A stretch of 11,658 nt of DNA, taken from sequence record MK054218.1; one strand, given 5' to 3'. Positions 1 through 11,658 of this stretch are shown here, one piece after another. The notes below the pieces were generated by a model. The model was not told the DNA's origin and ran no database searches. It worked only from the letters and a program-made list of their open reading frames with translations. Position 1 is the stretch's first letter. Every line of letters starts with the position of its first letter. Both the position numbers and the translations under genes were made by a program.

Positions 1-237
<237 letters not shown>

Positions 238-254
238 TTCGCCTCAAGTATTAT

Positions 255-288
255 GGTTGCCAAAACATGTTTATAAGCATTGGCAACC
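255..288 (-). promoter_or_regulatory. Putative int promoter: TATA-like (C)TTATAAA flanked by a 9-bp inverted repeat
   Basis: GGTTGCCAA (255-263) and TTGGCAACC (280-288) enclose the TATA-like element at 270-277, about 33 nt upstream of the int ATG. Confidence 0.55.
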
Positions 289-539
289 CGTTAATTTTTG
301 CCGTGATTTGCGACGAATTGAAAGAAGACGGCAAAAAGTCCTCGGAAGTAATAATATATGATAATCTTGTTTCTAACGCGTTCAAGTGGACTGTACTTTA
401 CGAGAAGGCAATTATTAAGGTTAAGCAGGCAATAGGTAGGGCAATAAGGGGGCCTCAAGATTCCGCAACAATCTACCTAATTGACAAACGTTTCACATAC
501 AAGAACGTAATGGAGAAGATGGGCTTAGAGGTGGCCTAA
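267..539 (+). pseudogene. C-terminal remnant of a Rad3/XPD/DinG-family SF2 helicase
   Basis: AIIKVKQAIGRAIRGPQDSATIYLIDKRF matches the motif VI region of XPD/DinG helicases (QxxGRxIRxxxDxxxxxLxDxRF). No Walker A, DEAH or Fe-S region is present. The ORF-track 5' extension (45-266) is antisense to int. Confidence 0.8.
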
Positions 540-1133
540 ATGGTTGATAGGGAAACGCTTAGGAGGATTGTCCAAGAAAAATTAAAGAAAAATAAAGACG
601 GAAATAATAACTCAGCGACACAAAATAATTCAAAAAATGAAGTGTCGTTTGATAAAAATTCTCCGGAAGTTCAGAAAGGGTATAATGAAAATGTGTCGTT
701 TGTGTCGCCCAATTTAGTAAGCGACACACGAGAAAAATTCAAAAGCGACACAAACGACACAAATTCCTCTATCTCTCCAAATACTTCCGGAGAATTTTTA
801 GCAGAAGAGGAGAAAGAAATTGAAGACGGAAATAATAACTCAGCGACACAAAATAATTCAAAAAATGAAGTGTCGTTTGATAAAAATTCTCCGGAAGTTC
901 AGACAGAGAAAACCCAAAATGTTACGTTTGTTACGCACAATTTAGATGGCGTAACAAGAGAGAAATTCAAAAGCGTAACAAACGTAACAAATCCCCCTAT
1001 CTCTTCCCAAACTTCCGGAGAATTTAGCTCAGAAGAGAGTGAAAAAATTCAAAAAAGAATTAGTTGTATAGGTTCATTTTCGGCTTTTTCTTTTCTTCTT
1101 TCAAAAGCCTTTCAAAAAATTGCCTTAATATAG
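540..1133 (+). CDS. Low-complexity repeat protein (two 76-aa repeats) carrying an iteron-like DNA array; the C-terminal ~25 aa are probably read-through into the antisense of the next gene
   Basis: ATG directly follows the helicase-remnant stop, with RBS GAGGTGG. The protein repeat mirrors a 228-bp DNA duplication. Confidence 0.5.
   Translation: MVDRETLRRIVQEKLKKNKDGNNNSATQNNSKNEVSFDKNSPEVQKGYNENVSFVSPNLVSDTREKFKSDTNDTNSSISPNTSGEFLAEEEKEIEDGNNNSATQNNSKNEVSFDKNSPEVQTEKTQNVTFVTHNLDGVTREKFKSVTNVTNPPISSQTSGEFSSEESEKIQKRISCIGSFSAFSFLLSKAFQKIALI
595..1050 (+). repeat. Tandem 228-bp duplication (595-822 / 823-1050) with nested inverted repeats
   Basis: 595-675 is identical to 823-903 (81 bp). The remaining 147 bp align without gaps, with 39 mismatches by hand count. 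Inverted repeats: 653-670/783-800 (18 bp), 692-708/745-761 (17 bp), 884-898/1011-1025 (15 bp), 920-936/973-989 (17 bp). Confidence 0.97.
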
Positions 1134-1299
1134 GTACTTTTTCGATAGACAGTTCTTCTTCGGGTTCCATGTATTCCGTATTGTTTTCCTCATTAATATT
1201 TTCCTCTTTCACTATGTACGTAAAGCAGACAGTGACCCATACCCCGTTAGCTAGCCTAAATTCACGTGCTTTTTTCGAATAACTAGCTATTCTTCCCAA
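1060..1299 (-). CDS. Hypothetical protein, 79 aa (early/T5-like orientation); start uncertain (TTG)
   Basis: Purine-rich E/K-rich coding strand. It overlaps the tail of an upstream truncated minus-strand frame, as expected in an operon. Confidence 0.55.
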   Translation of the reverse strand: MGRIASYSKKAREFRLANGVWVTVCFTYIVKEENINEENNTEYMEPEEELSIEKVPILRQFFERLLKEEKKKPKMNLYN

Positions 1300-1343
1300 T
1301 CTTCTTCCGCCTCACTCAACTCCTCATCAATACTCAAAGTTTT
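1287..1343 (-). pseudogene. Acidic C-terminal stub of a lost gene (KTLSIDEELSEAEEDWEE*)
   Basis: Short minus-strand frame with coding-like acidic composition and no suitable start. It begins abruptly where the Cas4-like remnant begins on the other strand. Confidence 0.35.
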
Positions 1344-1346
1344 CTA

Positions 1347-1856
1347 ATGAGACATAACGGTAAAATAAAACAGAATTTACAAACTACAATGAAGATGCAC
1401 ATAGGTTCAGGTCTTCATATGCGTTTGCAATCAATACTTAGAAAGCATGGCTTTGAGGTTGAAAAGAGGGTTGAACGGAAGACGGCTTTGGGCTTTAACA
1501 TTGTAGGCAAAGTTGATGTTTATGACAAAGAAGAGAACACAATATACGAGTTGAAGTATACTCATCATGATAAGCTGGATAACGTTAGGCTCAACAACTA
1601 CCTCAGACAACTTAACTATTACATTGAAATGGCTAACGCTATGGCGGGCTATTTAATAATCGTGCATGCAGATGGTAGGGTGGAAGAGATAAAGAGGGAT
1701 TGGAGTGAGACAGACCTAGAGAGAAGGGCTAACGCTTTCGGGATTTCAGTTGAGGAAAACATCTTACCGCCGAGAAAGGCTAAGCCAGATAGCGAATGTA
1801 TGGAATGCCCCTTCTATAGCTTTTGTTGGAGGGATAGGAATGGAGTCAGGCAGTAA
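1347..1856 (+). CDS. Viral Cas4-like RecB/PD-(D/E)XK nuclease, probably N-terminally truncated
   Basis: GxxxH (GSGLH), GKVD, ELK, QLNYY and a C-terminal CMECPFYSFC cluster. The N-terminal fourth Fe-S cysteine is absent, both in the ORF and in the in-frame sequence just upstream. Confidence 0.88.
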   Translation: MRHNGKIKQNLQTTMKMHIGSGLHMRLQSILRKHGFEVEKRVERKTALGFNIVGKVDVYDKEENTIYELKYTHHDKLDNVRLNNYLRQLNYYIEMANAMAGYLIIVHADGRVEEIKRDWSETDLERRANAFGISVEENILPPRKAKPDSECMECPFYSFCWRDRNGVRQ

Positions 1857-2217
1857 AACGCACCTGAGGAGTAACCATAAGGGGATTACGATTCACGTGA
1901 CTTTGGAAGAACTTGAACGCTATCATTCTCTGACGCCGGAACAGAAAAGAATAATTAGGGCTATTGTTAAAGCGTTAATCCATAACCCCCAGTTGTTAGA
2001 TGAAAGCGGTTATCTCTATAAGTTACTGACAAGTAAAGCAGTATCGCCTTACGTTTGTCCCCTTTGCTTAATGCCATTTTCTTCATCAGTTAGTCTGAAG
2101 CAACACATCCGTTATACGGAACACGCAAAGACTTGTCCCATATGCAAAAAGGAGTTTAGAAACACTGATTCAACCCTAGACCATGTTTGCAAAAAACATA
2201 ATATCTGCGTTAGTTAG
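1840..2217 (+). CDS. Tandem C2H2 zinc-finger DNA-binding protein (SSV1 B129 homolog), 125 aa
   Basis: CPLCLMPFSSSVSLKQHIRYTEH and CPICKKEFRNTDSTLDHVCKKH. ATG 1840 follows GGAGGGATAGGA and is preferred over the track start at 1750. Confidence 0.92.
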   Translation: MESGSKTHLRSNHKGITIHVTLEELERYHSLTPEQKRIIRAIVKALIHNPQLLDESGYLYKLLTSKAVSPYVCPLCLMPFSSSVSLKQHIRYTEHAKTCPICKKEFRNTDSTLDHVCKKHNICVS

Positions 2218-2553
2218 GTGATGTTGATGGATAGGCTAAAGGTCTTATGGCTCATCTTCATTTTAGGTAACTTATTTGATTATGGTGCAACACTTCTTTT
2301 TTCCTATCTTGGAGTGCTTTATATGGATCGCAATGTTTTCATAGGATCTAACACAAGTTTCTTAGACGTTCTGATAACCTTAACCGGTGAGAAGTTGTTA
2401 TTATTAAGTGGAGTTTATTGGTTTACTAAGTTATTCGATTATCTAAAAATCAGTAAGTATAAGTGGATGGGCTTATTGCCTTTTGCAATAATAACTATCC
2501 TTATAGTATGTATACTCGTAATAGCCATTTTACTTTTTTACTTAACTTCTTAG
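2218..2553 (+). CDS. Small integral membrane protein (3 predicted TM, DUF5658-like N-L-x-D-x-x-x-T pattern); true start may be ATG 2227
   Basis: Hydrophobic segments and GNLFDYGAT. RBS GGTGA at 2216-2221. Confidence 0.75.
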   Translation: MMLMDRLKVLWLIFILGNLFDYGATLLFSYLGVLYMDRNVFIGSNTSFLDVLITLTGEKLLLLSGVYWFTKLFDYLKISKYKWMGLLPFAIITILIVCILVIAILLFYLTS

Positions 2554-2567
2554 GCCCTTTATAAAGT
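2551..2567 (+). promoter_or_regulatory. BRE/TATA promoter TAGGCCCTTTATAAAGT (T3-like), copy 1 of 3
   Basis: TTTATAAA lies about 25 nt upstream of the leaderless ATG 2591. Identical 17-mer at 4223 and 8188. Confidence 0.88.
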
Positions 2568-2590
2568 TACACTTTCCTTTTTCGCTTACA

Positions 2591-3511
2591 ATGAGGAAGT
2601 ACCTACTAATGGGAGTTTCGCTATTCCTACTATCTCTAATCTTTCTAAACGCATCTGCGCTAACGGCAAGCCAACTAGGTGCAAACTATACGGAAAGTTC
2701 GATCGGTACTAAATTCGTGACTGCTATTGCATATTCTGATGAATATCAAGGCATCGGCCCATGTCCTCCGTATTATGGCTATTGGCCTAACACAATTATC
2801 AGTGCCAATGAGAATATCTATCTGCCAAATAGTTTCACATACTATCCATCTGTTACGGGAACGGATCAGATAATAGTTGGAGTAGGGATAGGTAGTAACG
2901 GAGTTTATATGCCTACCTATCCCGCCTGGAATCTCAACGATCTTCCCAACGAGACAATATACGCCGGGTTCATGTTCACAGTCAAACCTGATAATTCATA
3001 CTCTGTTTCATATATAGCCTTCGGTACTGGTCCAAATCTTTCCTATATAAACATTATTAATGGGAACGTGCCGAAAGGTTCTATAAGCTGGTTATATGTC
3101 CAAGAATACTATAATCAAGGTAAACAAACATTAACAATTACATGGATAGTGCACTATACAAACAATTCACAGTTCACTTATACCACGATACTATCCTATG
3201 TTGTATATTCATGGTCCGCTTTGTCATTTGTGGCTACAAATTCGATTGGTACAAACGAGTTTAACCAATTACCATTCGTAAATGGTGGTTCTGTTAGTTT
3301 CTGGTTCTCATACTTATCTAATGGCCAAATATATGGTGGGCCTGGGACTCCTGCATCGGGGACATCTATTTATGCAGAGGTATATTCATTGTCAAAAACA
3401 TCTTACGCAAACTCTATGCTTTCTAATGTGACTAGCGCAAGTGGAGTTACCGGAAGCTGGTCCTATACATTTTCCTTCTCTGAGAACGGGCAAACTACCT
3501 ACGGGCTATAA
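2591..3511 (+). CDS. Secreted beta-rich S/T/Y/N/G-rich protein, 306 aa (positional analog of SSV1 A291); candidate viral toxin
   Basis: Signal peptide MRKYLLMGVSLFLLSLIFLNASA, several N-x-S/T sequons, no C-terminal membrane anchor, own strong promoter. Confidence 0.8.
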   Translation: MRKYLLMGVSLFLLSLIFLNASALTASQLGANYTESSIGTKFVTAIAYSDEYQGIGPCPPYYGYWPNTIISANENIYLPNSFTYYPSVTGTDQIIVGVGIGSNGVYMPTYPAWNLNDLPNETIYAGFMFTVKPDNSYSVSYIAFGTGPNLSYINIINGNVPKGSISWLYVQEYYNQGKQTLTITWIVHYTNNSQFTYTTILSYVVYSWSALSFVATNSIGTNEFNQLPFVNGGSVSFWFSYLSNGQIYGGPGTPASGTSIYAEVYSLSKTSYANSMLSNVTSASGVTGSWSYTFSFSENGQTTYGL

Positions 3512-3512
3512 A

Positions 3513-3522
3513 AATTTATATG
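3513..3522 (+). promoter_or_regulatory. Putative TATA box (AATTTATATG) for a leaderless transcript of ORF 3545 (Tx-like)
   Basis: TTTATAT at 3515-3521, about 24 nt before ATG 3545. Confidence 0.55.
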
Positions 3523-3544
3523 TTTCAAGGTAATTCTTTTTTTT

Positions 3545-3814
3545 ATGGATAAGAAACTAAAGGCTGAACTATTGTTCTTAATACCTTTTACTTTTTGTTG
3601 GTTTATCCTTTTTTGGGTCTACAGTTATAGTATATTTACCATAATTTTTTTCATACCTTTTATGTCTCTATCTTACATAGGCTTTCTAAGACTCTTAAAG
3701 AACGGATATAAAAACTTCCCTTACTATAGAACTATAATGATAACATTAGGTTTGATTACGACAATATCCACGATAATTGTAATATACATTTTTACTCATC
3801 CTCTTCCAATATGA
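3545..3814 (+). CDS. Small membrane protein, 89 aa, about 3 TM helices
   Basis: Three F/I/L-rich segments separated by basic loops; very AT-rich DNA. Confidence 0.75.
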   Translation: MDKKLKAELLFLIPFTFCWFILFWVYSYSIFTIIFFIPFMSLSYIGFLRLLKNGYKNFPYYRTIMITLGLITTISTIIVIYIFTHPLPI

Positions 3815-3859
3815 TTAATGGTGGTCTAATGTCGGTACTACATATGTGTAAGGAATAGC

Positions 3860-3883
3860 TTTTTTACTTTTTTCTTTTTTTTT
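3860..3883 (+). terminator. Oligo-T tract; putative archaeal terminator or promoter-proximal element
   Basis: TTTTTTACTTTTTTCTTTTTTTTT between ORFs 3545 and 3890. Confidence 0.45.
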
Positions 3884-3889
3884 AAAAAC

Positions 3890-4225
3890 ATGGAATTCCT
3901 TTCACTTCTAATTTTCGTTTCCGGAATAATCGTGGCTTTCTTAACTCTTTATTTCTCACCGGATTTTGGAAGGGTAAAACCAAATAAAAGAAGCCTATCG
4001 ACCATATTTCTATCAATAGCCCTTACGGGAATAGGTTTATGGCTCTATTCCATCGACCATCCAACATATATAGCACAACCATATGAAGGATCGCCAGAAG
4101 GGCTTTATTATGGCCCGTCACCTACTATACATGTTCCCCCACCATGGTACGCTAACTTATGGCCATTCATAATCGCAATAGGCTTAAGTATACTTATAAT
4201 TCCAATGATTAGACCCAAAAATTAG
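3890..4225 (+). CDS. Small membrane protein, 111 aa, 3 TM with a Pro/Tyr-rich loop
   Basis: Hydrophobic segments at the N-terminus, middle and C-terminus; loop QPYEGSPEGLYYGPSPTIHVPPPWY. Confidence 0.78.
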   Translation: MEFLSLLIFVSGIIVAFLTLYFSPDFGRVKPNKRSLSTIFLSIALTGIGLWLYSIDHPTYIAQPYEGSPEGLYYGPSPTIHVPPPWYANLWPFIIAIGLSILIIPMIRPKN

Positions 4226-4239
4226 GCCCTTTATAAAGT
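4223..4239 (+). promoter_or_regulatory. BRE/TATA promoter TAGGCCCTTTATAAAGT for the VP4 operon, copy 2 of 3
   Basis: Identical 17-mer, 22 nt before ATG 4261. Confidence 0.88.
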
Positions 4240-4260
4240 CATTCAATTTTTTATCGCTTA

Positions 4261-6627
4261 ATGAAGTGGGGACTATTATTCGCTATTTTCTTTATATCTC
4301 TTTTTTCTCTCAACTCCTTAGCTTTACTTATTGGAGGAGGGCCTAATAATAGCGGTGCGGGAGTTTATACTCAAACTATAACGGTAAATGGAGGAACAGT
4401 AAGCACGAAAGTTAATGGTTCAACGCTCTCTAATGCACCTTGGCTTAACCCAACTTACGTTTCGATATACAACACTTACTACCTCCAAGTTTTGCCGAAT
4501 CAAGAATATATTAGTAATAACGTATCTCTTTCTCTTTCATCATCACAAATCGCTCTAAACGTCACATGGTTGCTAGCTTCATCTAGCAATACCGGATCCT
4601 ACGGTTCAATCGCCATAGGCTACGGTGTAAATTTCCCTTCAGGCTTTACGACTAGCTATGCACCCGCATTACCTTACGCCTCCGATGGGATTGTGGTTTA
4701 TCTGGAAAAAGGGAGTTTCCCAACGTATAGAATATTTGTATACTTTGACGGTGTGAAACAGTTAAACGTGTCTGTGGGCTCAATCAGTGTTGGGCAACAA
4801 ATAGGTTTAGGGTTCTGGTACTTACCCGCTTCAAACCAACTTTACGTTTATTACTATAACGGTACTCTAAAGACTTTTTCAATAATACCGGGCCTATCGT
4901 TGAATACCGTAAATAGTAATTATGTTATTGACGCTCAGAATATTGGGCCGGGTTTTGGGTACGGTCAGTGGGTGATAATGCGTTATCAATATTTTACACA
5001 AGTTACGGCACAACTGACTATTAGTTATTTCGCATTATCGTATAACATCTATCATTTCTTAATGGCCTATGCGGGTGCGGGGAATCCCGTAAACATTTCA
5101 GGTGCATTATATAGCATATCGGGCATAGTTTCACAGAAAAACTTTACAATAACGGGTATACAACAAGGCTTAGCATACACCTTTAACATTTTAGGGAAGT
5201 CAAACGGATTATATTTACTTTACACGGGGCCAATCGAAGGTAACCCACCAACATGGTACGTAAACGTAACCATAGGGCTTCAAATCGTTACATCTCAAGT
5301 AACGATAAACTACAACCTAACTATACCCGTAATTGTTGAGGGCTATGCACTATATCCTAGCGTCAATTTGCCTAGCGGAACTTATCTAAGCGGGCAAACA
5401 ATCAGTTTTACACTGACCAACTTCGTAGGTTATCCCTCAAATCTAGGTTATTATACTGCAGTATCAGAGCGGGCTAACGTATCAATAAACGGTGTTACGT
5501 ACCCGATACCCTATAGTTTTACGCCTATAGTCCAAGTACCTACTACTTATTACTACACAGTAATCGTAACTGAAGGTCCAATATCAATGATAGATTATAG
5601 TGGTAGTTTCACAGTATTGCCCGCACAGAGTTACCCCGTGTTATTCGTTACTTCTTATCCTAGAATCGGGATATTAGGGCAAACGATAACGATAACGTTC
5701 CAATTCACTTACAATAGTCCCGTCTCGAATGTAACACAATCCGCATTAACGCAAACTACTAGCACTTTCGCATTTACTTATGCATCTATAATAACGTCGT
5801 CATCATTGATACAATTCAAGGCGTATTGGCTTAATGCAAGTGATGGTTTAATAATCATTACGCAAAGTCAGAATTTCTTAATCCCCTTCAACTATGTAGG
5901 GCTAACATGGTACAATAATAGCGTTAATACAGTGCAGATTAACGTTATTAATAACGCGTTACAATTAACGATTAACGGTGGTACGCTTAACATAGCTAAC
6001 TCATCTAAAGTGATAGGCTTAGGCTTCTACTACGGTGCGGGGAAACTTGTACTGAACTGGTTCTTCGTTAGCGGTATCGTTTTACAAAGTGCTACGGCTA
6101 ACCAAGCATATATAATATTGATCGGGACTAACCCATCAACATTGACACAATATGTAACGGGTTACACTAACGCTAGCGGTTTCGGAAACGTAACGCTAAA
6201 ACTATCCTATAGTCCTTATGAGCTTATTGACGTATATTGGTACGGCGTTACATATCAGATACTAAACATTAGCGTTTCAAATACTACTACAGTAAGCAGC
6301 ACCACCACAGTGAATACCACTACTCTTAACTACAACTACACTAAGCCGTTTAGTAATAACATTGCCCCTAACTCCTCACTATATAACTTCTCTCAATACC
6401 AACCATGGGCGGAAATCATCGGGATTGTGGTTACTTTACTTATCGCGTTACTAGGTTGGAAATTCGGCGGTAGTGCGGGTGCATCGGGTGGTGCGGTTAT
6501 GGGGCTAATCGCCACTGCATATTTGGGGCTATTACCATGGTACATCTTTTATGTCTTTGTACTTGGCATAGCGCTACTGTTAGCGAAAACGTTTGTGGAT
6601 AGGTTTATGGGGAGGGAGGAAGAATGA
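4261..6627 (+). CDS. vp4: Virion tail/receptor-binding glycoprotein VP4 (SSV1 C792 homolog), 788 aa
   Basis: Signal peptide, long beta-rich N/T/S/Y body with many sequons, Thr-rich linker, C-terminal TM helices; size and position match. Confidence 0.92.
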
Positions 6628-6866
6628 CGGACGCAATTTCCCTAGCTTTACAAACCGGTTTAGGGCCGGTAATTGCGGTCGTTATTATCATAGGAATGAT
6701 GGGACTAACATACAAGATGGCGGGCAAAGTACCGGCGATTCTTGTAGGTATAGCCTCAACTTTCACCCTAACTTTCATGAATTTCTTACCGCTTTTTTGG
6801 GGCGTTGCGATCATTTTGGGTCTGATAGCCGGGTTAATCTTAGGAGGTGGTAGGGATGGGGACTAA
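6624..6866 (+). CDS. Small membrane protein (SSV1 B78 homolog), 80 aa
   Basis: ATGA overlap with the VP4 stop; hydrophobic; syntenic. Confidence 0.88.
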
Positions 6867-7356
6867 GCTAATAGTATACGTCCTATTGTTTGACGTCTTT
6901 CTAGCGTTAATGGTAGGTGCTTACGGCGGTATAACGCCACCGTCAATTCCACCGATACCTTCATATAGTTTTGACCAAGCTTTAGCGTCATCAATTGTAT
7001 GGACTGTGGGGTGGCCACCCATTACGTTATGGGGGCCCGTGACACTTATTCCGCCGTTTTCCATTTTAGGGGCTAACTTTCCGGGACTAACTTTACCGGG
7101 TGTAACGATACCGGGTGTAACATTGTTTAGTATATCGTTTTCATGGTTGGCCCCAATCCTTTACCTGATAGGTTGGCTAACGTGGATGTTTCAGACAACC
7201 GATAGTGTTTTAGGGTATCTAATATCTATATTCACTTCTTCTATAGGATTGTTAGCGAATGTACCGACAGTAGGGCCGTTTTTGACGGCTTTCGTTTTGA
7301 TTGTCAATTTCATCCTCATTTGGGAAGTGGTGAAATTGATAAGGGGTGGGCCATGA
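6856..7356 (+). CDS. Membrane protein (SSV1 C166 homolog), 166 aa from ATG 6856
   Basis: [33 protein letters not shown]; Pro-rich region; RBS GGAGGTGG; syntenic. Confidence 0.9.
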   Translation: MGTKLIVYVLLFDVFLALMVGAYGGITPPSIPPIPSYSFDQALASSIVWTVGWPPITLWGPVTLIPPFSILGANFPGLTLPGVTIPGVTLFSISFSWLAPILYLIGWLTWMFQTTDSVLGYLISIFTSSIGLLANVPTVGPFLTAFVLIVNFILIWEVVKLIRGGP

Positions 7357-7697
7357 CTTATAACGCTAATGAGATTAGGGCTAAGATACTAAGGCGTAAA
7401 ATCTTAGAGCTTATTGTGGAAAACTACGTACTCTCTGCTTCTCTCATCTCTCACGCACTGCTTTTGAGCTATGCAACAGTGCTAAGACACCTCAGAATCC
7501 TTAACGAAGAAGGATACATAGAGTTGTACAAAGAAGGTAGGACGTTATATGCTAAAATTAAAGAGAACTCTAAACAAATTCAGATTCTGAATTCAGAACT
7601 GGAGGGGTTTAAAAAGCTTAGCGACAAGCCCCTATTGACCAAGTATGAGCCTAGTACTATTGCAAAGACCAAAGCTAAGAAAGGGCGAAGCAACTAA
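7353..7697 (+). CDS. Winged-helix (ArsR-like) DNA-binding protein (SSV1 B115 homolog), 114 aa
   Basis: RRKILELI...[39 protein letters not shown] wHTH pattern; ATGA overlap with the C166 stop. Confidence 0.9.
7601..7616 (+). promoter_or_regulatory. Capsid operon promoter (T1/T2-like) embedded in the B115 3' end
   Basis: GGAGGGG-TTTAAAAA (TATA at 7608-7615), about 30 nt upstream of the VP1 ATG. Confidence 0.7.
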
Positions 7698-7908
7698 CAT
7701 AGGAGCAATTTTAGGGCTATTCATCTTTATACTTATAGGCATAGTACTATTGCCCGTCATCGTTAGCCAAGTAAATAACTTGACTTCCGGTACTGCACCT
7801 AGCGTAACCGGCACAAACGCCACACTCTTACAACTAGTCCCACTGTTCTATATCCTAGTCTTAATCATAGTCCCCGCCGTAGTGGCGTACAAGATTTACA
7901 AAGAGTAA
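7645..7908 (+). CDS. vp1: Major capsid protein VP1 precursor, 87 aa (14-aa leader, mature protein EATNIG...)
   Basis: KG|[73 protein letters not shown]; two TM helices and two sequons. An in-frame TGA at 7636 bounds the ORF. Confidence 0.97.
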
Positions 7909-8128
7909 AGGTGTGAGGGATGGAAATCAGTTTAAAGCAAATAATTTTTTTGACTATCTTCATCGTTTTAGGTATAGCGTTATTATCGCCAATTGTTAGT
8001 TACGTAAATTTGCTAACCACACCGTCTTTCACAACTGTTTCAGGTACTGTGACGCAAACTAATCCTAACCCGCAATACGTAGGAAGCTCAAACGCACCCA
8101 TCTTACAACTAGTCCCACTGTTCTATAT
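7826..8128 (+). repeat. 28-bp exact direct repeat shared by vp1 (7826-7853) and vp3 (8101-8128)
   Basis: TCTTACAACTAGTCCCACTGTTCTATAT at both sites, 275 bp apart. Confidence 0.95.
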
Positions 8129-8186
8129 ACTTGTACTGATAGTTGTACCGGCGGTTGTAGCGTATAGGATATACAAGTCTGACTGA
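7920..8186 (+). CDS. vp3: Minor capsid protein VP3, 88 aa
   Basis: VP1 paralog sharing [25 protein letters not shown]; RBS GGTGTGAGGG. Confidence 0.95.
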
Positions 8187-8187
8187 A

Positions 8188-8204
8188 TAGGCCCTTTATA
8201 AAGT
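8188..8204 (+). promoter_or_regulatory. BRE/TATA promoter TAGGCCCTTTATAAAGT (T9-like), copy 3 of 3
   Basis: Identical 17-mer, about 20 nt before ATG 8225. Confidence 0.88.
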
Positions 8205-8224
8205 CATAATTTTTTCCTCTTTTG

Positions 8225-8473
8225 ATGAGTGCGTTAGGGGATGTAATCTACATTCTAGGCATTCTAATCCCTCTTCTAGGTTTAATCGTAAGGAACTATC
8301 TTATCGATTTATTAGGCTTTATCATGGGTACTATGGGCTTTCTTGTCTTTGTACAGAACTATACGGACATAACGTTCTCGGCGTCAAACTTTTATTTAGC
8401 CCTTCTGCCGTTAGCGTTTGGACTCATGGACTTTGCGTTTTTCTTCAATTGGCTCAAGGAGGAAAGAATATGA
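8225..8473 (+). CDS. Membrane protein (SSV1 A82 homolog), 82 aa
   Basis: MSALGDVIYILGILIPLLGLIVRNYL; 3 hydrophobic segments; first gene of the T9-like operon. Confidence 0.9.
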   Translation: MSALGDVIYILGILIPLLGLIVRNYLIDLLGFIMGTMGFLVFVQNYTDITFSASNFYLALLPLAFGLMDFAFFFNWLKEERI

Positions 8474-8727
8474 TGAGGTGGATGTCAAATGGTCTTGTTA
8501 GTCCCAAAAATATACGCCGAAATAGCCCTAGGTTTCGATTCAATTATGCTCATTACTGCTTTGCTATTCAGAAAGCCAAAGCCCAAGAAAAAACAATCAA
8601 AAGAACAATTGACGAATGGAAAACTTCTAGGGTACTATCTCGTAGGGGGTTCGGCATTAGCCTTACTCGTAGGGCATTATGCCTTCTACACCACTTACGT
8701 AACCTATTTTACGGGATTATTGATTGA
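8473..8727 (+). CDS. Overlapping basic ORF (SSV1 C84-like), 84 aa; expression uncertain
   Basis: Alternative frame overlapping the A92-like gene; start is coupled to the A82 stop. Confidence 0.4.
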   Translation: MRWMSNGLVSPKNIRRNSPRFRFNYAHYCFAIQKAKAQEKTIKRTIDEWKTSRVLSRRGFGISLTRRALCLLHHLRNLFYGIID

Positions 8728-8773
8728 CGCTTTCGTATTTTATCTCGGTTTGGAGGTGTTAAGGCGTGTCTGA
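8489..8773 (+). CDS. Membrane protein (SSV1 A92 homolog), 94 aa
   Basis: RBS GAGGTG 8 nt upstream; TM segments around a Lys-rich loop; stop overlaps the next start. Confidence 0.82.
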   Translation: MVLLVPKIYAEIALGFDSIMLITALLFRKPKPKKKQSKEQLTNGKLLGYYLVGGSALALLVGHYAFYTTYVTYFTGLLIDAFVFYLGLEVLRRV

Positions 8774-9605
8774 CGGTAAGTTAGTTTCCGCATGGGAGGA
8801 AGAGCTTAAGAAAGCTCAGACACTTGATGAGCTAAAGCAAAAATATGAAGAAGTACAAAAGCAGATAGCGGATGGTAAAACGCTAAAGAGATTATACAAA
8901 GTTTATGAGAAAAGGCAAACTGAATTAATGCTACAACAATACAAACAATTGAAAGCGGAATTAGCTCAAAGAAAGAAGGTAAAGAAGAAGGATAAGGCGG
9001 ATATCAGAGTTAAAGTAGTTAAGAAGTGGATTAATTCGCGTCTGTTTACTGCGGAACATTACGTAGCAATGTTACAACAATCAAAGGACGGCTTGCAATT
9101 GTTGTTTATGAGGAAAGCGAAACTGGTGGAAAACCAGGGTTATCTAATGCTAGAGAACCGCAAACTAAGAAAGAGTTGGGTCTTAAACGGTGAACCTTTG
9201 CTACTTGAAAAGAACAAATTCCCGTTTGGGAAAAAGTTTGTGGCCGTTCATTTCGTTTTGCCTGATTATCCTTATACTTTAGATTTGGTAGTAGATGAGA
9301 AGATTAAACAATTAACGCTTAAGACGCTTAACGCACCACAGGTGATCCACAGTATTATCCGTACTAAGTTCTTTGAAGCACTTGCACGGGTAGGCAGTGG
9401 TATCGATTATACTATGCTTATTATAGGCGTTATCATGGGTATCGGGATTGGAGTTGCGATAGGCTTTGGGATTGCAAACGCTAACCTGAGTCACTTACTT
9501 GCTCAACATGTGACAAATAGCACAGTAACGCATACTACTACCACACCGCCTACTACAACTACCAGTCCTTCATTCACTATCCCGGCAAATAGTACAAAGG
9601 GGTGA
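8766..9605 (+). CDS. Core protein (SSV1 B277 homolog), 279 aa: N-terminal coiled coil, C-terminal TM, Thr/Pro tail
   Basis: MSDGKLVSAWEEELKKAQTL...; GTG start with GGAGGTG RBS; syntenic. Confidence 0.92.
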   Translation: MSDGKLVSAWEEELKKAQTLDELKQKYEEVQKQIADGKTLKRLYKVYEKRQTELMLQQYKQLKAELAQRKKVKKKDKADIRVKVVKKWINSRLFTAEHYVAMLQQSKDGLQLLFMRKAKLVENQGYLMLENRKLRKSWVLNGEPLLLEKNKFPFGKKFVAVHFVLPDYPYTLDLVVDEKIKQLTLKTLNAPQVIHSIIRTKFFEALARVGSGIDYTMLIIGVIMGIGIGVAIGFGIANANLSHLLAQHVTNSTVTHTTTTPPTTTTSPSFTIPANSTKG

Positions 9606-9611
9606 ACTGAG

Positions 9612-10070
9612 ATGGCTAAGAAGGCTCAGACGGTTGAAGAATTGAAGAAAGAAAATGAAGAGTTAAAGAACAAGTTGGCAAAGTTAGAGGCGTTAATAAA
9701 CAATCAAGAAGAGGAAGATGAAGAGTTACAAGAGATAGAGAACCCGTATACGGTAACTAATAGAACTATTTCAGAGTTAGTTAGCCCTAAGGATACGATG
9801 TTCTACCTTTCCGGTAACCAGATATCGCTTATACTTACGGCGTTTGAGTTTGCTAAACTTCCTAGTTATTTCGGTGAGGAACCGGTAACGGAACTTGCCG
9901 AGTTTGCCCACAAATTAAAGCATTATCTGGTTAGCAAGGGCGGAAGAGGGCGTAGAGATATACTCAGAGTGCTAAGAGTCAGTTCAGGCCAAACTAGGGA
10001 AAACGTAAACAAGTCTCTCATAAGTAAGATATTGAAGGGGGCGGATATGGATGAAGGGGAAGAAGGTTAA
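9612..10070 (+). CDS. Core protein (SSV1 A154 homolog), 152 aa
   Basis: N-terminal coiled coil and acidic stretch, SKGGRGRRDILRVL motif; directly upstream of the ATPase. Confidence 0.9.
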   Translation: MAKKAQTVEELKKENEELKNKLAKLEALINNQEEEDEELQEIENPYTVTNRTISELVSPKDTMFYLSGNQISLILTAFEFAKLPSYFGEEPVTELAEFAHKLKHYLVSKGGRGRRDILRVLRVSSGQTRENVNKSLISKILKGADMDEGEEG

Positions 10071-10788
10071 GCATATTAATACGGGACAATTAGGCAAGAT
10101 GGTTATCAATGAAATGAAGGATAACGGTTTCCAGAGCATTTTGGTATTTGGCAAACAAGGTGCGGGTAAAACTACGTATGCCCTAAAAGTTGGGACACGA
10201 ATCCTACAGTACTTGTATCCGGATTTGACGGAACATGACGCATGGTGGCAAGCCTATAATTTGATGGTTTTCACATTGGATGAGGCGATAGAAAAGCTCA
10301 TGAGTGTAGTGGAAATGCATGAAAAGGGTAACGTAAACTATAGGTTACCGTTCCTGATCATTGATGACGCTTCAATAGACTTAATCAAGTATGCGTGGCG
10401 TGAAGAACAAAACATTCAGTTTGCAAAACTGAACAACTTAGCAAGGACTTGGAGTGTGGCACTTATCTTTACTACTCCTTGGATAGAGGACATTCAAAAA
10501 TTCTTGAGGGAAAAAGCATGGATAGTAGTTCAAGTGCAAAAGTACGGCTCATCTAAAAACGGCGATTATCCTAAGTCAATAGCATGGATTTACAAGAGGA
10601 CTATTAAACTGATTGACGGGGAATTTAAGGGTAAATATGTGGAAAAATACTACGATATCTTTAGGAGGGAAATGCCGAATGATCTTTACGAAGAGTACAT
10701 AAAGAGAAGAGACGGAGTGATGAAGAGGATAGCTAATGAGGTACTCGCTATAATGCGTGAAAAGTCCTCAAAACTACCGAGTACCTAA
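10051..10788 (+). CDS. P-loop ATPase (SSV1 B251 positional homolog; described as DnaA-like), 245 aa
   Basis: Walker A GKQGAGKT and Walker B FLIIDD; lies between the A154 homolog and int. Confidence 0.9.
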   Translation: MKGKKVKHINTGQLGKMVINEMKDNGFQSILVFGKQGAGKTTYALKVGTRILQYLYPDLTEHDAWWQAYNLMVFTLDEAIEKLMSVVEMHEKGNVNYRLPFLIIDDASIDLIKYAWREEQNIQFAKLNNLARTWSVALIFTTPWIEDIQKFLREKAWIVVQVQKYGSSKNGDYPKSIAWIYKRTIKLIDGEFKGKYVEKYYDIFRREMPNDLYEEYIKRRDGVMKRIANEVLAIMREKSSKLPST

Positions 10789-10828
10789 AGTTGTTTTTCT
10801 TTCAATTCTACGAAAGGTAGGTACTCGG
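10777..10828. terminator. 11-bp inverted repeat enclosing a T-rich tract between the convergent ATPase and int genes
   Basis: CCGAGTACCTA (10777-10787) / TAGGTACTCGG (10818-10828), with TTGTTTTTCTTT in the spacer. Confidence 0.5.
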
Positions 10829-10842
10829 AACGGGTTGAGATT

Positions 10843-11658
10843 TCAAACGTGGGGGACACCCCCACAGTTACTCCTTAACCATTCCGCGTATTTACGATAA
10901 TGTTCTTTCGCAATTCCGAAAAGCGATACGTAATGTTGGGTTAAAATGCGGGTGGGCTTCCTACCCTGGATAAAGTCAATAACGTCTAACGGTATGCCTA
11001 TTTCAGCCATTTTAGACGCGACAAACTTTCTAACATATTTTATCGCAACGGCATCCTTATTTCGTCGCTCAAAATCACTTATCGCCCATTGTGTTATGTC
11101 AACTTTGCGTAACGGCGTTAAGTGGAATACGTAGAAAACGCCTTTATATCCGCGTTGCCATGATAGCGGATAATAGCATAGGAGTGGGGTTGTAGGGGTA
11201 CCCCCTACGTCGCATATATCACGTTCAGGTTCCTTCAAAATGCGGAGTATTTCGCTCAGTCTACTACCGCTCTCTAACGCTAAGCGGTAGACGAGATAGA
11301 CATTTTCGCTATATTCTTTCGCTATTTTGAGCGTGCGTTTGATGTCTTCTAAAGTCGGTATGTAAATATCGGCGTTGGTCTTCTTCACTTTAACGACCTT
11401 TAATATCTTCTCGGCGAAATCGTCACTTATTATTCCGCGTGAGGCTAAGAATTTCGCAAATAGTCTATACGCTTTCTGAGAATTCCTAGTTTCGCGGAAC
11501 GGCTTCGCTAAAGCGGAAACGTACTCTTTAGCCGTCTTTTCTGTTACTTTACGTTCTGTTAGTAACCAATCGTAAAACGCCTTTATGTTGCCTTCCGACG
11601 CATATTGGCGTAAATTGGCAACCAACGCAATTTTACGACGTTCTTCTCTCTCTTTTCC
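10843..11658 (-). CDS. int: Integrase catalytic part, Int(C), SSV-type tyrosine recombinase; frame open to the window end
   Basis: ESGSRLSE (catalytic Arg), KYVRKF (K-x-x-R), QGR, TQHY (catalytic Tyr). The frame extends upstream of the track start 11625 as [12 protein letters not shown]. Confidence 0.97.

Follow-up and report, generated by a model that had tools for sequence, protein, structure and literature searches.

The window analysed here comprises 11,658 nt and matches the record MK054218.1, the provirus M.06.0.8v1.SSV. Its first feature is the N-terminal part of an SSV-type integrase gene (1–237, minus strand; Pfam SSV1_ORF_D-335, E = 1e-32), annotated in GenBank as a CDS that spans the record origin (10843..237). 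Bases 1–44 form the attP core, a 3′ fragment of tRNA-Arg; tRNA-Arg-GCG is the integration site (PMC6452263), and ARAGORN detected no whole tRNA in the window. Adjoining the integrase is a conserved non-coding segment (238–360) containing two hairpins (255–288 and 295–337), with 84–91% identity to SSV1, other SSVs and pSSVi and a DNA fold z-score of −2.95. This segment is kept in all SSVs and is separate from the palindrome described below. It is followed by the C-terminal remnant of a Rad3/XPD-like helicase gene of approximately 53 codons (381–539, plus strand). The match to Pfam Helicase_C_2 (E = 1e-10) and the 90.5% identity to the terminal part of the complete helicase gene of SSV12 show that the helicase remnant listed in the first-pass annotation is real.

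The next gene, ORF540 (540–1133, plus strand, 197 aa), matches PHROG 24043 over residues 1–99 (E = 5e-71). Through tblastn to SSV12, SSV14, ASV1 and SSV7, and an alignment of N-termini, it was identified as the N-terminal stump of a family of ~680-aa P-loop and winged-helix proteins that includes ASV1_C674 and SSV7_B471. In ORF540 the palindrome of this family is doubled, and a new C-terminal tail begins past position ~1050. The gene for the big protein lies directly downstream of the Rad3-like helicase gene, to which it is translationally coupled via a TAAATG overlap, and in full-length relatives the stop codon of the helicase gene is followed by a single unit and then by the conserved big-protein body. 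The two genes belong to an accessory, plasmid-like module of fuselloviruses that is mostly deleted in MK054218.1. The short Mutnovsky proviruses descend from an ancestor in which a deletion took most of the helicase and big-protein genes and spared the palindrome. The module is dispensable, as shown by its loss from the short genomes and by an SSV9 variant that lacks bases 2823–9693 and still gives zones of clearance (PMC6452263).

Two 228-bp units are found within ORF540, unit 1 at 595–822 and unit 2 at 823–1050, which are identical over their first 81 bp and show 39 differences over the next 147. Sequence, alignment and positions confirmed the earlier observation that each unit contains five hexamers in the same places, all CGACAC in unit 1 (693 and 702 on the minus strand, 722, 746 and 755) and all CGTAAC in unit 2 (921 and 930 on the minus strand, 950, 974 and 983). 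The perfect 17-bp inverted repeat described for both units was likewise recovered, as TGTGTCGTTTGTGTCGC/GCGACACAAACGACACA at 692–708/745–761 in unit 1 and as TGTTACGTTTGTTACGC/GCGTAACAAACGTAACA at 920–936/973–989 in unit 2. From unit 1 to unit 2 the encoded peptide changes from S to T on the left arm and from D to V on the right arm, as had been described, and also from D to V at the middle copy. All nine genomic copies of CGACAC in the 11.6-kb genome fall within 616–875; the expected number genome-wide is 2.7, and nine copies were reached in none of 200 shuffles. They include a pair in the upstream part of unit 1 (616–647, with copies at 616–621 on the plus and 642–647 on the minus strand), whose counterpart in unit 2 (844–849, and 870–875 on the minus strand) is unswitched and also reads CGACAC.

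The unit cores (652–800 and 880–1028) each constitute one long imperfect palindrome with an inner and an outer stem, and their DNA folding z-scores are −9.2 and −11.1, respectively. The outer stem, of 15–18 bp, pairs 656–670 with 783–797 in unit 1 (left arm AAATTCTCCGGAAGT, right arm ACTTCCGGAGAATTT) and 884–898 with 1011–1025 in unit 2. The 17-bp repeats form the inner stem. In unit 1, its left arm contains two GTGTCG cores with a 9-bp period and its right arm two CGACAC cores, separated by a 36-nt loop (709–744) that encompasses the third hexamer (722–727) and a short AATTT/AAATT stem. In unit 2, the left arm contains two GTTACG cores and the right arm two CGTAAC cores, on either side of a loop (937–972) with the third copy at 950–955.

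The first-pass annotation had interpreted the two hexamer types as a concerted switch at five sites, which does not hold: just 10 of the 39 differences stem from the hexamers, and unit 2 was probably recombined in. The distal 147 bp of unit 1 are 100% identical to SSV12. For the distal part of unit 2, identity amounts to 75% with SSV12 and to 79% with an allele from a Sulfurisphaera ohwakuensis provirus; the latter is its nearest allele (86% identity over 134 aligned bp) and encodes the same peptide as unit 2, with CGTGAC as the hexamer in all five places. The hexamers were not switched in place; unit 2 is an older, diverged allele, probably brought in by recombination. The apparent switch is a comparison of two old alleles, one SSV12-like and one S. 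ohwakuensis-like, which were probably joined head to tail by unequal recombination at the microhomology AAGAYGRAAAT. Siblings also point to recombination among units. The sibling provirus M.03.0.27 carries a single CGTAAC-type unit, while the sibling M.16.12 carries a single chimeric unit with a broken inner repeat, and in M.04.0.13 the left outer arm is absent. The latter two are natural variants with a damaged palindrome, which is a point against function.

A quasi-palindrome of ~150 bp is present in all 47 close homologs having an N-terminus, which span Alpha- and Betafuselloviruses and proviruses of several genera, and the region in MK054218.1 is an orphaned, doubled copy of this conserved DNA element. 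In intact relatives it occupies the first ~300 bp of the big-protein gene, and at the loci examined it always lies between the Rad3-like helicase gene and the body of the P-loop/winged-helix protein. Its plan is characterized by an outer stem conserved in sequence and a hypervariable inner stem, of which at least 12 types were observed. The inner stem consists of two 6-bp cores, and the loop measures 29–41 nt (34–38 nt in most units) and usually holds a third core. In 11 of 16 units the core-to-core distance amounts to 38 nt, and a period of 9 bp is seen in every unit. The same fold was obtained across eight lineages, with z-scores of −7 to −11. A long dyad with an architecture conserved across relatives, as found here, is characteristic of palindromic (cruciform or hairpin) cis-acting elements of replicons.

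Covariation between the arms was pronounced. In the outer stem, 9 of 15 pairs are invariant across lineages. In the inner helix, 13 of 17 pairs have changed on both sides and none on one side alone; the alignment contains 37 doubly changed cells and no single-sided one, and 94% of the cells are paired versus 31–45% in slid controls. Watson-Crick pairing accounts for 214 of the 225 arm positions in 15 natural units, without a single G:T pair. Complementarity is stricter at hexamer-core positions (179/180) than at spacers (35/45), and the 3-nt spacer is non-complementary in 5 of the 15 units. At the peptide level, codon-compatible complementary arms were identified in 43 of 49 homologs; the remaining six comprise two N-terminally truncated proteins, two whose right arm lies in a different frame and two whose arms are imperfect.

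Since the arms are complementary at these 214 positions without G:T pairs, the constraint acts on the DNA and not on the peptide, which supports the earlier suggestion to this effect. The arm peptides are fully different among the types (VSFVS, VPFAP, ASLAS, VLNVL and others), and the DNA of at least 12 arm types remains complementary. The difference between CGTAAC and CGTGAC is a synonymous change mirrored on both arms. At the homologous locus L262 the repeat is perfect even though its right arm falls in a different reading frame.

A comparable arrangement was observed in pSSVi and two related contigs, where the homologous protein is 30–39% identical and a palindrome of 100–120 bp is located at the 5′ end of its gene (NC_013777.1, 482–600, in pSSVi). 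Besides pSSVi, two of four other distant relatives examined contain such an analogous palindrome. These palindromes share with the fusellovirus element the protein family, the gene position, the conserved outer arms and lineage-specific 9-bp inner repeats. They differ in that their sequence is unrelated, with two to three repeats per arm, a loop of 0–9 nt and spacers that are never complementary, leaving symmetric cores only. The non-complementary spacers, present in 5 of the 15 units and throughout the pSSVi-like palindromes, fit repeated protein sites better than one continuous stem. At three distant homolog loci, SSVK1 A460, MK054236 (the SSV10 record from Norris Geyser Basin) and S. islandicus L.D.8.5, a long palindrome is absent. 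A search of plasmid DNA returned as its sole match 96 bp between the integrase-proximal segment and pSSVi, and the searchable literature contains no description of a palindrome or iteron of a fusellovirus or pSSVi.

The loops provide a further indication of how the element evolves. Five of 14 loops match the loop of the window solely as the reverse complement, and L263 contains both loop orientations inside one molecule. Template switching between inverted repeats has a published signature, namely homogenised arms combined with an inverted spacer (PMC8604942, PMC8794818), and here the arms change jointly without single-sided intermediates and the spacer is inverted. Within each lineage, the copies probably remain alike because template switching between the arms homogenises them in multi-base steps, and the same process would flip the loop. 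The quasi-palindromes of those reports resemble the present one in the multi-base joint change of the arms, the inverted spacer and the location in coding DNA; the element described here differs in its length of ~150 bp, in its two-tiered build and in that all close homologs, and a second subfamily as well, have retained it with an unchanging geometry.

Perfect arms can persist through template switching even where they serve no function, and the palindrome might accordingly be a functionless, self-perpetuating quasi-palindrome tolerated in a disordered linker. We regard this as unlikely, although several observations agree with it: the lack of single-sided intermediates and of G:T pairs, the occurrence of both loop orientations, the frequent duplication or deletion of units and sub-units across loci, the predicted disorder of the encoded peptide and the dispensability of the module. 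Template switching has moreover been published as both maker and keeper of perfect stems (PMC8604942, PMC8794818). However, tolerance does not readily explain why the palindrome is kept in 47 of 47 close homologs with an N-terminus, why the geometry is fixed and the outer stem conserved in sequence, or why the same design recurs with unrelated sequence at the same place in the pSSVi-like subfamily. That all close homologs and a second subfamily have retained the element points to selection atop the mutational process, and selection for arm complementarity may act in addition to template switching.

The distribution of the cores raises the question of a specific binding protein. The motif is confined to the array, at 10–100 times the flanking density in most loci, with up to 26 core copies in ~1 kb in one contig. 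Cores are also found outside the hairpin pairs in both orientations, namely in the loop, upstream and as extra downstream copies. The upstream copies are often unlike the arm cores, as in the infectious virus SSV14, at L022 and L264, and in unit 2. As for candidate binding proteins, the big protein contains a P-loop with weak MCM, RFC and AAA matches and a MarR/TubR-like winged helix (TubR, E = 3.6e-5, TM-score 0.76) with weak structural matches to Orc1 and Apaf-1. The structure model is poor at the P-loop (mean pLDDT 58.7), and the winged-helix assignment alone is firm; these weak matches suggest a replication role of the module proteins. An RHH gene is also present in the module. A partition (centromere-like) site of the parC or tubC kind would be an array of short repeats bound by an RHH or winged-helix protein with a partition NTPase encoded alongside; here, the winged helix resembles TubR and an RHH gene is present, the RHH protein is identical across different cores, and no dedicated ParA or TubZ gene occurs as a constant neighbour. 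With regard to an invertible DNA switch, both loop orientations occur among lineages, and no invertase was found in the module.

The first-pass annotation had proposed two arrays for different cognate proteins. Under this reading, the hexamers would be iterons or operators of a co-evolving specific protein and the two units would represent two incompatibility or immunity types. The many lineage-specific cores in both orientations, including copies unpaired in the hairpin, are consistent with it, as are the stricter complementarity of cores than of spacers, the restriction of symmetry to the cores in pSSVi-like palindromes and the winged helix of the protein family. The proteins themselves argue against it. 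L021 and L022 encode an identical RHH protein, identical big-protein bodies including the winged helix and a nearly identical p125, yet their cores differ (TGGCAC versus TAACAC). Conversely, L021 and L263 both carry TGGCAC in backgrounds that are 58–72% identical, and no shared specific residues above controls were detected in the four proteins compared, namely the 180-aa p180, the helicase, the big protein and p125. The L021/L022 block comparison and the counts of group-specific columns, both from a small sample and hence weak as negative evidence, gave no signal of covariation between partner proteins and hexamers. Neither the frequent mismatch of upstream copies with the arm cores, nor the absence of a second motif cluster within 3–5 kb of the array, nor the arrival of unit 2 by recombination favours a dedicated partner, and this reading is rather improbable. 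Nothing ties the site to B251, B129 or B115, which the first-pass annotation had put forward as binding candidates.

The palindrome is translated through as the N-terminal tail of the big protein, which is predicted to be disordered. A quite improbable extension is that the palindrome serves both as a cis site and as the code for the tail of a protein that acts on it. Contigs with different cores differ in the big protein at its tail and nowhere else. If the extension holds, one template switch would alter both and so generate, all at once, new types with respect to replication, incompatibility or immunity, and the flip/flop loops would be traces of hairpin or cruciform intermediates that arise frequently while the module replicates. 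The strong stem ~110–260 nt past the start codon, in a gene translationally coupled to the helicase gene, could also suggest that the 5′ coding part of the mRNA folds into an RNA hairpin controlling the translation or stability of the big protein. We consider this very improbable: G:U pairs are absent from 225 arm positions in spite of 37 doubly changed cells, loop inversion alters an RNA loop and preserves the DNA structure, the element survives in MK054218.1 where the gene is destroyed, and Rfam returned no family, only generic hairpins far below threshold (33 bits versus a gathering score of 211). Selection on repeated peptides with incidental DNA symmetry is hardly credible, because although the arms of both units encode NVS/NVT and NDT/NVT motifs, N-glycosylation sequons as the basis of the repeat are contradicted by covarying synonymous third-position changes and by the out-of-frame right arm of L262, the peptides differ fully among types that keep arm complementarity, and the tail is predicted to be disordered.

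Origins and other cis-acting replication sites have yet to be mapped in fuselloviruses; in SSV10 a stem-loop of the ‘Tori’ region beside the integrase has been proposed as origin (PMC6080066). The hairpin region at 238–360 is a competing origin candidate to the palindrome. GC skew gave no sharp signal at the palindrome, with a cumulative minimum at ~6.3 kb and a broad maximum in the vicinity of the integrase and the array, and is uninformative here because the genome is transcribed almost wholly in one direction. A scan of viral and genome contigs with the outer-arm 14-mer AAATTCTCCGGAAG gave, among the matches listed, only chance ones in unrelated bacteria. A protein-pattern scan of genome contigs gave no match, though the S. 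ohwakuensis and A. hospitalis genomes hold proviral copies. Matches to sigma-70-type promoter and terminator models, which are ill-suited to archaea, were at chance level.

Several known origins provide points of comparison. Iterons of lambda and plasmids are direct repeats of ~18–22 bp read by a co-evolving initiator domain. As in the lambda ori within the O gene, a repeated site lies here inside the coding linker of a putative initiator, with a helicase gene adjoining; in contrast, the cores measure 6 bp with a 9-bp period in inverted arrays, and the protein body, including the winged helix, does not covary. No helix-phased direct repeats of ~17–22 bp were found, nor any initiator covariation in the contigs compared, and an iteron-type origin in the strict sense appears unlikely. 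Herpes simplex virus oriL and oriS are long palindromic origins associated with a virus-encoded helicase, and they share with the present element a dyad of ~100–150 bp, conserved recognition sequences in the arms, an A+T-rich centre and the helicase. The putative fusellovirus site differs in its hypervariable inner arms, its intragenic position and its location in an accessory module. Geminivirus and circovirus origins rely on an HUH nickase, in which N-terminal residues covary with the iterons, and carry a conserved nonanucleotide in their hairpin loop. Short lineage-specific cores, direct and inverted, at a hairpin, with classes that differ between close relatives, are common to both systems, whereas an HUH protein and a conserved loop nick site are absent here.

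Taken together, the preferred explanation, to which we assign a probability of roughly 0.55, is that the orphaned palindrome is a self-homogenising cis-acting site of the module, possibly an origin or loading site. Judged from its sequence and position, the palindrome would be the DNA site of the module in cis, most likely its origin or a site at which a helicase or initiator is loaded. Sequence-specific contacts would be made by the conserved outer arms, and the variable inner arms would either extrude as a hairpin or cruciform or present a series of symmetric sites. The earlier proposal of an origin within a coding region is retained in part: a cis site in an initiator-like gene is reasonable and is strengthened by the pSSVi-type palindromes, but the module is accessory and mostly deleted here. 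In MK054218.1 the palindrome is probably inert because its proteins are gone, unless a helper supplies them in trans.

For MK054218.1 itself the result is more modest, as the twin units are an orphaned remnant that records recombination between co-circulating viruses. For the family, the element represents an unusually clean natural case of concerted evolution between the arms of an inverted repeat within coding DNA: at least 12 arm types occur without intermediates, and the loop has inverted repeatedly. A recognisable palindrome heading a gene family offers a concrete DNA target for the module of SSV7, ASV1, SSV12 and pSSVi-type elements, and a candidate minimal replicon for vectors.

The record MK054218.1 is the complete genome, recorded as a circle, of Sulfolobus spindle-shaped virus M.06.0.8v1.SSV, an S. 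islandicus provirus from Mutnovsky that is integrated at tRNA-Arg-GCG in a strain carrying a second SSV (PMC6452263). Profile matches located the N-terminal part of the integrase gene, with a tRNA fragment, on the minus strand (1–237) and, together with relatives, the 3'-terminal ~53 codons of a gene for a Rad3-like helicase (381–539). These are followed by ORF540 (540–1133, plus strand), an open frame of 197 codons containing both repeat units. In GenBank, this region is annotated with a minus-strand ORF (559–729) and a shortened plus-strand ORF (702–1133), both running across the palindromic repeats. Comparison with the sequences of relatives favours the 540–1133 frame, and the ORF on the opposite strand probably arose as an artefact, mirroring the palindromic coding sequence. 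Further along, a Cas4-like PD-(D/E)XK nuclease gene (1347–1856) and a B129-type C2H2 zinc-finger gene ending at 2217 form a block (1347–2217) common to most SSVs, and a 15-bp tandem repeat of ~3.2 copies (GGGACTAACTTTACC) is present at 7069–7121 within ORF 6847–7356.

Tandem Repeats Finder detected a 228-bp period spanning 595–1025, corresponding to unit 1 (595–822) and unit 2 (823–1050). The first-pass annotation had described five hexamers per unit, CGACAC in unit 1 and CGTAAC in unit 2; their positions agree with the sequence and the unit alignment, the 17-bp inverted repeats are perfect in both units, and the amino-acid effects of the hexamer change were reproduced by translation. All nine genome copies of CGACAC fall within 616–875 (expectation 2.7; none of 200 shuffles reached nine), and CGTAAC has five copies in 921–988 and eleven others dispersed through the genome. 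Several features had escaped the annotation. The first 81 bp of the two units are identical and carry two extra, unswitched CGACAC copies each, after which 39 of 147 positions differ, the hexamer switch accounting for only 10 of these differences. Moreover, each unit is an imperfect palindrome of ~150 bp in which an outer stem of 15–18 bp accompanies the inner stem.

The twin units are two alleles, rather than the product of a local switch. Over its distal 147 bp, unit 1 matches the free virus SSV12 at every position; the distal part of unit 2 is 75% identical to SSV12. The allele nearest to unit 2, in a Sulfurisphaera ohwakuensis provirus (86% identity over 134 bp), encodes the same peptide (VTFVT ... 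SVTNVT), yet reads CGTGAC at all five sites; the changes, GTT to GTC on the left arm and GTA to GTG on the right, are synonymous and keep the arms complementary. The units join within AAGAYGRAAAT, a motif that lies on both sides of the SSV12 palindrome, so the pair is most simply explained by unequal recombination between two alleles that were co-resident. Judging from sibling provirus sequences, recombination among units is ongoing: M.03.0.27 has a single CGTAAC-type unit, M.16.12 a single chimeric unit (left arm CGACAC-type, right arm CGTAAC-type), and M.04.0.13 a 51-bp deletion between two GTGTCGTTTG repeats.

ORF540 represents an N-terminal remnant of a ~680-aa protein (PHROG 24043), with relatives including ASV1_C674, SSV7_B471 and unnamed proteins of SSV12 and SSV14. 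The SSV7 gene (2661–4712) is annotated in two pieces, B471 and B192, probably owing to a frameshift. In intact viruses, a full-length Rad3-like helicase gene precedes the large gene, which overlaps the helicase stop codon; a ~125-aa protein gene comes after the large gene, and genes for an RHH and a ~180-aa protein are found upstream. The large protein contains a P-loop with weak matches to MCM, RFC and AAA proteins and a MarR/TubR-like winged helix, and its predicted structure weakly resembles Orc1 and Apaf-1. Its precomputed Pfam label is PF27228 (MTBMA_p00010_2nd), a name whose locus tag suggests an origin in a Methanothermobacter plasmid protein. The palindrome-encoded residues 15–93 are predicted to be disordered (pLDDT ~24). 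The helicase and large-protein module is an accessory one, largely lost from the short Mutnovsky genomes, and an SSV9 variant lacking bases 2823–9693, including the helicase gene and A460, still formed zones of clearance (PMC6452263). The palindrome of the present provirus is an orphan site in two allelic copies.

Across the family, the palindrome is universal, yet hypervariable. The same layout was observed in the DNA of 14 other loci. The core is CGACAC in SSV12, SSV14 and two metagenome lineages (one with an AAA/TTT spacer), CGTAAC in unit 2 and SSV7, CGTGAC in S. ohwakuensis, TGGTGC/TGGTAC in ASV1, and TGGTGC, TGGCAC, TAACAC, TGATGC or TGCCAC in other metagenome contigs; cores are restricted to the array at every locus. 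DNA folding gave the same three-tier hairpin in all eight sequences folded (z-scores −7 to −11). In the eight-sequence alignment, 13 of 17 inner-helix pairs showed two-sided change and none one-sided change, with 94% of cells paired versus 31–45% with slid partners. Watson-Crick pairing holds at 214 of the 225 arm positions compared across 15 natural units, G:T pairs are absent, and 10 of the 11 mismatches fall within the 3-nt spacer. At the peptide level, mutually complementary arm codons of at least 12 types were found in 43 of 49 homologs. Two of the six exceptions lack the N-terminus, two have imperfect arms and two have the right arm in a different frame; one of the latter, examined as DNA (L262), has a perfect 16-bp repeat.

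Multi-unit arrays recur among the loci. In contig ERZ27246788 k141_38308 (L263, 5001–6080), a 926-aa homolog spans three units, with TGGCAC appearing 26 times within ~1 kb; downstream are genes for a DNA methylase and a ParA-like protein. An upstream sub-array of 2–3 copies frequently differs in core from the inner arms (SSV14 2730–2765; contigs L264 5060–5135 and L022 3440–3520), which indicates that the two sub-arrays recombine independently; SSV14, with such mismatched copies, is an infectious virus.

The earlier proposal that the constraint acts on DNA and not on the peptide is borne out. Both arms covary synonymously and across reading frames, which speaks against a peptide target, and the lack of G:U-type pairs and the inverted loops speak against an RNA element; no Rfam family matched the palindrome. 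Together, these features place the constraint on double- or single-stranded DNA. The loop measures 29–41 nt, mostly 34–38 nt, and 5 of 14 loops align with that of the window solely when reverse-complemented. L263 combines the two orientations in one molecule: units 1 and 3 face one way and unit 2 the opposite. Multi-base arm homogenisation combined with spacer inversion has been described as the mark left when a polymerase switches template between the arms of an inverted repeat (PMC8604942, PMC8794818). Such switching would change the copies together, producing an apparent concerted switch without five independent events.

The first-pass annotation also read the alleles as two specificities for different cognate proteins. 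Between contigs L021 (TGGCAC) and L022 (TAACAC), identity is ~100% across the RHH gene and again from codon ~110 of the large gene to the 125-aa gene inclusive; it falls to ~75% only in the stretch that starts at the end of the 180-aa gene and takes in the helicase gene and the palindrome. The winged helix, the RHH protein and the 125-aa protein are thereby excluded as partners that determine specificity. TGGCAC is common to L021 and L263, whose backgrounds are 58–72% identical, and their shared-specific residues did not exceed control pairings (helicase, 7 versus 6–10; 180-aa protein, 0 versus 2–4). These comparisons and the mismatched upstream copies lend no support to two specificities, and no covariation of hexamer type with a neighbouring protein was found in what is a low-power test.

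The core of the large protein shares 30–39% identity with the large protein encoded by the integrative plasmid pSSVi and by its relatives. In pSSVi, the 5' end of the homologous gene contains a palindrome (NC_013777.1, 482–600) whose arms are 55 nt long, and palindromes with 56-nt and 49-nt arms occupy the same place in related contigs (L268 1611–1722 and L269 1439–1540, respectively). Their outer arms are conserved (TTGTCAAC...AAAA), and the inner arms consist of 2–3 tandem 9-bp repeats with lineage-specific cores (CCCCGGAWT, CCGCGGATT, CCCCCAAAT). The design and position match those of the fusellovirus palindromes although the sequences are unrelated, which argues for function. The searchable literature holds no description of long palindromes in pSSVi-type genes. 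No such palindrome was found in three distant copies, SSVK1 A460, the SSV10 record (Norris Geyser Basin) and S. islandicus L.D.8.5; the last (1501–3535) has a length that is not a multiple of three and a translation unlike the database protein, and is possibly a provirus copy that has decayed.

No origin has so far been mapped in any SSV, and a stem-loop in the 'Tori' region adjoining the integrase has been put forward as an origin in SSV10 (PMC6080066). The non-coding segment 238–360 beside the integrase gene appears to correspond to this region; conserved counterparts occur in SSV1 (E-54 region), several other SSVs and pSSVi, and the segment contains two hairpins, at 255–288 (GGTTGCCAA/TTGGCAACC) and 295–337 (TTTTTGCCGT/ACGGCAAAAA). 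We consider a specific origin or loading role for the palindrome somewhat less likely than not. It would act in the manner of a palindromic origin, and like the lambda origin within the O gene it lies inside coding sequence; it differs from classical iterons in repeat form and in that no initiator covariation was found. We favour, with a probability of roughly 55% for the statement as a whole, the palindrome as a putative site acting in cis for a plasmid-like replication module. Sequence-specific contacts would fall on the conserved outer arms, and the inner arms would supply a hairpin, cruciform or symmetric sites. Inner-arm sequence could then drift freely as long as the arms remain alike, a likeness that template switching would quickly enforce.

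Follow-up and report, generated by a model that had tools for sequence, protein, structure and literature searches.

Two models of iteron-type recognition are the lambda O protein on its iterons and SV40 T antigen on four GAGGC pentamers. In the lambdoid phages the specificity of the iterons co-varies with the N-terminal domain of O, and at site II of SV40 and the polyomaviruses, as at the E1 site of papillomaviruses, repeats in a 2+2 head-to-head arrangement assemble two facing hexameric helicases. Closer to the element described here is plasmid pRN1, where the origin is a stem-loop of about 100 nt downstream of orf904, and where the integrity of this stem-loop is needed for replication (Berkner et al. 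2014, PMC4234260). For the Sulfolobus spindle-shaped viruses (SSVs) no origin had been characterised as of 2018 (PMC6080066), and we found no mapped fusellovirus origin in the later accessible literature. According to PMC8371274, which cites Ren et al. 2013, replication of the pSSVi episome rises upon infection with SSV2. Makarova et al. (2014, PMC4158269) tied the C674 protein of ASV1 to a prim-pol-associated helicase domain and to replication initiation.

The window analysed here is the Sulfolobus spindle-shaped virus MK054218, with a length of 11,658 bp; the element discussed below is thus located in a fusellovirus, as the preliminary description of this DNA had supposed. It is a nested palindrome, of which we found no published description. 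It is possible that Wang et al. 2007 (on pSSVi) or Redder et al. 2009 (on SSV7 and ASV1) mention this repeat.

Two nested palindromes in the remnant of a replication gene

In unit 1, the left outer arm at 653–670 (TAAAAATTCTCCGGAAGT, encoding NSPEV) pairs at 18 of 18 nucleotides with the right outer arm at 783–800 (ACTTCCGGAGAATTTTTA, encoding TSGEF). Inside this pair, the left inner arm at 692–708 (TGTGTCGTTTGTGTCGC, encoding VSFVS) contains two GTGTCG hexamers 9 bp apart and pairs perfectly over 17 nt with the right inner arm at 745–761, which contains two CGACAC hexamers and encodes SDTNDT. Both pairs have their centre at 726.5, and all of these positions are as originally reported. The same geometry had been proposed for unit 2 about 954.5. 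Here the centre and the inner pair hold, with a perfect match of 17 nt between the left inner arm at 920–936 (two GTTACG hexamers, encoding VTFVT) and the right inner arm at 973–989 (two CGTAAC hexamers, encoding SVTNVT), but the outer pair had been counted one nucleotide short: the left outer arm at 884–899 pairs perfectly with the right outer arm at 1010–1025 over 16 nt. A fifth perfect pair of 18 nt bridges the two units, as the right outer arm of unit 1 (783–800) also pairs with 881–898 in unit 2, about a centre at 840.5. These five, all within 653–1025, are the only perfect inverted repeats of at least 12 nt with a loop of at most 150 nt in the whole 11,658 bp. Dinucleotide-preserving shuffles (200) gave a mean of 0.135 inverted repeats of at least 12 nt and 0.005 of at least 15 nt, the longest arm being 15, and none of the 200 matched the observed repeats.

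Folded as single-stranded DNA, unit 1 reaches −38.3 kcal/mol (z −8.9) and unit 2 −35.1 kcal/mol (z −9.6); as RNA at 37 °C, unit 1 reaches −63.1 kcal/mol (z −9.2). Folds made with the DNA parameters of ViennaRNA at 60–85 °C were discarded as an extrapolation artefact, since the energy fell with rising temperature and the structures were nonsensical, and of the folds at varied temperature the RNA values alone are quoted. The central spacer measures 36 nt in the window, and a spacer in the range seen across loci (29–37 nt) argues against easy extrusion of a cruciform from duplex DNA. A cruciform would also be opposed by the positive supercoiling in the virion. The preliminary description had suggested either a cruciform or a symmetric nucleoprotein complex as possibilities, and no link to Orc1/Cdc6 or WhiP came to light. 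With about 33% GC at the centre (709–744) and about 35% in the region, there is no adjacent AT-rich unwinding element, and neither the base composition nor the GC skew near the module shows any sign of an origin.

Both units lie inside a translated open reading frame of 197 aa (540–1133, plus strand), a fact that the preliminary description had missed. This reading frame is what is left, at the 5′ end, of a pSSVi-type gene for an MCM-like replication ATPase, and consists of a conserved N-terminal helix, the two palindrome units and an unrelated tail of 35 aa. Over residues 1–88 it shows 100% identity with the beginning of the SSV12 protein (681 aa), and it matches PHROG 24043 (E 5e-71). As in the pSSVi-type Rep proteins that bear PF27228, an N-terminal helix (MxDRETLRRIV.EKLKK) is followed by the palindrome-encoded linker. 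The P-loop ATPase core and the C-terminal winged helix are missing in the window, the gene body being deleted relative to SSV12. Directly upstream is a 91-aa remnant of a Rad3/XPD-like helicase (267–539, plus strand) with a stop codon that abuts the ATG at 540; in intact relatives this helicase gene precedes the MCM-like gene, and the SSV12 helicase matches Pfam Helicase_C_2 (E 1.5e-23). Positions 381–834 of the window align to SSV12 between two deletions, which leaves the module as an island. A degenerate outer-arm-like sequence at 333–349, near the left deletion junction, is part of a different helicase variant and was rejected as an outer-arm crossover.

The gene for the MCM-like ATPase of about 680 aa, which is related to the large gene of pSSVi, is intact in SSV12, SSV14, ASV1 and SSV7. 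In these relatives the unit occupies codons ~25–95 and the gene comes directly after the Rad3-like helicase gene. In SSV12, ASV1, SSV7 and pSSVi the array lies in the 5′ part of the coding sequence for the MCM-like protein, which would be the putative initiator. The peptide encoded by the palindromes is hypervariable and predicted to be disordered (pLDDT ~24, residues 11–93). Because the segment codes for a disordered N-terminal linker, its nucleotide sequence would be free for a second purpose. The rest of the protein resembles MCM plus a winged helix (Foldseek E 2e-4 to 1e-3; Pfam MCM P-loop E 2.6e-4), a resemblance that we treat as a lead and not as proof because the structure model, made with ASV1 C674 as the first row, is only moderate (mean pLDDT 61). 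Searches of Pfam, NCBIfam and folds gave no prim-pol domain in the Rep protein, a sequence-profile search of the PDB gave nothing, and a search of genome contigs with the single protein as query gave no relative.

The two units are an in-frame tandem duplication of 228 bp (76 codons) with 82% identity, which had not been recognised earlier. Unit 1 (589–816, core type GTGTCG) is identical to the single unit of SSV12 and unit 2 (817–1044, core type GTTACG) to the single unit of MK054212; the two are a recent recombinational duplication. The earlier observation that the outer arm is unswitched between units and the inner arm switched is correct, as the outer TTCTCCGGAAGT is identical in both and GTGTCG is replaced by GTTACG in all five core copies. 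One motif copy, in the middle of unit 1, is unpaired in the nested structure (722–728, minus strand), and it is switched in unit 2 (950–956, minus strand). In unit 1 this middle copy has an alternative pairing of 8 nt with the proximal left hexamer (701–708/721–728, loop 12, seen via the SSV12 equivalent), which recurs in ASV1 and in loci L012, L013 and L047. A further pair of motifs upstream, at 616–647, consists of CGACACA (616–622) and GTGTCG (642–647). It does not switch: it is repeated unchanged ahead of unit 2 (844–850 and 870–875, within 844–875), where it is out of register with the core type of that unit, and it is replaced in SSV14. TGTGTCG occurs seven times, always within 616–850 (0.73 expected), and TGTTACG five times within 920–989; elsewhere in the genome the core motifs are no more frequent than by chance. 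The copies outside the palindrome behave like iterons, and with at least four copies of a short motif the locus has the array of an iteron-type origin.

Compensatory change among relatives

The preliminary description had suggested two classes of site, a shared outer and a variable inner one, and this is borne out across lineages, where the outer sequence is kept and the inner sequence is variable yet complementary. Every one of the 21 main-clade loci whose 5′ end is readable has the inner inverted repeat. In 15 of the 21 there is also an outer repeat about exactly the same centre, conserved in spacing and in sequence (TTCTCCGGAAGT or a compensated variant); at 653–670 the sequence is kept across lineages with the third codon positions included. 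Loops in the main clade are 29–37 nt for the inner and 108–116 nt for the outer pair, except for 147 nt in L054. Relatives lacking the outer arm or its spacing had been named as a potential refutation. Most main-clade loci keep both, but there are exceptions, with a degenerate outer arm in SSV7, L015, L016, L050 and L053 and a deletion of the left outer arm in MK054215.

The inner arms are different in nearly all lineages, and yet remain complementary about the same axis. In a covariation analysis of 19 aligned modules (18 inner pairs, 342 inner cells), every one of the 18 inner pairs has changed on both sides and 94% of the cells are paired. Double changes are found in 105 cells, compared with 34.9 ± 4.2 in shuffles (0/500) and 12–32 when the partners are slid. 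Compensated changes are also found in 10 of 18 outer pairs. Taken with the fold z scores of about −9, the compensation in 18/18 inner pairs means that a stem-loop structure is conserved among relatives. It is scarcely credible that selection on a repetitive protein segment, or chance, has produced this arrangement. The reading frame is open and has short peptide repeats (VSFVS, SDTNDT), as selection on the protein would have it, but the switch from GTGTCG to GTTACG causes a conservative S-to-T change in one arm and a D-to-V change in the other, and thus follows complementarity and not protein chemistry. The peptide is moreover the disordered and hypervariable one described above, and the shuffle and covariation results already contradict both protein selection and chance.

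Alternatively, the arms may pair as RNA and form a hairpin in the 5′ portion of the rep mRNA; this hairpin might control translation, stability or processing, or be the target of an antisense RNA. The region is always in a transcribed and translated gene, in one orientation and with indels that keep the frame; the fold of unit 1 as RNA is stable at 37 °C and still has −14.7 kcal/mol at 80 °C; and the alternative pairing between the proximal left hexamer and the middle copy, present in several lineages, is switch-like. However, G-U pairs occupy only 2 of the 342 cells of the inner helix, where RNA stems normally tolerate many more, and this near absence indicates pairing of DNA rather than RNA. 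A scan of Rfam 15 gave nothing at or above the gathering score, its sole match being MIR8562, a generic long hairpin (33.5 bits, against 211). A scan for sigma-70 promoters and intrinsic terminators, with models that are uninformative for archaea, gave the same counts as shuffles and no evidence of either. The element is also kept, duplicated and still perfect in genomes that have no gene body to regulate, and we consider an RNA function unlikely.

In a second clade, with proteins 35–39% identical, the same plan is found with different sequences. This clade includes MK054236 and pSSVi (5.7 kb), and has a conserved outer repeat (AATCGTCAACT/AGTTGACGATT) with variable 9-bp iterons within. The tiers share one centre in L018, L022 and L032, and some of the central loops are short (6–15 nt) and favourable for a hairpin. 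The module is absent altogether in SSV1, SSV2 and several Mutnovsky SSVs, and in SSV-K1 the A460 gene, which was expected to carry it, starts directly with the protein body. Because of these viruses the element cannot be a universal fusellovirus origin.

Module exchange and a candidate origin

Between genomes, the module is exchanged as a cassette. Locus L049 matches L048 at ~100% identity to the left of the module and L047 at ~100% to the right, and carries a third core type, so that there are breakpoints on both module edges. From about codon 117 on, L047 and L049 are ~100% identical, with cores GTGCCA and GTGTTA respectively; the helicases of L048 and L049 are 96–100% identical, with cores GCATCA and GTGTTA. 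On a tree of 18 rows the motif changes 12 times, and identical motifs turn up together with distantly related proteins. No protein domain of the two neighbouring genes (MCM-like ATPase and helicase) co-varies with the hexamer. The inner motif follows neither the body of the ATPase nor the helicase, and a matching protein variant is therefore not needed.

These comparisons bear on the possibility of an iteron array, either origin or operator, that is bound as a duplex by a sequence-specific protein co-evolving with the hexamer. The palindrome would then reflect a symmetric oligomer and not base pairing. Every lineage has two hexamers per arm at a fixed period of 9 bp, head-to-head as 2+2 or, in MK054236, as 3+3. 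The lineage motif occurs 5–10 times, pointing in both directions, with unpaired middle, upstream and downstream copies among them, and in five lineages the 3-nt spacer between the hexamers is non-complementary (AAT in both arms) while the hexamers are complementary. The C-terminal winged-helix domains of the protein also fit. The co-variation of motif and DNA-binding part of the initiator that is expected of an iteron origin is, however, not found: the motif varies independently of the structured part of the MCM-like protein (L047/L049) and of the helicase (L048/L049), and recurs across the tree as described. In addition, the upstream copies mismatch the core type in SSV14, an isolated virus, and motifs elsewhere in the genome are not above chance. 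The binder may be encoded elsewhere in the genome, but overall this explanation seems rather unlikely.

Several variants of the module are found in nature. The MK054211 provirus has a hybrid unit with mismatched inner arms, the MK054215 provirus has lost the left outer arm through a 51-bp deletion between two motif copies, and SSV14 has a mosaic upstream region; indels (228, 51 and 33 bp) preserve the reading frame. Along with the tandem duplication and the breakpoints at both edges of the module in L047, L048 and L049, such events could mark a functionless hot spot of recombination or template switching in a poorly constrained linker, where the likeness of the arms is maintained by quasipalindrome correction and gene conversion, and cores are exchanged by way of the conserved flanks. 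That the encoded peptide is disordered and that broken variants persist as proviruses is in line with this. Mutational bias can maintain a palindrome, but it leaves the double origin and the fixed geometry unexplained. The plan of two tiers on one axis with fixed spacings extends across clades that are only 35–39% identical and have unrelated arm sequences, and the outer arms are conserved at synonymous positions, which makes a functionless hot spot decidedly improbable.

Some observations sit uneasily with a model of pure structure. It requires neither the near-identical direct hexamers at a 9-bp period nor the copies outside the palindrome, and MK054211 (mismatched inner arms) and MK054215 (no left outer arm) break the design naturally. 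Other non-coding stretches of pSSVi could hold the origin of that plasmid.

The reading that we favour, with a probability of roughly 0.45, is a structure-forming DNA element that would be the origin or helicase-loading site of a replication cassette, and a relic in the present virus. The nested palindrome would be the cis-acting DNA element of an accessory cassette in which a Rad3-like helicase gene precedes a gene for a pSSVi-type MCM-like ATPase, the cassette being present in a subset of fuselloviruses and in the satellite plasmid pSSVi. Once the region is unwound or single-stranded, the arms would pair within one strand as a hairpin or cruciform. The recognised part would be the sequence-conserved outer arms and the junctions, and the inner arms would need to match only each other. 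The symmetric structure may then load a hexameric helicase, viral or host, head-to-head, and replication would start there. In the 11.7-kb virus both cassette enzymes have been deleted, and the element is left as an island, with a duplication via unequal recombination between two core types; the element would now be a relic, or a cis site for factors supplied in trans. A more speculative extension, which we think quite unlikely, is that the inner arms are a self-specifying address, so that base pairing rather than a protein sets the specificity. In that case the module would be an origin or incompatibility cassette, traded among fuselloviruses and satellites by recombination at the conserved outer arms, and the 11-kb two-core viruses without cassette enzymes would be satellite-like derivatives, able to use factors of two helper types.

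The element is a concrete and sharply bounded origin candidate, ~150 bp long, for one class of replicons among the fuselloviruses and satellites. Natural mutants are available in the form of a swapped core, a mismatched-arm hybrid, an arm deletion and a duplication, so that the question can be put directly to the test in laboratory Sulfolobus strains. The element is also a clear example of dual coding, as a structured DNA element is contained within a disordered protein linker, with 18/18 stem positions co-varying and the reading frame kept. A small defined origin could furthermore serve as a vector part for Sulfolobales genetics.

Comparison with known origins

The pRN1 origin also belongs to a mobile element of the Sulfolobales and is a long stem-loop beside a replication gene, with a structure that is conserved among relatives. 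Unlike the module it occupies non-coding DNA 3′ of the gene, and the pRN1 Rep contains a prim-pol domain. The module has two or three nested tiers within the 5′ coding region, and its Rep is MCM-like and helicase-only. The lambda origin in the O gene is similar in that the origin repeats are located in the segment of the initiator gene that encodes a flexible linker, and vary between related phages. It differs in that the motif of the module is uncoupled from the protein body and has no adjacent AT-rich block. SV40 and papillomaviruses share the arrangement of short repeats as 2+2 head-to-head, but in those viruses the repeats do not vary, are recognised by a defined origin-binding domain, lack an outer tier and lie outside coding sequence. 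In the archaeal ORB origins bound by Orc1/Cdc6, inverted recognition elements likewise flank a helicase-loading site; in contrast to the module, these elements lie in non-coding DNA on either side of an AT-rich unwinding element. ORF735 of pSSVi, the integrative satellite plasmid of SSV1 and SSV2, encodes a homologous protein (38% identity over the ATPase core) and has a nested palindrome at codons ~47–86, with arms of 55 nt, a perfect outer pair of 15 nt and TCCCCGGA iterons. Here the arm sequences differ and the central loop is 9 nt, and unlike the virus described here pSSVi has kept the whole gene and replicates on its own.

Nested palindromes in the remnant of a replication gene

Two copies of a nested palindrome, each with outer and inner inverted repeats on one symmetry axis, lie side by side in the window, and the coordinates that the preliminary description gave for them were all correct on recomputation. 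In unit 1 (589-816) the outer arms (653-670/783-800, 18 nt) and the inner arms (692-708/745-761, 17 nt) are perfect and centred on 726.5, and in unit 2 (817-1044) the outer arms (884-899/1010-1025, 16 nt) and inner arms (920-936/973-989, 17 nt) are centred on 954.5. A fifth inverted repeat, perfect over 18 nt and centred on 840.5, pairs the right outer arm of unit 1 (783-800) with the left outer arm of unit 2 (881-898); since it links the units, the tandem array has more than one possible folding register. No other perfect inverted repeat of at least 12 nt with a loop of at most 150 nt occurs in the whole window. Repeats of at least 15 nt occur at 0.005 per sequence in dinucleotide-preserving shuffles, and each unit folds about 9 standard deviations better than shuffles, as DNA and RNA alike. 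The units form a tandem duplication of 228 bp, exactly 76 codons, which the earlier reading had missed. The duplication junction sits at a short shared sequence, AAGACGGAAATAAT (592-606 and 820-834; AAGATGAAAATATT in the virus SSV12), which suggests that the duplication arose via unequal crossover at microhomology.

Both units are inside ORF 540-1133, which begins with an ATG immediately after the stop codon of ORF 267-539. The latter is what remains of a Rad3/XPD-like helicase, its final 91 codons (C-terminal motif AIGRAIRGPQD...YLIDKRF), joined in frame to upstream codons that are unrelated. ORF 540-1133 holds the opening ~95 codons of a far larger gene, the palindrome unit being doubled, and ends in an unrelated tail. 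In SSV12, SSV14, MK054215, ASV1 and SSV7, a complete helicase gene is directly followed by a ~680-codon MCM-like gene (split in SSV7), and codons ~25-95 of this gene are one palindrome unit. Relative to SSV12, the window retains a 454-bp island, the helicase 3' end plus the module, flanked by deletions of about 2.5 kb and 4.4 kb. A sequence similar to that of the duplication junction, GAAGACGGCAAAAA, is found at the left deletion junction (324-338). Both enzymes of the cassette are absent here, and the duplicated element would be a relic or else a site for factors supplied in trans. GenBank annotates a minus-strand ORF (559-729) and a plus-strand ORF (702-1133) that is shortened to begin at the second hexamer's GTG; judging from the relatives, we reject this split of 559-1133 in favour of the single ORF 540-1133. 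In two other loci (L013 and L014) the helicase remnant is even shorter, yet the MCM-like gene behind it is intact.

The record MK054218.1, identical to the window, is the circular genome (11,658 bp) of Sulfolobus spindle-shaped virus (SSV) strain M.06.0.8v1 from S. islandicus, Mutnovsky, Kamchatka (GenBank record). At 1-44 it has the 3' portion of a tRNA gene (Rfam tRNA positions 29-71), and a minus-strand SSV-type integrase gene spans the record ends (10843 to 237, that is, 45-237 plus 10843-11625), so that the sequence represents a provirus that is cut open at the attachment site. Elsewhere the genome has the gene complement usual for a fusellovirus, including a homologue of the end-filament protein (788 aa), a Cas4-like nuclease and, at the place of the SSV1 structural genes, a pair of small paralogous ORFs with VP3 among the matched features. 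In the stretch that separates the integrase start from ORF 267-539, an 8-nt inverted repeat at 255-288, GGTTGCCA/TGGCAACC, surrounds AAACATGTTTATAAGCAT (TATA-like TTTATAA) and could be an operator at a divergent promoter. A 15-nt tandem repeat of about three copies is found at 7069-7121, within ORF 6847-7356.

Conserved geometry and covariation

The gene and its DNA were collected from phage records, a metagenome scan and look-ups of ten database proteins; the scan was seeded with conserved ATPase motifs and is therefore unbiased as to palindromes. In the main clade, the inner inverted repeat is at the same place in all 21 loci with a readable 5' end, and in 15 of these the outer repeat has an identical centre, to the half-base. 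Such shared centres are at 2850.0 in ASV1, 256.5 in L011, 246.5 in L012, 2720.5 in L013, 1708.5 in both L047 and L049, 1674.0 in L048, 1717.5 in L051, 678.5 in L052, 1843.5 in L055 and 1816.5 in L056, and a third tier is present in L049 and L054. The loops fall in narrow ranges, 29-37 nt (inner repeat) and 108-116 nt (outer repeat), except in L054, which has an inserted repeat and an outer loop of 147 nt. Complementarity around the centre reaches 90-99% at distances 17-35, 60-70% at 45-50 and 80-90% at 56-71. The outer arm sequence, TTCTCCGGAAGT, is kept, third codon positions included, and where it changes the partner arm changes with it (TTCTGCAGAAGTAT/ATACTTCTGCAGAA in L055, CTACGGAAGTTT/AAACTTCCGTAG in L054 and L012). 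The inner hexamer is distinct in almost every lineage: GTGTCG, GTTACG, GTACCA/GCACCA, GTGCCA, GTGGCA, GTGGCG, GCATCA, GTGTTA, GTGGTG, GTCCCA and TTCCCA.

When 19 modules are aligned, each of the 18 inner pairs is seen to have changed on both sides, with 94.2% of cells paired, and double changes are also seen in 10 of the 18 outer pairs. Double-change cells number 105 over the whole structure; column shuffles give 34.9 +/- 4.2 (0/500), and sliding the partners by one to three columns gives 12-32. Most departures from pairing fall at the two innermost columns, where the arms vary in length, and at two positions of the spacer between hexamers, which reads AAT in both arms on the coding strand in five lineages. 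Only 2 of 342 cells in the inner helix are G-U. An mRNA hairpin, in which the transcript would fold, is thus a less likely explanation, as such a scarcity of wobble pairs is not expected of an RNA stem; it fits a requirement that both DNA strands be self-complementary, or that the symmetry be read in the duplex. The chief rival to intrastrand pairing is an iteron-type arrangement whose hexamers would be read by a duplex-binding protein, necessarily encoded elsewhere. Iteron-like detail is the main weakness of the intrastrand-pairing reading: the doubling of the hexamers at a 9-bp period and the unpaired extra motif copies both suit a duplex binder better.

Exchange of the module and a second clade

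On the tree of the protein body, 12 motif changes are needed over 18 rows, and the same motif turns up on distant branches. Stronger evidence comes from three metagenome contigs that form a three-way mosaic at nt ~1560-1900, with breakpoints either side of the module. From the helicase gene to about codon 20 of the MCM-like gene, L049 matches L048 at 96-100% identity; from about codon 117 to the locus end it matches L047 at ~100%. The core of its module, GTGTTA, is that of neither L048 (GCATCA) nor L047 (GTGCCA). The mosaic indicates that the module is exchanged as a cassette with crossovers at its edges, and that the inner motif does not depend on which sequence variant either neighbouring protein has. 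Such processes can also be seen in the Mutnovsky population, where the window carries both core types in tandem and MK054212 the second only, while MK054211 (495-800) has a single hybrid unit with GTGTCG in the left inner arm and middle copy and GTTACG in the right inner arm. This unit evidently arose by crossing over between unit 1 and unit 2 in a parent that carried both, and its broken inner palindrome makes it a natural broken-stem mutant. In MK054215, a provirus in which the full MCM-like gene is still present, a 51-bp in-frame deletion between copies of GTGTCGTTTG (2760-2780) has removed the left outer arm. In SSV14 the upstream segment is foreign. It is firmly supported that the module is a selected cis-acting nucleic-acid element, with a conserved two-tier, one-axis geometry and a constraint on DNA complementarity. 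A recombination hot spot devoid of function is a less likely explanation.

Second-clade loci, whose protein is only 35-39% identical, follow the same plan with sequences unrelated to those of the main clade. Their outer repeat is conserved (AATCGTCAACT/AGTTGACGATT, loop about 86 nt, encoding SSTQN and SVDD; a compensated variant occurs in L033) and encloses variable 9-bp iterons. The tiers have one common centre at 932.5 in L018, 2096.5 in L022 and 669.0 in L032 (three tiers), and MK054236 has TCCCCTAAA three times, then TAGGGGAAA three times, around a centre of 6 nt. The 5,740-bp integrative satellite of SSV1/SSV2, pSSVi (NC_013777.1), is the sole PLSDB plasmid with a homologue, its largest gene (735 codons). 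At 482-600, codons ~47-86 of this gene, lies a nested palindrome with 55-nt arms (82% complementarity) and a 9-nt loop, and the arms contain a perfect 15-nt outer pair, GCGAAATTGTCAACA, and TCCCCGGA iterons. RefSeq labels the gene only as 'MarR family transcriptional regulator'; in the original pSSVi paper its product was reportedly named a replication protein, without a prim-pol domain. The short loops of this clade favour a hairpin or cruciform. In a further homologue, A460 of SSV-K1, no module was found and the protein body begins directly.

The encoded protein and the role of the element

The 681-aa SSV12 protein has a P-loop and a sub-threshold Pfam MCM match (E 2.6e-4), and belongs to PHROG 24043 (function not assigned); its homologues carry the precomputed Pfam family PF27228, and more distant ones additionally have TrmB/MarR-type winged-helix domains. 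The AlphaFold model of the ASV1 protein, C674, is only moderate (mean pLDDT 61). Its palindrome-encoded residues 11-93 are predicted to be disordered (pLDDT about 24), followed by a beta-rich domain, the ATPase and C-terminal winged helices, and in structure comparison it comes closest to MCM subunits (E 2e-4 to 1e-3) and to MarR-type regulators. In Makarova et al. (2014, PMC4158269), C674 is connected with the helicase domain found in a prim-pol fusion protein, and a role in initiating viral replication is suggested. It is firmly supported that the element lies within the 5' part of a replication-type helicase gene, where the linker is encoded.

We favour the reading that it acts as an origin or helicase-loading site through intrastrand pairing, because it travels with the replication cassette and with pSSVi, a small replicon, the free covariation of the stem is not tied to any protein change, hardly any wobble pairs occur, and pRN1, in the same hosts, has been shown by experiment to use a stem-loop origin (PMC4234260). 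In this reading, recognition by sequence would fall to the conserved outer arms, and the inner arms would form a structural stem. According to a review, no SSV origin had been characterised as of 2018 (PMC6080066), and a description of the element was not found in the accessible literature, which leaves out subscription papers on pSSVi and SSV7/ASV1. The element resembles known kinds of system, namely stem-loop origins and origins inside initiator genes; the novelty appears to lie in bringing together a nested design, inner arms that are hypervariable and co-vary, exchange as a cassette and a position in the coding sequence of a disordered linker.

Follow-up and report, generated by a model that had tools for sequence, protein, structure and literature searches.

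[quoted passage not shown] Sequence comparison confirms its right-hand edge, 1334/1335, as a real deletion scar common to the short-genome group. Taken as a whole, we regard it as probable that the element combines this scar with life mainly as an integrated, poorly productive provirus.

The stretch of DNA analysed (the window, 11,658 nt) is 100% identical to its source record MK054218, Sulfolobus spindle-shaped virus M.06.0.8v1.SSV (11,658 bp), linearised at the attachment site. Among the integrated SSVs of S. islandicus, Pauly et al. 2019 (PMC6452263) described seven "short genome" members (MK054209, 211, 212, 214, 216, 217 and 218), M.06.0.8v1.SSV among them, with 9–10 variable genes compared with 22–28 otherwise, so the class itself is already published and not new. 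In the parts of that source drawn on here, the class is defined via size and gene counts, and breakpoints, Cas4 truncation and promoter loss are not described. What we add is the exact anatomy of the scar: its breakpoints, the loss of early regulators and of the divergent promoter region, the loss of a cysteine from the Cas4-like protein and a b129-type gene left without its promoter. Fuselloviruses are model spindle-shaped archaeal viruses whose needed genes and control elements are only partly known, and the short Kamchatka genomes are natural deletion mutants; the published observation that short genomes escape CRISPR targeting now becomes a testable question of autonomous viruses versus quiet proviruses riding on long relatives.

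Genome layout and reference group

The layout of MK054218 is common to six further records of 11.3–11.9 kb, and at 11,658 bp the genome falls within the short-genome Mutnovsky lineage of the Fuselloviridae, which combines a size below 12 kb with the core genes. The integrase, DnaA-like B251 and B129 were named through family matches (Pfam and PHROG profiles), while the end-filament, structural and B277-side genes pair with genes of the long relatives (tblastn, megablast). VP1, VP3, the end-filament gene and all other core genes are present as open ORFs, in agreement with the original prediction of an element several kb below the usual fusellovirus size with its morphogenesis genes intact. The choice of SSV1 as reference was mistaken: SSV1 has no Cas4-like gene (PMC6080066), and the proper reference is the Kamchatka group of SSV9, SSV12, SSV13 and SSV14.

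The circular record is opened inside the attachment core, and the provirus adjoins tRNA-Arg in host contig L011, the published integration site (PMC6452263 Table 1). GenBank annotates the SSV-type integrase, which spans the attachment site, as a single CDS joined over the record start (10843..237). Upstream of it, the CTTATAAA site also occurs in M.04.0.13.SSV, inside a 99% identical block (1–342), and we infer it to be a candidate integrase promoter retained in the short genome.

Table 1 Features of the window, with the evidence for each.
Feature	Position	Strand	Evidence and remarks
Attachment core, identical to tRNA gene 3' part	1..44	+	Rfam tRNA, model positions 29–71, 5'-cut
SSV-type tyrosine integrase, N-terminal part	1..237	-	Pfam SSV1_ORF_D-335, E 1e-32; circular form continues from 11658
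TATA-like box CTTATAAA	270..277	-	7.4 bits, crude TATA matrix; ~30 nt upstream of integrase ATG 237
Left scar junction, integrase-upstream block / helicase tail	357..380		Comparison with long relatives
Rad3/XPD-type helicase relic, last 54 codons only	375..539	+	Annotated ORF 267–539; Pfam Helicase_C_2 positions 118–163 of 170
5' fragment of 627-aa accessory gene (phrog_24043)	540..1052	+	phrog_24043 positions 1–97 of 471
Orphan filler, 282 nt	1053..1334		100% identical in seven short SSVs; source not detected
79-codon ORF within filler (doubtful as a gene)	1060..1299	-	TTG start; 36-codon version from ATG 1170
Supposed 'acidic tail', 18-codon open frame	1290..1343	-	Read from sequence; stop codon at each end
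Right scar junction (main finding)	1334..1335		Nucleotide alignments with SSV13, SSV12, SSV9, M.04.0.13
5'-truncated Cas4-like nuclease gene	1335..1856	+	First start ATG 1347; ORF 1347–1856, 169 aa
B129-type C2H2 zinc-finger gene	1840..2217	+	Pfam B129_C2H2-zf, E 1e-14; phrog_9259, E 2e-73
First strong TATA box right of junction, TTTATAAA	2558..2565	+	7.8 bits; upstream of 306-aa toxin-locus gene
Integrase, C-terminal catalytic part	10843..11658	-	Pfam Phage_integr_3, E 3.5e-55; phrog_5127 integrase, E 5e-103

Anatomy of the compound scar

Homology to the full-length relatives begins exactly at 1335 (blastn), the window reading ...ATCAATACT/CAAAGTTTTC where the long relatives read ...GCCTTCGA/CAAAGTTTTC, with the slash marking 1334/1335. 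Long-relative contigs from four public sequencing runs likewise stop matching at exactly 1335, and their unmatched letters past this point encode the missing Cas4 N-terminus. A deletion junction had been predicted near 1343; the junction is real, but the true breakpoint lies 9 nt further left. The predicted removal of the divergent early control region also stands, whereas the idea of a single clean junction does not, 1334/1335 being the right edge of a compound scar. What had been taken for the minus-strand tail of an acidic gene is an 18-codon open frame with stops at both ends and no relatives (Table 1).

At the left junction, window positions 1–342/356 match the start of the long-relative genomes, and the match to SSV14 and M.04.0.13 resumes at 381, aligned with their position 2875; in between, the window lacks about 2.5 kb of these two genomes. 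The helicase relic corresponds to residues 429–482 of the 482-aa helicase of M.04.0.13 (87% identity, tblastn), and the adjoining fragment matches residues 1–44 of the 627-aa protein of the same virus (tblastn). The 228-nt tandem duplication (repeat family D1, copies 589–816 and 817–1044) is rich in inverted repeats (I1–I14). Over 541–1039 two of the short SSVs diverge from the window, and they are 225–335 nt shorter overall.

From a long, SSV12/SSV14-like ancestor, one deletion took away about 2.5 kb between the integrase and the tail of the helicase gene, and another about 4.4 kb from the start of the 627-aa gene to Cas4-like codon 33; 282 nt of filler now occupy this second gap. The deletion removed the divergent early promoters, all small early regulators and Cas4-like codons 1–32, and with these codons the first cysteine of the cluster. 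The deletions, the filler and the absence of these promoters, regulators and codons can be read directly from the comparisons.

Loss of the early control region and truncation of the Cas4-like gene

When all annotated early and accessory proteins of SSV13, SSV9 and M.04.0.13 were searched against the window by tblastn, no match beyond gene fragments was found. The small early regulators (CopG-like, C80-type zinc finger, DUF5658/A100-type and winged-helix repressor) are missing, as had been predicted, and the sole regulator match falls within the B129 gene, as a weak cross-match between zinc fingers. A TATA matrix, which is a crude consensus from general knowledge of Sulfolobus promoters that weak or atypical promoters may escape, finds no site of 5 bits or more in 581–1649, in line with the earlier statement that no clear TATA box is present in either direction. 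The same matrix scores 7–8 bits at the other promoters of the virus and in the divergent control regions of the long relatives, where paired boxes of this strength lie upstream of T6-like genes (SSV13 4040–4087, M.04.0.13 6045–6092, SSV9 9351–9353); the back-to-back TATA boxes between opposed early genes that characterise a T5/T6-type divergent region are absent from the window. A bacterial sigma-70 scan was set aside as irrelevant to archaea.

The B129-type gene shares its first 17 nt with the end of the Cas4-like ORF, encodes a protein 100% identical to that of SSV13 and now lacks an upstream T6-type promoter. In SSV1, deletion of b129 abolishes infectivity (PMC3367457). An essential b129-type gene deprived of its normal promoter would depend for its expression on read-through or a weak cryptic promoter. 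An internal promoter for b129 at 1651 (ATTTAATA) was considered and rejected; although most relatives retain the site, SSV8 does not have it, and since the coding sequence around it is itself conserved, its retention is no evidence for a promoter. The TTTATAAA cassette of the first strong box to the right recurs at 4230 and 8195, and in an RNA run of a close relative the summed contig depth is far higher over 2601–3000 than over 2401–2600.

The Cas4-like ORF 1347–1856 matches Pfam Cas_Cas4 and PDDEXK_1 from profile position 31 onward (Cas_Cas4 23.0 bits, cut-off 22.7) and phrog_1706 from position 69 of 293. Full-length homologues of 204–205 aa in SSV13, SSV9, M.04.0.13 and the co-resident M.06.0.8v2 start M(K)SRL...TIWVTELSRCLRQSFLMRH; alignment with them shows that codons 1–32 have no counterpart in the window and that ATG 1347 corresponds to their internal Met37. 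Together, profile matches and alignment bear out the prediction that the gene lacks its N-terminus. The nuclease motifs D, ExK and QxxxY are retained (GKVDVY, YELKYT and LRQLNYY align with Cas4 SSO0001, PDB 4IC1). The four-cysteine iron-sulfur site, an N-terminal Cys plus a C-terminal C-x2-C-x5-C, is incomplete with 3/4 cysteines, and the deleted N-terminal TELSRC segment aligns with the Cys31 region of SSO0001. Because the N-terminal cysteine is deleted and three are left, we classify the ORF as a truncated remnant and not as an intact member of the family; its product, if made at all, would be crippled.

Two further lines concerning this gene were dropped. The Cas4-like gene of the free virus SSV12 had seemed naturally broken, but its split annotation stems from an N in the record, and dN/dS on the truncated gene was abandoned, since the short lineage, too young for such an analysis, acquired its variation by recombination.

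A quiet provirus or an autonomous minimal virus

The evidence leans towards a weakly productive provirus rather than an autonomous minimal virus. With structural, replication and integrase genes intact under their own promoters, the element would survive mainly in the integrated state and be poorly productive, since its Cas4-like product is predicted to be crippled and its b129-type gene to lack the normal promoter. Help in trans could come from a long SSV, for example one integrated in the same strain; M.06.0.8v2, with a full early region and a full-length Cas4, is such a co-resident. At Mutnovsky, all free isolates are long (5/5) and 7/11 integrated ones are short (PMC6452263 Table 1; short integrated versus free, Fisher one-sided p 0.029), and circular forms were reported for 3/11 Mutnovsky proviruses, short and long pooled, versus 12/16 from Yellowstone, all of them long (PMC6452263). 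In an SSV10 Cas4-like deletion mutant, halos cease within 5 days and the DNA persists; insertions in the same gene abolish function, with possible polar effects mentioned by the authors (PMC6080066). Isolate counts, circular forms, the SSV10 and SSV1 mutants and the co-resident long SSV thus argue, indirectly and by analogy, that the short SSVs may be attenuated. A search of public sequencing runs found none containing this genome; the five with matches carry only long relatives.

A serious but rather unlikely alternative sees in the short genome a near-minimal fusellovirus that is fully autonomous, with a scar that is neutral or even advantageous through the removal of CRISPR targets along with accessory genes, and with b129 expressed from remaining promoters or from a cryptic one in the filler or the Cas4-like remnant. 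All core genes are intact, weak TATA-like sites occur at 1125, 1191 and 1651, and a laboratory SSV9 variant that lost bases 2823–9693 (10,513 bp remaining) still makes clearing zones (PMC6452263). According to the TATA scan, this deletion takes in the divergent control region of SSV9, so a close relative tolerates losing the region, which counts against attenuation. So does the spread of the short lineage, found in nine strains from samplings ten years apart (PMC6452263), together with the mosaic relationship between its structural and integrase modules and those of free viruses (proteins encoded in 1840–4222, for instance, are 100% identical to those of SSV13), as fits an element still moving and recombining. 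Against autonomy, the short form has never been recovered as a free virus (0/5 isolates), more than 1 kb of sequence upstream of the essential b129 homologue contains no recognisable promoter, a T6 run at 1270–1275 lies in the path of plus-strand read-through, and the Cas4-like gene, without whose homologue the SSV10 mutant loses halos within days, is truncated.

We hold as doubtful the stronger proposal that the short SSVs are natural, still infectious near-minimal fuselloviruses that dispense with early regulators, T5/T6-type promoters and a working Cas4-like nuclease, and in which the island left between the two deletions (589–1044, where the palindromic beginning of the 627-aa gene is duplicated) would be an indispensable cis element such as a replication origin. 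If true, it would fix the minimal gene set and the replication origin of fuselloviruses.

The orphan filler

Searches with the filler found nothing beyond the seven short SSVs in phage (blastn, tblastn) or plasmid collections, and no source in viral, metagenome and non-Sulfolobus genome contigs scanned with peptide and exact DNA patterns. Its ORF 1060–1299 has only identical copies among 5.8 billion proteins, a single other match among 1.8 billion representatives, which is compositional (a 3161-aa repeat protein), and no relative in a protein atlas.

That the filler is a new control module, encoding a small regulator or anti-defence peptide (ORF 1060–1299, in full or as the 36-aa version) under a promoter and terminator of its own, or acting as a replacement promoter rightward, we consider improbable. 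The layout is gene-like, with a weak TATA-like box ~25 nt upstream of ATG 1170 and T-runs past the stop, and there is a weak resemblance between the C-terminal 33 aa of the ORF and a 39-aa ORF conserved in M.04.0.13 (5499–5618) and SSV7; this similarity has a tblastx E of 0.2, not significant search-wide, and a pairwise shuffle gave 0 of 5000. The complete conservation of the filler in seven genomes is equally explained by a very young lineage, as recombination cannot import variation into a stretch for which the long viruses offer no homologous partner, and the ORF lacks relatives in both protein searches.

Origin and direction of the deletion

The segment 1040–1350 is 100% identical in seven separately assembled short SSVs (7/7 records) and has no relative in any other record. 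The scar of the seven short genomes probably has one origin, because 343–1350 is about 100% identical among them, repeat copy number aside, while other modules range from 48 to 100%.

We favour loss in the short lineage over gain in the long one because the window holds fragments of genes that are complete in the long relatives, namely the helicase tail, the head of the 627-aa gene and the Cas4 body. An ancestral short form, from which the long genomes arose through insertion of the early region, is very improbable; nothing beyond the bare size difference speaks for it, and it is contradicted by these broken pieces of three genes, as well as by the four-cysteine full-length Cas4-like genes of the distant fuselloviruses SSV2, 4, 5, 7, 8, 9 and SSV10. 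An artefact of the read-baiting pipeline by which the integrated SSVs were assembled, conceivable in that reads were baited with known SSV sequences and the filler is unlike any of them, has next to no probability, as seven assemblies agree to the base and the same arrangement stands in a 1.69-Mb contig of an independent whole-genome host assembly (GCA_000245115.2).

Comparison with known systems

The small satellites pSSVx and pSSVi depend on fusellovirus helpers and are not known to have virion genes. The window carries VP1, VP3 and the end-filament gene and, because these and the other core genes are retained, is not a satellite of that kind; helper dependence is nevertheless a possible way of life for the element. 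The short-genome Mutnovsky SSVs do not differ in kind from the window, all seven sharing the scar, the truncated Cas4-like gene and the filler. The long Kamchatka SSVs (SSV13, SSV14, SSV12, M.04.0.13.SSV and M.06.0.8v2.SSV) agree with the window in gene order rightward of 1335 and are 92–100% identical to it over the shared structural, replication and toxin-locus genes. Their 5–7 kb extra comprises a full helicase, the 627-aa gene, divergent TATA pairs and 6–8 small early genes, and their Cas4-like protein has 205 aa and four cysteines, in contrast to the truncated ORF of the window.

The laboratory SSV9 variant (PMC6452263) resembles the window in having lost most of the same accessory region, including the divergent control region. 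According to the SSV9 gene table, it also lost most of its integrase, which the window keeps, and retained a full-length Cas4-like gene together with the CopG-like, zinc-finger and DUF5658 genes, all of which the window has lost. The SSV10 B205 deletion mutant (Goodman and Stedman 2018, PMC6080066) is a viable fusellovirus without a working Cas4-like gene whose halos stop at ~5 days. Its deletion was engineered in frame, with the T6 promoter and the regulators kept, whereas the window has lost both and retains a 169-aa remnant ORF; by analogy, this mutant is a plausible model for a quiet short provirus.

The element is a short-genome SSV

Megablast against the phage collection matched the window at 100% over all 11,658 bases to MK054218.1, the Sulfolobus spindle-shaped virus strain M.06.0.8v1.SSV of Sulfolobus islandicus from the Mutnovsky volcano, Kamchatka, a circular genome whose linear record is opened at the attachment site. 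Its sequence was assembled from strain M.06.0.8, where it sits as a provirus in a tRNA-Arg gene; the strain also harbours a second SSV of 14,972 bp (Pauly et al. 2019, PMC6452263). The same study devotes a section to "short genome" SSVs (<12 kb), comprising seven records from nine carrier strains sampled in 2000 and 2010, with 9–10 variable genes compared with 22–28 in long genomes and with accessory genes that are rare CRISPR spacer targets. M.06.0.8v1.SSV is a member of this Mutnovsky group, and both genome and class are already known; the original prediction had offered, as one of two options, a near-minimal fusellovirus that falls several kb short of SSV1. As far as the texts consulted show, the breakpoints, compound scar, missing cysteine and orphaned b129 are new.

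The junction lies at the edge of a compound scar

Nucleotide alignment shows a break between 1334 and 1335, where the window reads ...ATCAATACT/CAAAG and the long relatives read ...GCCTTCGA/CAAAG. Homology to SSV13, SSV12, SSV14 and M.14.25.SSV begins exactly at 1335 (blastn), and the match to contigs of four public runs containing long relatives ends at 1335, with the unmatched run-on letters past this point encoding WVTELSRCLR. The predicted deletion junction is therefore real, but it lies at 1334/1335 and not near 1343. The minus-strand acidic gene tail said to abut it is only a frame of 18 codons, flanked by stops and reading from 1343 to 1290, in a region with no relative outside the short SSVs, and was rejected as a gene remnant. 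An independent host whole-genome assembly (GCA_000245115.2, 1.69-Mb contig) has the same structure beside a tRNA-Arg gene, showing that the arrangement is not an artefact. ARAGORN reads the anticodon of this adjoining gene (11028–11102 of the host contig region L011) as TCG, whereas tRNA-Arg-GCG is listed for the short SSVs (PMC6452263). On the filler side of the junction, the 9-mer ATCAATACT (1326–1334) has one other copy in the genome, 104 nt away in the Cas4-like gene (1430–1438), which may reflect chance or the way in which the junction formed.

The junction forms the right-hand border of a compound scar made up of gene fragments and a filler. Relative to SSV14 or M.04.0.13.SSV, ~2.5 kb (343–2874) and ~4.4 kb (about 3,320–7,680) are missing, and 5.3 kb of SSV13 (351–5619) is replaced by 978 nt. 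The early small regulators were correctly predicted to be absent: tblastn of all annotated early and accessory proteins of SSV13, SSV9 and M.04.0.13.SSV found none in the window except the scar fragments. On the right of the junction, the products of the genes from B129 through the one for 111 aa (3890–4225) are 100% identical to SSV13 (tblastn). The tandem duplication survived between two deletions, which suggests a cis-acting role for 589–1044. Its two copies share 82% identity and their inverted repeats are nested; M.03.0.27.SSV and M.16.12.SSV are 54% identical to the window over 541–1039 and 225–335 nt shorter overall.

Features of the attachment site, the scar and the genes to its right
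Feature	Position	Strand	Remark
tRNA gene, 3' part	1–44		attachment site
SSV-type integrase gene	10843–11658 joined to 1–237	-	spans record ends
Block shared with the start of long genomes (N-terminus of the integrase, region upstream of it)	1–342/356		match to long genomes
Rad3/XPD-type helicase gene	about 375–536		last 54 codons only
627-aa accessory gene (phrog_24043)	540–1052		first ~44 codons
Tandem duplication, 228 nt	589–816 and 817–1044		in 627-aa gene fragment; many inverted repeats
Filler, 282 nt	1053–1334		
Cas4-like remnant, 169 aa	1347–1856	+	
B129-type zinc-finger gene	1840–2217		overlaps Cas4-like remnant end by 17 nt

The Cas4-like gene is truncated

The Cas4-like ORF has matches to two Pfam families, Cas_Cas4 and PDDEXK_1, and its phrog_1706 hit begins at position 69 of the profile. 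Full-length homologues in SSV13, SSV9, M.04.0.13.SSV and the co-resident M.06.0.8v2.SSV have 204–205 aa and begin M(K)SRL...TIWVTELSRCLRQSFLMRH; their first 32 codons have no counterpart in the window, bearing out the predicted lack of an N-terminus. Although open from 1287, the plus frame contains no ATG, GTG or TTG before 1347; the first start it offers corresponds to Met37 inside the full-length protein. The SSV13 protein aligns with the Cas4 protein SSO0001 (PDB 4IC1), placing the deleted TIWVTELSRC at TIYVTDLVRC. In Cas4 this segment carries the first cluster cysteine (Lemak et al. 2013, cited in PMC6080066). The remnant retains the nuclease motifs D, ExK and QxxxY and the C-terminal C-x2-C-x5-C, leaving three cysteines, and its product, if made at all, is probably crippled. 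A four-cysteine site is present in all SSV Cas4-like ORFs known to Goodman and Stedman (PMC6080066), a rule to which the short SSVs are natural exceptions. The SSV12 gene (MK054204) is not truly disrupted, its two-ORF annotation stemming from ambiguous N bases (~9440, ~9645).

b129 has no recognisable promoter

Scanning with a crude TATA matrix of our own construction, based on the general Sulfolobus consensus, showed the cassette aggcccTTTATAAAgt at 2558, 4230 and 8195 (spans 2551–2572, 4223–4244 and 8188–8209), each preceding a gene block by ~30 nt (toxin-locus gene, end-filament gene and the block from 8222, respectively), as well as TTTAAAAA at 7608, just ahead of VP1, and CTTATAAA at 277–270 (-), ~30 nt upstream of the integrase ATG. 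With this matrix no site of at least 5 bits was found over 581–1649, the best in 1040–1400 scoring 4.9, whereas the long relatives have paired 7–8 bit boxes upstream of T6-like genes in their divergent regions (SSV13 4040–4087, M.04.0.13.SSV 6045–6092, SSV9 9351–9353), in line with the earlier remark that no TATA box is evident near the junction. The Cas4-like remnant, the B129-type gene and the 111-aa membrane gene are therefore left without a recognisable promoter. A run of six T residues (1270–1275) lies in the path of plus-strand read-through.

Loss of the b129 promoter matters because b129 deletion abolishes SSV1 infectivity (PMC3367457). In the SSV10 Cas4-like gene, transposon insertions abolish function, possibly because they are polar on the b129 homologue that follows, and after a clean deletion halos cease after ~5 days while viral DNA persists (PMC6080066).

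The heptamer CTGTACA, which looks like a candidate operator, has 7 copies in M.06.0.8v2.SSV (2484–2514 and 3420–3513), SSV13 and M.03.0.42.SSV, all in both divergent control regions, a count reached by 0/200 shuffles; short genomes have 0–1 copies, and SSV9, SSV12 and SSV14 types also lack it. Just inside the attachment core (45–95), a G/C hairpin GGGGGAGGAATCCCCC and, after it, a T-rich plus-strand run lie where they could terminate the transcript of the reconstituted tRNA gene. At the position of the published fusellovirus 'toxin locus' (PMC8628083), 2591–4225 encodes a 306-aa secreted protein and two small membrane proteins 100% identical to SSV13; in two of the other short SSVs this position holds another allele.

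The short form probably arose once

Three genes intact elsewhere are present in the window as pieces, and full-length, four-cysteine Cas4-like genes occur in the distant fuselloviruses SSV2, 4, 5, 7, 8 and 9 and also in SSV10 (PMC6080066), so the short form is the derived state. The stretch 1040–1350 is 100% identical in 7/7 short genomes and absent from every other phage record searched. In the seven-way alignment, 343–1350 is essentially invariant but for repeat copy number, and identity in the other modules varies between 48 and 100%, a mosaic pattern. Together these suggest a single ancestral event and later module exchange with co-circulating long SSVs, which are unable to recombine inside the stretch private to the short genomes.

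No source for the filler was found in any collection searched, and its 79-codon minus-strand ORF matched identical copies only. The last 33 residues of this ORF weakly resemble a conserved 39-aa ORF immediately to the left of the control region of M.04.0.13.SSV, SSV12, SSV14 and SSV7, both ending LYN; the pairwise score was reached by 0/5,000 shuffles, although the search-wide tblastx E was only 0.2. Should this similarity be genuine, the filler would be a piece of the deleted neighbourhood that was inverted and has diverged, which we offer as a lead only.

Autonomous virus or quiet provirus

We lean, at slightly better than even, towards a weakly productive provirus. Short genomes account for 0/5 free Mutnovsky isolates and 7/11 integrated ones (Fisher one-sided p 0.029; counts from PMC6452263), and circular forms were reported for 3/11 Mutnovsky proviruses, short and long pooled, compared with 12/16 from Yellowstone, all long (PMC6452263); the Yellowstone rate applied to the four long Mutnovsky proviruses alone predicts 3, the total seen. 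The exclusively long free isolates and the few circular forms count towards a weak provirus, as do the lost b129 promoter and the truncated Cas4-like gene. M.06.0.8v2.SSV, a long SSV in the same cell, carries the complete early region together with a Cas4-like gene of full length, and could act in trans. An autonomous virus seems rather unlikely to us; in its favour are the viability of an SSV9 deletion variant (PMC6452263), the intact core genes, the occurrence of the lineage in nine strains across ten years and its mosaic modules. Other options share the remainder.

Comparison with known systems

M.06.0.8v1.SSV behaves like a natural multi-gene deletion mutant. It is not a satellite of the pSSVx/pSSVi type, since it retains virion genes. 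Its closest experimental parallels are the SSV10 Cas4-like deletion and the SSV9 laboratory variant lacking bases 2823–9693 (10,513 bp left), which still forms clearing zones (PMC6452263).

Follow-up and report, generated by a model that had tools for sequence, protein, structure and literature searches.

[quoted passage not shown] B310 of SSV9 is toxic and also protects its own producer, and SSV9 C108 alone is neither toxic nor protective (PMC8628083). The p29 protein of SSV11 (MK054237.1) is a proven toxin that inhibits naive cells (PMC8628083). For SSV13, p30 supernatant did not inhibit naive RJW002 and did inhibit lawns infected with SSV9 or SSV17, cells expressing p30 alone grew, and the SSV11 toxin had no effect on cells infected with SSV13 (PMC8628083). 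The products of the toxin-position gene (gene 1), made without virus, gave inhibitory supernatants (PMC8628083). In SSV1, a291 is required for halos and dispensable for virions; virus lacking a291, or both a291 and c124, replicates and forms normal-looking virions, and neither a c124 insertion that left a291 intact nor deletion of a291-c124 produced an antitoxin phenotype (PMC13431529). An immunity role has already been proposed and tested for the C108/C124 gene family (PMC8628083, PMC13431529), and in the published assays it was gene 1, and not the small membrane genes, that protected the producer.

The window analyzed here is the whole 11,658-nt sequence of GenBank record MK054218.1. This Sulfolobus spindle-shaped virus of 11.66 kb comes from Kamchatka and was found as an element in S. 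islandicus M.06.0.8. Positions 2551-4239 of the window are 100% identical to positions 6836-8524 of SSV13 (MK054205.1). The longest run without mismatch between the two extends from 2458 to 4241 (1784 nt), 266 differences are found across the rest of 1335-7221, and divergence outside the run is about 6%, with genomes of 16.2 kb in SSV13 and 11.66 kb in the window element. Given that the block is identical to that of SSV13 at the nucleotide level, the published SSV13 expression and cross-killing results are directly applicable to it.

Synteny and promoter alignment with SSV1, SSV2, SSV9, SSV11 and SSV13 place the block in the slot that is delimited by the B129/B111-like genes and VP4, directly 3' of the T3 promoter. 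This is the site of the fusellovirus secreted toxins, as a sequence-only reading of the window had suggested. The 306-aa ORF in this slot would correspond to SSV13 p30, judging from its position, size and signal peptide; in the SSV13 GenBank record gene 1 is the 24th CDS row of the listing, and the numbers p30 and p31 do not appear in that record. Among Mutnovsky SSV records that share the same backbone, six carry the window-type block and four a non-homologous B310-type gene 1, which bears out the polymorphism that had been suggested for the locus. Taken as a whole, with its inferred parts included, we consider it likely that the block represents the T3 'toxin locus' of fuselloviruses in its SSV13-type allele. 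The locus is already published (DeWerff 2021, PMC8628083), and no new system is added here.

All features described below lie on the + strand. The block is flanked by identical repeats, which the sequence-only reading had taken as borders of a unit that could be swapped. The repeats are indeed present, as an 18-nt sequence (TTAGGCCCTTTATAAAGT) at 2550-2567 and 4222-4239 with a spacing of 1672 nt, and a third exact copy of their 16-nt core (AGGCCCTTTATAAAGT), overlooked in that reading, was found at 8189-8204. The core thus matched three times where 0.01 matches were expected, a count not attained in any of 200 shuffles. Their role as unit borders did not hold; all three copies align with mapped promoters of SSV1. 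The copy at 2550-2567, about 24 nt 5' of the gene 1 ATG, is a T3-type promoter box (BRE/TATA), as indicated by alignment to 'promoter box A (T3)' of SSV1 and to the T3 transcript start mapped there, and a box of this type also stands 5' of gene 1 in SSV2, SSV11 and MK054217. The second 18-mer, at 4222-4239, is a T4-type box for VP4; its counterpart in the alignment is 'promoter box A (T4)' of SSV1 with the T4 transcript start, and it is conserved 5' of VP4 in SSV2, SSV7, SSV10 and MK054217. At 8187-8204, 5' of an A-82-like gene, alignment to the SSV1 'promoter box A (T9)' identified a T9-type box. The 18-mers are the shared T3, T4 and T9 viral promoter boxes, conserved in all SSVs examined, and the conserved T3 promoter yields an almost leaderless gene 1 mRNA. 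The 89-aa gene that follows gene 1 has a TATA-like box of its own (TTTATAT, 3516-3522), located 23-29 nt 5' of its ATG. Since SSV2 ORF 126, the homologue of this gene, is preceded by a similar box at an equal distance, the separate TATA box previously suggested for it is plausible.

Gene 1 (2591-3511) encodes a protein of 306 aa that is 100% identical to the SSV13 gene product, matches phrog_11028 (E 1e-118) and is modeled as an all-beta, secreted-type beta-sandwich protein. Hydropathy analysis revealed one N-terminal hydrophobic segment (MRK, an h-region, then ...NASA/LTA) and no further membrane segment, in agreement with the earlier description of a secreted-type protein without membrane anchor. 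Residues 1-23 (2591-2659) form a predicted Sec signal peptide with a putative cleavage site at ...NASA|LTASQ. The N-terminus can be aligned with the N-termini of other gene 1 alleles, and the Ala-Leu pair lies at the position equivalent to A25/L26 of SSV1, where a swap of the two residues led to loss of toxin activity and the signal-peptide cleavage site proved essential (PMC13431529, section 3.7). The signal peptide would be removed at ...ASA|L and the protein exported via the host Sec system.

The sequence-only reading had linked this protein to the toxin of SSV9. No sequence similarity to a B310-type protein was detected by BLASTP, the two belong to different PHROGs (11028 versus 15623), and the SSV11-type and B310-type families, when compared profile to profile, reached a probability of 0.1%, so that no sequence link between these types can be claimed. 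Similarity to SSV1 A291 was not found at the sequence level either. The relative of the window protein is instead SSV11 p29, with 32% identity (E 2e-15) and the same PHROG; phrog_11028 is common to the window protein, the SSV11-, SSV2- and SSV10-type proteins, and the protein P0002. This family is small, with 13 representatives among 1.8 billion proteins. 'Fusellovirus toxin' is thus a positional class that comprises at least three groups unrelated by sequence, and the window allele groups with SSV11 p29, not with SSV9 B310. Scanning of the three ORFs of the block against Pfam, NCBIfam and PADLOC gave nothing meaningful; a PADLOC match to RTasSLATT (E 0.011) and a match to DUF4131 (E 0.096) were set aside as noise from hydrophobic segments.

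To define what is exchanged at the locus, we compared the window with the near-isogenic provirus MK054217. The two sequences are identical up to 2599 (ATG AGG AAG) and again from about 3886, and blastn found no homology between them across 2608-3876. The replaced segment (2600-3885) comprises the body of gene 1, the 89-aa gene and a T-rich spacer. The T-rich tract at the right junction (3851-3885) stands in place of the TATA-like box found 5' of the C108-type gene in MK054217 and SSV9. The exchanged block is therefore not the 1672-bp block between the repeats, as had been supposed, and does not include the 111-aa gene. We also weighed a recombination junction at the second 18-mer and discarded it, as the window, SSV13 and MK054217 do not differ anywhere in 3886-4241, and for the same reason the right-hand crossover is not locatable within that interval. 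New alleles would enter by homologous recombination in the conserved flanks. The left flank would consist of the upstream B111-like gene, the promoter and the start codon, and the right flank of the C108-type gene and the T4 promoter.

Two small genes follow gene 1, as the sequence-only reading had described. Gene 2 (3545-3814) encodes 89 aa with three hydrophobic segments (about residues 7-25, 30-48 and 64-82) and would by position be SSV13 p31; gene 3 (3890-4225) encodes 111 aa, also with three hydrophobic segments (about residues 3-21, 37-55 and 89-107), and belongs to the C108/C124 family (phrog_9637), to which SSV1 C-124 is assigned as well. The 89-aa protein has no Pfam or PHROG match, and the two proteins are not paralogues. 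They also differ in distribution. The 111-aa protein is 82% identical to SSV9 C108, and its gene is 100% identical in MK054217, whose gene 1 is of the B310 type. Since an identical 111-aa gene stands beside two unrelated gene 1 types, the covariation with the toxin allele expected of an immunity gene is lacking; gene 3 is rather a backbone gene unlinked to the gene 1 allele, adjoining every gene 1 type just 5' of the VP4 (T4) promoter. The 89-aa gene, which was co-swapped with gene 1, occurs only in the six records that carry the window-type gene 1, and in SSV2 as ORF 126 (46% identity, E 6e-25); homologues are absent from the same-family loci of SSV11, SSV10 and SSV7. It appears to travel with the window-type gene 1 allele, and as the only one of the two small genes to do so it is the sole sensible remaining candidate for an allele-specific partner.

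These data bear on the proposal that gene 1 encodes a secreted toxin accompanied by one or two dedicated membrane immunity proteins of the bacteriocin or halocin type, with the whole 1672-bp block mobile between the repeats. Such operons typically encode small polytopic membrane proteins behind a secreted one, as seen here, the 89-aa gene is swapped jointly with gene 1, the one homologue of the 89-aa gene (SSV2 ORF 126) likewise stands behind a gene 1 of phrog_11028, and the tract identical to SSV13 stops 2 nt past the second 18-mer. Against this stand the published assays, in which C108 was unprotective and B310 alone protective, cells expressing only p30 grew (PMC8628083), and disruption of c124 or deletion of a291-c124 gave no antitoxin phenotype (PMC13431529). 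The comparisons given above speak against it as well: the 111-aa gene is unchanged next to a non-homologous gene 1, members of the gene 1 family in SSV11, SSV10 and SSV7 do without an 89-aa homologue, the block replaced relative to MK054217 does not run from 18-mer to 18-mer, and the right crossover cannot be placed at the repeat. We therefore regard such a cassette as improbable, and it is unlikely that the two small membrane genes are immunity genes. For the 111-aa gene in particular, the immunity role suggested earlier runs counter to the behavior of its relatives C108 and c124 and to the self-protection conferred by B310.

The locus is bounded by the gene for the VP4 end-filament protein (4261-6627, 788 aa; phrog_6848 'end-filament protein', E 0), and the small membrane proteins, possibly together with gene 1, might instead serve virion biology, in anchoring or assembly of the VP4 end filament, in budding or in superinfection exclusion at the membrane, with the toxin effect as a side activity. 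In line with such a role, the C108/C124-family gene is always directly 5' of the VP4 promoter, whichever type of gene 1 is present, and the N-terminal domain of VP4 is a second swapped module nearby, showing no homology to MK054217 across 4459-4982. An uncharacterised 806-aa betafusellovirus protein, presumed to be VP4-like, was also among the fold matches of gene 1, although the match was weak. This explanation has little probability in our view, given the normal-looking virions and replication of SSV1 without a291 or without both genes (PMC13431529), the inhibitory supernatants obtained from gene 1 products in the absence of virus (PMC8628083), and the lack of BLASTP similarity between gene 1 and VP4. 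On the same BLASTP result we dropped the hypothesis of a toxin copied from the receptor-binding domain of VP4.

Returning to the T3 toxin locus reading, we examined the fold of the gene 1 product for its possible mode of action. A fold check of the 306-aa protein had been suggested, and it yielded an all-beta model of poor quality (pLDDT 58.6) whose top match was neprosin, a glutamic peptidase (TM 0.36-0.42). The model of the homologue P0002 was better (pLDDT 81.4, pTM 0.81), and its top three PDB matches were all scytalidoglutamic peptidase (2ifr, 2ifw and 1s2b; E about 3e-6), with moderate TM values of 0.52-0.63 (target-normalised); lectins and GH16 enzymes came next, at E-values within about two orders of magnitude. 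A search of viral folds in BFVD returned only generic ConA-like domains of tail proteins, and models of other SSV gene 1 products were not recovered in it.

It has been proposed that A291, B310 and SSV10 ORF 299 are GH16-like glycoside hydrolases attacking a surface glycan, on the basis of AlphaFold3 models whose best Foldseek match was the 1,3-1,4-beta-glucanase 3AXD (PMC13431529). GH16 enzymes and lectins also appeared in our fold searches, with E values of 5e-4 to 3e-3. For the phrog_11028 family the GH16 entries ranked below glutamic peptidases and lectins, the family alignment contains no invariant acidic residue, and the GH16 motif ExDx(x)E was not found in any of 12 gene 1 proteins, A291 and the B310 type among them. 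Because the ConA-like sandwich is common to lectins, lyases, peptidases and glucanases, the fold alone assigns no chemistry, and we consider a GH16-like activity very improbable.

The gene 1 family may instead share the beta-sandwich of the eqolisins, which consists of two seven-stranded antiparallel sheets (PMC6154417), together with a candidate Gln/Glu pair. Gln119 and Glu208 of P0002 are candidate counterparts of eqolisin Q53 and E136; they are 89 residues apart, and the Gln-Glu spacing in G1 peptidases is 81-95 residues (Table 1, PMC3009609). The motif table showed a nearly all-or-none pattern, with the Glu present in 8/8 sequences that have the Gln and absent in 7/8 that do not, and the structure-model alignment comprised 14 sequences. 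Both residues are found in SSV11 p29 and seven other homologues, and in the window protein the two aligned columns hold Tyr and Ala. Several observations set limits to the likeness. The window protein, its homologues and their profiles gave no match to Pfam PF01828 or to PDB sequences even at E up to 10, HMM searches with two family profiles against PDB sequences gave nothing useful, the homologue has Ser and Pro (WVGLSP) in place of eqolisin D43 and G44, and nothing evidently corresponds to E69, which is strictly conserved in eqolisins. The pair is also missing from the SSV10/SSV7/Lassen type and from SSV2 ORF 305, and SSV10 ORF 299, which is of such a pair-less type, is nonetheless treated as a putative toxin.

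The pair would thus be intact in SSV11 p29 and replaced by Tyr/Ala in the window allele, and because of this replacement the window allele probably acts by binding rather than by catalysis. Binding without catalysis would fit both the absence of harm to naive cells and the cross-protection from the toxin of SSV11, with the link between the pair and toxicity based on two tested proteins. On this basis we tentatively speculate, while holding it doubtful, that glutamic peptidases have distant, acid-adapted relatives in the phrog_11028 toxins, SSV11 p29 among them, that these toxins kill neighbours by surface proteolysis, and that the window allele (p30) is an inactive 'pseudo-toxin' that has lost the Gln/Glu pair and is kept because its target binding shields the carrier from SSV11-type toxins. 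If true, this would account for the absence of naive-cell toxicity, the insensitivity of SSV13 carriers to the SSV11 toxin, and protection borne by gene 1. The glutamic peptidase match and the Gln/Glu pattern offer a first residue-level hypothesis for toxin action, and loss of the pair a possible reason for the odd behavior of SSV13 p30 in the assays.

Compared with known systems, the locus is closest to that of SSV13, with which the whole block is nucleotide-identical. SSV11 p29 shares slot, size, type of signal peptide and family with the 306-aa protein, and differs in carrying the motifs NWAG, WV[GA], QAG and VEAP where the window protein has FVTA, GVG, YAG and VATN, in being followed by the gene for a 76-aa single-pass protein instead of the 89-aa gene, and in inhibiting naive cells, which SSV13 p30 does not (PMC8628083). 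B310 of SSV9 (SSVK1) has the same position, transcript and promoter as gene 1, and the downstream C108 is the 82% identical relative of the 111-aa protein, but the B310-type loci examined (SSV9, SSV4 and MK054217) are without the 89-aa gene. The a291/c124 pair of SSV1 (Abshier et al. 2026, PMC13431529) occupies the same slot under the mapped T3 promoter and has a like Ala-Leu pair at the signal peptide. Beyond the viruses, the best structural matches of the gene 1 family are the eqolisins (MEROPS G1, e.g. 2IFW) and neprosin (G3), beta-sandwich enzymes that are secreted and active in acid; the spacing of the family's candidate Gln-x-Gly and Glu is that of G1, whereas a sequence-level match to eqolisins and several G1 hallmark residues are missing, and the window allele is without both candidate catalytic residues. 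As for protection, the SSV toxins may be likened to those of killer yeasts, in which immunity comes from the unprocessed precursor and thus, as in SSVs, from the toxin gene's own product (PMC8628083), and to halocin C8, in which the toxic peptide that is secreted and the immunity protein both arise by cleavage of one precursor, analogies drawn by DeWerff et al. themselves (PMC8628083).

MK054218.1 was identified by a phage collection search as Sulfolobus spindle-shaped virus strain M.06.0.8v1.SSV, a circular genome of 11,658 bp originating from S. islandicus of the Mutnovsky volcano, Kamchatka, and every gene in it is labelled "hypothetical protein" in GenBank. The gene order is of the alphafusellovirus type. 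The block at 2551-4239 is preceded, in order, by genes for a Cas4-like nuclease, a C2H2 zinc-finger protein of the B-129 type and a 111-aa B111-like protein; it is followed by the gene for the 788-aa VP4 end-filament protein (phrog_6848) and the putative VP1/VP3 coat genes, beyond which lie genes syntenic with the SSV1 T9 region and, on the opposite strand, the integrase. The virus-encoded Cas4-like PD-(D/E)XK nuclease (1347-1856) matched Pfam Cas_Cas4 with an E value of 9e-5, slightly over the gathering score. The ORF at 540-1133 contains an internal tandem duplication of 228 bp (82% identity, at 589-1044), giving its 197-aa product two Asn/Ser/Thr-rich repeats, and the duplicated region also holds several inverted repeats. 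The genes at 7645-7908 and 7920-8186, which position alone marks as VP1/VP3, are 77% identical over 91 nt coding for the C-terminal membrane segment, and look like paralogues. The genome is about 4.5 kb smaller than that of SSV13 (11.66 kb vs 16.2 kb); window 1-1334 has no match to SSV13 3836-5619, the 1.8 kb preceding the Cas4-like gene. Six such records of roughly 11.3-11.9 kb were found, from S. islandicus genomes.

The sequence-only reading had taken the block for a candidate secreted toxin plus membrane immunity cassette, and its three ORFs were all found with the sizes and positions proposed: gene 1 (2591-3511, 306 aa), gene 2 (3545-3814, 89 aa) and gene 3 (3890-4225, 111 aa). A Kyte-Doolittle scan detected a single hydrophobic segment, at the N-terminus, in the 306-aa protein, in line with the claim of a signal-type protein lacking a membrane anchor, and three segments in each small protein, as predicted. 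The separate TATA box ascribed to the 89-aa ORF is also present, as a TATA-like TTTATAT 23-29 nt upstream, with a similar box at equal distance from the SSV2 homologue.

The block is 100% identical in SSV13 (MK054205.1 6836-8524) and four other Mutnovsky records, and 99.9% identical in a sixth. The slot had rightly been taken for the SSV9 toxin locus: the SSV9 gene there, re-annotated B310, encodes a secreted toxin, as does SSV11 p29 (DeWerff et al. 2021, PMC8628083), and the same study included "SSV13 p30" and the "short downstream gene p31". These numbers are absent from the SSV13 GenBank record. Since the SSV13 T3 unit has only one signal-peptide gene of ~300 aa, the 306-aa ORF is, by position, size and signal peptide, SSV13 p30, and the 89-aa ORF is p31. 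Transcription of p30 is high in chronic infection; its supernatant produced no halo on the uninfected strain RJW002 and inhibited SSV9 or SSV17 lawns, SSV13-infected lawns were insensitive to SSV11 toxin and sensitive to SSV9 toxin, and p31 by itself had no effect (PMC8628083). Earlier publications already cover the locus and its polymorphism, the toxin-antitoxin hypothesis and what this exact allele does. In the SSV9 record, comparison of the locus (AY423772.1 ~3040-3050) with MK054217, a provirus near-isogenic with the window, revealed a 1-nt gap directly after the gene 1 start codon; it throws the 58 N-terminal codons out of frame, which would account for the former "B252" annotation, corrected to B310 by DeWerff et al.

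The supposed membership of the 306-aa protein in the SSV9 toxin family does not hold at the sequence level. No similarity to a B310-type protein or to SSV1 A-291 was detectable, and a profile-profile comparison between the 306-aa and B310-type families gave no link. In PHROGs, the window protein, SSV11 p29, SSV2 ORF 305, the SSV10 type and P0002, a chromosomal S. islandicus homologue, match phrog_11028, while B310-type proteins match phrog_15623 and A-291 has no match. Judged by alignment, the protein is clearly a homologue, albeit distant, of SSV11 p29 (32% identity over the full length, E 2e-15), with SSV7 A298, the SSV10/Lassen type and SSV2 ORF 305 as further relatives; the family comprises 13 representatives at 50% identity among 1.8 billion proteins. 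This assignment of the allele is new. P0002 lies in a decayed SSV remnant in a chromosome (positions 2836-6029 within AHJR01000001.1 2330296-2339204, S. islandicus GCA_000245235.2), which also retains pieces of an integrase and of a B129 zinc-finger gene, a B111-like gene and a truncated VP4 that is 82% identical to the window VP4 N-domain. The 302-aa P0002 itself is intact, keeps the Gln/Glu motifs described below, and may be a domesticated toxin gene.

The identical repeats said to bound the block were confirmed, with TTAGGCCCTTTATAAAGT at both 2550-2567 and 4222-4239 (spacing 1672 nt). The 16-nt core has one more exact copy, at 8189-8204, which had been overlooked (three copies vs 0.01 expected). 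In SSV1 (record X07234) promoters and transcript starts have been mapped by experiment, with promoter box A upstream of A-291 (T3), C-792/VP4 (T4) and A-82 (T9). Each of the three copies in the window aligns with one of these promoters (T3, T4 and T9), through the ATG about 24 nt downstream, and the box GCCCTTTATAAAG is found upstream of gene 1 and VP4 in SSV2, SSV7, SSV10, SSV11 and MK054217. Given this alignment and conservation across SSVs, the repeats are a regulatory element common to three fusellovirus transcription units, not peculiar to the cassette; their promoter identity is new, and the copy at 2550-2567, aligned with T3, precedes gene 1. At the right-hand junction (3851-3889), the TATA-like box ATATTTTAAG of the MK054217/SSV9 C108-type gene is gone and a long T-tract takes its place; ORF3890 in the window allele is probably reliant on read-through from upstream promoters.

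We then compared the window with MK054217, which carries a B310-type gene 1. The two are collinear over 1-2607 (98.4%), without homology over 2608-3876, and homologous again from 3877. In a three-way alignment the replacement begins past ATG AGG AAG (window 2599) on the left and ends about 4-10 nt short of the ORF3890 start codon on the right. From this comparison the replaced module consists of the body of gene 1 and the 89-aa gene, which span about 1.29 kb in the window vs about 0.95 kb for the B310-type gene in MK054217; the two promoter boxes, like the 111-aa gene, belong to the conserved arms. These exact swap boundaries are new, and they leave unsupported the idea of a 1672-bp unit swapped between the 18-mers. 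The longest difference-free run between SSV13 and the window is 2458-4241, while the remaining 4.1 kb of the 1335-7221 alignment holds 266 differences, which suggests that the 11.6-kb and 16-kb lineages exchanged the region recently. The SSV13-identical run stops 2 nt past the second 18-mer, beyond which the window is MK054217-like and SSV13 is SSV9-like; since 3886-4241 is identical in the window, SSV13 and MK054217, the crossover could lie anywhere inside it. A fair conclusion is that alleles would be replaced through the conserved flanks, promoters included, acting as homology arms. The locus is indeed polymorphic, with the window-type block in six records and the B310-type gene in four from one hot-spring region; nine alleles were shown earlier (PMC8628083). 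A second replaced module relative to MK054217 is the VP4 N-terminal domain (window 4408-4982, VP4 residues about 50-240), with the replacement at 4459-4982. It has no nucleotide homology to MK054217, is close to SSV13 and SSV9, and does not covary with the toxin allele: SSV9 combines a B310-type toxin with a window-type VP4.

Whether the small genes covary with the toxin allele had been proposed as a check. The 111-aa protein has 82% identity to SSV9 C108 and 77% to the SSV3/4/5 homologues, shares PHROG 9637 with SSV1 C-124, and is 100% identical in MK054217, MK054211, MK054208 and MK054206, all with a non-homologous, B310-type gene 1; its first membrane segment is conserved in short pre-VP4 proteins of SSV11, SSV10 and SSV-RH. 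Because it is identical beside B310-type gene 1 and related proteins precede VP4 elsewhere, the 111-aa gene is, on these comparisons, a backbone gene beside every gene 1 type and no allele-matched partner, and this demonstration is new. The 89-aa protein was found only in the six records with window-type gene 1 and as SSV2 ORF 126 (46% identity, E 6e-25), likewise after a phrog_11028 gene 1. This conservation argues that the gene is real and allele-linked, yet no homologue lies beside the SSV11, SSV10 and SSV7 family members.

The immunity idea was already held and tested by DeWerff et al.: SSV9 C108 alone gave neither killing nor protection, B310 alone made expressing cells resistant to B310, and cells with SSV11 p29 only or SSV13 p30 only grew (PMC8628083). 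In SSV1, a291 is required for halos and dispensable for replication and virions, and the effect is lost when the two residues at the cleavage site of its signal peptide are swapped (Abshier et al. 2026, PMC13431529). Deletion of c124 plus a291 gave the phenotype of the a291 deletion alone, and a c124 insertion with a291 intact left halo formation unaltered (PMC13431529). Because C108 gave no protection and c124 mutants were without effect, an immunity role is contradicted for the 111-aa gene family.

The AlphaFold2 model of the window protein (10-sequence alignment) was all-beta and poor (pLDDT 58.6, pTM 0.64), with neprosin, a glutamic peptidase, as its best PDB match, followed by lectins, alginate lyases and GH16 enzymes. 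Four motifs co-occur in the family alignment (NWAG, WV[GA], Q-A-G and V-E-A-P), which we take to resemble hallmarks of G1 glutamic peptidases (eqolisins). This prediction was set down before P0002 was modelled. The P0002 model was good (pLDDT 81.4, pTM 0.81), and its top three PDB matches were scytalidoglutamic peptidase 2ifr, 2ifw and 1s2b (E about 3e-6; TM 0.52-0.63, target-normalised and moderate), followed by the B. subtilis YncM/CPAVM1 protease, then lectins and GH16. No sequence-level match to Pfam PF01828 or any solved structure was found. The GH16 assignment put forward for other alleles in 2026 (PMC13431529) fails the motif test, ExDx(x)E occurring in 0 of 12 gene 1 proteins.

Scytalidoglutamic peptidase is the founding eqolisin, whose key residues are G8, G41, D43, G44, Q53, G55 and E136 (PMC6154417), and the Gln-Glu spacing in 18 eqolisin-family members is 81-95 residues (PMC3009609 Table 1). 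The candidate pair in P0002, Gln119 (in Q-A-G) and Glu208, is 89 residues apart; D43 and G44 are replaced and E69 has no evident counterpart. Across 18 family sequences, Glu is present in all eight with Gln and missing from seven of the eight without it. The proven toxin SSV11 p29 keeps both residues; the window protein has Tyr and Ala instead and lacks NWAG and the Trp of WVG, and the pair is also missing from the SSV10/SSV7/Lassen type and SSV2 ORF 305. Our literature search found no paper linking fuselloviruses with glutamic peptidases; this lead, and the loss of the pair in the window allele, are new.

In the working we propose, a T3-type promoter precedes gene 1, whose product has a signal-type N-terminus and would be exported by host Sec and cleaved after ...NASA. 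The 111-aa protein, a conserved membrane protein that goes with the VP4 unit, is dispensable in SSV1; the 89-aa protein would be an allele-linked membrane partner. The family may have descended from, or converged on, an eqolisin-like scaffold, and the window allele, without the candidate catalytic pair, may act by binding a surface target. Binding without catalysis would give cross-protection from the homologous SSV11-type toxin and no killing of naive cells; in published assays the allele is harmless to naive cells and active against SSV9 and SSV17 carriers, and its own carriers resist SSV11 toxin. We hold this reading, a peptidase family with a pseudo-toxin in the window, as speculative and rather unlikely. 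In related systems the gene 1 product alone yields inhibitory supernatants and self-protection, and the toxin may be its own rescue factor, as DeWerff et al. suggested by comparison with killer yeast (PMC8628083).
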